64,000 bases of DNA from Eledone cirrhosa. Lineage: Eukaryota. Of this stretch, positions 1 to 64,000 are shown one piece after another; the first letter of the stretch is position 1, and each line of letters begins with the position of its first letter. The position numbers and the translations under genes are program-made. The stretch spans positions 368,652,001 to 368,716,000 of the forward strand of contig OZ024743.1 of assembly GCA_964016885.1 (NCBI GenBank), given 5' to 3'. Under the pieces are notes generated by a model that made no database searches, was not told where the DNA came from, and saw only the letters and a program-made list of their open reading frames with translations.

Positions 1-325
1 CAGTATTATTGTTTTTATGTTCCATGACACAAGCATAGATTTTCCGCTACATAAGGCACCATTGTCAATTTTCACCATTCAAACAAAATACATGATTGTC
101 AGAAGTTATTAAAAAGAACTTTTCAAAGTTTGCTCTGAAAAGTCATTTGAAGTAAAAATTATTTTACATGAGAGATAAGATATAACGATACATATGATTC
201 AAGAAAAGCCATGAAATATGGTAGAATGTTTGTTAGACTAATTTTATCAGATAAATATCTAATCTGGATTCTATATTCACAGTACTATATCGGGATATAA
301 AACATTTTATGGATAAATTTATAGA

Positions 326-872
326 AGAACGCCCCAATCAATTTCTGGGGGAAATAATTATTTTTCCTCAGTATTTTCCTATCAATTAAATTACCTCCGA
401 ATATGCTGCAAAGATTTCTTTTTCTCTAAAAAAACAGAGGAGGGAGAGGGGACCCTTGGACCTGCTCCCCTCCTGGAGTTTACTTTACCTTCTAACCCCA
501 ACCCTAGCTCTAACCCAACCCTAACCATAACCCTAACTATAACCCTTACCCTAACTCTAATCCCAACCCTAACTCTAGGAAGGGTGAAAAGTCCGAAGGT
601 CCTCCCTTTTCGCTCTGTTTTCTGTGGAAAAAATCCTTTACAGCATGTTCGGAGGTAAGATTAGTTGGTAGCACATGAAAAAAAAAACTAGGGGTAAATG
701 GTAAAGAAACCTCCGGGGAAGGGGTAAAAAGTCCGAGGCTACCCCTTCTCTCCACTCCATTTTCCCAAGAAAAAATCTTTTGCCGCATATACGGAGATAA
801 ATTTAATTGATAGTTCCTGAAAAAAGATTAGGAAATTTTTTTATTTCCTACTGAAATCGATGGGGGTGTTCT
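326..872. mobile_element. Foldback/MITE-like element with long imperfect inverted repeats around a telomere-like core
   Basis: 326-490 (agaacgccccaatcaatttc...ctatcaattaaattacctccgaatatgc...) is an imperfect reverse complement of ~700-872 (...gcatatacggagataaatttaattgatag...gaaatcgatgggggtgttct). A further partial arm lies at ~578-670. Confidence 0.6.
491..577 (-). repeat. Degenerate interstitial telomeric repeat (CCCTAA)n
   Basis: A run of 6-mers: ccctaa/ccataa/ctctaa/cccaac. Confidence 0.8.
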
Positions 873-949
873 ATTTTATGTTTTTATATTTTGCATATTA
901 CACATACTACTTTAGAATATCAAACTATAGGTACTCTTCTTAGCTCTTA

Positions 950-1730
950 ATCCAGATTGTTCCATTGGGAATATAAGTCAACCAATTGTCTCCAACGCTG
1001 TCAGTCAGCAGCAGCTCATTGACATTCGTGCCAGGTGATGTTGATAGTTTGTAGGTCGATTGGGAATGTCCGCTGCCAAATTATCTTTAGTTGGCATCTT
1101 TTTCTCTTGCCTTCGGGGAGAGTTCATGTCATCGTGGTTTTGGATGGCTGATGGTTAGGGTCGCTTCCCACCTTCATAACCTTGCTCTTTTAGGTGTTGA
1201 TTCATAACCAAATCTTCTCAGCAGCTGCAGGTTCATATTGTCCTCAGCTAGCAAGTCGGTGTCGTCGGCAAAATCTGTCTTTCAGCCTTGATTTCCATGT
1301 CCACAAGATTCCCCAACCAGCGCAGTTAGCAGTCGTTTTCAATACAAGATCAGCTGCCAGCAGGAACAACAAGGTAGAGAGAATGCAGCCTTGTCTGACC
1401 ATGGAGATGATGTCAAAGAACTCCGTTTTACTGAATTTGGTTCTCACACAACAGTTCAAATTGGCGTACAGGTCTTTGAAGATGGTGATGAAACTTTGTA
1501 GAATGCCATACAAGCAAGCAATGTTCTGCAACAACTCCCTGTGCACACTGTCAAATGGTTTTTGAGAGTCAATGAAGTTGACCACCAGCGGCTTTTGCAG
1601 CTCGATGCACTGCTCAATGATGTTGCGCAGTGTAAAGATCTGTTCAGCACAAGCGGTTGCTTCGGAAACTTGCTTGTTCTTCTCTGAGCATGGAGGCTAC
1701 ATCTTGCCGTAGCTGTTGTAGCAACAATAG
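950..1730 (-). pseudogene. Decayed RTE-like LINE reverse transcriptase fragment
   Basis: ORF 1244-1585 reads FIDSQKPFDSVHR...RQGCILSTLLF (RT motifs A/B); neighbouring sequence is frameshifted. Confidence 0.8.
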
Positions 1731-2289
1731 CATAGCTGTTAAGGAGTTCACTTTGTAACCATGTGGTTTTGTGTTCAATCTCACTGCATGTTACCTTGTG
1801 CATGAAAATTGGTAGATGGAAACTGTGTGGAAGCCTGTTATATATGTGTATATGTATGCATGTGTGGAAGCCTGATATACGTCTGTTTATGTGTGCCCGT
1901 GTCTCTATTTATGCTTTTTTCCCATTGGCTTAGATCATGCAATTCAATAGTTTAACAAATAGGGATTGATAAAATAAATACCAGACTTTAAAAATATATA
2001 TACTTAAGTACAACACAGATACACTGGAAAAAAAATATATATACTTAGTACAACACAGCTACACTGGACCAGGAGGGATCAAAATCTCCATGTCGAAATC
2101 GATACCAGACCTGGGAATTGACACGAGCAATGTTCATCTTTTTCTTCACACATCATGAGGGTGGCGACAATGTGCAGATGACTCACTGGCTGGATCTTGA
2201 AGACTTTCCAGACAAGAGACCGAGAGACCATGTCGATACTATGGAGGATATTTGTCCTAAGCTGACTGTTCCCAACTGTGGTCACCCCA

Positions 2290-2790
2290 TAGTATCAAAC
2301 TAACCATGGAGGCATCCAATAAAGCTACACCAAGAGGATTGCTATGACAAAGGAGATGAGCTACAGGGAGAGGCTAAAAGAACTGAAACTCTACTCTTTG
2401 GAATGAAGATTTTCCATATACATATGGAAAAGCCTGGAGGAACTAGCACCAAACTTTGGCATTGAGAGCTGGACCAACCCACGAACAGGACGTCACTGTG
2501 TGGTGCCAATGGCCCATCTTTCACATCTAGAATAAGGAGCAGATATTGCAATAGCCTGGGGTTCAAGGGACCTCAATTCTTCAACAAGCTGCCAAGAAAT
2601 TTGAGAGATCTGCATGGTGTGGACGTGGATGTTTTCAAGAAACATCTTGACACTCTGGATCCAGGATCCCAGATGAGCCCACAACACGGTACAAAGGTAA
2701 CCTAAGGGCAGCAGAAACAAACTCCCTCTTACACCAATGGCCAGCCAACACAGGCTGGAGATCGAACATGTAGCAACAAGGGCGATGCCC
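2290..2790 (+). mobile_element. 3' fragment of a CR1/L2-group LINE
   Basis: Broken translation EMSYRERLKELKLYSLE...IYIWKSLEELAPNFGI...GPQFFNKLPRNLRDLHGVDVDVFKKHLD, typical of the ORF2 C-terminus of this group. Confidence 0.7.
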
Positions 2791-2812
2791 CAGCATGGTC
2801 TCAACCTTTTGT

Positions 2813-3103
2813 GAAGGCACATGGCTTAGTGGTTAGAGCATTGGGCTTGCAATCGAAAGGTTGTGAGTTCAATTCTCGGACCCAGTGACGTGTTGTTTCC
2901 TTGAGCAAACACTTTATTTCACGTTGCTCCAGTTTACTCAGCTGTAGAAATGAAATGATAGGACTGGGGTACCTATCATTAAATTACCGAAGAGACCTCC
3001 AACGAGATATACCTTGGAGGAGGCCAGCTAAACCTGCAAAGGTGGGAGCTATCACACACATGGTCTCAGCTGGATGGTTGGAACAGGTAAAAGAGTAAAA
3101 GAG
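2813..3103 (+). mobile_element. tRNA-derived CORE-SINE (tail variant 1)
   Basis: A box tggcttagtgg, B box gagttcaattc, then ccttgagcaa-acacttt...ccagtttactcagctgtagaaatg resembling the MIR/CORE domain; ends in (gtaaaaga)2. Confidence 0.75.
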
Positions 3104-4204
3104 TTGGGTCAATATCTTCTTCTTAAAGAAAATTCTATAGGTTGATCAAGTTACTCTCATGGAATGATCAAACGAGAATTATTTTTCAACATAGTCTTTG
3201 GAAAGACACAATGCAGTTATTAATAAGAAAAGTTGAAATTAATGCATACAAGATTTCACTGCACTAGCATCACTCTTTCATAGTCAGCCTACTCACGTAT
3301 AACAGAAAAAAATTGTCAGAGGTGCTTTAGTGTAATGGTGAGCACTGTGAAACGGCATATTGCAGGTGTGGGTTCATGTCACATGAGGGAACGTTGTACA
3401 ATTCTTTCCATCTCCTGGGTTTATATACCCATCTTAGACCATTTTCCATAGCCAAAATTTGTTGATGCTTCTAACTTACAAAAATTTAAAGGGCTATGAA
3501 TGTTTATAATCACTATATATGTAACTTCACCTTTGGTTGAGGGATAACTCAAGAAAGACAAGATATACGCAGCAAAAGCACAGTAATAATTACAAACATT
3601 TTGCTAGTTTTCAGTTGTGTGTGTGTGTATGTGTATTATATATATCTATATATATAATATATGTAAATGTATTATAGATAAATCTCTTTTTCTATACATA
3701 TATGTATATACATCCCTATTTTTCCCTTAATTTTATATTTGAAAAACTGCATCTCACATAAATCATCATTCTCCTACACTGAACATACAGTAAAACAACT
3801 TCGTATATATTGTACTGTTGATGGTGCTCCTTACCTTCTAAACCGTTAGAGTATACTTTTAGTATACTTGTCTTATGGCGATGTAAACCTGATTACTTTA
3901 GTATTTCTGTAAATTAATTTGTAACTTATTCTGCATATATATGTATATTGATATTGTCGCCAATTCCATCATTGATTCCTTGATTTATTCGTCTATATAT
4001 AAGCTGATATTCTATGTTAATAAAACTCTGATGATACCAATTTTGAACCTATTTCTGATGATTGAAGTATGAAATCATAATGGAACCTTAGATAAAAACT
4101 TTCTTCTTAAGAAAATTCTAAGATTCCTGATTTTATAATCTCATATCCTCAGGATGAATCTCTATCGGTTAAAACATGTGTTAGTTTGACAACGTATTGA
4201 CTCT

Positions 4205-4392
4205 TTGGTCAGTAATGCACTGGGTAATTGCTGGCCTTGTGCCTAAAGTAGAAACAATTATTCTTTATACATAAACGAAGTTAACTTTGCTTTTCATCCT
4301 TCCGGGGTCGATAAAATAATGTACCAGTAATGCACTGAGTAATTGCTGGCCGTGTGCCAAAAGTAGAAACAATTATTCTTTATATATAAACA
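4205..4392 (+). mobile_element. Two tandem 3' fragments of a Meta/MESC-type SINE
   Basis: Direct repeat cagtaatgcactg.gtaattgctggcc.tgtgcc.aaagtagaaacaattatt (x2) plus the core tttcatccttccggggtcgataaaat. Confidence 0.7.
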
Positions 4393-5304
4393 TATATTAT
4401 ACACATAAACACAATACACAAAGGACTGACATAGGGTTAAATAACAATAGCATGTATGAACAATCTGCTATTAGGTTTGTGGTCAAGCCTGTGACAGTGG
4501 AGGCTGCTTGCGTTCTTGGCCCCCAGACCACATCCTTACTCACAGCAATCAGGGTGGAGGGTGCTACTCGCAAGTGCAAGCCCTGTGAGTTAGTGTGACT
4601 GTTCCAGCACATCTCCCTTGCCATCCTCCGGGCAATGTATTTTTCATTCTGTCACTAGAACCATGAGGTTGACTAAACCTTAAACCATAAGTAGTAAATT
4701 CTGATCTCTCACGCACACACATAAACACACGCACATGCTAACACAGAGTAAACTGCTCAATTAAATTTTGTCCAGTAAATACGATTATGACAAATCTTGA
4801 CGTACTTTCTTCATGATTTCACATACTTAACTCATTCTTATTTGTTCTTTTTCCACTAACCTCTTTCACACGCTAGGTCTAATATTTTGAGAGTGTCATT
4901 GTATACAATATACTCCCCCTCCTGTCTTATTCTGTGGTTTGTATTTTACCTAAGTCAGGCAACAAATTCATTGGTGTGTAATGAGTTCAAATACAAACAC
5001 AAGATGGAGTAAACAAAATAAAAGCAGAAAAAAAAGGAATAGAGGAAAACAAATAGTCATTGAAGTCACATAATGTGTGACAAAAGAACATTGATGAACT
5101 TCCTTTTTATCTAAATTGGCAACATGATCATCTCCAAATATAACAATATCTGTTTCAATACATAATTTCACATCAAGAATCTTACAAAACAAATACATAA
5201 AAGTGATTTTTCCTATTATTTCAAGCGGTTGACTAATATATTTCTTCATTGTACTGTGTCATTTGCTTGGTTATTTCTGTTCACTCTTTACATACATACA
5301 TACA

Positions 5305-5630
5305 TGATGGCTGCCCCCTTGTTATCGAGTATGGTCATTGCACAATATACCATTATTAATAATTATCAATTAATTCTATCGTGCAATGCCTGTGCGTGAA
5401 AATATTTTTTAAAGTGAGGAAAAACTGTGCACTGAGCCAATCCCACTCTCTGAACGACAGTAGCTATAACCCGAAAAGAAGAAAAGATCAACATCATCGG
5501 TAACTACTGAGCTGCAGGTTTTATATTAGAGTTATCCCAGTTTCCTGAGTTGCCATCTCCTAGAAGAATGCCCTGACAAAGGCTAAGAGTCCTTTACTCC
5601 CAGTGGCTTAACCGCGTGATCGGGTGTCCA
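5305..5630 (-). mobile_element. Probable non-autonomous RTE derivative (5'UTR motif joined to an RTE-like 3' end)
   Basis: Minus-strand ggactcttagcctttgtcagggcattcttctaggaga resembles the RTE 5'UTR motif at ~16790-16835; ends ...gggggcagccatcat followed by (gtat)n. Confidence 0.45.
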
Positions 5631-5999
5631 GCCAGACTATTTCTATGTCCCCGTGCATATACATACATATGTACATGTGTATATACATATTTACACACTT
5701 TTGGATGGCCATTGACTCTTATGAGTTCTTCCGCCCTTTGTCAGGTTTGGGTTTTTGTCCAGCAGGGTGTCCAAAATCCCCCTCCTCACCAAGTAAACTT
5801 GGTGGGGTTACCGGTTTAGTCGCCAACGACCCGACCATGCGACAGGTTGTACTGGGTTACATGTTACCAGTAGCACTCAAGAGTGACCCGATATACATCC
5901 ATACATATATATATGTATATTATACATATATATATATATACATATGTATATATGTATGTATGTGTATACATATGCATATATATATACATATATATATAA

Positions 6000-6030
<31 letters not shown>

Positions 6031-6084
6031 CATCTATATGTGCAAATATATATATATATATATATATACACATTACCCACCTCC

Positions 6085-6312
6085 CACTGTTAAGTGGTTG
6101 TGTAGGTGCCACGGTAAAAAAGCACCCAGTACTCACTGTAAATAAAGTTGGTGTGAGGAAGGGCATTCAGCTGTAGAAATCAAGCTAAAATCAGTTCTGT
6201 ATGAGCAAAAAATGGTCACCTGACTTGGCATTGACCACAACAGGACAACCCGTCTAAGAATGCGTGGAAGAATGGACATAAAACAGTGATTTTGATGATG
6301 ATGATGATGATA
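6085..6312 (+). mobile_element. SINE/RTE 3'-tail fragment
   Basis: aaaaagcacccag...ggaagggcattcagctgtagaaa...ggacataaaa followed by (gat)n. Confidence 0.7.
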
Positions 6313-6921
6313 TATATACATGTGTGTGTGTAATGAGTGGGTAATGATCTGTCTATTCAAGTCATAGACAGAAATGTATGTGGTGGCAAACTCCAATGCT
6401 TTATCAATATTAATGTGACAAATGTTATCTCTTCTACCCCACCCAATTTATTGCAAATGCTTACGCATTTTTTAACACAATATCTTACTTTCTTCTTCTT
6501 GCTTTTTTCTTCCTTTTCTTTTTCTTTTTCATTCGTGACTTTCGTGCTATAAGAGGCACTATAATTTTTCCTTGACATCACATAAAATTCTATGCTGGAC
6601 AGTGTTGGTTTGTGTTAGATGCTGTGACCCTGAGCAGACTAGCAGTACAATTGGTAGGGGTCGAAACTGCTAAAGGCCACCTCAACAGCTGAAAATCCTG
6701 GAGTTCTGTGTCCTGTGTTTGTATTTTTTTTTTTTTTAACTTTTTTAAGGTTTCCTCTTAAAAGAATGTTTTTCATTCGTTGTTTTGTCCTCTCTTTGTT
6801 AATTTTCTTAAGTTAATATATATGTGTTTGTGTGTATGTGTGCACGTGCGCACATGTGTTTGTATATGCATATATATATTTATATATATATATATAAAGT
6901 TTTAAACATACATATATATAT

Positions 6922-7130
6922 ACATCATCATCATTCATTTCATTTTACGTCCACTTTTCCCTGTTTGGGACGGGGACTGATTCTGGCTTGATTTCTACAG
7001 CTGAGTGAACTGGAACAATGTGAAATAAAGTGTCTTGCTCAAGGAAACAACACATCACCCTGTCTAAGAATTGAACTCACAACCTTTCGATTGCAAGGCC
7101 AATGCTCTAACCAGTAAGCCATGTGCCTCC
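6922..7130 (-). mobile_element. CORE-SINE with RTE-type tail, internally deleted
   Basis: Reverse complement of the head seen at 23273, joined to ...ggaaaagtggacgtaaaatgaaatgaatgatgatg. Confidence 0.75.
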
Positions 7131-7344
7131 ATATATACATATATATATATATATATATACATATATATGTATGTATATAGAGTATGGGGTTAACAACAGG
7201 GATGTGCAGATCACATTATGGTCTGTTGGTTGAGAAGCAGATAAAAAGAATGCTCCACGACCTGTATAAATGGTACAAAACGGAACATTATATATTAATA
7301 AAAGATCGGAGGCCATGGTCAGTTGATTCAGGTTTATTTAAAAC

Positions 7345-7404
7345 ACCATTATACATATTTCACTGAGGACTATCAGTTAAGATAGCCTGAGCTCTTCAGA
7401 TGGC
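7345..7404 (-). ncRNA. Type I hammerhead ribozyme candidate
   Basis: Minus strand: gccat-CTGAAGA-[gctcaggctatc ttaact gatagtcctcagt]-GAAA-tatgta-TA-atggt. Stem I gccat/atggt, long stem II, AUA cleavage triplet. Confidence 0.75.
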
Positions 7405-7511
7405 AAAACCTGGCAAAACCTAAAATAAATATTGAAAGTTCCTCACAAACCTTTAAATTTGGAAAAATCCAACAATTTCCCTAAAAAAGATTTATGTGTG
7501 TATATATATAT

Positions 7512-7512
<1 letters not shown>

Positions 7513-7548
<36 letters not shown>

Positions 7549-9256
7549 GTTTAATGTCTATCTTCCACGCTAGCATGGGTTTAGACAGGAATTGTCCCAC
7601 GTGAGTCAAGATTGGTTGTCTTGCTCGTATAGGACTGTCTGGCAGGTTTTCTATGGCTGGATGCCCTTCTTAACACCAACCACGTTTACAGTATGGACTG
7701 GGAGGTTTTTACCGTGTTACCTACACGGCCACATTACAGCGTGGACTGTGTGTTTTTTTGTCGTGAGACCTACACGACCTCATTTATTTAGGACTGGATG
7801 TTGTGGTACCAACAGAAATTTACAGAGAAAGGGGTGTGTAGATGGGGGTGGGAATGGGGTAGTGGGATGGAGGTGTATTTTTGGTTAAGAGGTGCCTGCT
7901 GACTGTAGGTTTCGCTTTGTACTTAGGCAAGGTGGGTCTTCTGTATTACTGCGTAGCGCCAAAGATCTTGGTCCAGTGACATTGTCTTAGAGAGGTGTAA
8001 GTGTGTAAGGTCGGAATTTATCAATACTCCCAGGTTTTTCTGGGTCTGCCTACTCCGTTGCTTCCATCAATTTTGATCGCCCTGCACTTTTTTACACAGC
8101 TGTCGTCTTTCATGCGCATCACGTGACCATACCAACGTAGTCTTCTCTCGAGTAAACAGCATCTGATCCCTCTTATTCCTAATTTCTCACTTAGTTAATT
8201 TATGCTTTGCCGTTCACGTATATTACTGTTACACATCCAACGAAGCATGCAAGCTTCGTTCCTCTTCAGTCTGCGCAGATCATCTGCACACAATGCCCAT
8301 GTCTCACTGCCATGTAACATTGCTGTTCGTATGCAGGCATCATACAGTCTGCCTTTCATTTTTAGAGAGAAACCTTTAGCGGCCAATAGTGGTATAAGCT
8401 CTCTGAACTTTTTCCATCCCGTTCTGACTCTAGCTACTGTACTTTCAGAGCACCCTCCACCACTACTGATTTTTTCACCCAAATAACGGAGGGTGTCCAC
8501 TATTTCTATAGAATCATTTGGGCAATGGAAGGAGCTAGTATTCTGTGAGCACTTGCTACTATTTATTGCACCAGAGCACCGACCACATATACAATCTATG
8601 TTCTTAGTTAGCTTACCTGTGATCCCACTACATCTTTTATGCACCCATACTTTGCATTTGGAACATAAAATGGAGTTTCTGCCTACTCCTTTCCTACACA
8701 CTGAGCATGGCCATTTCCCAGAGGGGACCAGTGCCCTATTTTCCTTCCTACATACTAGAACTTTAGTCTTAGACAAGTTGATTTTAAGGTTTTTTTTATT
8801 CTAGGCGATGCTTCCATGTTTGGAATTTCTTCTCTAGTTCAGCCATTGATTCAGCTATGGGCGTTAGATCATCTGCGTATAGGAGTTCCCATGGGCAGCC
8901 GGTCTTGAACTCCTCTGTTATAGCCTGAATAATAAATAGGTGGGGGCTAAGGACAGAGCCCTGATGAACACCAACTTTTACGCTAAATTCTTCACTATAT
9001 TCGCTGTTAATTCTAACCTTGCTGACTGTTTCTTTATACATGGCTTGTATAGCTCTCACAAGCCATTCATCAACACCTAGTTTTCTAAGAGCGCACCAGA
9101 TAATGGAGTGGGGGACTCTGTCAAAGGCTTTCTCCAAGTCAACAAAAGTTAAGTATAGTAGTTTACCTTTAGCTAGGTACTTCTCCTGTAGTTGTTGTAC
9201 AAGGAAAAGAGCGTCTGTGGTACTTTTACCTGACACAAACCCAAACTGCATTTCAT
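7513..9256 (-). mobile_element. RTE LINE, 5'-truncated (same family as 39473-42796)
   Basis: ORFs 8796-9368 (QFGF..DLEKAFDRV..HQGSVLSP..YADD) and 8195-8776; (cat)n tail at 7513; 5' end abuts (TA)n. Confidence 0.95.
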
Positions 9257-9290
9257 ATATATATGTATATATATAGAGATACATATATGC

Positions 9291-9329
<39 letters not shown>

Positions 9330-9767
9330 TATATATATATGTCTATTTATATAACAGAATAGACGCACATAAACATATGTGCAGAGACACCAGTAGATAA
9401 ATAAATAAGATAGAAAACATTATAGGAATACAACGGGAGGAAAACATAGAAACATCACTGTTGATGTCATAGTTGTGTGCCTAAATAACCCCGAGAATCT
9501 ATATTTATATTTGTATTTTTTTACTTTTGGTCAACTAATGATAAACATCAGTTGCCAGGTGAATTATTTATAGAATATAAAAATATACTGAAGCGAAAAC
9601 CAAACCAAACAGTGAGTGTGGTTTTACTATATTTTTCTGGCAATATTATTACAAAATGACTCCAACAAATATAACAACATCTGTTTCAATACACAATTTC
9701 ATATAAAAAAAAACCTTGCTAACAAACACAGCGGCGCCGTCCCCATAATCTATCTTATTTCTCATTC

Positions 9768-9807
9768 TTTCTTCTGATGAAGGACTAGTGTCCGAAACGT
9801 TAAGAGG
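9768..9807 (+). ncRNA. Minimal hammerhead ribozyme candidate within a PLE-like fragment (~9730-9914)
   Basis: ttctt-CTGATGA-a-GGAC tagt GTCC-GAAA-CG-TT-aagag, with palindromic ACGT stem III. Confidence 0.7.
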
Positions 9808-9914
9808 GTCTTAACTATTCAGACACTAGTCCTTCATCCTGCTATATCAAGCGTTAACCTAATATATCCCTTCCATATACTGTACCGATTGTGTTGTTAT
9901 TCTGTTTACCTTTT

Positions 9915-10763
9915 GAGAGCTTATACCACTATTAGCTGCTAAAGGGTTCTCCCTAAAAATGAAAGGCAGGTTGTACGATGCCTGCATACGAACAGCAATG
10001 TTGCATGGTAGTGAGACCTGGGCATTGTGTGTAGAGGATATACGCAGACTAGAGAGGAACGAAGCTTGCATGCTCCGCTGGATGTGTAACAGTAGTATAC
10101 GTGAACGGCAAAGCATAAACGAACTAAGGAAAAAATTAGAGATAAGAGGGATCAGATGTTGTTTACTCGAGAGAAGGCTGCGTTGGTATGGACACGTGAT
10201 GCGCATGAAAGTCGATAGCTGTATAACAAAGTGCAGGGCAATGAAAATAGACGGTAGCCACGGAATAGGCAGACCTAGAAAAACCTGGGATGAGCTGATA
10301 AACTCCGACCTCACACACTTACACCTCTCCAAGACAATGTCACTGGACCGAGACCTTTGGCGGTACTCAGTAACAGAGAAGACCCGCCTTGCCAGTAGGC
10401 ATCTCTAACAAAATACACCCCGTCCAGCCACCACCCCCACCCCATCCACACCACCCCGTTCTATGTAAAGTTATGTTGGTGCCGCGCCATCCAGGCCGAA
10501 ACAAATGAGATCGTGTAGGTGTCACGACAAAAAAACACACAGTCCACGCTGTAATGTGGCCGTGTAGGCAACACGGTAAAAACCTCCCAGACCCACACTG
10601 TAAATGTGGTTGGTGTTAGGAAGGGCATCCAACTGTAGAAAACCTGCCAGACAGTCCTATGCGAGCGAGACAATCACTCTTGCCTCAAGTGGGACTACCC
10701 CCGTCCAAACCCATGCAAGCGTGGAACACGGACGTTAAACGTTGATGATGATGATGATGATGA
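9915..10763 (+). mobile_element. RTE LINE 3' fragment, near-identical to 41946-42796
   Basis: ORF 9959-10408 matches the C-terminus of the 959-aa ORF with ~3 substitutions; same 3'UTR and (gat)n tail. Confidence 0.95.
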
Positions 10764-10777
10764 TATATATATATATA

Positions 10778-11258
10778 GTTAGGGAAGCAGGAAAATGCTT
10801 ATTGTGATCCAGTTCGTGGTTAAGAAAGCCAGTTTAATGGACAGTTTCAACGTACGGTTAGGGGTAACTCCACAAGTTTGTAAGAATTCCGTTCAATCTT
10901 GGAGTATAAAGTATAAAAGAGAAAACACAGGTAAGCATTAAGAAAAGGATTTTATCCAGGTATTTACGACCGTTTCATTGGTAAGTGCAACCTTATATTG
11001 CTATACTGCAAATAGCAGCCACTCAATGATAATTGTTGTTCACGTCCAAATTTTCAAAATAGTGAGTAAGTTACTCTTAAAAAAGTTCTTAATATATAGA
11101 GAAAAACATTTTTGGGGAATTGTATTTACTAGTATAGTAAATTGAGTGGCTGCTATTTGCAGTATAGCAATATATGGTTGCACTTACCAATGAAATGGCC
11201 GTAAATACCTGGATAAAATCCTTTTCTTAATGCTTACCTTTGTTTTCTCTTTTATACT
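10778..11258. mobile_element. PLE-like inverted-repeat insert (118-bp arms plus an unpaired left tail)
   Basis: 10910-11027 is an inverted copy of 11141-11258; 10778-10909 is unpaired; (TA)n on the left. Confidence 0.65.
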
Positions 11259-11540
11259 ATCATCATCATCATCATCATCATCACCGTTTTACGTCCGTTC
11301 TTCTATGCTAGCATGGGTTAGACGGGTTGTCCTGTTGTGGGCAGTGTCTGGTCGGCTGACCATGCCTTGCTCATACAGGAACTGATTTGGCTTGATTTCT
11401 ACAGCTTGATGCCCTTCCTAACACCAACCTCATTTACAGTGAGTGGTGGGTGCTTTTGCTGTGGCGCCTACACGTCCACTTTACAGTGTGGGCTGGGTGC
11501 TTTTTTGCCGTGGCACCTCCACGACCACCTTGCAGTGGGA
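11259..11540 (-). mobile_element. SINE/RTE 3'-tail fragment
   Basis: (cat)n, gctagcatgggttagacgg, gatgcccttcctaacaccaacc and 48-bp-type subrepeats. Confidence 0.7.
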
Positions 11541-11637
11541 GATGTGTGGGGGCATATTGTCTATATGCTTCAGCTTGTACCCATGGGAGGTCGGGTACTC
11601 TGTATTACTGCGTGATGCCAGAGGTCACGGTCGTGTG

Positions 11638-11717
<80 letters not shown>

Positions 11718-11741
11718 TATATATATATAAATATATATATA

Positions 11742-12580
11742 TAAATATCTTTAAGTCGTTTGGAAGCCTCGACAATGCAAATGGGTAAATCTCCGGGTAA
11801 CAAGGTCCGGTGGTGGAGAGAGAGAGATGTAAGTGGGTGTACGTTGAGATCGTGGTGTGTATAAGATGTGTGAGATGTGTAGAATGAAGGGAAGAGTATA
11901 AAGGATAAAATTAAAATAACAACACAAGAGAGAGTTACCTTGGGAGAGATTTAATAGTCCCTATATATTTCGGATTCACATCCATCAACTGGGGTTTTTT
12001 TCCGGGGTGGGGGAAAAGGTTATCTGTCGGACAAGTCCGGAACGCGTCCTTCGCTGTTTGTTGTTTTGAATATCTGAGGTATTCGGCAGAGCGCGCGTGC
12101 GCGTGAATGGATTGACAGCTAGCGCCATCCCACTCCCTCATTCGGCCGCTGACCTCTGTACGACCGACCCCATTTCACGCGCACGCGCGCTCTGCCGAAT
12201 ACCTCAGATATTCAAAACAACAAACAGCGAAGGACGCGTTCCGGACTTGTCCGACAGACAACCTTTTCCCCCACCCCGGAAAAAAACCCCAGTTGATGGA
12301 TGTGAATCCGAAATATATAGGGACTATTAAATCTCTCCCAAGGTAACTCTCTCTTGTGTTGTTATTTTAATTTTTCCTTTATACTCTTCCCTTCATTCTA
12401 CACATCTCACACATCTTATACACACCACGCATCTCAACGTACACCCACTTACATCTCTCTCTCCACCACCGGACCTTGTTACCCGGAGATTTACCCATTT
12501 GCATTGTCGAGGCTTCCAAACGACTTAAAGATATTTACTTATTGTTCCACAATGCTTCAAGCAAACTTCAATACTCTCTT
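11742..12580. mobile_element. PLE-like near-perfect palindrome (~370-bp arms, ~59-bp spacer, 43-bp unpaired tail) inside (TA)n
   Basis: 11742-12110 is the reverse complement of 12170-12537; 12538-12580 is unique; hammerhead-like motif at 12287-12322. Confidence 0.75.
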
Positions 12581-13084
12581 ATATATATATATATATATAT
12601 AGTTTTAATAAACCGGAGAAAAAGTATTCAGTACCATTGTAGAGTTTATGACTTTCTCAGATGTGTATATGTGTATATAAATATGTATAAATTCAACCAC
12701 TAAAAATGTTTAATTATATTTTGTGTCTTGCTCTGTAGCTTTAATGATGAATACTTCTTAGTTTACTACCATTAAATTATAAACATTATCACGGTATTCA
12801 CTTCATGAACACACCAACAATAGAAACATGACGAAGTGTAAATTTGAAACTTTTGTTGCAAATATGTATGTTTCAAGTGACCAGTAATGAATAGTTTCTT
12901 TTGTTCTTATATACACGCATACAAATGTATATATATATTCATTTTATCAAGGCTAAATAGTAAGTCTTGTTACTATGAAGTTTCATCTGCTTCTAGATAG
13001 ACGTTAAACAATGAGGAGGGGGATGATGGTGATGATATGTGTGTGCGCGCACGTGTGTGTGTGTAATATAATATGTATGTATGC

Positions 13085-13265
13085 AAAAGGCAAACAGAAA
13101 TAAAAAAGCAAACGATGCAGTACAATGAAGAAATATATTATTAGTTTTTTGCTTGATATAGTAGGAAAAGTGTCTTAACGTTTCGGACGTTAGTCTTTCA
13201 TTAGAAAATAGAATGAGAAATTAAAGAAGAAATAGAAAGATTGGTGAGATAGGCAGGGCGGAAAC
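13085..13265 (-). mobile_element. Second, diverged copy of the 9730-9914 PLE-like fragment with a decayed hammerhead
   Basis: Minus strand ttctcattctatttt-CTAATGA-aagactaacgtcc-GAAACGTT-aag; downstream sequence matches 9839-9914. Confidence 0.65.
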
Positions 13266-13344
13266 AAAAATTATATATATTTTAGATAAAAATAAAAGGT
13301 CCATTCATGTTGCCATCTCTAGGAAAACTGTTGATGCTGGCATT

Positions 13345-16300
13345 TTCATCATCATCATCATTTTATGTCCGCTTTTCCCTGCTTGCAAGAGTGGGACAGG
13401 TCCTATTCAGCACAACAACTCTCCACTTGTCAAGGTCCTTCGTCATCTCCACCGTTAGCTTCAGCAATCTGAGGTCTGCTCTCACCACCTCTGCCCATAT
13501 TATTCGTGGTCTTCCTCTACCGCGTTTTCCTTCTACTGGTATTTCTTGGCAATTCTTTACCCAGCAATCATCCTCCATCGCATTCTTCTCTCCCGCACAC
13601 TACAACTTATTCCTCTTAAACACAGCTTCTCTCTCAACACATCCATGCTCGGTTGCTCATGCACATTGACATTGCACACCCAAAGGAGCATGCTTGTTTC
13701 ATTTCTCTCCAGCTGTCGCATATCCTCTGCAGTTGCTGCCCATGTCTCACTACCATGCAGCATCGCGCACCTCACACAGGCATCATATAACCGGCCTTTC
13801 GTACGCAAGGAGAAACCCTTCTTTGTCAACAGAGGAAGTAGCTCCATAAACTTCTTCCAGCCTGTCCTTATTCTAGATACTATGACCTCAGAACCCCCCC
13901 CCTCCCACGCTAATCTGATAATCTAGGTACCGGAAGCTATCAACCACTTCTATAGAACCTACCTGCATTTGAAAAATGTGTCTATCAATGCGACTTCTAC
14001 TGTCAAATTTCCCTGTACATCTACTGCATACGTATTTTTCCCTACCTGTTAGTTTGCCTGCTATCCCACTACATATCTTGTGTACCCAAGATCTGCATTG
14101 TGGACATTTTATAGAATTTATGCCAGTTCCTCTTCTGCATATCGAACATGGCCATTTCCCTGACGGAATCAGAGTTTTGTCCTCTCGTCTACTTATCAAC
14201 ACTTTTGTCTTAGCTATGTTCACTCTCAGTCCTCTTAATTCCAACTGTTGTTTCCATAGCCAGAATTCATTCTCTAGCTCCTCTACTGATTCTGCTATAA
14301 GAACCAGATTGTCAGCATAGAGAAGTTCCCATGGGCATCCAGTCTTAAACTCCTCTGTTATGGTTGGAGGACTATAATGAACAAGAGCAGGCTGAGGACC
14401 GAACACTGATGTACTCCTACTTGTATCTGACATTCCTCATTAAATTCCATTCCTACCCTCACTTTACTGACAGCACCTCTGTACAAAGCTTGCACTGTCC
14501 TCACAAGCCATTCCTCAACACCTAGTTTCCTTTAGGACCACCAGATGACAGATTAGGTTACCCTATCAAAGGCTTTCTCTAAGTCAACAAAAGCTAAGTA
14601 TAGTGGCTTATTCTTCTCTAAGAACCTCTCTTGTAGTTGCCTCACTAAGAAGAGGGCATCTGTTGTACTTTTCCAAGGCACAAAACCAAACTGCATCTCA
14701 TCTAGTTTCACCCTTTCTCTAATTATTTGCGCTAATATCCTTTCTGCCACTTTCATAACCTGATCCATCAGTTTTATACCCCTATAATTGCTCCTCTCTA
14801 GAGCATCCCCTTTACCTTTGTAGCAATTTATGAGAATACTGCTACACCAGTCTTTGGGTATGACACCACATATATAGCTTGATTGATGATGCGTGCAACC
14901 AGTTTCGTGCCTACATCCCCTGATGCCTTCAGCATCTCAGCAACTATCCCTGACGGTCCAGCAGCCTTACCATTTTTCATTGCCTTAATCGCCTCTTGGA
15001 CCCTATATTCGTCAATCTCAATAGCTGGTCCCTCTGTCGGAACTACTGAGGGTAATTTCTCTCTCTCCCATTCGTTCTCCACATTCATCAGTCTCTCACA
15101 ATGACATTTCCAGGCCTCCTTTTTCTGATCATTCGTGACACTAAGTACACCGGCATCATTCCGGACACACTTATCTCCAACAACATCCTAATTTTCATTG
15201 ACACACTGCCTTACAATGCAGAACACTGCACGTCTCTGATCTTCCCATCGCAGAACATTGGAAAACCTCCTACTCTCAGCCTCCCTGCGTGCTAAGTACA
15301 CCTGACGTCTAGCTTCTTTCTTAGCGGGTGTATATCCTTCTCTACTTCCACCATTTGTCCAAGCGTTCCATGCTAGTCTTTTGTCTCTAATGGCCCTATC
15401 TACCATGCTGTTCCACCACCAGGTCACTCTCCGTCTGGTTGGAGCAGAGCTCCAACCACAAGTTTCTTCAGTAGCCTGCAGTAAGTTGTCACGTAAGAAA
15501 TTCCAGTTATCATCTATGTTATACGACTCTAAATCATCTTCTTTTTCGTCATACACATCTTGAAGGGCTTTCCTAAATTTATATTTTAGCGAAAGGTCTT
15601 TTAGCTTCCAGACCTTTCTATTCCACACCTTCCTGTATGTCTCATTCTGTCTCTTGCTTACTGAGATGTCACTAACGACTAACCTTTGCTGTGGGGTACA
15701 TTCTTCCCCGGAGTATGCCTTAGTATTTGACACCATCTGTCTGTCTCGCTGCCCAACTAGCAAGAAGTCAATTATGTGCTCGCCTGATTTGTAGGTTATT
15801 AGGTGGTTGGCAGGTTTCTGGAAGTTAGTGTTGCAAATGGTTAGTGCACTTGCATCACAAAATTCAAGAAGCCTCACTCCTTCTTCATTTCTTGAGCTGT
15901 AACCATGCCCACCATGTACCCCAGTGTATCCATCCTGGAGCTGTCCAACATGACCATTGAAGTCCCCTGCCAGCATAACGATGTCTCCATCCTCTGTCAT
16001 TGAGGCTGATTGTAAAAGTTGCTCGTAAAAGCAGTCTTTCTCTTCTTTACCTAGGCCCGCCTGGTAAAGAGATGATTGTCAGTAATCTCTTGCCTACAAC
16101 TAATCTAAGCTTAATTATTCTATTACTAACTCTAACTATCTCCATTGTCTTATTGATCCATCTCTCAGCCAGTAAAATGCCCACCCACCTAACCCATCAT
16201 CTTTACCCACCCAGAAAAGTTTATAAGTAAGATGTTTGCCTGGGATTAGTCTTGCAGAGGCACCTCTCCATATCATCTCTTGCACACAGCACACATCCAC

Positions 16301-16940
16301 ATGCCTTCTCTCCAGCATCTCTGCTATCTCACCAGATCTACCTGTTAGAATGCCAACATTAAGTGCGGCAACTCTGAGATGCGACGTCTTCATATTCTTG
16401 TTCTTTTTCCAGTTGTGTGATTGCTTGATGACGGTCGGGGGGTTCTCGCACATGGCCGCACCAGCCTCCCCACTACCGTGCACAGCCCTAACATGGTTAG
16501 TGTTATTGCTGTTGACGCAGTTGTTGTAATGATCATAGTGTTTGGCAGTAGTATATATACTGGTTGGATGTCCTTCCTAACACCAGCACCACTTTACAGC
16601 ATGGACTGGGTGCTTTTATTCGTGCTACCAGCATTAGAGAGGTTGTCTTACTGGACTCAGGGCCCCTATCCACCCCTCCATTTTACAGCATAGAATGGGT
16701 GCTTTTATTCATGCCACTAGCACTAGGGAAGTTGTCTTACTGGACTTAGGGGACTTCTCTACCCCGCACCAATTTATTCGGAGTGGTAGCTCTCCTAGAC
16801 AGGTTGCCTACACTACGGCTTACGGAGCCTCCGTCCACCCCTTGTCTGTTCTATGATATATTCACGAGGGAGTGGTTAGCATAAACCGTCAGGTATGTAT
16901 ACCGAATGTGGTGGAGGTTGAGAACGGAAATGGCGTATAC
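13345..16940 (-). mobile_element. Near full-length but frameshifted RTE LINE (related subfamily) including 5'UTR
   Basis: ORF pieces cover the APE N-terminus (LNVG..CCVQE), GDFNGHVG, RT (QFGF..DLEKAFD; YADN), the Cys/His finger and the C-terminus (13363-13578); (gat)n tail. Confidence 0.92.
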
Positions 16941-17002
16941 ATACAAATTTATATGCAAACACATTCAACACAGTTTATTTCACATACAAATCTCATACAT
17001 AC

Positions 17003-17077
<75 letters not shown>

Positions 17078-17123
17078 CAAATCTCATACATATATATATA
17101 CAAATCTCCTACATATATACATA

Positions 17124-18380
17124 CTAGCTGGCTCGTCCGGCTGGTGCCCGGCTAGGTATAGCAGCATTTTATCTTTTCAGATACCGCACGCCCTCTCAAG
17201 TCACATTGTCGTTCGTTGTACGTATCAAGGGGGGGGGGGGGGGGGGCTGTTGTGGTGACTCATTTATGACGTGAAAAATACCACCACCACCACTGGAATG
17301 CTCAACGATCATAATCACTCGATTACATGGTAAAAGTTACAACTGTGGTGTTGGACCATTAGTTTTGCCACAATCCTGCTATTGTCGCATTGGTTGCGAG
17401 GGCTTTCTAAAATATCTGATGTAGGCCTACCACCAGGTGCTTTCCGACTGGGCCTGCTAGTTTAATGTACTGGCAATTAACGTAGCAAGGAATATAGTGG
17501 TGATTGCGGATGAATGTGTCAACACGCTACTTGATTGTCTTCTTGCTCCCTGTTGTTACCAGTATGACCCTCAATGACCTATATTTTTCCCTCCAGTAAA
17601 CATGCCCATCTCTTCTTTCTATGTAATTCTGGATGAAATGCTAGTGGCAAGTGTGTGGTTTTCAATAAGAGGTACGCTCCTGCACTATCTTCCAACTACA
17701 GAGCTAAGGGGAGAAAGCTATTGTGGTGACTCACTGCTCGTGAGGCTGGGCTGATCGAATGGCTCTCGCATGAGTCCTCAGTTGCTGAGGACGAGACTGA
17801 CGCTGCTCTTGAGGCTGGGTTGATAGAATGGTTGTCGTATGAGTCCTCGTCTGCTGAAGGTGAGACTGGCCTGCTCGATGGCCTGCTCGACTGGCTCTTT
17901 CATGAGTCTTCATCTGCTGAAGGTGAGACTGGCACTGCTCTTGAGGCTTGCCTGCTTGACTGGCTCTTGCATGAGTCCTCATCTTCTGAAGGCGACGTTC
18001 ATGATCATCTTCAGACTCTGCTGCTCTTTTTTCTTCTGGAAAATCGGATCTTGCGGCCAGGCCGGGACTTTTTGGGTGGCATATCGGCAGTAACAATGGT
18101 TGTTTGAACAGGGTCATGCTTGCTTTTTATTCAAGGGAGAGTGATGCATAGAAATCGAATAACCAATCAAGTTATGAGGGGTCAATCATGACTGATAGTG
18201 ATTGGCTTCAGTTAAAATGTGATTGCACACGCGTGAGTCAAAAGATCAAAGGATGCATTGTGTTGCTTAGTGAGATTGGTGGTGTTAATCTGTATGCCGT
18301 CTACATGGACAGATGAGAAAGGCCAGCTCCCTCGATTTCATTCAATAAATCCACCATTGGAGTGTTCTACGGCATCCAGA
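17124..18380 (-). mobile_element. Non-autonomous Helitron derivative
   Basis: Minus strand starts A|TC (18380) and ends with a gccggg..ccgg hairpin then CTAG|T (17124). ORF 17731-18117 has 23-aa repeats (QEQRQSRLQQMRTH-like) resembling STPR repeats of Helitron RepHel N-termini. Confidence 0.7.
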
Positions 18381-19182
18381 TATATATAGCTGACGTACCT
18401 AGCTTTGCTTGGATAAACAGACGATAAGCCGTCTGTGCTTTCGTACAGTCGAACTAAAGTAAACAAATCGCTGCATAGTTAACGAAATAAATACAATGTT
18501 TGTTTAGATTTTGTTTTTGTAGTTCTGTATTGTGTGTTTGTGTATGCAAAAATATCTGTACACCAATATATAATACCAGAAGGTTGTTTATATATTGTCA
18601 ATGCTCTTTCATCACATATTCTGTGACCTCCTTAGTAACTAGGTTTTTATTTTGTATCTCTCCTTTGCTCTGTCCTACACCAAATTGAAGTGTGTCTTAT
18701 GAGCCATGAAATATGGTATATGTGTGTGTGTATGTTGTTTATTTATGTTCATACACTGAAAAAAGCGCTACCTAATATTTCAAGGTCCAGTTATGGCCAT
18801 CTTTTCAGATTGTGTATGCTGTTGCAGAATGCATGGAAAAGCAATCAAATTTAAGAGCTAATCATCAGGGGCTGGGACCAGTTTGAAAATACTGTTAAAA
18901 GTACATATATATTTGTATCTGTGTTTGGTATTGTGAATATATTGTACAGAGATTTGTATCTAATTGTAGTGGTATGTTCAGTATAAGAAATGTATGGTGT
19001 TATGTCTTAGTTTGTAATATAAAGATTTGTATTTAAGAACTGGAGTTGGGCAGTATAGAAGGTGAAGAGTGTTGTGTAAGAATGGAAAATAGAAATTGTA
19101 GAAATCAATGTGAACGTGGCTGAGGATCTGGTGAATTTATTAAGTGTTTCTACTTAGAAAGGAATGGGCTTTGAAATGTAAC

Positions 19183-19712
19183 GTTAGGGTTGGAGTTAGG
19201 GTTAGAATTAGGGTTAGGGTTAGGGTTAGGGTTAGGTGGTAGAATTAGGGTTACAGCTCGAGTTAGGATTACTGTCAGGGTCAGAGTCAGAATCAAGGTT
19301 AGGGTTAGTGTTAGGGTCAGGGTTAAAGTTAATATTAAGGTTAGGATTAGGTTAAGGTTAAGTTTTGGGTTAGGATCAGGGTCAGTGTAAGGGTTAGGGA
19401 CAGCATTAAGATTAGATTAGTGTCAGTGTCAGGGTTGGTGTTATGTTTAGGTTCAGGTTCAGAGTCAGGGATGGGTTCAGGTTAGTGTCAGGGTCAGGAT
19501 CAGGATTCAGGTCAGGGTAAGGGTTAGCGTTAGGATTAGGCTTAGTTTTTAGGGTTAGGTTTTGTGAAGGGTTATACTTAAGGTTAGAGTTGAGGTTAGT
19601 TAGCGTTAAGGTTAAGTTTAGAGTAAAGTTTAGCTTTAGGGTTAGGGTTAGTGTTAATTTTAGGTTTATGATTAGGTTTAGTGTTATGTTTAGGGTTAGG
19701 ATTAGTGTTATG
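19183..19712 (+). repeat. Degenerate interstitial telomeric array (TTAGGG)n
   Basis: ~530 bp of ttaggg/tcaggg/ttagtg 6-mers kept largely in register. Confidence 0.88.
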
Positions 19713-19829
19713 GTGGAAGGCAGGTGGCTGAATTAAGTGCAATGATTGCAAGAGCTGGTACATTTATGTGCCAGCTTCAGCGTTCAGTCATCAGAAGGGA
19801 GGTAGGTTTAAAAACTGAACTCACTATCT

Positions 19830-20260
19830 TAACTTCGGTATTCACCCCAACTCTTATCTATGGGCATGAATCTTGAATAATAACTGAAAGAATATGATTG
19901 CGAATACAAGTGTCTGAAATGGGATTCCTCTGAAAGGTCTCTGGTATAACGTTACTTGATAGAGTGCATACATCAGAGTGTTGTTCCAGATAAAGCTGCT
20001 ACTTTTCCAAATTGAGAGATCAAAGTTCTGATATTACTGACATGTGGTTAGAATGTCTCAGATTGAGAGATATTAGGGGCAGAACTAACTGGCATGAGAC
20101 CTCGAGCAAGATGGTTGGATAACATCCATGAGCTCAGCTAGTCTTGCTTGGGGATCCATCCGGATCAATTGGAGGCAGTTGCTTCTGACAGGACCCACTG
20201 GAAGGAGTATTTGAGGACTCTACCCCCAAGACTCTCACAGGGCCTATGCTGAAGTGAAGC
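19830..20260 (+). pseudogene. Old RTE-clade LINE 3' fragment
   Basis: PTLIYGHES*IITERI*LRIQVSEMGFL*KVSGITLLDRV, then a RPRARWLD-like stretch. Confidence 0.7.
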
Positions 20261-21582
20261 GAGCAGCTAAATATATAAGAGACTCTTATCTGTGAGGGAT
20301 ACAGATGTGTATGTTTATCAAAGGCTGAGCTACTAAGCCATAACAGACATCATACTCATGGAAATAACACCTTTGGTTACCTCATACATGTTGATTTTAC
20401 ATGTGGCATCTGTATGAAAGGGTGTCACTCTGCAGGTGGACTAACACAGTCCCCACAAAACAACCACCACCAATTATGGATTAAAGCATTTCAGAGTGTA
20501 TGAATAGAAACAAAACATTTTGATTACTCATTAGTATATATATGAAAGGAAATTCAAAGACACACTGCACATATAGATACAAAAAGTTGCAAATGAAAGA
20601 ATCATTATAAGTGAAAATATTTATGAATGCAAAATTCTGAAGCTCAAATATAACCCAGGAAACTACTTGCTATGTGAGATAGGAAATTACATATGGAATT
20701 AATTGCAAAATTTTGAAAAATGAACGGAAGCTTTTGGTACAGAAAAGGCAAGAATATTTTACTGGGCTAAATGAGGCAGCAAGAAGAATTTGAAAGAGCA
20801 GTGACAAGTTATATATAGGCATTCATTTTAAACACTGGATAAGAATACAATCAAGTCAAATCAGATTCTAGCTAGAAGAATGCAATGGAGTGACAGTTGT
20901 TATATTTGACAGACGTTATAGTCTCACAGGTAGTTTCTTAGGAAATTAAATGTTCAAATATTTCAGGGAATGTAAATTGCTATTTCATATAAAATGTATA
21001 GTCTTCATGTTGACAGTGACTAAATCAGTTGAAGCAGGTAATTAACCAGTGTTTCTCAGGAGCCAGTTGTGTGACTATATTCCACTTTTCAAGTTAAACA
21101 GGAGGCAAAATTTTGTCCCATTTACATAGGGGGTGGATTTTTCTAATATAGTCCATTTAATGAAAAATGCTGTGCACATGAAGCGAAATTCATTTTGAGA
21201 AATGGTATAGACCAGATTAATTGAATTTAGTTTGAAGCTTTTTTTATAGTTACTTACCTTTACATTATCTATAAGATTTGTTAATTTATGGCTAAATTTG
21301 AGATTGCCTGCCCTTGATGAACTCTCCAGTATATTCTAAAAACTTCAAAATAATCTGTGGAGGTATCCATTTTTATTTTATATAACAGGCTGAATGAGTT
21401 GGAGGTGTATAGCCCAATGAAAATTAAGTAACTGTATATATCACTGTCATAACTAATTATACTTAACTCGTCCTATGGACTGAGTGCTTTTACCCTTGGA
21501 TATTTCTACCAAATTTTTACTACAATATATATATGTATATATATATATATAGGAGTAGTAACACAACAGTTAGTTCACCATA

Positions 21583-21623
21583 CCGAGAACAATTGTTTCA
21601 CCTTATGCGGATCTTCAGTTTGG
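21583..21623 (-). ncRNA. Hammerhead candidate in the PLE left repeat (stem I partly decayed)
   Basis: ccaaa-CTGAAGA-tccgcataaggt-GAAA-caattg-TT-ctcgg. Confidence 0.55.
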
Positions 21624-22916
21624 ACTGGTAATGGTTATACAGAACAGGAAGAACAACCGTATGAACATGCATGTGCAGAAACGGTCACTTCACCCAAGCG
21701 ATACAAAACTACGGGTGAAAGGTGTAAGGGAGATAACTGTGAATGTCTGGAATAAAATGTTCGAGTTGATTAGAAAATTAGAATATTGTTGTTGTTCAAC
21801 CCGGAGCTTTGTAGTTATTCAAGAGGTATTTCCAGACATGTGGACAACGTGAGAAGATTTCATTTCTTGAATTTAGGCAATCGCTATTGCGTAATCTCCT
21901 TAGAATATTTATCCTTTCTTCAATACACAGTCCACAAGACGGATTGCTTGGACTTAGTGATAGCTTTCCATTGGATGGAGTAGTCTATACCTGAGTCCTT
22001 GAGGGACATATGTGGTTCGCGAGCTTTGTGGATGATCGTTTGTCCGGGTGCCTAAAGGTCGACTGATCGTTCAGGAAGCGTTCCTTAAATCGGCCCTCTG
22101 CCATACCCACATAGGATTTGACCTCCTGTGGTTCATTTGGTTGGTTGGAGGTGACCCAGCGTCATAAACTACAGCAGGTGTGTTGCATTGCTGTTGAAGG
22201 GGACAAGCTTCAGGCTTTCGGCAAGAGCATCCTGGTGGGATGCTGTTCTTAGGACTATTGGTGATGTGGGCCTGCATATTCTTATCTCAGGAGTACCCTA
22301 GTTTCACTCTGCGTCTGTTAAAGATGGAGCGGTATTTGTGACCTATGGGAAAGTGTCTATCTAAGAGGGCTAAAAAAATGTTTCTACATTAGTTTTAACA
22401 TTAGTGAGAAGGGAGGAGAGAACCAGATAGTTTGTTTATTGTTATGATTTCGTTTCTTATTACTGTTGGTGTTAGCGGGGGAGTAAGTAATTGGTTGTGA
22501 GAAGCCGCTGTTAGATAACACCATGTTGTAGTAGGGGGCCGCTCTGTCAAAGATTGCTTTATTAGAGGAGAGGTTAGAGATTCTAGTACAAGGTTTCTAA
22601 AAACAGTAGGAGGGTGGCATGAGTCCTTGTGTATGTAATTAAGTTTTTCATTTAGACTGAAGGTATGTGTGCGGAGGTCTAAATTAATGTCTAAGAAATC
22701 TATGCTAGAGAGGTTGGTAGCTACCGTTATCCTAAGGATTTAGGATAACAACAACATTCTAATTTTCTAATCAACTTGAACATTTTATTCCGGACATTTG
22801 CAGTTATCTCCCTTACACCTTTCGCCCGTGGTTTTGTATCGCTTGGATGAAGCGACCGTTTCTGTGCATGCACGTTCATACGGTTGTTCTTCCTGTTCTG
22901 TATAACCATTACCAGT

Positions 22917-22957
22917 CTGAGCTGAAGATCCACATAAGGTGAAACAATTGTTCTCGG
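22917..22957 (+). ncRNA. Hammerhead candidate in the PLE right repeat
   Basis: ctgag-CTGAAGA-tccacataaggt-GAAA-caattg-TT-ctcgg; palindromic ACAATTGT stem III. Confidence 0.7.
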
Positions 22958-23272
22958 TATGGTGAACTAACTGTTGTGTTACTACTTCTACCAAACTTGT
23001 CCCATGGACTGAGTGCTCTACCACTATGGATATGACTTTTCAGTGTTCTACCTCTCTCTCTATATATATATCATACATATACATATCATATATAAATATC
23101 TCGGAACTAGCTATTGAAACAGCAAGAGCTCAGCCGTCGAGGTCCCCACCCTTTCATATATATATATAAAATTTAATATAGAAATGGCTTCTACAGAACT
23201 AGAAGTGTTTCATTAGAAAGAAGTGATCAGGAAAACCCTGATATATATATTAGATATATATTAGATATATAT

Positions 23273-23600
23273 GGAGGCACATGGCTTAGTGGTTAGAGCA
23301 TTGGCCTTGCAATCGAAAGGTTGTGAGTTCAATTCTCAGACCGGGTGATGTGTTGTTTCCTTGAGCAAGACACTTTATTTCACATTGCTCCAGTTTACTC
23401 AGCTGTAGAAATGAGATGATAGGGACTGGGGTCTCTATCATTCCACTGTAAAGTGGTCGTGGAGGTGCCACGGCAAAAAAGCACCCAGCACTCACTGTAA
23501 ATGAGGTTGGTGTTAGGAAGGGCATCCAGCTGTAGAAATCAAGCCAGAATCAGTTCCCGCCCCACCCTTGCAAGCAGGGAAAAGTGGACGTAAAATAAAA
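23273..23600 (+). mobile_element. Full tRNA-CORE SINE with RTE-derived 3' tail (tail variant 2)
   Basis: A/B boxes and CORE-like domain, then ggaagggcatccagctgtagaaa and cttgcaagcagggaaaagtggacgtaaaat matching the 3' end of the RTE at 13345. Confidence 0.8.
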
Positions 23601-23667
23601 TGATTAGATTTGATGTTTTCACTCTACTAATGTATTAAGTACCTTACTTTCTGTGGTTGAACCCATG

Positions 23668-23713
<46 letters not shown>

Positions 23714-23714
<1 letters not shown>

Positions 23715-24317
23715 CTCGAGAGAAGGCTACGTTGGTATGGACACGTGATGCATGAAAGACGATAGCTGTATATAGGGCAATAAAGATAGACGGTAGCCAC
23801 AGAATAGGCAGACCTAGAAAAACCTGGGACGAGCTGATAAACTCCGACCTCACACACTTACACCTCTCCAAGACAATGTCACTGGACAGTACTCAGTAAC
23901 AGAGAAGACCCGCCTTACCTAAATACATAGTAAAACCTACTACAGCCAGTAGGCATCTCTAACAAAATACCCCCCTCCCCGTACCACCATCCCCACCCCA
24001 TCCACACCACCCCGTTCTATGTAAAGTTATGTTGGTGCCACAACATCCAGGCCGAAACAAATGAGATCGTGTATGTGTCACGACAAAAAAACACACAGTC
24101 CACGCTGTAATGTGGCCGTGTAGGCAACACGGTAAAAACCTCCCAGCCCCACACAGTAAATGTGGTTGGTGTTAGGAAGGGCATCCAACTGTAGAAAACC
24201 TGCCAGACAGTCCTATGCGAGCAAGACAATCACTCTTGCCTCAAGTGGGACTACCCCCGTCCAAACCCATGCAAGCGTGGAACACGGACGTTAAACGTTG
24301 ATGATGATGATGATGAT
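23714..24317 (+). mobile_element. RTE LINE 3' fragment
   Basis: Matches ~42194-42796 with small deletions; starts at (TA)n and ends in (gat)n. Confidence 0.93.
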
Positions 24318-24900
24318 CTTGGGTTGGAAACAAAGTTCTCCTACAACTTTTATTAACAACAATGTACAGGGTGGTCCAAAAGTCTTGTCACCCCCTACCA
24401 AAATATAATGAGAAACAGTTTATTTTGCAGTATCATCCTCTTCAGAGGAGCTGGTTTGCCGAATCTTGCAGTGAAGTCATGTCGCACATACTCCATGCTC
24501 TTGCCAGAATGCACACGATCATGTGTCCATACACTTGTAAGCAGCCTCACTTCTAAACTGTAGGAGCTCTGAAATAGAAAATTATATTATTATTATTATA
24601 TATTATAATAATAATATAATTATTATCAGGGAGACCACTAATCATGGGAGTAGTCAGTGCATTGGGAGATGTAGAATGGGTATTGAGATATGTAAAACCC
24701 CGAGCGCGGTGCCAAGTAGTTTCAGCTATATATATGTGTTTGGTTGAATGCATGTCTATTGAATACATCAATATTGTGTATTTTCAAGGGTTATATCTGT
24801 GAAAATGTGTGGGTGTGTATTCCTTAAATATTCATGTCTATGCTTTTGTATGTATGCAAATATATGTAAGAGAATGTATTTATATTAAAGTTATGCACAC

Positions 24901-24942
<42 letters not shown>

Positions 24943-24945
<3 letters not shown>

Positions 24946-25167
24946 AATAATAAATGTGTAGACTAAAATCCGAAGAGGGCTTGATAAGGATTATATATAT
25001 CTAAATATATAGAATATGTATAAATATAAAAACCAATAGAGCAAATATTTATTATAAGAACAGATTAAAGTTTAGGCAAAGAATTGCTGCTTTCACCCTT
25101 AACGGGATCTTAAGGGTGAAAGCAGCAATTCTTTCCTTAAACTTTAATCTGTTCTTATAATAAATAT
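24943..25167. mobile_element. Short palindrome (58-bp arms, 7-nt loop) with an unpaired left tail, inside (TA)n
   Basis: 25045-25102 is a near-perfect reverse complement of 25110-25167; loop cgggatc. Confidence 0.65.
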
Positions 25168-25945
25168 ATACATATATATATATGTGTGTGTATATGTTTT
25201 CAATTATGTTTTTGTGTAAGTGCTTTTGAATTACAGTGTTTCAGTATTCATGTACTATATGTATATGTGTGAGTATATATGAGAGAGAAAGAGAGAGAGC
25301 AAGAGAGAGGGGGTGTTTCTGCATTTCAATGTGTATCTTTATGTTTAATCATGTGTGTGTTTGTTTGTTATATATTTGTCTATATGTGTGTCAAAGTGTG
25401 TTATCAAAATGTGTGTAAGTATGCATATGTAAAGGTGAAAATATCTGTAAATATGTAAAGATGAATATATGTGTGTTATGTATAAAGTCATGCATACATA
25501 ACATAAACTAGATTTGTCGGCGATAAGGGATATTACTAGAGTGAAAATGAATGAGAAATTCAGAGAAAATGTTAATGCTTGAAGTGCTTGTTGGTGGCCT
25601 AACACACACAGACACACACATTCATTCACATGTGTTCATACATACACATATGCACATACATGCAAACCCACGGAACACAATTTCTCAAGCAAACACACAC
25701 ACACAAATACACATAAGCACAGACTCATACAACATCCTAGATTTATCAAGCCATATATGCTATTTCCACACATGTAGATTTCATCATGGGAACTACATTA
25801 TACTAATGTATTGAGGTTTAAACAATCACTGTCTGAATGCATCGTATTGCAAGAAGAGAAGTATTCACTTTTAATTCATAAGACTGCCACAGGGCAGCAA
25901 GTTCACACACACACACACACACTCACACACACACACACACACACT

Positions 25946-25976
<31 letters not shown>

Positions 25977-26029
25977 ACACAGAAACATTAGAGGTGCCAT
26001 TACAAATGCTTTCAAGTGTTTACTTTCAT

Positions 26030-26190
26030 CCCAGTTTATGTTCTGAGTCCTAAATCTCATCAGGATCGATTTTACTTTTTGTTACTCTGGGGGGTCGATA
26101 AAATAAGTACCAGTAATATGAGTTATTCAGTGCAGTTGACTGGTAATCCACTGCTACAAAAATTAATTTGGTTGCCAAGTCAAAAGACAG
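26030..26190 (+). mobile_element. Diverged Meta/MESC-type SINE
   Basis: gttctgagtcctaaatc...ggggtcgataaaataagtaccagta. Confidence 0.6.
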
Positions 26191-26930
26191 CTGTTATCAA
26201 ACAAATGATATCGTTTACTTTCCTTATGTATATTTAGTTTTAAAAAAATTCATTATAATATATTTTACTCTACATGTCATAATATATTATATTATACCAT
26301 ATAATGTGATAGTGTCATGCTACACTATACTGTATATAACACCAAAATCATGTCACATATCTCAAGTGGGGACACTCTAACCAACAAGGGAAGCATCCAC
26401 ATAGTCATTCGACCTGCTAGAAATAACAGCTAAATCACCCTCGTGTCACATTCTACTCTTGGGAAAAGGAAAAGACATTGGATAATATTATCCTAGATGC
26501 AATATTCCTGAAAATAAAGAGAGAATAACATGATAATAGATATGTTCAATCAAGTCTGACTTGAAGTTAAGATTACAGCAAAGTACAATTTCTATAGTTT
26601 ACTAAATTTATTCAAAATTTATTCACAAATAAAGTTTTATCTTTATGTAAGGGTTACTATAGATTTTAAGAAGCTGTAAGAAAAATAAAATGAGGTTTTG
26701 ATAAATACTGACCAAAACTTTTCAGCTTGTAACTTTAGCAGGACTTCCTATGGGACAAAAATATTCTTCTCCTTGGAATTAATGCTCTGAAATAGCGATA
26801 TATATGTGAATATAGACATAGAATATTCGAAAATATTCTGTATGTTTATAATAAACATTTTGAAGACCTAATCGCTATAGAATAGAATACGTCACGTATT
26901 ACAATTAGATTCTCGATAAAAGCAAGGGAA

Positions 26931-26973
26931 GTAATCTACGCGTTTCATTCTTGTTAGAAATCTTCAGGACTAC
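26931..26973 (-). ncRNA. Minimal type I hammerhead ribozyme (also 27241-27283, 27551-27593, 27861-27903)
   Basis: Reverse complement of gtagtc-CTGAAGA-tttctaacaagaat-GAAA-CGCG-TA-gattac. Confidence 0.85.
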
Positions 26974-28293
26974 ATATCCAGTGCTTTTATCGAGAATGAC
27001 ACAGCTAGAGACTTATAGAATACTTAGCTGTGTACAGGAACTGGTTTGAAAGAGCGGTTGCCGGTCCGGCAGAAATTAGAAATTGGAATTAATGCTCTGA
27101 AATAGCGATATATATGTGAATATAGACATAGAATATTCGAAAATATTCTGTATGTTTATAATAAACATTTTGAAGACCTAATCGCTATAGAATAGAATAC
27201 GTCACGTATTACAATTAGATTCTCGATAAAAGCAAGGGAAGTAATCTACGCGTTTCATTCTTGTTAAAAATCTTCAGGACTACATATCCAGTGCTTTTAT
27301 CGAGAATGACACAGCTAGAGACTTATAGAATACTTAGCTGTGTACAGGAACTGGTTTGAAAGAGCGGTTGCCGGTCCGGCAGAAATTAGAAATTGGAATT
27401 AATGCTCTGAAATAGCGATATATATGTGAATATAGACATAGAATATTCGAAAATATTCTGTATGTTTATAATAAACATTTTGAAGACCTAATCGCTATAG
27501 AATAGAATACGTCACGTATTACAATTAGATTCTCGATAAAAGCAAGGGAAGTAATCTACGCGTTTCATTCTTGTTAGAAATCTTCAGGACTACATATCCA
27601 GTGCTTTTATCGAGAATGACACAGCTAGAGACTTATAGAATACTTAGCTGTGTACAGGAACTGGTTTGAAAGAGCGGTTGCCGGTCCGGCAGAAATTAGA
27701 AATTGGAATTAATGCTCTGAAATAGCGATATATATGTGAATATAGACATAGAATATTCGAAAATATTCTGTATGTTTATAATAAACATTTTGAAGACCTA
27801 ATCGCTATAGAATAGAATACGTCACGTATTACAATTAGATTCTCGATAAAAGCAAGGGAAGTAATCTACGCGTTTCATTCTTGTTAGAAATCTTCAGGAC
27901 TACATATCCAGTGCTTTTATCGAGAATGACACAGCTAGAGACTTATAGAATACTTAGCTGTGTACAGGAACTGGTTTGAAAGAGCGGTTGCCGGTCCGGC
28001 AGAAATTAGAAATTGGAATTAATGCTCTGAAATAGCGATATATATGTGAATATAGACATAGAATATTCGAAAATATTCTGTATGTTTATAATAAACATTT
28101 TGAAGACCTAAACATACAGAATATTTTCGAATATTCTATGTCTATATTCACATATATATCGCTATTTCAGAGCATTAATTCCAATTTCTAATTTCTGCCG
28201 GACCGGCAACCGCTCTTTCAAACCAGTTCCTGTACACAGCTAAGTATTCTATAAGTCTCTAGCTGTGTCATTCTCGATAAAAGCACTGGATAT

Positions 28294-28336
28294 GTAGTCC
28301 TGAAGATTTCTAACAAGAATGAAACGCGTAGATTAC
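28294..28336 (+). ncRNA. Minimal type I hammerhead ribozyme (also 28604-28646, 28914-28956)
   Basis: Stem I gtagtc/gattac; core CTGAAGA (28300-06); stem II t-TTCT aaca AGAA-t; GAAA; palindromic ACGCGT stem III; GUA cleavage after 28330. Confidence 0.88.
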
Positions 28337-29519
28337 TTCCCTTGCTTTTATCGAGAATCTAATTGTAATACGTGACGTATTCTATTCTATAGCGATTAGG
28401 TCTTCAAAATGTTTATTATAAACATACAGAATATTTTCGAATATTCTATGTCTATATTCACATATATATCGCTATTTCAGAGCATTAATTCCAATTTCTA
28501 ATTTCTGCCGGACCGGCAACCGCTCTTTCAAACCAGTTCCTGTACACAGCTAAGTATTCTATAAGTCTCTAGCTGTGTCATTCTCGATAAAAGCACTGGA
28601 TATGTAGTCCTGAAGATTTCTAACAAGAATGAAACGCGTAGATTACTTCCCTTGCTTTTATCGAGAATCTAATTGTAATACGTGACGTATTCTATTCTAT
28701 AGCGATTAGGTCTTCAAAATGTTTATTATAAACATACAGAATATTTTCGAATATTCTATGTCTATATTCACATATATATCGCTATTTCAGAGCATTAATT
28801 CCAATTTCTAATTTCTGCCGGACCGGCAACCGCTCTTTCAAACCAGTTCCTGTACACAGCTAAGTATTCTATAAGTCTCTAGCTGTGTCATTCTCGATAA
28901 AAGCACTGGATATGTAGTCCTGAAGATTTCTAACAAGAATGAAACGCGTAGATTACTTCCCTTGCTTTTATCGAGAATCTAATTGTAATACGTGACGTAT
29001 TCTATTCTATAGCGATTAGGTCTTCAAAATGTTTATTATAAACATACAGAATATTTTCGAATATTCTATGTCTATATTCTTCTCCTTGTTGTGTAAATAC
29101 AATGGATACTACATATATGTATATCATACTAATACAACACAACATCACATCAGACGTTCTCTCTGTTTTTGATTTGGGGTGAGGTGGGGGGGGGGGGGGT
29201 AATCTATCCCAATCAATGGGAAAACGCTTTCCATTCTCCAGAACGCTTTCCATTCTGGAGAGAACAGAATTCAATGTGTATTGTTTCGTATTTATTTTCA
29301 TGTAATGGGGTGGCAAACTGAGTGAGTGGTTTGGGATCACACAAGTTCTAGCTACACCACTACTAACACCTACCATCCTTCATCCCTCACTTTTGGTGAC
29401 ATGAACCTTAGCTCCACCATTACTAACATCCATCATCCATCACTCCTCATTTCTAACATCTCAACTGTGATGACAACAATGACCATCTAGTATGGTTTCT
29501 GTGGAAGCAGACTTACTGA

Positions 29520-29870
29520 ATACTTGTCTTCTTCGTTCACTAATTCTTGGGAGAGTCATGGGGGCAAAATCCCCAAACACACCTTCCAGTCAGTAGCACC
29601 CATTTCCAATTGATCCAGCTGCACCCCCAAGCTAGACAAGCCAAGCTGTAGATATTGTCCATCCATCTTGTTCATGGTCTACCCCTGGGTCTCCTGCAAA
29701 TTTGTTTTGCACATAAAATCTGTTTAGCAATCCTTTCCTTAGACATTCTAGCCACATGTCTGTAATATCGGAGCAGTGATCTCTCAATTTGGAGGATTAG
29801 TGGCTCTACCTGTAGCAACTCCCTGATCTTCAAGCCTTGCACTTTTCTTATATTCCATATATTCACTTAC
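29520..29870 (-). pseudogene. Old RTE-clade LINE 3' fragment
   Basis: ORF 29672-29866: IRELLQVEPLILQIERSLLRYYRHVARM...RRPRGRP. Confidence 0.75.
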
Positions 29871-31404
29871 TTTTGTGAATATTTGTTTCCTTGTCAATAG
29901 CAAAATCTTTAGCATTTTTGATATCCACACACTTTAAATTGCCTCTGATTCTCATATAAAATTTCTCATTTTAAAATAATCATATGTGATTCGAGACCTC
30001 TTGAAGTAAATTAATATAAGACCCATTTTGTTAAGTTACTCATTTCTCTAAATTCATTTAAGTTCTTGATTATTTTCAAAATGAACAGTGTGCTGAATAT
30101 TTTTTGTACAAGTCTATTTTGCAAGCATTACAAACGTTTAATTGAATTTTTTAATTTTTTATAAATAACTTTTTCTAAAAGCAATGTACTATATAAATAA
30201 ATCTCTCTTAGTTTTGACCATCAGTATTCTAGTTATTTGATCAACTGAACTACTGTATTAAATTTGTATGTGGTGATAACAATTTTGTATACTGTGTGTG
30301 TGCATGTGTGAGATCTATATTTACTACACTGTTTAAAAGTTAGTCTACCTTGTGGAAACATGAAGGCAGTACATTTTCATAAGAAGTATAGTTATGAAAG
30401 ATTTAAACATGCAGTTGTCCATCAAGCTAGAAATAACAGTCAAATCTTCATATTATGCCCCTATCATTAATTAATATGGTTCTAGATATCCTCAGTCTGA
30501 AATGGTTAAATAAAAACAGCCACAACAATAACAATATCAAGAACCATATAAGACAGTAGAACTTACTAGTTAAGTAACTCATCTATAGACCATCTCTTAT
30601 CTTTTAGCTTAAGAAATTTCTCGTCAGACAACCCATTGCAGCATTGATCTACACCTAATTAAATCAGGTGTACACAGGCCTGAATTAGCCATTAAACATT
30701 ATAAACATAAGTTTAAGGTATTAAAGGAAGAGGGGCACTATTTGATTCAAATTAAATGTATTTGTCATTCCCACCAATTTTTTTACTTTTTTATTTGCAG
30801 ACTTTATATATGAGAGACCATGCAACACATTGGCAATAATTAAAATGCTGGATAGAATGCTTTGTGGTATTCATTCCAGCTCTCTGTGCTCTCTGAGTTC
30901 AAATCTTGCTGTGGTTTACTTTGCTTATCATCCTTTTGAGGTTGATATTTAAAGTACCAGTCATATGTTGTTGAGATTGATATTTTCTGTTTTAACATTT
31001 TTTATTTAAATAATTTGCCTAAAATCATCGCTAGTTCTAGGATACTAAGCTGTTTCTTTTAAAGTGTTTATTTTTTTCTGAAACCCTTCTATCACAATAT
31101 TTTGAAAGAACCTTTGTAAAGTTATTTCTCTTAACACCAGATAAATAATGAAAAAGTTGGTTATGTTACTGAATCTTTCAAAATTCTTGATTATTTTGAA
31201 AATGATTTGAATATTATAAGCAGCTTCTTTCATTAGAAATACAGCAACAAAAGAGTTAAAAGTATTGCATGATATCTAGAAGGAATAACTGTTTGAATTA
31301 TTTAATTTAAACAGTGGAAAAATTGAAAATGCCTTTAGTTGTATATTGTGTGTTGAAGAATATGGAAACTATTTCATCTGTGTCTTGGAGTAACCATTGA
31401 AAAA

Positions 31405-31612
31405 GTAATGATTAGGCACAAGGCCAGTAATTTTGGGGAAGGAGAAAGTCAATTAAATCGACCCCACTGCATTACTGATACTTTATTTTATCAACCCTGT
31501 AAGGATGAAAGGCAAAGTTAACCTCGGCGGATTTGAACTCAGATCATAAAGGGCTCTCTCTGCTGAAAGGATGGCATCCAACCCTCTACCAATACTGCCA
31601 ATCCACTGCCCT
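31405..31612 (-). mobile_element. Meta/MESC-type tRNA SINE
   Basis: aggatgaaaggcaaagttaacctcggcggatttgaactcag...ctaccaatactgccaatccactgcc; similar to 50098-50283. Confidence 0.75.
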
Positions 31613-32486
31613 TTGAGAAAACAATGCCACAAAATTTTTTTATAAGATAATGACATTTGGCAGTGAAGCATAAAAATATTCTGTTAAAAATTATAAGAAT
31701 AGTCCATACCTTCTCCTTGCTTCTTTATTTTAGTCTTATATATTCTCAGTGTTGCTTTATGTCCTTCATTTCGGTTTTATTATTTCCTCCTTTATTTCTC
31801 TTTTCTTCTTCTCTTTTATTTTTTCATTTAATGTGTTTAGCATTTTTCATTACTTGCTTTCTAACACCATTACACCCCACATTCTCCATTTCTCTCTTTC
31901 CTCTTTCTCTCATGCACAGAGTGTTTCTGATTACTCTCATCTGTTATACCGTGCTTACCAAAAAAGAATTTCACCTCTTCAACTACCATTTCATTCTTTC
32001 AAACCTGAATAGATTACCAAAGTAACTTTCTTTAAAAATAATCATTTAGTTATACAGTAGTTTTTCTCCTTAACCATTTACTTTTCATTCTATATTTCTT
32101 TTCTCGTCATCTTGTTCATTCTATTTCACCTTATTCCTTTCATTAAATCTATCGGCTTCTATGTTACATACGGGGTTATCTGCAGATTTTTTTTTATCTC
32201 TTGAATCTCTATTCTATTTCTTACAAGCGATACTTATAGGCACCTGCCTGAGTAACAAATTAGAATATCTTCAACTAACACTACATTTATTACATCAGGT
32301 TTCATTTTATTACATATTAATCTGATGCACCTGTCTCCATACTCTTTAATTTCCTCTTTTATTTAAAATTTGCTGGAGATTATTTCTTTTGTACTTTCTG
32401 CTACATACACCCATTTAATTTTTGCTGGAAAGTCTTCGTAAAGGCTTTGCTTTTTCACCCTCTCTCTCTCTCTCTCTCTCTTGCTC

Positions 32487-32566
<80 letters not shown>

Positions 32567-32569
<3 letters not shown>

Positions 32570-32862
32570 TCATCATCATCACCATTTTACGTCGATTCTT
32601 CCACGCTAGCATGGGTTAGACGGGTTGTCCTGTTGTGGGCAATGTTAGGTCGGCTGACCTTGTCTTGATCATACGGGAACTGATTCTGGCTTGATTTCTA
32701 CAGCTGGATGCCCTTCCTAACACCAACCTCATTTACAGTGAGTGCTGGGTGCTTTTTTGCCGTGGCACCTCCGCGACCACTTTGCAGTGGAATGATAGGG
32801 ATCCCAGCTGAGTAAACTGGAGCAATGTGAAATAAAGTGTCTTGCTCAAGGAAACAACACCT
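32567..32862 (-). mobile_element. 5'-truncated CORE-SINE with RTE-type tail
   Basis: Reverse complement matches 23350-23560 and ends ...acccatgctagcgtggaagaatcgacgtaaaatgg(tga)n. Confidence 0.75.
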
Positions 32863-32884
32863 ATATATATAAATATATATATAT

Positions 32885-33210
32885 AGAATAAGAAGTAGTT
32901 TCAGATGTTAAATGGGAATGGGCGAAGAACTCAAGAGCACACGCTTTGTCCGTTCCCATGTCGATTCAATTTGGATTGCCTCGAAACATAACCTTATTAT
33001 GTAACAAGCTGTCTGATGATGTCACAGCACTGGGCGCACTGTACCATGTGGCCACTGTCATCATTGAAATATGTATCACAGCATTATTATTATTAAAGGA
33101 CTTTAACATCTGAAACTACTTCGCTTTCTTATTCGATATATACTCCGTCACTCCTATGTGGAAAAAGTACGTTGAGTGCTTGAATTGAATTGCATCAATA
33201 TTTACCTTAA
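32885..33210 (+). mobile_element. PLE-like insert with a hammerhead (33008-33082), short inverted 5' arm and ~75-bp tail
   Basis: gctgt-CTGATGA-...-GAAA-tatgta-TC-acagc; 32885-32912 is inverted relative to 33102-33134; (TA)n on both sides. Confidence 0.65.
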
Positions 33211-33211
33211 G

Positions 33212-33289
<78 letters not shown>

Positions 33290-33370
33290 AAGAACAAACA
33301 ACCTCATTACGCCATGTGTTCTAGACGACTAATGTCGTCCTTTTGTTCCAGCAGTTGCCGAGAGAAAAAT

Positions 33371-33412
33371 AATCTACAATTGTTTCGGGGGTTATTGCCC
33401 CTTATCAAGATT
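33371..33412 (-). ncRNA. Decayed hammerhead
   Basis: aatc-TTGATAA-gggg caataa ccccc-GAAA-caattg-TA-gatt; two core mismatches. Confidence 0.45.
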
Positions 33413-33756
33413 GTGTATTTCCCTCCCATCTGCTACACCCTGCAACTGTTGAGAATAAATAGTATTCTCTAAAGTATACATCAACTGATTAACCTAATTT
33501 GCATACCGAGCGATTTTATGGCTGGCTTTGCTGAAAATTAAAAACAAAATTTGTCTTTGCTCAAACAAGCCTGATACATAAATGCATTCATGAATAAATA
33601 ATAGTAATTGTTTCTACTTTTGGCACAAGGCCAGCAATTACCCAGTACATTACTGGTACTTTATTTTATCGACCCCGTAAGATGAATAAATAATAATAAT
33701 ATTATTGATATTCAATTTGTATGCAAGTATATATGTATTATTATTATTAAATTTGA

Positions 33757-33899
33757 TAACATTGAGAAACACAGGAACAGACATTTCGTTGAGTGAACTC
33801 AACTTATCCAGTCTGTAGCATTTCAATTTTGAAACACTGCAGGTTGAATAAGTTGAGTTTGCTCAATGAAATTTGTATTCCTGCATTTCTCCATGTTAT
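33757..33899. repeat. Imperfect ~143-bp palindrome (MITE-like)
   Basis: ataacattgagaaacacagg...aactcaacttat versus ataagttgagtt...cctgcatttctccatgttat. Confidence 0.7.
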
Positions 33900-34099
33900 G
33901 TCTTCATTGTAGTATCGAATTTAAAAAATATTAAAAACTCATCCCATATCTTTACCAGTAGTACTATTTAGTATTAAAGCTGGAAGAGCGTCCATGTGGA
34001 TTAACCAATTGCCTTATGTCAATGAGAATTCTATTATCAATTAACATGTTTGTCACTCTAGTGATGTTAACCTCTCTTTTTATCTCTCACTGAAGGAAC

Positions 34100-34232
34100 T
34101 AGTCCACACGATTCGTCAGGCTGACAAAGCTGTTATTCTAGGTATCTTCCATGCTAGAGTTGGCAAGGATTATGAAACCTAGGATATGCTTGGAAAACAT
34201 GGAGTAGGAAGGTGCAATAGTAATGGTTTGCT
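34100..34232 (+). pseudogene. RTE/BovB-like APE endonuclease fragment
   Basis: ADKAVILGIFHARVGKDYET*DMLGKHGVGRCNSNGLL. Confidence 0.7.
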
Positions 34233-34247
34233 ATATATATATATATA

Positions 34248-34381
34248 TGTAGAAAACCCGCCAGACAGTCCTATGCGAGCAAGACAACCACTCTTGCCTC
34301 AAGTGGGAAAACCCCCGTCCAAACCCATGCAAGCGTGGAACACGGACGTTAAACGTTGATGATGATGATGATGATGATGAT
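34248..34381 (+). mobile_element. Very short RTE 3' end
   Basis: Nearly identical to ~47070-47203; starts at (TA)n and ends in (gat)n. Confidence 0.9.
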
Positions 34382-34457
34382 AAATAAAATTAGAATTTTA
34401 TTTCTTGCCCTAGCACAGCTGATACATAAATGTAAATATGCATACGTACACACACAC

Positions 34458-34498
<41 letters not shown>

Positions 34499-35095
34499 TA
34501 CATACATATACATATATACATATATACATATGGGTTATATCGAACATTAATAATAATATTCGATTCATTTGTAAACAAACGGCCAGATTAAAGCTGTGCT
34601 GTGCTGATGAAAAATCATCATCCATTTGTTCAAAACTGGCATTGAGAAACAATCATGTTTCTGTGTCATTATCCTTCACCAGTACCTCTGCCAATCTGTT
34701 GAACGGTTGAACAAGAAAGGCCTTTATTCCATTTAGCATTCCATACTTAAGGAAAGTAGATTGTAGATATTATTATAAGAGAGATATGCACTATGATCAA
34801 GCTTTAACTGTCTCACCATTAAAATGGTTTAAGCTTGATCTCTCTGTCTGTCTATCAGTCTGTCTATCTGTCTATCTATCTAGATATCTGGATACATACA
34901 TCCATATATACATATTTTTCCTCCAAGCTTCCAGCCTCCTCTTTCTTCAAACTTTCCTGATGAAGAACTAACATCCAATACATTGAAACATTCTCTTTCC
35001 TTTTCCAACAAACATAAAACTTCTAATATTTTGTATTATTGTATCAGTGTTTGTCTTGTTTATCTTGAAATACACACACACACGTGCACACACGT

Positions 35096-35204
<109 letters not shown>

Positions 35205-35948
35205 GATGGGCTTTGGCAATTCCTATCTACTAAATTTCACTCACAAGCTATTAGTCAACCTGAAGCTATAGTAAATGCCATATGCTGAGAGTGAACCTGA
35301 AACCATATTGTTGTGAAGTGAACTCCTTAACCACACAGCCATGCTTACACCTATTCATTTAAAAACGATATTTATTTCTATCATAATCTTCTAAGAGTAG
35401 GATTAAGACCTCCCATATTATATGTAAACTAAATACAAAGTTACTGCCACTTTTTTTGAAACAAAATAAAAGTCTACAAAAGAAACCAAATTTAATTTCT
35501 TCCAGTTTTTTCTCATATTTCTGGTTGTTTCCATTTCTGTTCATCACCACAATCCTCTTTTTAAACATTACAAAACAATCTTGGCCAAAGTTCAAGTAGA
35601 AAATAGAGAACTGGTTTATTTATCTATTTATTTGTTTATTTAGATAATTTGCAGAACAACATGTGGAGTGTGTGTTCTCATTCTTGGTTACGAAATGATG
35701 TTGAGAAGGTAAAAACGAGGGAGGGTGAGAGGAAGAGTGTTTTAAAAACAAGCTCCATATTCTTTGCTGAAATATTATTCTATGTAGAAAAAATATGCCA
35801 TGTCATGAGATATTCTAGAGATTTAGATGCTACGAATGCGTAGCATGAGATTAGCAACTATATCCACAGAAAATAGCTATAAGATATGCAGAAAAGCAGT
35901 GCCGTGTTTGCTTACTAGATAGATTTCAAATTTAGATGAAATGAATTA

Positions 35949-36531
35949 CCATATATACTTGAATATAAGCTGATTCGAATATAAGCCAACCCCCATATTT
36001 AATGTCTGAAAAATAGGCAAAAATCCAAACCCCATTTATTATAAGCCAAAGAAGCTAAACAACATATTATCATTAAATGGTTTTGAAAATGCAGTTTTGA
36101 AATTCTCACAAATGGAGAATATATCTATGAAGTTTTAATATTTTGATGTTTAAAATGTTTTAAGTGTCATATAGAATATAGTTTTTGTTTCACAACTCCA
36201 CTATGTAATGAAATTTTACCATTTCATCCAAGTTTCAACAAGTTTCTCGAATTTTTGTTTACTTCTGGTCACTTACATGCTGGGAGTAGTTTGAAAGCAA
36301 GAGATCAAATAAGAGAACTTTATATAGGGATTCATAGAGTTGATGAGGGAGGGAGAGACAGAAAGTGAGAGATGGGAGAGGCAGAGCAGGAAAAAGGGAG
36401 GGCAAGAATAAAAAGGGAGAGAGAGTGAGAGCAATAATACACAAGTCAGAAGATTTCAATCTTATATAATATTGAAATAAAAAATATTATTGACTCAGAG
36501 AAAAATAATCAGTGTGCATATGCATGTGTGT

Positions 36532-36568
<37 letters not shown>

Positions 36569-36870
36569 TTTGCATGTGATTGCATGTATGTGTAGGGGGA
36601 GATATTTATGTATTAAAAAGTTCAAATTATAAAACATTTTTGGAAATATTTTCAACAGAATTCATAAATAACACTAATGACAATGTAGTAAATGTAGAAA
36701 AAATGTTTCCTTGTAGAATAATCATTCCAGATATTTTAGCACCTTATTAACATAGAATTTGAAGTTGGTGAAAATCAAAAAAAACTATTGAACTCAAATA
36801 TAAGTGGACCCCCCATTTTACCATCGATTTTTTGTCACATATTTCTTGGCTTATATTCAAGTGTATATGG
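35949..36870. mobile_element. Tc1/mariner (Tc2/pogo-type) MITE
   Basis: TA|ccatatatacttgaatataagc ... gcttatattcaagtgtatatgg|TA: TIRs with a TA TSD. Confidence 0.8.
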
Positions 36871-37529
36871 TATTTTAATAACAACCTCTTTATGAATATT
36901 GTTTCTTTCCTCTTTAATCAATGTGCTACTAGATTTTTAATGAAAAACACTGATTTTCAAATTATTTTGAAAATATTCAAGAAATAGCATGTGTTTAATG
37001 TCATATCTAATTTTCTCATTATTAAGTTGGTGTTTGAAACATAACTTAACAAATGTTCTTACATAAAATTACGTTATTTTTAGATAATTATAAACATTTT
37101 AAAATAAGCAGCCTTATATCATAGATCCAGGGTGATTTCAAGGGATTTATTATCTAAAGAGTTAATTAAAATTACTAGACATATATCCCTGCATGACCTA
37201 AATATTTTGTGTATGTGTGTGTTTGTGTGTGCATACGTATGTGTGCATGTGTACATATGTGTGTGTGTGTATGTGAATGTGCATGTGTGTTTCTGTGTAC
37301 ATGTATAAGTGTGTGTGTGTGTGTGAATGTGTGTACATATGAGGTGGAATGATGATACTACTGAAAAATAAAAACTTCAATTGTTCTGTTTCTGCAATTT
37401 TACTAATACATTAGTAAACTTTTCACAGTCAATTATATTTACTTAAGTTTTGCTAAAATAAAGGCCTAATTACTATTACATAGTTTGTGTCTCACTTTAA
37501 TAGTTTATAAATGATAAACTGCATCTAGC

Positions 37530-37875
37530 TCACTATGTAAAGTGGTTGTGCTAGCACCACAATGAAAAGCACCCAGTCCACCCTGCAAAGTGGTAATGCT
37601 GGTGTCACAATAAAAAGCCCCCAGTCCACCCTGTAAGATGGTAGATATGATGTCACAATAAAAAGTACCCAGTCCACCTTGTAAAGAGGTAGGGCTGGTA
37701 CTATGAAAAAAGCACCCAGTTCACCCTATAAAGGGGTTGGTATTAGGAAGTTCATCCAGCCACAGAAACTAAGCGAAAATGAAATGAATGAGCAAGATAT
37801 GGTCACCTGACAACTAGTCTAACCCAAGCATAGAAAATAGACATTAAATGCTGATAATGATGATGATGATGATGA
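37530..37875 (+). repeat. Diverged ~48-bp tandem repeats followed by an RTE/SINE tail
   Basis: About four copies of aaaagcacccagtccaccctgtaaag-like units, then ggtattaggaag... and (gat)n. Confidence 0.7.
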
Positions 37876-38612
37876 AGGAGGATGGGGAGGAGGGGGAGGA
37901 GTGGGGTGGGCGAAGAAGCGGATGAAAAGAAGAAGAAGAAGAAGAAGAAGAAGAAGAAGAAGAAGAAGAATTGGTAGTACATTAGTAAATAATTCTATTG
38001 TTTTATGTTTTGCTTTCAAATTAAAATGAGACTGACTGTCTTTTATGTATCTGGGATCAATAAAATAAGTATTATTCAGGAAAAAGTGAAGCAACAGCAA
38101 TTAATATGGCCTCCAGTGAAAAGATCAGAGGTGATTGTTGATGATGTTGCATTGTTAGTGTAATCCAACTGACTGAGTATCTGAATGAAATGGTAAATAA
38201 AACTGGACTTGGAGAATACAATGGCCATGGAGGCCAGCTAAATAACAAGGAACATCAGTTTGTTGGTTGAAGAACAAGTTGTCACAAACATAAGTCAACT
38301 AATGTACCTTAGCAGAGATTAGTAATATATAAATTTGTCATCGGAACTAATAAAGGTTCAACATACACTGTGTACATATACGTGTGTGCATATGTGTACA
38401 TACATGTGAGTGGGTGACGGGCACATGTGTATATACCTCATGTGTACATACATGTGTGTGTAGATATGTATACATGCATGTGCATGTGCACATGTGTATA
38501 TACCTGCATGTGTACATATATATATGTGTGTGCACGTGTATATACATGCATGTGGACATATGTGTACATATATTTATGTGTGCACATGTATATATATATA
38601 TATATATACATC

Positions 38613-38643
<31 letters not shown>

Positions 38644-38650
38644 GTGTATA

Positions 38651-39200
38651 GTAGGTATGACAAAAAGCACCCAACCCACAATGTAAAGTGGTCATGTAGG
38701 TGTCACGACAAAAAGCACCCAGTCCACACTGAAAATGTGGTCATGTAGGTGTCACAACAAAAATCACCCAGTCCACACTGTAAAGTGGTCATGTAGGTGT
38801 CACGACAAAAAGCACACAGTCCACACTGAAAATGTGGTCATGTAGGTGTCACAACAAAAATCACCCAGTCCACACTGTAAAGTGGTTGTGTAGGTGTCAC
38901 GACAAAAATCACCCAGTCCACACTGTAAAGTGGTTGTGTAGGTCTCACGACAAAAATCACCCAGTCCACAATGTAAAGTGGTTGTGTAGGTGTCACGACA
39001 AAAAGCACCCAGTCCACACTGTAAAGTGGTTGTGTAGGTGTCACGACAAAAAGCATCCAGTCCACACTGTAAATGTGGTTGGCATTAGGAAGGGCATCCA
39101 GCTGTAGAAATCTAGCCAGAAACAGTTCCATACCTTGCCTCAAATGCGACAACTCATCTAACCCATGCTAGCATGGAAAGTGGATGTTAAACGATGATGA
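38651..39200 (+). repeat. 48-bp minisatellite (~9 copies) followed by an RTE/SINE 3' tail
   Basis: Unit gtaggtgtcacgacaaaaagcacccagtccacactgtaaagtggttgt; 16-aa periodicity in ORF 38832-39107. Confidence 0.9.
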
Positions 39201-39472
39201 AATACATGTATTTTGTGTAGAACAATTATATTAACTGAGTGATACAATTCGAGTGTATTAGTAGTACATAATTTATAAATCTGTTATAGATGAAAGATGA
39301 ATGAACCACAGCAAAGTTATACTGTGTATATGTGTATCTGTGTGTGTGTATCTGTTTATGTGTATGTATATGTATATGTCTGTGTGTTTGTGTGTGTGTT
39401 TTCTTTAATCCCATACAAGATTACTACAACCAATGTTGAGTATTGGCTATGTTCCCAGAATTATATAACTAT

Positions 39473-42400
39473 ATATTTGTTGTATTCAAGAGACCAGGTG
39501 GAGGGGTGGGTCTGCTAGATTCATTGAGGGTAAAAAACGATGTTATAAGCTTTTCTGGGTGGGAAACGACGATGGGCTGGGTGGAGTAGGAATCATGGTA
39601 GCAGAAAAGTGGGCAGATAAGATAATAGATGTAAATAGAGTGAACGACAGAATAATTAAAATAAGACTTGTCCTCAATAAAACTACGGTGACAGTAATAT
39701 CTGCGTACGCACCCCAATCCGGACTGCCCGGCACTATAAAAGACAGATTCTATGAGACACTGTTGCTAACTACCTCCCAAATATCTGACAGTGACTATAT
39801 AATTATTGCAGGCGACCTAAATGGTCACGTTGGACAACATTGTGACGGCTACGACGAAATCCATGGAGGCTATGGGTTTGGTACTAGAAATGAGGAAGGC
39901 TCCAGAATCCTGGAATTCTGTGATGCAAATAACCTAACTATCTGTAACACTAACTTCAAAAAACGTGACAATCACCTGATCACCTATAGATCAGGGGAAC
40001 ACACAAGCCAGGTAGATTATATCCTTACCAGAAGACGTGACAGAGTGTCTGTTGTAAACACTAAATCCCTCCCCCATGAAGAATGCACCTCCCAACATAG
40101 ACTGATAATTAGCGACCTCATAGTCAGGACGAGACGTACTCGACAGCAGAAGAGGACTATCCTCAGGAGGAAAATATGGAAGCTAAAGGACCCCACAGCC
40201 AGAAATAAATTTCAAAGCATATTACTTGATGCTTTCGACAGTAAGGAAGAGCATCTAGAATCGGACAATATAGAGGGACAGTGGGAATTTCTGAAAGCAA
40301 ACCTGCTGTTGGCGACAGACGAAGTCTGTGGCTGGAGCAGACCTGTAGGCAGGAGGAGAGTAACTTGGTGGTGGAACAGTAGGGTGGAGGGGTCAATTAA
40401 GGCCAAAAAGCAGGCTTGGAAAGTATGGCGGGATGGGGGAAGTAGAGTAGACTATCAAGTGGCCAGGAGGGAAGCTAGGAGAGAAGTGTACTTAGCAAGA
40501 AGGGAAGCTGAGGAAAGAAAGTTCAAGCATGTTCTACAACGCGATGACCAAAAACGTGAGGTGTTCAGGATTGCCAGGCAATGCGTCAAGGAAAACCGTG
40601 ATATTGTCGGGGAGAAGTGTGTACTTAACGATGATGGCATACTTGCCATCACCGACACTGATAAGAAGGTAGCTTGGAAGTGTCACTATGAAAGGCTACT
40701 AAATGAGGAGAATAAATGGGAGAAAGACAGTCTCCCCCATATCGACCCGATAGAGGGACCAGCAGTGTTAGTCGAGGGGAGTATAATAAGTAAGGCAATC
40801 AAGGATATGAAGACTGGTAAGGCGGCTGGGCCTTCGGAAATAGTTGCTGAGATGCTGAAGGCATCTGGCACGGTGGGACACACCATGGTCACCCGCATAG
40901 TTAACCAAGTCGTACAGAATGGGGTTGTTCCGAAGGACTGGCATAGCAGCATCATCGTTAACTGTTATAAGGGTAAAGGAGACGCCCTAGATAGGAGTAA
41001 CTATAGAGGCATTAAATTAATCGACCAGGTCATGAAGGTCACGGAAAAAGTAATAGCGCAACTAATCAGAGAGAGAATTGACCTAGATGAAATGCAGTTC
41101 GGGTTTGTGTCAGGCAAAAGCACCACAGACGCCCTTTTCATAGTACGACAACTACAGGAGAAGTACCTAGCTAAAGGTAGACCCCTTTACTTAGCTTTTG
41201 TCGACCTGGAGAAAGCCTTCGACAGAGTCCCCCGCTCCATTATCTGGTGGGCTCTTAGAAAACTAGGCGTTGACGAATGGCTTGTGAGGGCTATACAAGC
41301 CATGTATAAAGAAACAGTCAGCAAGGTTAGAATTAACAACGAATATAGTGAAGAGTTTAGCGTAAAAGTTGGCGTCCATCAGGGCTCTGTTCTCAGCCCC
41401 CTACTATTTATTATTGCCCTTCAGGCTATAACAGAGGAGTTCAAGACAGGCTGCCCATGGGAACTCCTATACGCAGACGACCTGACACTCATAGCGGAAT
41501 CAATGGCCGAGCTAGAGAAGAAATTCCAAACATGGAAGCACGGCCTAGAGTCAAAAGGACTTAAAATTAACCTGGCTAAGACCAAAGTTCTAGTTTGTAG
41601 GAAAGAAAACAAGGCGGCGGTCCCTTCTGGGAAATGGTCGTGCTCGGTGTGTAGGAAAGGCGTAGGTAGAAACTCCATTTTATGTCCTAAATGCAAAGTA
41701 TGGGTGCATAAAAGATGTAGTGGGATCACAGGTAAGCTAACTAAGAACATAGATTTTACATGTGGCCGGTGTTCTGGTGCAATAAGTAGCAGCAAGTGCC
41801 CACAAAATACTAGCTCTTTCAATTGCGCAGAGGGTTCTATAGAAATAGTGGACAGCTTCCGTTACCTGGGCGATAAAATCAGCAGTGGGGGAGGGTGCTC
41901 TGAAAGTACTGTAGCTAGAGTCAGAACTGGTTGGAAAAAGTTCAGAGAGCTTATACCACTATTAGCTGCTAAAGGGTTCTCCCTAAAAATGAAAGGCAGG
42001 TTGTACGATGCCTGCATACGAACAGCAATGTTGCATGGTAGTGAGACCTGGGCATTGTGTGCAGAGGATATACGCAGACTAGAGAGGAACGAAGCTTGCA
42101 TGCTCCGCTGGATGTGTAACAGTAATATACGTGAACGGCAAAGCATAAACGAACTAAGGAAAAAATTAGAGATAAGAGGGATCAGATGTTGTTTACTCGA
42201 GAGAAGGCTGCGTTGGTATGGACACGTGATGCGCATGAAAGTCGATAGCTGTATAACAAAGTGCAGGGCAATAAAGATAGACGGTAGCCACGGAATAGGC
42301 AGACCTAGAAAAACATGGGATGAGCTGATAAACTCCGACCTCACACACTTACACCTCTCCAAGACAATGTCACTGGACCGAGACCTTTGGCGGTACTCAG

Positions 42401-42796
42401 TAACAGAGAAGACCCGCCTTGCCAGTAGGCATCTCTAACAAAATACACCCCGTCCCGCCACCACCCCCACCCCATCCACACCATCCCGTTCTATGTAAAG
42501 TTATGTTGGTGCCGCGCCATCCAGGCCGAAACAAATGAGATCGTGTAGGTGTCACGACAAAAAAACACACAGTCCACGCTGTAATGTGGCCGTGTAGGCA
42601 ACACGGTAAAAACCTCCCAGACCCACACTGTAAATGTGGTTGGTGTTAGGAAGGGCATCCAACTGTAGAAAACCTGCCAGACAGTCCTATGCGAGCAAGA
42701 CAATCACTCTTGCCTCAAGTGGGACTACCCCCGTCCAAACCCATGCAAGCGTGGAACACGGACGTTAAACGTTGATGATGATGATGATGATGATGA
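39473..42796 (+). mobile_element. Young RTE-clade LINE, slightly 5'-truncated
   Basis: Homology starts in-frame at ICCIQETRWRG (39475); ~340-bp 3'UTR; (gat)n tail; possible TSD atataa[c/t]tat at 39463-72 and 42796-805. Confidence 0.95.
39559..42438 (+). CDS. RTE ORF2: APE endonuclease + reverse transcriptase with an internal PHD-like Cys/His finger
   Basis: 959 aa without stops: SAYAPQ, GDLNGHVG, VDYIL, SQHRL (APE); YRGIKL, QFGF, DLEKAFD, HQGSVLSP, YADD, FRYLG (RT). The start codon is nominal (GTG) because the true N-terminus is missing. Confidence 0.9.
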   Translation: MGNDDGLGGVGIMVAEKWADKIIDVNRVNDRIIKIRLVLNKTTVTVISAYAPQSGLPGTIKDRFYETLLLTTSQISDSDYIIIAGDLNGHVGQHCDGYDEIHGGYGFGTRNEEGSRILEFCDANNLTICNTNFKKRDNHLITYRSGEHTSQVDYILTRRRDRVSVVNTKSLPHEECTSQHRLIISDLIVRTRRTRQQKRTILRRKIWKLKDPTARNKFQSILLDAFDSKEEHLESDNIEGQWEFLKANLLLATDEVCGWSRPVGRRRVTWWWNSRVEGSIKAKKQAWKVWRDGGSRVDYQVARREARREVYLARREAEERKFKHVLQRDDQKREVFRIARQCVKENRDIVGEKCVLNDDGILAITDTDKKVAWKCHYERLLNEENKWEKDSLPHIDPIEGPAVLVEGSIISKAIKDMKTGKAAGPSEIVAEMLKASGTVGHTMVTRIVNQVVQNGVVPKDWHSSIIVNCYKGKGDALDRSNYRGIKLIDQVMKVTEKVIAQLIRERIDLDEMQFGFVSGKSTTDALFIVRQLQEKYLAKGRPLYLAFVDLEKAFDRVPRSIIWWALRKLGVDEWLVRAIQAMYKETVSKVRINNEYSEEFSVKVGVHQGSVLSPLLFIIALQAITEEFKTGCPWELLYADDLTLIAESMAELEKKFQTWKHGLESKGLKINLAKTKVLVCRKENKAAVPSGKWSCSVCRKGVGRNSILCPKCKVWVHKRCSGITGKLTKNIDFTCGRCSGAISSSKCPQNTSSFNCAEGSIEIVDSFRYLGDKISSGGGCSESTVARVRTGWKKFRELIPLLAAKGFSLKMKGRLYDACIRTAMLHGSETWALCAEDIRRLERNEACMLRWMCNSNIRERQSINELRKKLEIRGIRCCLLERRLRWYGHVMRMKVDSCITKCRAIKIDGSHGIGRPRKTWDELINSDLTHLHLSKTMSLDRDLWRYSVTEKTRLASRHL

Positions 42797-42887
42797 TATA
42801 ATTATTTGTTTCTCAGTGTACCTCTCTGCGTATGTGCCCGTCTTTACCTAGCAATGTGTTGAATTGTTACTTGGTTATTTTTTTTTA

Positions 42888-43444
42888 TATATATACTTGT
42901 ATATAAGCCGAGAAATATGTCACAAAAAAAAAATGTTATGATAAAATGGAGAGGGGAGGGGGGTGCTTATATTCCAGGTCAATATTTTGCTAATTTTCAC
43001 TAACTTCAAAATTCTAAATGAAGTGCTGAAATATTTTTCTCTTTGGAGGTGAATATTACACCGGTTTCACTTTTAAGGTAAATATTACATCGGTTTCACT
43101 TCAGAGGTGAATAATTCACTGGTTTTACTTTCAACATGAAATTCGTATTTCCTTCTGTTGTTTTCTTGTTTTTTTTTGCGTTTTGAATGAATATGGCCTT
43201 CAAAATGGTAGAAATTTGTAAAAAAATCATTATGTAATGAAGTTAGGAAACAAACTATACTTAAAACATTTTAAATATCAAATTATTAAAACTTCATAAA
43301 TATATTCTCCACTCATGAAAACTTCAAAACTGCACCATGTAAACGTATTTTAATTACCTGCTTTGGTTTATAAACGAGGTTTAGATTTTTTGCCTATTTC
43401 TCAGACATAAATTAGAGAGTTGGCTTATATTCTAATATATATGG
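42888..43444. mobile_element. Second Tc2-type MITE, opposite orientation to 35949-36870
   Basis: atatatacttgtatataagccgagaaat...ttggcttatattctaatatatatgg|TA; three ~29-bp internal repeats at ~43046-43132. Confidence 0.7.
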
Positions 43445-44369
43445 TAATTTTTCTGAGGATATGAATTGCTATTCTGGATAAATATTTTGAAAAGTGCCTT
43501 GGTAAATTGCTTATTCTGTTATAGATTTTGATTTCTATCACTGACAGAACTCCTAATTCAAAAGGTTATATCCAAGTTCAACAGTATTGCCACATTTATC
43601 TCTAATTTGATGCCCAAAACCATGTCTGATTCTATGAAACAAAACATTCCATTTCAAAGGGTTTCTACTCAAATTAAAACTTTCCAACATAAATTTATAT
43701 AACATTTTCTTATATTACAAATACCATCACAATGAAATTAGGATTTTATTAAATCCTTCTAAAATTCTTCATTAATTAATGAAATACAAAATATCTGATT
43801 AGAAACTGGAAACGAAAAGTGTTAATGATTATAATATATTTCTACAGGATTTTTTTAATGACTATTTCATTTTGTTTGACCCAAATCTTCATGTCAATGT
43901 GAACTATATAATTCCACAATACTGTTGTTCCAGCTTTACCTGTAACTAACAAAGAAAAGTGAAACTAGCAACTAAGAGAAGCCACCTTCCTTGGGAGTCA
44001 TGAAATTCACAGGTTTGGGAATCAGCACTGAAAAACAGATGGACCATCAACTCTTTTTCTTCTTATGGAAATGTTGTATTTCATTTGTTAGAAAGTATAT
44101 CTGCTGCTAACAACATCTGCATTGATAAAGCTGTAGTTCTGAATCAGACAAAGACCAGAATTAGAAATCTGGTATCTAAAATGTTCTGAGGCACTTATAG
44201 TACTTTACAATAAAAAAAAATGCAGTTAGTGGAATGTCCACATTAACATGCTATAGAGAGTTAGTTACTGGTAGAGGGAAGTCAATGTTTTAGGGAAAAA
44301 CTTGGGCATCAATGGAGACCAGTTATATAATCTAGTGTCAAAGACTTTTGCTAGGAACTATGGACAATT

Positions 44370-44660
44370 TCACCCAGCAATCATTGTCCATGCACATCAC
44401 ATGTCCATACCAGTGCAGTCTTCTCTCTTGTACACTACTTCTTATTCCTCTTATACTCAATTTTTCTCTCAGTTCATCCAAGCTCTGTCATTCTCTCACA
44501 TAAACATTACACATCTACCAAAACATGCTTGCTTCATTTCTCACCAGTCTTCACATATCCTCTGCATTCCTGCCTATGTTTCACTACCATGCAACATCAC
44601 ACTTTGCAAACAAGTGTCATACAGCTGACCTTTCATTCAAAGAGAAACACCTTTCATCCT
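44370..44660 (-). pseudogene. Old RTE fragment
   Basis: Reverse complement of a LYD.C...MLHGSET...RLHWYGHV-type region. Confidence 0.7.
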
Positions 44661-45049
44661 GTCCTTATTCTAGGAACTATGGCTCTTGGAGCAACCTCCC
44701 CAACTTCTAATTTGGATCAACTAAGTAGCAAAATATATCAGCCTCTTCCATGGATCCTTCCTGACATTGGAAAAACTTTATATCACTGGCACTCTTACTA
44801 TTTCTATTGAACTACCAAGTCTGATGAGCAGATCGATGCTGGAGTCAGGTCCATAGCTTGCACAGGTGACCTGTGTCAATCGTCTGTGAAATGAATGTAA
44901 CAGGTCCATAATCAATAAAAATATATATGCTCAAATGTGGAGATGAGGACATGGGTGAAGGGTGGGGTGTTAGGACGTGGGTGGAGTGTTCGGGTATCGG
45001 AGGTGCATGGAAGGAAGGATAGAGGAAGTGGTACATGCTAGGTGTATGC

Positions 45050-46320
45050 TTCAACCCATGCATATAGGAATGCAGGTCTTTGATATTATTACATAACAAC
45101 AAAGATCTTGATCCAGTGTCATTGCCTTTGAGAGGTCCAATGGTGCAAGATCAGCTTTTATCACCTCATCCCAAGTCTTCCTAGGTCTTCCTACTCTATA
45201 GCTGCCATCAAATTTGAGTGTGCTGCACCCTTTTATACAGCTGTCATCTTTCATATGCATCACATGACCATACCAACGCAATCTCCTCAATGCATCTGAT
45301 CCTTCTTATGCTCAGTTTCTCTTTCAGTTTATTTATGCTTTACCATTCATGAATATTACTACTACACATCCATCAGAGCAGGCAAGCTTAATTTTTTTTC
45401 CAATCTTCGCAGGTCTTCTGCACACTCATTTTGAGGGAAAAATCTTTCGTAGTTAGCAGCGGTAGTAGCTCCCTGATTCTTCTCCATCCTTTTCTCTCTC
45501 TGGCTACTGTACTTTCAGAACACCCTCCTCCACTGCTAATTTGGTCACCCAGGTAACAGAAACTTTTAATTACTTCTACAGAGCTCTCTGGGCATTTGAA
45601 GGAGCTAGTATCCTGTGAGCTCTTGCTATACACTGCACCTATGCATTGACCACATATAAAACCTACATTCTTTGCTAGCCTGCCTGAGATCCCACTACAT
45701 CTCTTATGTATTCATAGTTGGCATTTGGGATATAAGAGATAATTTCTACCTACTCCTTTCCTGTTCACTGAACAAGGCCATTTCCTTACAGGATTCTACG
45801 CCGTTTTCCTTTCTACATACTAGAACTATATATAATCTTCGCCAAGTTGACTTTAAAACATTTTAATTCTAGGCCATACTTCCAGGTTTGAAATTATGGC
45901 CATAGTTTCAGCTATAAGGGTTAGATCATCTGCATACAGAAGTTCCCATGGGTAGCTAGTCTTAAACTCTTCTGTTATATCCTATAGGGTGATAATAAAC
46001 AGAATAAGGAAAGAGTCCTGATGAACACCAACTGGTACACTAAATTCTTCACTATAGTCATTGTTAATTCTAACCTTGCTGACTGTTCCCCTATAAATGG
46101 CTTGTACTGCCCTCACAAGTAACTCGCCTACTCCTAGTTTTCTAAGAACCCACCAGAAGAGTGGACTCTGTCAAAAGCTTTTTCCAGGTCCACAAATGCT
46201 AAGTAGAGGAGTTTACCTTTAGCTAGATACTTGCCCTGCAGTTGCCTCACAAGGAATGGTACTTTTACCTGGCACAAATCCACGCTGCATCTCATTCTAG
46301 GTTAACGTGGTCCCTAATCA
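45050..46320 (-). pseudogene. Decayed RTE RT fragment
   Basis: ORFs 45051-45290 and 45388-45633, plus DLEKAFD and YADD remnants. Confidence 0.88.
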
Positions 46321-46373
46321 GCTATACTATAACTCTTTCTGTGACCCCTCCCCCTATATATATATATATATAT

Positions 46374-47203
46374 AAAAATGAAAGGCAGGTTATACGATGC
46401 CTGCATACGAACAGCAATGCTGCATGGCAGTGAGACCTGGGCATTGTGTGCAGAGGATATACGCAGACTAGAGAGGAACGAAGCTTGCATGCTCCGCTGG
46501 ATGTGCAATAGTAATATACGTGAACGGCAAAGCATAAACGAACTAAGGAAAAAATTAGAAATAAGAGGGATCAGATGTTGTTTACTCGAGAGAAGGCTAC
46601 GTTGGTACGGTCACGTGATGCGCATGAAAGACGACAGCTGTATAACAAAGTGTAGGGCAATAAAGATAGACGGTAGCCACGGAGTAGGCAGACCCAGAAA
46701 AACATGGGACGAGCTGATAAATTCCGACCTCACACGCTTACACCTCTCCAAGACAATGTCACTGGACCGAGACCTTTGGCGGTACTCAGTAATAGAGAAG
46801 ACCCGCCTTACCTAAATACAAAGTAAAAACCTACTACAGTCAGTAGGCATCTCTATCAAAACACCCCCCCCCCCCCGTCCCACCACCTCCACCCCATCCA
46901 CACCGCCCCTTTCAATGTACAACATCCAGGCCGAAACAAATGAGATCGTGTAGGTGTCACGACAAAAAACACACAGTCCACGCTGTAAATGTGGCCGTGT
47001 AGGCAACACGGTAAAAACCTCCCAGCCCCACACTGTAAATGTGGTTGGTGTTAGGAAGGGCATCCAACTGTAGAAAACCCGCCAGACAGTCCTATGCGAG
47101 CAAGACAACCACTCTTGCCTCAAGTGGGAAAACCCCCGTCCAAACCCATGCAAGCGTGGAACACGGACGCTAAACCTGATGATGATGATGATGATGATGA
47201 TGA
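46374..47203 (+). mobile_element. RTE LINE 3' fragment
   Basis: ORF 46378-46815; starts at (TA)n; (gat)n tail. Confidence 0.95.
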
Positions 47204-47319
47204 TATATGTTTACAAAAAAACCAAACATTATAATAAATGTTCGGTAAACCTATATGTATATATATATATGTGTGCATGTATGAATGTATATACATACTA
47301 CTGTATGCCTGTATACATG

Positions 47320-49552
47320 TCATCATCATCATCATCATCATCGTTTAATGTCCATTTTTAACGCTAGCATGGGTCTGGACGGGAATTGTCCCACTTGAGG
47401 CAAGATTGGTTGTCTTGCTCAGGACTGTCTGGCGGGTTTTCTACGGCTGGATGCCATTCCTAACACCAACCACGTTTACAGTATGGACTGGGAGGTTTTT
47501 ACCGTGTTACCTACACAGCCACATTACAGCATGGACTGTGTGTTTTTTTGTTGTGACACCTACACGACCTCATTTATTTAGAACTGGATGTTGTGGTACC
47601 AACATAGCTTTACATCAAAAGGGGTGGTGTAGATGGTGGTGGGGGTAGGGTTGGGACGGAGGTGTATTTTGGTTAAGGGGTGCCTACTGACTGTAGGTTT
47701 CGCTTTGTACTTAGGAAAGGCGGGTCTTCTGTATTACTATGTAGCACCAAAGATCTCGGTCCAGTGACATTGTCTTGGAGAGGTGTAAGTGTGTGAGGTC
47801 GGATTTTATCAAGTCGTCCCAGGTTTTTCTTGGTCTGCCTACTCCGTAGCTACCGTCTATTTTGAACGCCTTGCACTTTTTTATACAGCTGTCATCTTTC
47901 ATGCGCATCACATGACCATACGAATGTAGTCTTCTCTCAAGTAAACAGCATCTGATCCCTCTTATTCCTAATTTCTCACTTAGTTCGCTTATGCTTTGCA
48001 TGTCTCACTGCCATGTAACATCGCTGTTCATATGCAGGCATCATACAGCCTGCCTTTTATTTTTAGAGAGAAACCTTTAGCGGCCAATAGTGGTATAAGC
48101 TCTCTGAACTTTTTCCATCCCGTTCGGACTCTAGCTACAGTACTTTCAGAGCACCCTCCACCACTGCTGATTTTGTCACCCAGGTAACGGAAGGTGTCCA
48201 CTATTTCTATAGAACCATCTGTGCAATGGAATGAGCTAGTATTCTGTGGGCATTTGCTGCTACTTATTGCACCAGAACACCGGCCACATATAAAATCTAT
48301 ATTCTTAGTTAGCTTACCTGTGATCCCATTACATCTTTTATGCACCCATACTTTGCATTTGGGATATAAAATGGAGTTTCTGCCTACTCCTTTCCTATAC
48401 ACTGAGCATGGCCATTTCCCAGATGGGACCAGTGCCCTATTCTCCTTCCTACATATTAGGACTTTAGTCTTAGACAAGTTAAGGCCTTTTGATTCTAGGT
48501 CATGCTTCCATGTTTGGAATTTCTTCTCTAGTTCAGCCATTGATTCGGCTATGAGCGTTAGATTATCTGCATATAGAAGTTCCCATGGGCAGCCGGTCTT
48601 GAACTCCTCCGTTATAGCTTGGAGGGCGAGAATAAATAGGAGGGGGCTAAGGACTGAGCCCAGATGAACACCAACTTTTACGCTAAATTCTTCACTATAT
48701 TCGTTGTTAATTCTAACCTTGCTGACTGTTTCTTTATACATGGCATGTATAGCTCTCACAAGCCATTCATCTACACCTAGTTTTCTAAGAGCCCACCAGA
48801 TAATGGAGCGGGGGACTCTGTCAAAGGCTTTCTCCAGTTCTACAAAAGCTAAGTAGAGGGGTTTACTTTTAGCTAGGTACTTCTCCTGTAGTTGTCGTAC
48901 AATGAAAAGAGCGTCTGTGGTACTTTTACCTGACACAAACCCGAACTGCAGTTCATCTAGATTAATTCGCTCTCTGATTAGTTGCGCTATTACTTTTTCT
49001 GTGACCTTCATGACCTGGTCAATTAATTTAATGCCTCTATAGTTTCCCCTATCTAGGGCGTCTCCTTTACCCTTGTAGCAGTTAATGATGATGCTGCTAT
49101 GCCAGTCCTTTGGTACGACCCCATTCTGTATAACTTGGTTTACTATCAGCAACTATTTCCGAAGGCCCAGCCGCCTTCCCGTCTTCATATCTTTGATTGC
49201 CTTTCTTATTATACTACCTTCAACTTGCACTGCTGGTCCCTCTATTGGATTGATGTGGGGGAGGCTGTCTTTCTCCCATTTATTCTCCTCATTTAGTAGC
49301 CTTTCGTAGTGACACTTCCAAGCTACCTCCTTATCAGTATCAGTGAGGGCCAGTACACCATCATCATTACGGACACACTTCTCCCCAACAATATCACGGT
49401 TCTCCTTGACACATTATCTAGCAATCCTGAACACCTCACGTTTTTGGTCCTCGCACTGTAGAACATGCTTGAACTTTCCTTCCTCTGCTTCCCTTCTTGT
49501 GAAGTACACTTGTCTCCTAGCTTCCCTCCTGGTCACTCGATAGTCTTCTCTC
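47320..49552 (-). mobile_element. RTE LINE, 5'-truncated with internal deletions
   Basis: ORFs 48028-49152 and 47711-48001; (cat)n tail. Confidence 0.95.
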
Positions 49553-49743
49553 TACGTATACATAATTATATTTAAGTATCAGCCGTACTAAGAGTGCGAA
49601 ATGAAATTTCATTTTTTCCATTTATCGTTTTTGGTACGCCCGGCCGACTAACTCACTCGATATGCAAATTAGGCTGCTCGGCTGTTAATATGCATAAGGA
49701 AAGTATATACTTTCAAACGTTCAATCGATTGACAGGAAGGTAT

Positions 49744-49786
49744 ACGGTGCTGATGACAGCTAATAAGCTAGAAACTAGTTCATCGT
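49744..49786 (+). ncRNA. Minimal hammerhead ribozyme candidate
   Basis: acggtg-CTGATGA-c AGCT aata AGCT a-GAAA-CTAG-TT-catcgt; palindromic ACTAGT stem III. Confidence 0.8.
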
Positions 49787-50097
49787 TCCTTTGTCAGTGA
49801 TGAACAAAAGGGCAACGATGGTTGCCGAACACTGTACGGCTTAATTCGGGCTGTTTGTTTACAAACAAACCGAACATTATAATATATATATATATATATA
49901 TGCAGAGGTTATATTTAATTTGTTGGGATTCAACAAGCTTAAAAATAGTTAACTTTAAACCTTAATACTGTTAACTTTAATTCCAATCACTCGAGATCCA
50001 TTAAGAACACTATTGTAAATTCTGTGCAGCAACGTATCTCTAGAATCTCAGCGAATAAAAATATAACGAAGCTTTAAGTAGAGCAGGCTATAATAAT

Positions 50098-50283
50098 TGT
50101 TTCTACGTTAGGTACAAGGCCAGCAATTACCCAGTGTATTACTGGTACTTTATTTTATCGACCCCGTAAGGATGAAAGGCAAAGTTAACCTCGGCGGGAT
50201 TTGAACTCAGAATGGCAAGGGCCGTAACTCTATGCGTCAAAGCATGGCGTCCGACCCTCTACCAATACTGCCAATCCACCGCC
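50098..50283 (-). mobile_element. Young Meta/MESC-type tRNA SINE with a 19-bp TSD, inserted in the PLE ORF
   Basis: tagagcaggctataataat at 50079-97 and 50284-302; A box ggattggcagtattgg, B box gagttcaaatcc. Confidence 0.88.
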
Positions 50284-52623
50284 TAGAGCAGGCTATAATA
50301 ATGAAATTAAATATATTGATAATAAGGATGTGCCAATTAACCATAACTATAATTATAATTATAATAGGAAACCTTGCAATAACTCGAAAATCAAAAGAAG
50401 AAATAGAACTAGAAAATATATTATGGTTCGCTTCCCCTTTCTCATTAAGTATTAAAATTCCAATAGCTAAACTATTTTTTAAAGCTTTAGATAACTGTTT
50501 TCCTAAGACGCACAGGTATTACTCAATATTTAATAGACATACTATTAAATTATCATACTCTACCACTATGAATTTAGCGCAGAATATTAATAGAATTAAT
50601 AATAGAAACTTAAAACTTAACCAGAATAGTATTAATACCTCTAGCAATATCCAATATAATGATATAGCTCCCAATAATATAAATTCCGATAAATGTAATT
50701 GTAGAAATAAATATAACTGTCCTCTAAATAATAACTGTTTAGTTAAAAATATAGTATACAATTGTAATGTCAAAACCAAAGATAATTCCTTCAACTATGT
50801 CGGCTCTACTTCGACAGACTTCAAATCTCGTTTCAATAACCATAAATGTTCTTTTACGAATATTACCAAGAAATCTTCAACTTCTCTATCCAACTTATTA
50901 TGGAATTTAAAATCCAAGAATATAAAATACTCTTTATCTTGGAAAATTGTCTCCAAAGCACCATGCTACACAGGTTTATCCAAATTTTGTAATCTTTGTG
51001 TAGAGGAAATATTCTTTATACTAAAATCTAAGAACTCTGTTAATTTGCGAAATAATTTATTTAGTTCTTGTAAACATCGGTTAAACTCAACTTTTAGATA
51101 TATATATAAAATGTAATATATGTTCATTCTTCCTTACATAACGTTTTTCTCCATCCAAACACTTATATAGATTCTAACCTTCCTAAATATATAAAGTACA
51201 CTTATTAATTTTAATTTACTCCTTAAAACCTTTACTTTCTAATATGTATATTATCGCACTCTCCAGAAATTCTTTTATTAAAATATTTTGAAAAATTCTA
51301 AAAATTTCCTTCAAAACACCTCCTGGAAATTTCTGAAAGGTTCTTTTGAAAGATATGAATTTCCATTACCCTTACATATTCTAAACATGCTTAATACTTA
51401 TGTATTTTCTTATATATCCAACTATTTTTAATACTTATGTATTTTCATATATATCCAATCATTTATATTATTTTTATATATATGTGCAATAATTATGTCT
51501 TATATTTTAATCATATCTTAATTATATTTTAAGATGAATTTTTATAACTTCTTATAACTTTCGTAGTGATTTTTATCTATCTTTGAATCATTTGGGTTTT
51601 TTTTTAAATCCCTTTTTAACTCCCTTTAAACTTCCTTGTTGTTTTTATTATCTCAATCTTTATAGTCTTAATTTATAGTCGAAACTCTAAACTGTTTTAA
51701 TATATACTCCTATTTAAATAATTTTTCCTTTCTAAACTCTCGTAAATCTTCATAAATATTTGATGTTTAAGATTTGACTAAATATAATTTTGCTAAACTT
51801 ACTTTAATCAATTAAACTATACCTGGTTTTTTTCCAATGCAAAATATTATACATTCAAATAATTTATAACCTATAACCTAAAATAATCATCTAAACCTAT
51901 ATAGTATTAATACATCTTAATAAATTTTAAATACTTCTTTTTGTAATATATCTTATTGAAATTATTTAAATTTTAATTAAATTCTAATTAAATTTCTGGT
52001 TAAATTTTTAACTAAATATAACAATACTCTTTTGTAAAGTTTTCTTATCAATAATTTAACTGAATTTTTTAACTTTACCTTTATAAGTAATATAAACACA
52101 ACATAACGAATAATATGTTTACATTCTGAACACTCATCTATATAAATTTATTTCTTCTCTCGCCTCGCCCATCTTTCTCTTCCCCCCCCCCCTCTCACTA
52201 ATCCTTCTCCCTCTTTTTCCAATACTTTTTCAACATTCTTTTCTCTCTCCCGCACAATACTTTTTTCTTTCTCTCTCCATCTCAATTATTTGTTCTTTCC
52301 TTCACTCTCTCTCAATATTATATCTTTTCTCTTTTTCTTCTATCTCTCTTTTTCTCTCTCTATTCTCTTTATCTCTCTCCCTCTCAATTTTTTGTCTCTC
52401 TCCTTTTTACATCTATCTTGTCTCTCTCCCTATTACATCTATTTTCTTCCAACAGTTTAATTTAAATAAACCGTTGTTTTTTTTCAATTTTTCCGACACT
52501 CATTTGCATACTCACTCACAAATTTGTATCACCCTCAAGTATCTCCACTATCCACCGAATTTCAACCGTTGAGGTTGTCTTTTTTCCGGGTATGTCAATA
52601 TTTATTTATAAAACAAATCTGTA

Positions 52624-52685
52624 TTTTATCTGTTGAAAGCGCACCATAATTTACCTTGGTCGCCCTTGAAATATATATAATAAAA
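52624..52685 (+). ncRNA. Hammerhead-like motif with an A6-to-U core variant
   Basis: ttttat-CTGTTGA-aagcgcacc..ggtcgccctt-GAAA-tatata-TA-ataaaa. Confidence 0.55.
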
Positions 52686-52742
52686 TAATTATAGTTTTAT
52701 AAATATAGTTTCCATTTATTAATATATTGTATATATATATAC

Positions 52743-52917
<175 letters not shown>

Positions 52918-53766
52918 GCGGTTCTTGCACGTGACTGCTGGACCCGGATGAAACGAAGAAGAAGAATTTCCTTGCGTACCGTTTTGTACCACAGATGCGA
53001 TCTCACCCTGCCTCGTTAATGTCCTATCGACACCAAAGTTCAACGTTCGGGTGAATAGAATTGAATCCAACCACCCACAACATAGCTGGATGACCGATAA
53101 TCACACCAAACCGGAGTACTGTGATCCTTGTGATCTCCAGATATACAACCACTGACACTGTTACGAAGACCAGAAAACCATACTCCATAATATTGAACCA
53201 AGTGATTGATTTGTGCGACCAAAATAACACCACACACATATTGAACTAGGAATATTGGATCCTCCGTCAATGTCCGGGTGAGCAAAAATAGATTTCTATC
53301 TGCATTGGAATTTACGAACTTGTGCATCTGCTGTGGTGTCAAAAACAAACGCGCATGACCGCACAGATAAACAATGGACCATGCCACGTGGCTTGAACCC
53401 GTAAGTGAATTGAAGGTTCTGCAACTCTGATACACAGATTATTTATTATTAAGATGTATAAACTTGACATAACTATTATCATCTTATATTCTCTCAACTA
53501 ATCACACTTGATCATATTTCTCTATCCCGTTTTCTCCCCCCATAATTATTATATTTTTTATTATTATTTAAAAAAATCGGTTTTTTTTACATTGTGTTTT
53601 CCCCTCCAAATATTCGCTTATATTTCTTTATATATTCTCTATATATATTTTTTTATCTTTATTATTTCCACTTTTATCCTCCTTTATATTTTACCTTATT
53701 CTTACTTTTATACCTTATTATAGTGTAATCTTCCCCATGCCTTATTATACACTATTAATAGATTAT

Positions 53767-53960
53767 GGTCAGTGGATTGGCAGTATCGGTAGAGGGTCGG
53801 ACGCCATGCTTTGACGCATAGAGTTACGGCCCTTGCCATTCTGAGTTCAAATCCCGCCGAGGTTAACTTTGCCTTTCATCCTTATGGGGTCGATAAAATA
53901 AAGTACCAGTAATACACTGGGTAATTGCTGGCCTTGTGCCAAAAGTAGAAACAATTAATT
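53767..53960 (+). mobile_element. Young Meta/MESC-type tRNA SINE with a 9-bp TSD
   Basis: atagattat at 53758-66 and 53961-69; near-identical to 50098-50283. Confidence 0.88.
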
Positions 53961-54297
53961 ATAGATTATTATTATTACTCTTTTTCCATTTCTAATTACC
54001 TCATGTACTTTCTCCTCCGCTATATATATATATATATATATTGTATGCCCTTTGTGTTTGTGTAGCCTCTGCGCACCCTCTGCACCATACTATCGACGCC
54101 ACCCCATCTATGGTTCAGCTAACCACCCGACTCCCGGGAATGAATATGACCGCAGCTAGTAAACAAGGACCCACACCCCACCCTCCCGCACCAAAATTAG
54201 ACTTATCGTCCCCTACTTTTGCTCTTTACTCTCTTTACTCTTTGTTCTTGAATGTTTGGTTGGTAGAGTCCATAACACCAATCAAACCCCTTTTATA

Positions 54298-54342
54298 GCT
54301 CTGACGAATCCTACGGTTGCGTAAGGAAGAAACATTGTAAGC
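54298..54342 (+). ncRNA. Hammerhead candidate in a (TA)n-flanked insert (54041-54388)
   Basis: gct-CTGACGA-a TCCT ACG gttg CGT a AGGA a-GAAA-cattg-TA-agc; stem I is short. Confidence 0.6.
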
Positions 54343-54395
54343 CAATAAAAATCTTTTGATGTTGTAGACGCTCTTGTTTTCTTTTTCATATATAT

Positions 54396-54458
<63 letters not shown>

Positions 54459-54623
54459 TAGATAGATAAATATACACGGTTGTGTATGATTGTGTATAGA
54501 AGATTATATTAATAAAAGAAATTCCAACTTTGTCTGATTTACTCGTTTTATTTACAATCCTTTAAAATTTATAATGGTATTAGAATGAAATAGTATGGTA
54601 GAATATTAAATGTTAAGTGTTAA

Positions 54624-54664
54624 TTGAACAAGTACTTTCATGCTTTCGCAATCTTCAGGTTCAA
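54624..54664 (-). ncRNA. Minimal hammerhead ribozyme candidate
   Basis: Minus strand ttgaac-CTGAAGA-t TGC gaaa GCA t-GAAA-GTAC-TT-gttcaa; perfect stem I, palindromic AGTACT stem III. Confidence 0.8.
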
Positions 54665-54703
54665 AATGTGTGGTGACAGTCAAGTTTGCAATTTTCAACT
54701 GTG

Positions 54704-54767
<64 letters not shown>

Positions 54768-54967
54768 TCTGCTACAAGAGGGATTTGACACGGCTAACTG
54801 GCCTACACCTCCTCATAGTGGTGCCTTCCAGTTCTGGGCTCCAAAACCATTGGCTCTACTGTGAAATGGGTTCAGTGTGGCTATCTGGCCTGTCCTCTTC
54901 AATGATTTCATACTGTAAATGTGGTTGGTATTAGAATGGATGTAAAACGGTGATGATGATGATAATA

Positions 54968-55362
54968 TAGAATAAGAAAATGCAGAGTAATTGCAGATGT
55001 TAAAGTCCTTTATTGATAAGGCTGTGTTACATATTTCAATAAGGCTGTGTTACATATTTCAATGATCACAGTGGCCACGCAATTCCGCATAACCAGATTT
55101 TATCAGACAGCTCTATTAGATAATAAGGTTATGTACTTGAGGCAATCCAAATTAAAACAACAAGGGAATGGACAAAGAAGATGTTTTTGAAGTCTTCACC
55201 TGTTCCCTGTGAGCCCTAATTCACTTCCACAGCTTTGTGCTGGCACAATCAATAAAGGATTTTAACATACTTCACACTTTCTTATTCTAAATATACTCTG
55301 TCATTCCTATGTGGAAAAAGTACGTGGAGTGCTTGAATTGAATTGCATCAATTTTTACCGTA
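54968..55362. mobile_element. Second copy of the 32885-33210 family, with a long inverted arm and decayed hammerhead (55044-55111, minus)
   Basis: Shares the tail cctatgtggaaaaagtacgt.gagtgcttgaattgaattgcatcaat; the body is reverse-complemented relative to the first copy. Confidence 0.7.
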
Positions 55363-56269
55363 AATATATATATATATATACAAATATAATTTCAGCGAGA
55401 TCATATTTCGGCGGTGGCCAAAACAAAATGAAATGCAATCTTCGAGATATGCCGCCAAGTGCTCAATGAATTAAGAAGAAACCAGAGTAATTAATATGTG
55501 TTAGAAAAGCCAGATGAAATGAAAACAATGGTTGTAAAGTCAGCAGCCACCGTAGCCAAAAAAACGAATCAAGCTATATATATATATATATATGCATTTG
55601 TATTTATATACCAGTTATGTTGGAAACGACCCATCACTACCCTCTCACTAAATATCTGACCTTGTGGCTATGCTGGAAACAATTGTTATATTTATTCACT
55701 TAAATTCAATATGTGTATTCATCACATGCCATATAATCATCTAGACAATGGCAGAGTGATATAACAAGAAGGTTACTTATTACATTTGCAAGAGACATGT
55801 AAATATAACAAAAATATAGCCTTCAACAAAGTCATGTTATAGACTCTTAACTTCTGGTGAAGTCTTAGGGGCACTGTAGTGATATTTAAGTGCCCACTGC
55901 CTTGAGCATTTAAACCTGGTAGAGCCCATCCCTCTCCAGTTTTGAACATATCCAATTTCTTCCAGAGAAACAGAGAGAGAAAGTTGGGGATATCTGCATT
56001 TCAATGAGTATATTTATGTGTTTAATCATGTGTGCATTTGTTTCTATATTTGTTCATATGACTAAAACAGATATATAGAGACATAATCGGCCCTAGTACT
56101 GGACTTGTATTTTATTTATCAACCTGAAAAGGATGAACGGTGAAGTTGATCTTAACAAGGTTTGAACTTAGAAGTACGTTGTATCTATTGTTCTAACAAC
56201 TCTCCCAATTCACTTTCATTTTAACATAGTACATGAAATAATAATGTTTAGGATCCAGTTATATCAACA

Positions 56270-56820
56270 TTATCATCTTCATCATCATCATTTTATGGCT
56301 GTTGTTCCATGCTTGCATGGGTTGGACAGGTCCTTCGCAGTACAGCATTTCTCCACTTGTTGCATTCCTCTGTCATCTCTTCTGTGACCGTCAGCGATTG
56401 AGATCAGTGCTGACCACTTCCATCCAGGTCTTCCTTGGTCTACTTCTACTATGGCTTCCTTCCACTGGGATTACTTGGCAATCATCATCCATATGCATCA
56501 CATGTCCATACCAATGTAGTTTCCTCTCCTGCACACAACATTTGATTCTTCTTATACCCAGATTATTTCAGTTCATTCATGCTTTGTTGTTCTCACACAT
56601 TAGCATTGCACATTCATTGAAGCATCTTGCCTCATTTCTCTCCAGCCTTTGTATGTCTTCTGCATTCACCACTCATGTCTCACTACCCATGCAGGATCAC
56701 ACTTCACACACAGGCGTCAAACAACCAACCTTTCGTTTGTAGGGAGAGACCTTTTGTAGTCAACAGAGTTAGTAGTTCCCTAAATTTCTTTCATTCTGTC
56801 CTTATTCTATCTACCATGTT
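56270..56820 (-). pseudogene. Old RTE 3' fragment
   Basis: Reverse complement of WKKFRELL..KGRL.DACV..LHWYGHV..GRPRKTW-type sequence; (cat)n tail. Confidence 0.8.
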
Positions 56821-59669
56821 ATCATGTAGAAAAATTGATATGCAATATATGGGTATTACAAGTAAGGACATTTGGGTTACTGCTTGGAGTCACCAGATTA
56901 TTGTTGTTTAGTTACAGGTCAACTCTGATTGAGCAGATCTATAATCAAAAGTATTTCAGAACTCATTACAGTTTTTATTTGTAGACATAGTGTATATAGA
57001 ACAGCAGTTCTAAACTTGGGGGTCTGTGTATCCCAAAGAATCCACAAACACAGGGCTAGGTGTCTGAGTTTAAAATTCTAAATACTTTGGTAAAATCATA
57101 TTTTTCAGAGGCTATTGGGCATACATTTTTTTCTAAGCATAAACATTTTTCTCTTTAGATTTTTATTCTCACTATATGAGAAAAGTAATTGTAGTTGGCG
57201 TGGGGAGCGTTCTACATAAAAATTCAATTTATCCTTTTGATACAATCTCACATAACACTGCATGTGGTTCTATGAAACAAAATCACCAATTTTAAATGGT
57301 TCCTGTTTAAATAGAAATCTTCTAACATTAATTAATACAAGAGTTTCTTCATAAGTTGTTACAAATACCATTTTGATGAAATATCAAGATGGTATTAGTA
57401 ACAACTTAGGGTTAAGTAAAAATGAGTCCTTGTTGAAAAGTACTACTTTATCCAATATGCTGTTCCTTTTCTAAGACAGTAAGGTGCTATTTGAGGGCAA
57501 TTCGGCTGCTATTTCAAGCAGGTCGAGTGAGCACTCTTGCATTAATTTGTGAGTCATCACATATTTCTTTTCAATTTTCATTTTCTTAATTAATCCATGT
57601 GCCAATTGTTAATGGGATTGTTATTGCCTTCATCTGTATGGTTGTTATATTTCCAAGTCATTATACTTGGCTAATTTACAAATAACTTCATGAGAGAAAT
57701 TGTTTGTCTACAGGGATGGCCATATTTATCATAAGCAATGTCCTATATTTTAGGACTTGCTCTGATCAATAGCACAAGTTTGCCTTTTTTAGCTGAATGT
57801 CATCCATAGTGCTAACTACTTAACCAGGAAGAGTAAATTGTTTCATATGACTAATACACCCATGTCTATGAAAATATTTTAATCTATACGTCTACACTTT
57901 TTCAATCAGTTTTGACCCCCAATTGTCAGCAGGTATCTTATTTCTGGTTGTGTACATAGTATCAGGCTAGATTTGAACTAGGAAACTATATTTCTAAATT
58001 AAGTATAATAAAGCTCTTATACATAATACTCAACATATCATTCTCTGCTGTTTCTTTGAAAACAGAGTGAAGTGACTTGAAAAAAGGGAATTTTAATACC
58101 AGATATATTTTTATCTAGGATTTAAAGAAACGTTATATCAAAACCAGAGTGTTTGGGTAGAGAGAATACTTTGATGTCCATTAGAGGCATCTTTAAGGAT
58201 GGAATGACTCTTACTTCTGCTTCTGGGACATTTTAGAGACTTACCCTGGAAACCGTTTCTGTTGGCAGATTAAACTTAGTGAGAGACTGGACACTTGGAG
58301 AGGAGATGGGCACCACCAAGTACTTCTAAGGCCTACTGGAATGCCATGCTGGACACATAGACAAATGCCTAGATTGACACCCCAACGACTGGATGTACCA
58401 GTTGCAGAAATTTGATTCATTTGATTCATTTGATCTATTAGGTAACTGACACGTGCATAATTAATGTTTAAATTTAGATTATTAAAAGCAGTAATATTGA
58501 GTTGATATTAGCACTGGACTTATTGATTGGGTTATCAACAAATATTTATTGATAGATTATCCTTAGTTTTTTCAGATTTTACAGTTTTATTATATGGAGA
58601 TTCCATACCAGTGTGGTATCTGATTTCTCCTCTTATCCCTTATATCTTCAACCATTCTTACCTTAGATGTTTCTCCTCTTATTAAAGCTTCTCAATGTTC
58701 CTCTATTCTGGCATTTAGGGCCCTCCCAGATTCCTCTTTATAAAACCTTCTACAAATACACAGATTTAATTTAAGTAGTGAGAAATTTGCAATCTGTAGT
58801 TTTACATTTTAAGACAGTTCTGGTGTTATATGTGTTGCAGATTCTTAAAATGTTTTCAGACTCCTTGCAGGAATTTGGTTTGATCTCCACTTTATTTTTT
58901 AAAGTGTCAGTGGAACAAATATGATGGGATGGGTATTTTATATTTGTCAAGCAACCCAAGCAAGAGTTATGAGTCTTGTTCAATGGGTATAACAAATGGT
59001 CATGGTAGTATGGTCTGACCCATCTTGTGGTCACTCATATCTAGTCACCAAATTATCTATTTGTGGTATATTAATAAAATATGTTAAAAATAGCTAGCTG
59101 TTTTTTGGTGGTGTTTATGGTAAAATATACATTTTCTTCAAACAAATATATTATTGAATAGTTATAAGTATTTGCAAGGGGGAATATATTTATATTGAAG
59201 ATAAAATTATAGATATGGTAAAAGGCACCTCTTCAAACAACTTCAGCCTAAAATTACAAACAAAAGATACGTTATGTATTTGTATTGTAGATCAAAGCAC
59301 AAACAATTTTCAGATTTTTATGATTTATTTCAGATAGATTTTTTTGAAAGTTCCAAACAATTTCACAGATTTGTTATATATATTTATGGCTTTGTACATG
59401 TTGCAAAAATCAACATTATTCAAAATGAGCCAACAATGGAGCCTCTATGGAGTTTCTTGACATGCAAGAAATAGCAGCTAAATATTTCTCAAATAACAGC
59501 CCACTATCTTAAAAGAAGAAAAGACATATTAGATAATGTAGACCTAAATATATTATGACCTGAAATTGGACAACAACAAGAGAAATATTGTCAACATTTC
59601 TTATGGTAATTATTTTCATATTGATTTGTTACATTGTGTGACAAGGTGACATGCTTACAAAAGAAGGAC

Positions 59670-60850
59670 ATAGTTAATGTAGTCCATTCCATACGTGTTT
59701 GTACATCAGGTGGCAGTTCTCCTTCAGAGCTTGGTTCTATGTTCTATGTTTTCCTAGTGTCTATTGACAGCCTTGAGATCCTGAAGTGTTGTTTAATACA
59801 TTGTCACTTGTTCTCTTTGTCATCTCTTCCCCCTTCTTCCCCTTGTTGTTGTCTATTGCAAAACTGTTTTTACATATCGAGGATCCAGCCTGACTGTCAC
59901 AGAACATGACTAGCCAGTCATATTCTTTATCCATCACCATATCTTGGAGTCCTTGCAACCTATGTTCTTCTTAAGATTTCTTCATTTCTGATATGATCTT
60001 GGTAGGAAATTCTGAGGATTTTCTTCAAGCACCTTTGATGAAAGATATCCAACCATATGGTGATTTTTGCAGTATTCTGCCATGTTTTTCTTGCATATAG
60101 TAACATTGATATTGTAATGGTATTGTTTGTACAGGCAGATACTGATGTTGTTGTCTAGTGCGTTCATGGACTAAGATTTTGTGTATTTGCTGAAATACTA
60201 GTTTCTAATTTAGGTGCAAGACCAGAAATTGTAAGTAGAAGGGAAATTCAATTAAATCAATCCCAGTGCTTGACTGGTACTTTATTTTATTAACCCCACA
60301 AGGATGAAAGGCAAAGTTGACCTCCATGAGATCTGAAAACAGAATCTAAAGAGCCATAATTAAATACCATAAAGCATGTTATCCAATGCTTTAATTCTGC
60401 TGATCCAATATTCTTTAAGTGCTGAAATATTACCATTGGACTTCCAATTTTACATTTGACATTAGTTTCAGAATCTCCATCATATTACAAATCCCTGCTA
60501 AGGTATACATGTATTATATACACATGTGCACACATACGCATGCACACACACATGTATGTACACATATGTACTCACTGATGTATATACATGTTGCTCACAC
60601 ATATGCATGTATACATGCAGGTATATACACATGTGCACACACTCACATGCAGCAGAGTGGATTTGTGTACAGGTCCTTGAAGATGGCGATGAATTTCACA
60701 CAGGAATGGCATACGGGAGCACAATGTCCACAGCGATTCCTGATGCACTCTGTTGAATGCCTTCTGCAAATCAATAAAGTTGACCGCCAAAGTTTGCTGG
60801 AGTTCAACGCATTGCTCGAGGATGTTATTTAGTGCGAAGATCTGTTTAGT
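59670..60850 (-). pseudogene. Fragmented old RTE-like LINE, interrupted by a SINE (~60200-60410) and microsatellite
   Basis: FIDLQKAFNRVH (60572-60790) and LDIFHQRCLKKILRISYQDHIRNEEILRRT remnants. Confidence 0.7.
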
Positions 60851-60867
60851 GCAATCTAAAATCTGTT

Positions 60868-61085
60868 TAGTAGTAGTGGTAGTGGTGGCAGTGGCGGTGG
60901 TGGCAGTGGTGGTGGTGGTGGTGGTGGTGGTGGGGGTGATGGTAGTGATGGTTCTGGTAGTGTTGGTGGTGCTGGTGGTGCTGGTGGTGGTGGTGGTGGT
61001 GTTGGTGGTGGTGTTGGTGGTGCTGGTGGAGGCAGTGGGGTGGTATTACGATGATGATGATGATGATGAGGAGGAGGAGGAGGAG
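60868..61085. repeat. (GGT)n/(GAT)n/(GAG)n compound trinucleotide repeat
   Basis: Read directly from the sequence. Confidence 0.95.
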
Positions 61086-61684
61086 ATTGTATTCTTCTAT
61101 TGAGAATCGTCTGAAGGTCACCAAATCTTTAGCAATGCTAAGGACTAAAAATGCTGATTATACAGTGAATATTAACATCACATTTGGAGAGTTAATTTAG
61201 CAAGCTTTAAACAATTTATTATCAAATTACTTTAAGATATTTTCTTAAATTTTCTTTTATATTTTTTTTTATTTTTGCTGTTTTTTTTTCTTTCATTTTG
61301 ATGAACAATCATTTAAAATTTATAATATATCTTGGGTATAATATTGTGTTTTTTAATAAATATAGTAAATCAATTGTAGTTTCTATACTTGAGCATCTAT
61401 AAATTTATTTCATAAGTTTGATGGTTCGAGCTTTGCACACTATGTTTATTTAGTTATTTTAATTATTTTGTATACACATTGTTCCCACACAAGGCCTCAG
61501 AGAGAACAACATATTTGTAATATCAGAGCTGTGATCTCTCAATTCATAAAAGTAGTGACTCTGATTTCTGAGCTATGCACTCTATCGAGTAATGTTACTC
61601 AAATGACCCTTTGGAGGAACCCTATTTTGTGATCATATCCTTTTGATTATTACCCAAGATTCATGACCATATAAAATTACTTTT

Positions 61685-61880
61685 GATGGATTGGTAGTGG
61701 ATCAGATGCCATGCTTTGCAGCATATAGTTATGGCCCTTTATGTTCTGAGTTCAAATTCCATCGAGGTTAACTTTGCCTTTCATTCTTATGGGGTCGATA
61801 AAATAAAGTACCAGTAATGCACTGGTGTAAATTTAATTGACTTTTTAACACCCCCAAATTGTTGGCCTTGTGCCTAAATC
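61685..61880 (+). mobile_element. Meta/MESC-type SINE
   Basis: gttctgagttcaaattcc..ttaactttgcctttcattcttatggggtcgataaaataaagtaccag. Confidence 0.75.
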
Positions 61881-61899
61881 AAAAACCAGAGCAAAATAG

Positions 61900-62340
61900 C
61901 ATAAGCAAACTGAGAGAAAAACTTGGCATAAGAGGAATTGGATGTAGTGTGCAAGAGAGAAGACTGCATTGGTATGGTGCATGGTAGATAACAGTTGCAT
62001 AAAGAAATGCAGAGATGCCTTAGTTGCCAGGACCTGTGGAAGAGGTAGACCCAGGAAGACATGGGATTAGGTTATGAAGGCTGACATTAAGAAACTAAAC
62101 CTCACAACAGAAATGACTAAAGATCATGAAAGCTGGTACAAAGTGGTGCTAAAGAAGACCCGACCTGCAACATACAATTTGGCTTGACTCCACCTTTTCC
62201 ACCACAGCTATCATCCCCAAAACCACTACAACCCTCACCACACATAGCCAATGCCCCTTCTCCATAAATGCACTTAGCTGCTGTCCCCTTGTAAAGTGGT
62301 TGGTGTTAGGAAGGGTATCCAGCCAGAGAAGGCTTGCCAA
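61900..62340 (+). pseudogene. Old RTE 3' fragment
   Basis: LREKLGIRGIGCSVQERRLHWYG..RGRPRKTWD. Confidence 0.8.
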
Positions 62341-62744
62341 CAAAGGGTTGGGAGGACCCTTCAGTCATGCCAAGTACATGACAGCCTCCCAAGTATTAGG
62401 GATCTACATGATAAACACACTCAGTACACACTGTAAAATGGTTGGGGATAGAAATGGCACACAAACACACTATCACACACATCATCCAGATCGTATATAG
62501 ATAGGTTTTTCATTAGGACAATTGATAAGAATAGTGTAGGTTGTCTACACTTTTAAATGGTCACCTATTCAGATCACAAGTTTGTGAGCTGTATGATCAA
62601 CCTAGATAAGACGCACAAGTTAGACCTGGTTATTGGAAGCTGGACATGTTGTTTCTGGCACGTAAAACTTTTCAATTTAACAATTTAGTTAAGCAAAAGT
62701 TGACATGGTGGGAGGGGGGTGGGGTGGTCAACAACAAGTGGTGG

Positions 62745-64000
62745 GGCTCTCAGAAGAAAGATTAGAGTCATTTCGATAGGTTTTAGCAAAGAAGTAGCGT
62801 TAGAGAGAAATTGAAAGGAGGGGAAGTTGGGAGCTAAATTAGATGAGGCTATTTGCAGTGGTATTGCAACTGACATGCTAGTGGCAAGAATGGTGTTAGA
62901 CCATTTCTTCAATGCGAAACACGAAGGTTGCATTGTCAGAGCTAAGGTGTCTGCTCTAAGAAATGAGGGAACTGAAGCTGTTCGATGGGCCTGCATGGCA
63001 GAGGCGCAGCATGGTAACAAAACCACAATTCAGACCGAGACAGATATGAGCTAAATGATTCCAGGCAAATATTGAGGCCTTTCACCAGCACTTTGTGTGG
63101 TTGTTTGGAGGAAGTGGGGGGGGGGGGGTCGGAGGTGATGGCGGACTTTAGTCCCTACCTCAACAATCTACCGTGTCTCTTGACAGCCAATGCTGATGGT
63201 CTGCTCTACGAGCTTTACGTAGATTTTCCAGACTTGTTCTCTGATCTCCTCCAAGTGCTCTCCTGCAACTGGCAGCAGAATGGGAATATTCCCAGTTCTG
63301 TGAGCCAGGGCATAGTGATGCTGATGAGAAAAGATGAGAACAAAAGGGATAAGCTAGACAACTTCAGGCCCATAACTCTGCTAAAGACAGACTTTAAGAT
63401 TTTTGCCAAGGTGTTAGCAGAGAGGTTGGCACTTATTGTTGAGGATTTGGTAGGGGAGGCACAAATTTGCACAATCACGTCCAGGTCCATACATAGCTAC
63501 CTCCACCTCATGTGATATATCATAGATAGCTGGAGTCTGTCCTCAAGGTAGCTGGTTTCAGTCCCATCTTCAGAGTTTGGATTGCTGCAATGCACAGCAG
63601 CATATACTCAGGGGTTAAAGTTAATGGCTATCTTTCAGAGCCATTTCAAATCTCCCGATCGGTCCGTCAAGGGTGCCCTCTCTCCTTCCTTCTGTATATA
63701 TTGACTCCTGAACCTTTGCTCTGGAAGCTGGAGTGGTTGCAGTGTATCCCACTTGAACTAGGATGTGGAAAAGTTGTGTGACCATGATGTTGTCGGATAC
63801 CTCAGAAATCGAGGTGGTTGGCACCTTCGTGAAGGAATATGAAATGTTGACAGCAGCAAAACTAAACCCGGAAAAGTTGGTGGCTTGCAACTTGGCACCT
63901 GGAGAGGCAAGTTTATGCCATCTAACAGCGTTATTGGGTGCTGTATGGATGGCCCAGTAACGTTGCTTGAGGTTAGGTTCAGACCAGACTTCCAAGTGGA
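62745..64000 (+). pseudogene. Decayed L1/Tx1-clade LINE RT fragment, running off the window end
   Basis: DGLLYELY..NFRPITLLKTDFKIFAKVLAERL..AQ; VNGYLSEPFQISRSVRQGCPLS; frameshifted. Confidence 0.85.

What the first reader, a model, noticed from the sequence alone, without database searches (positions are those of the whole stretch)
26761..29088. Insertion architecture suggests double-primed reverse transcription around a circular template
Seen: the 15-bp direct repeat atattcttctccttg flanks the whole array (26761-75 and 29074-88). Both junctions share microhomology with the unit (ttg left, atattc right). The array flips orientation at ~28110 through a short taa overlap. Neither outer end falls at the ribozyme cleavage site: in RNA sense the right arm stops ~129 nt past it and the left arm ~164 nt past it, a 35-nt offset. 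Inference: both target strands primed internally on a circular or multimeric RNA and an RT ran 3-4 times around it. The 35-nt asymmetry resembles the unpaired tail of Penelope-type inverted insertions seen elsewhere in this window, while a 15-bp TSD would also fit a LINE APE endonuclease. The mobilising partner is therefore open.
Basis: partly seen in the sequence, partly recalled or inferred. Interest (0 to 1): 0.78.

Follow-up and report, generated by a model that had tools for sequence, protein, structure and literature searches.

The report
Ribozyme circle copied from both ends
This is a young family of small ribozyme-like repeats that almost always lands in the genome as two mirror-image arrays starting at two fixed points about 35 bases apart, which likely records a Penelope-type jumping-gene enzyme copying one RNA, probably a circle, from both ends of a cut chromosome.

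Summary
This is the family norm. Of 121 insertions read from this genome, 110 have two arms, all head-to-head. 106 pair one short end (mode +130) with one long end (mode +165); the offset mode is 35 nt. None of 220 outer ends lies at the cleavage site, inner ends are scattered, and targets are (AT)n. That is the Penelope-like element (PLE) 'tail' signature. LINE twin priming, fold-back and slow tandem growth each failed a test. Both arms share the same haplotype in 105 of 107 insertions, yet carry independent strand-biased singleton changes: two RT passes over one template. Rare variants fixed over up to 22 units favour a monomer circle; three mirrored cases allow multimer templates. Fixed variants are A>G-rich (10 vs 2), possibly ADAR editing. 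The partner PLE family was not found, and no reads or empty site were available.

The parts
26761..26775 (+). Left copy of the 15-bp target-site duplication; last 3 nt also match the unit
26773..28111 (-). Left arm: 4.3 units, hammerhead sense on the minus strand; outer (RNA 3') end at unit +164 (long start site), inner end at +66
26773..26807 (-). 35-nt tail (unit 130-164) present at the outer end of this arm only
   Evidence: (I1)
26931..26973 (-). Type I hammerhead motif, predicted cut at 26937
   Evidence: read from sequence
27241..27283 (-). Type I hammerhead motif, predicted cut at 27247; carries the single substitution at 27267 (stem II)
27551..27593 (-). Type I hammerhead motif, predicted cut at 27557
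27861..27903 (-). Type I hammerhead motif, predicted cut at 27867
28109..28111 (.). Inversion junction, 3-nt (taa) microhomology between the two truncated inner ends
28109..29079 (+). Right arm: 3.1 units, sense; inner end at +89, outer end at +129 (short start site)
28294..28336 (+). Type I hammerhead motif, predicted cut after 28330 (repeats with cuts after 28640 and 28950)
28409..28447 (+). Two hairpins (unit 79-95 and 98-117) just 5' of the short start site, conserved with compensatory changes in three related repeat families; role unknown
29074..29088 (+). Right copy of the 15-bp target-site duplication; first 6 nt also match the unit

Best explanation
A 310-nt hammerhead repeat (non-LTR retrozyme) inserts as head-to-head arrays with two fixed outer ends about 35 nt apart, likely because a Penelope-like RT/GIY-YIG protein cuts both target strands and primes both on the same sense RNA, which is probably a monomer circle in most events. 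SHOWN: orientation, the two end sites, scattered inner ends, (AT)n targets, 12-16-bp TSDs where readable, haplotype identity of the two arms, inner-junction microhomology. INFERRED: (1) units are transcribed, self-cleaved and ligated into circles; (2) a PLE protein, probably a dimer, makes a staggered cut leaving 3' overhangs of about 15 nt; (3) each 3'-OH starts cDNA at one of two adjacent internal sites (about +130 and +165), with a few nt of primer-template pairing shifting the exact start; (4) each RT runs on by strand displacement for a median of about 3 turns and stops at random; (5) host end-joining fuses the two cDNA ends through 1-5 nt of microhomology and fills the second strands. 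A minority of templates may be multimers, and a few long arrays later gained blocks of units.
For:: 110 of 110 two-armed insertions are head-to-head; 106 have one short plus one long end; offset 35 in 51 of 106; 216 of 220 outer ends fall in two zones and 0 at the cut site; inner ends near uniform (Rayleigh p 0.10, KS p 0.045) and independent (p 0.79); overlap of at least 2 nt in 44 of 75 flush or overlapping junctions vs 18% by chance. Census not chosen on ends: 17 of 20 C1 loci are head-to-head long+short, 3 single-armed. Genome-wide patterns: 1,260 short-end and 1,099 long-end sites vs 11 departures at the cut site; the 6 of those 11 inspected are all internal variants. 221 of 226 flanks are (AT)n. 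PLE features from papers: two adjacent internal RT starts equal the 30-40-nt tail, both strands cut and extended, AT targets, predicted dimer (PMC11167929); inverted 5'-truncated copy and tail at one end (PMC8557442). PLE-type families in this genome show the same two-end pattern. Same template: 105 of 107 arm pairs concordant vs 19.4 by permutation (max 31); 20 sample-private variants fixed in both arms, none fixed in one arm only. Independent passes: 93 unmirrored variants where both arms overlap, T>C 14 vs A>G 3 in RNA sense (p 0.026). Monomer bottleneck: 36 haplotypes, rare variants fixed over up to 22 units; 1,017 cut-site crossings without a singleton change nearby; singletons recur between loci no more than chance; circular fold z -4.4.
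Against: No autonomous PLE sharing the end module was found. Tails of PLE-type families here range from about 38 to 92 nt, and none was tied to this retrozyme. Three of 105 insertions (J142 = L142+L160, L109, L069) carry variants mirrored in both arms in outer-end register (chance about 0.03), which a pure monomer circle does not predict. L096 and J142 are haplotype mosaics. 'Private' variants may come from unsampled parents. 11 of 121 calls are single-armed (one cut off by the fetch). No RNA, no reads, no empty allele: the flank is single-copy in the assembly. In PMC11167929 unprocessed linear RNA was the main substrate in vitro and RT started without homology to the DNA. 71 of the 121 insertions were chosen on the short-end pattern, and the sample is mostly from C1-C4.
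Confidence: 0.68

Rival explanations
1. Same PLE double priming, but the usual template is a linear, uncleaved multimer transcribed through a parent array rather than a circle.
For: Mirrored variants in 3 of 105 insertions, including a two-haplotype switch at the same unit in both arms of J142. [quoted passage not shown] Minimal hammerheads cleave poorly (PMC4209133 passages).
Against: Linear copying cannot lengthen an arm or fix a new variant over 17-22 units. Only 3 insertions are mirrored against 93 unmirrored variants, and singletons do not recur between loci. The mirrored cases could also be gene conversion or a nested insertion into the unit's own ATATATAT (not tested).
Confidence: 0.2
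2. A short PLE-derived piece inserts once and the arrays grow later by unequal crossover (the satellite model discussed in bioRxiv 10.64898/2026.07.22.740005).
For: 15 variants are repeated in several units of one arm, in 8 long arrays, so block duplication does occur.
Against: In arms of 3 or more units only 18 of 143 variants are multi-unit, against about 80 expected under stepwise growth. No variant is fixed in one arm only. Rapid growth right after insertion is not excluded.
Confidence: 0.07
3. A LINE with an APE endonuclease (such as the RT ORF at 39469-42438) mobilises the RNA and makes the inversion by L1-style twin priming.
For: 15-bp TSD; an intact 989-aa APE+RT ORF lies in the window; L1 inversions are ascribed to twin priming (PMC9148063 passage).
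Against: [quoted passage not shown] The 3' end of one arm is not next to the 5' end of the other (24 of 100 within 20 nt, 24.7 expected). No tail repeat, and no ends at the processed RNA terminus. Inversion is the rule (110 of 121).
Confidence: 0.03
4. The inversion is a cDNA or DNA fold-back (self-priming), or an assembly or library artefact.
For: No read support could be obtained. A few junctions have long palindromic overlaps (15-27 nt in 5 of 100). Self-priming was proposed for PLE inverted repeats (PMC3846280 passage).
Against: Either arm can be longer (53 of 106). Inner ends are independent. Outer ends differ by a fixed tail. Arms carry separate strand-biased changes. Never tail-to-tail. 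TSDs flank the whole structure.
Confidence: 0.02

Closest known systems
Metazoan non-LTR retrozymes (Cervera and de la Pena 2020, PMC7229834; Li, Clavereau and Pollet 2026, bioRxiv 10.64898/2026.07.22.740005)
   Same: 150-450-nt tandem unit, one type I hammerhead per unit, low GC, no ORF, TSD longer than 4 bp, PLEs in the same genome; a circle template and a PLE partner were proposed there.
   Different: In the text I read, neither paper describes head-to-head double arms, two fixed internal ends, a tail, (AT)n targeting or shared haplotypes across arms. Their PLE link rests on co-occurrence and pLTR similarity; here it rests on the insertion footprint. Circles were shown by northern there and are untested here.
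EN+ Penelope-like elements (Poseidon of Anolis, PMC11167929; Naiad/Neptune/Hydra, PMC8557442; Adineta Penelope, PMC3846280)
   Same: Inverted 5'-truncated second copy, 30-40-nt tail at one end, two adjacent internal RT starts, AT or microsatellite targets, TSDs of about 8-10 bp in Adineta, hammerhead upstream of the starts.
   Different: No RT/GIY-YIG ORF; units are short and repeated up to about 23 times per arm; short primer-template microhomology is seen here, whereas the anole RT started without homology.
Non-autonomous Chlamys elements such as MRC1 (PMC8557442 passage)
   Same: [quoted passage not shown]
   Different: Those resemble their autonomous partner at the 3' end and mostly lack hammerheads; here no partner sharing the end was found.
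L1 twin priming (Ostertag and Kazazian 2001, known only through a review passage in PMC9148063)
   Same: Both target strands prime on one RNA and give an inversion inside one TSD.
   Different: L1 has one fixed poly(A) start and one variable internal start, and inversion is occasional; here both starts are fixed and inversion is the rule.

Membership tests
non-LTR retrozyme | Tandem 150-450-bp unit without ORF, GC under 50% | tested here: met
   310 nt, 34% GC; no ORF of 120 aa or more inside the array
non-LTR retrozyme | Type I hammerhead motif in every unit | tested here: met
   Core, stem I, stem II and palindromic stem III in all 7 full copies; below Rfam gathering score
non-LTR retrozyme | Self-cleavage activity | not testable with these tools
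   needs in vitro transcription
non-LTR retrozyme | Expressed as circular RNA | not tested
non-LTR retrozyme | Dispersed copies with TSD longer than 4 bp | tested here: met
   121 dispersed insertions; TSD 15 bp (window), 16 bp (L041), candidates of 12-15 bp in interrupted (AT)n
PLE-mobilised insertion | Inverted 5'-truncated second copy, head-to-head | tested here: met
   110 of 110 two-armed insertions
PLE-mobilised insertion | 30-40-nt tail at one end (two adjacent internal RT starts) | tested here: met
   106 of 110 long+short; offset mode 35, range 20-44 with AT ambiguity
PLE-mobilised insertion | AT-rich or microsatellite target | tested here: met
   221 of 226 flanks
PLE-mobilised insertion | End region shared with an autonomous PLE pLTR | tested here: inconclusive
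   No end-module match next to a PLE ORF in 55 PLE loci or in the 1.1 Mb held before them; the hammerhead core alone is shared with a PLE-type end that has a 68-nt tail and no linked ORF; the search covered a small part of the genome's PLEs
autonomous PLE | RT plus GIY-YIG ORF | tested here: not met
   none in the array
LINE-mobilised (APE) SINE or twin-primed insertion | One fixed RNA 3' terminus or tail and a variable second primer site adjoining the other arm's 5' end | tested here: not met

The most novel reading that the evidence does not exclude
Each insertion is a genomic recording of a PLE dimer rolling two reverse transcriptases around one ADAR-edited ribozyme circle. That would show in vivo that PLE inverted repeats and tails come from double internal priming of a single sense RNA, and that retrozymes evolve mainly at the RNA-circle stage, with A-to-I edits written back into the germline across whole arrays.
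Probability: 0.35. Interest if true: 0.85.

Novelty: new variant of a known kind. Interest (0 to 1): 0.63.

Why it matters
How PLEs make their inverted, tailed insertions, and which enzyme moves animal retrozymes, are both stated as open in the papers read (PMC8557442, PMC7229834, bioRxiv 10.64898/2026.07.22.740005). This family gives over a thousand near-identical, multi-unit insertions whose internal variants act as barcodes. They argue against self-priming and for two RT passes on one template, and they fix the exact RNA sites (+130, +165) for an in vitro test. A 310-nt RNA that directs two-sided target-primed integration is also a compact substrate for studying PLE enzymes.

Tried and rejected
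Reads, long reads and RNA evidence were not available, so read validation, expression and empty alleles stay open. Empty site or second haplotype in the assembly: the left flank has only its self hit.

Partner hunt, all without a linked partner: relatives of the shared motif (more retrozymes); Hydra-like PLEs (tail about 90 nt, no similarity); 30 + 20 of the 150 listed GIY-YIG loci; a sixth hairpin-sharing family (no PLE ORF attached). My note tied the shared hammerhead to the L210 Neptune ORF; one search does not support that. A Neptune family first seemed to match the 130/165 geometry, but its tail is about 50 nt.

'Editing during reverse transcription' for L096 was not adopted: a switch between two known haplotypes explains it as well. 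A two-hairpin signal as the RT start determinant is unproven: family 3 keeps the hairpins with different ends, and the family-1 MFE prefers another stem. One search used a mis-registered structure and is superseded; one search was a script error; the Pfam accession tried is not in the library. Junction inserts in L091 and L118 gave no Rfam match. The earlier-findings look-up was empty.

Full report
Observation. The window holds two arrays of one 310-nt unit. Numbering the unit from the predicted hammerhead cut (GUA^), the left arm 26773-28111 is antisense and runs from unit 66 to 164 over 1,339 nt. The right arm 28109-29079 is sense and runs from 89 to 129 over 971 nt. They overlap by taa. The 15-mer ATATTCTTCTCCTTG occurs only at 26761 and 29074 in the window and overlaps the unit by 3 and 6 nt. 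The offset is 35 nt. The hammerhead is read from the sequence; Rfam finds nothing at gathering score and only weak HH9 matches in sister copies. Cleavage is untested. With 3' overhangs from a staggered cut, each target strand extended as cDNA of the sense RNA gives exactly this orientation (inference).

The family. The window lies in a 3.0-Gb genome whose host I did not determine. I read 121 insertions: the window; 37 from the 39 best-scored of 373 candidates; 12 completing a list of C1 loci taken in contig order from a hammerhead-core pattern; and 71 from the first 100 of 1,260 hits of a short-end pattern. The last set fixes the short end by selection but leaves the other end free; 110 have two arms, all minus-then-plus (head-to-head); 11 were called single-armed, one of them (L164) only because the fetch ended. 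106 of 110 pair a short end (127-139, mode 130) with a long end (159-172, mode 165). The four others are an N gap (L047), an arm off the fetched stretch (L169), a neighbouring relative confusing the script (L166, long+short on inspection) and one true exception (L051). The offset is 35 in 51 of 106; the spread partly reflects ATATATAT at unit 132-139, which matches the target. In the census not chosen on ends, 17 of 20 are head-to-head long+short and 3 single. Genome-wide, 1,099 sites carry the +165 end and 1,260 the +130 pattern (some of the latter are internal variants). Only 11 sites depart from the unit at the cut; the 6 inspected are internal. By extrapolation there are roughly 1,500-2,000 insertions. 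Inner ends are close to uniform (Rayleigh p 0.10, KS p 0.045) and independent of each other; either arm can be longer (53 of 106); median arms are 945 and 986 nt, maximum 7,109. Overlaps of 2 nt or more occur in 44 of 75 flush or overlapping junctions against 18% by chance; 25 of 100 simple junctions carry an insert instead. 221 of 226 flanks are (AT)n. TSDs are clear at two non-microsatellite targets (15 and 16 bp) and plausible at 12-15 bp in interrupted (AT)n. The window copy is unusual only in its target.

Which machinery. Frangieh et al. 2024 (PMC11167929; I read parts 1-2 of 4, not the supplements) report that a Poseidon PLE cuts and extends both strands, prefers AT-rich DNA, is predicted to dimerise, and starts RT at two adjacent internal sites whose spacing is the genomic 30-40-nt tail. 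Craig et al. 2021 (PMC8557442, passages) describe the inverted 5'-truncated copy, the tail at one end and (TA)n bias. Every one of these marks is present. PLE-type families in this genome show two-ended patterns of their own, with tails of about 38 to 92 nt. Older relatives of this retrozyme (316-nt unit, 75% identical over unit 69-212, different hammerhead) end at the homologous two sites. A LINE partner fails: both starts are fixed, no end is at the processed terminus, and one arm's 3' end does not adjoin the other's 5' end (24 of 100 vs 24.7 expected). Twin priming is known to me through a review passage (PMC9148063) and recall. Fold-back or self-priming, proposed in PMC3846280 (passages), fails on arm lengths, independent inner ends and separate mutations. 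The autonomous partner was not found; only a small part of the genome's PLEs was examined.

One template, two passes. Against the commonest unit there are 34 fixed variants forming 36 haplotypes (L047 left out). The arms agree in 105 of 107 insertions, against 19.4 for shuffled pairs (max 31 of 5,000); in the third set 64 of 66 against 9.1. Twenty variants seen in one insertion only are fixed in both arms; none is fixed in one arm only. The window itself has 157A in all 8 units. Where both arms cover the same register, 93 variants are unmirrored and their singletons lean T>C 14 to A>G 3 in RNA sense (p 0.026). Because arms lie on both genomic strands, this points to errors made separately on the RNA, though numbers are small. 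Slow growth by unequal crossover predicts about 80 multi-unit variants among 143; 18 are seen, in a few long arrays, so the longest arms overstate the number of RT turns.

Circle or multimer. For a circle: rare variants fixed over 17-22 units need a monomer bottleneck; linear copying cannot lengthen arms; singletons recur between loci no more than chance (123 distinct of 135, null 120); 1,017 cut-site crossings have no singleton within 5 nt, which argues against sloppy jumping between linear monomers; the circle folds well (z -4.4 against 60 shuffles). Against: J142 switches between two known haplotypes at the same unit in both arms, and L109 and L069 mirror a single-unit change (L069 was dropped by a 50% filter and is seen). 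Two more cross-arm sharings (L165, J089b) are out of register. A multimeric template explains the mirrored cases most simply, and they then show both primings in the same unit of one molecule; gene conversion or nested insertion are untested alternatives. Sample-private variants may also sit in unsampled parents.

A>G excess. Distinct fixed substitutions include 10 A>G and 2 T>C (p 0.016), the reverse of singletons (7 vs 24; Fisher p 0.0004); private ones alone give 6 vs 2 (p 0.15). Positions 20, 259 and 276 recur on different backgrounds, have a 5' U and lie in predicted helices; 8 of 10 sites are paired, against 56 of 93 A's. ADAR editing of the RNA fits (neighbour preferences recalled, not from a call); selection for G-U-tolerant pairs and recombination between templates are alternatives. 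Cervera and de la Pena raised RNA editing as one possibility for circle heterogeneity (PMC7229834, section 14).

Cis elements. Two hairpins 5' of the short site are kept across four families (7 hand-picked copies): 87.8% of cells pair, 6 pairs with double changes, 1 of 500 shuffles as high, a control that ignores relatedness. Their role is open.

Comparison and novelty. The element is a non-LTR retrozyme by every feature I could test. The circle model and a PLE partner were proposed in PMC7229834 (passages, sections 14 and 17; supplementary Figure S9 not seen) and supported by co-occurrence and pLTR similarity in bioRxiv 10.64898/2026.07.22.740005 (parts 1-3 of 5 and a word search: no use of tail, junction or orientation; supplements not seen and could bear on this). 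Eight library searches found no paper describing the tailed head-to-head footprint, arm haplotype sharing or an A>G signature in retrozymes; subscription journals are mostly not covered. PMC4209133 was read as passages only.

Verdict. Real, family-wide, and very likely PLE-made (about 0.9 for that step alone). A circle as the usual template is likely but unproven; confidence in the full model is 0.68. New variant of a known kind; interest 0.63.

Noticed in passing
window 11737-12580: Head-to-head element between (TA)n runs with a variant hammerhead-like motif and a tail of about 38-40 nt, the closest tail length to the retrozyme's; no ORF linked.
   Followed up: partly
window 21550-23050: Truncated PLE fragment with inverted arms, a hammerhead motif on each arm and a tail of about 70 nt.
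   Followed up: partly
window 50205-51116: C-terminal PLE ORF piece with a weak GIY-YIG hit (E 7e-4, under cut-off); very abundant family (73,130 first-look candidates); family tail about 90 nt. 'Hydra-like' is my recalled label.
   Followed up: yes
window 39469-42438: Uninterrupted 989-aa LINE ORF with endonuclease, RT and PHD-like domains; broken copies elsewhere in the window.
   Followed up: partly
window 54388-54670 (-): pLTR end with hammerhead of a Neptune-type family (label recalled) whose ORFs are in L213, L214, L217, L223, L225; tail about 50 nt.
   Followed up: partly
L063:6250-7160; L120-L139; L181: Older sister retrozyme families (316-324-nt units) with another hammerhead but the same end module and end sites; 3,447 motif hits genome-wide.
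   Followed up: partly
L036:1300-2200, L044, L048, L075:1500-1850, L231-L249; window 49750: Further head-to-head repeat families sharing the first hairpin; several carry ATGCAAAT and a TATA-like box upstream, recalling snRNA-type promoters (motif meaning recalled, untested).
   Followed up: partly
L080, L085, L111, L113, L117, L156: 311-nt units with one extra base 2-3 nt after the cut site, fixed in all units; could mark an error at circle ligation.
   Followed up: no
L091:1599-1870; L118:2530-2583: 272-nt and 54-nt GC-rich foreign sequence captured at the inversion junction; no Rfam match; source unknown.
   Followed up: partly
L066, L088, L099, L166, L215, L219, L226: Abundant PLE-type end whose hammerhead core is nearly identical to this retrozyme's, with a 68-nt tail; possible donor of the ribozyme; ORF not linked.
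   Followed up: partly
L210 (- strand, 938 aa); L212 (1,096 aa): Long open PLE frames with RT, cysteine linker and C-terminal GIY-YIG; candidates for biochemistry.
   Followed up: no
window 492-577 and 19183-19714: Degenerate TTAGGG-like hexamer arrays inside a long contig.
   Followed up: no
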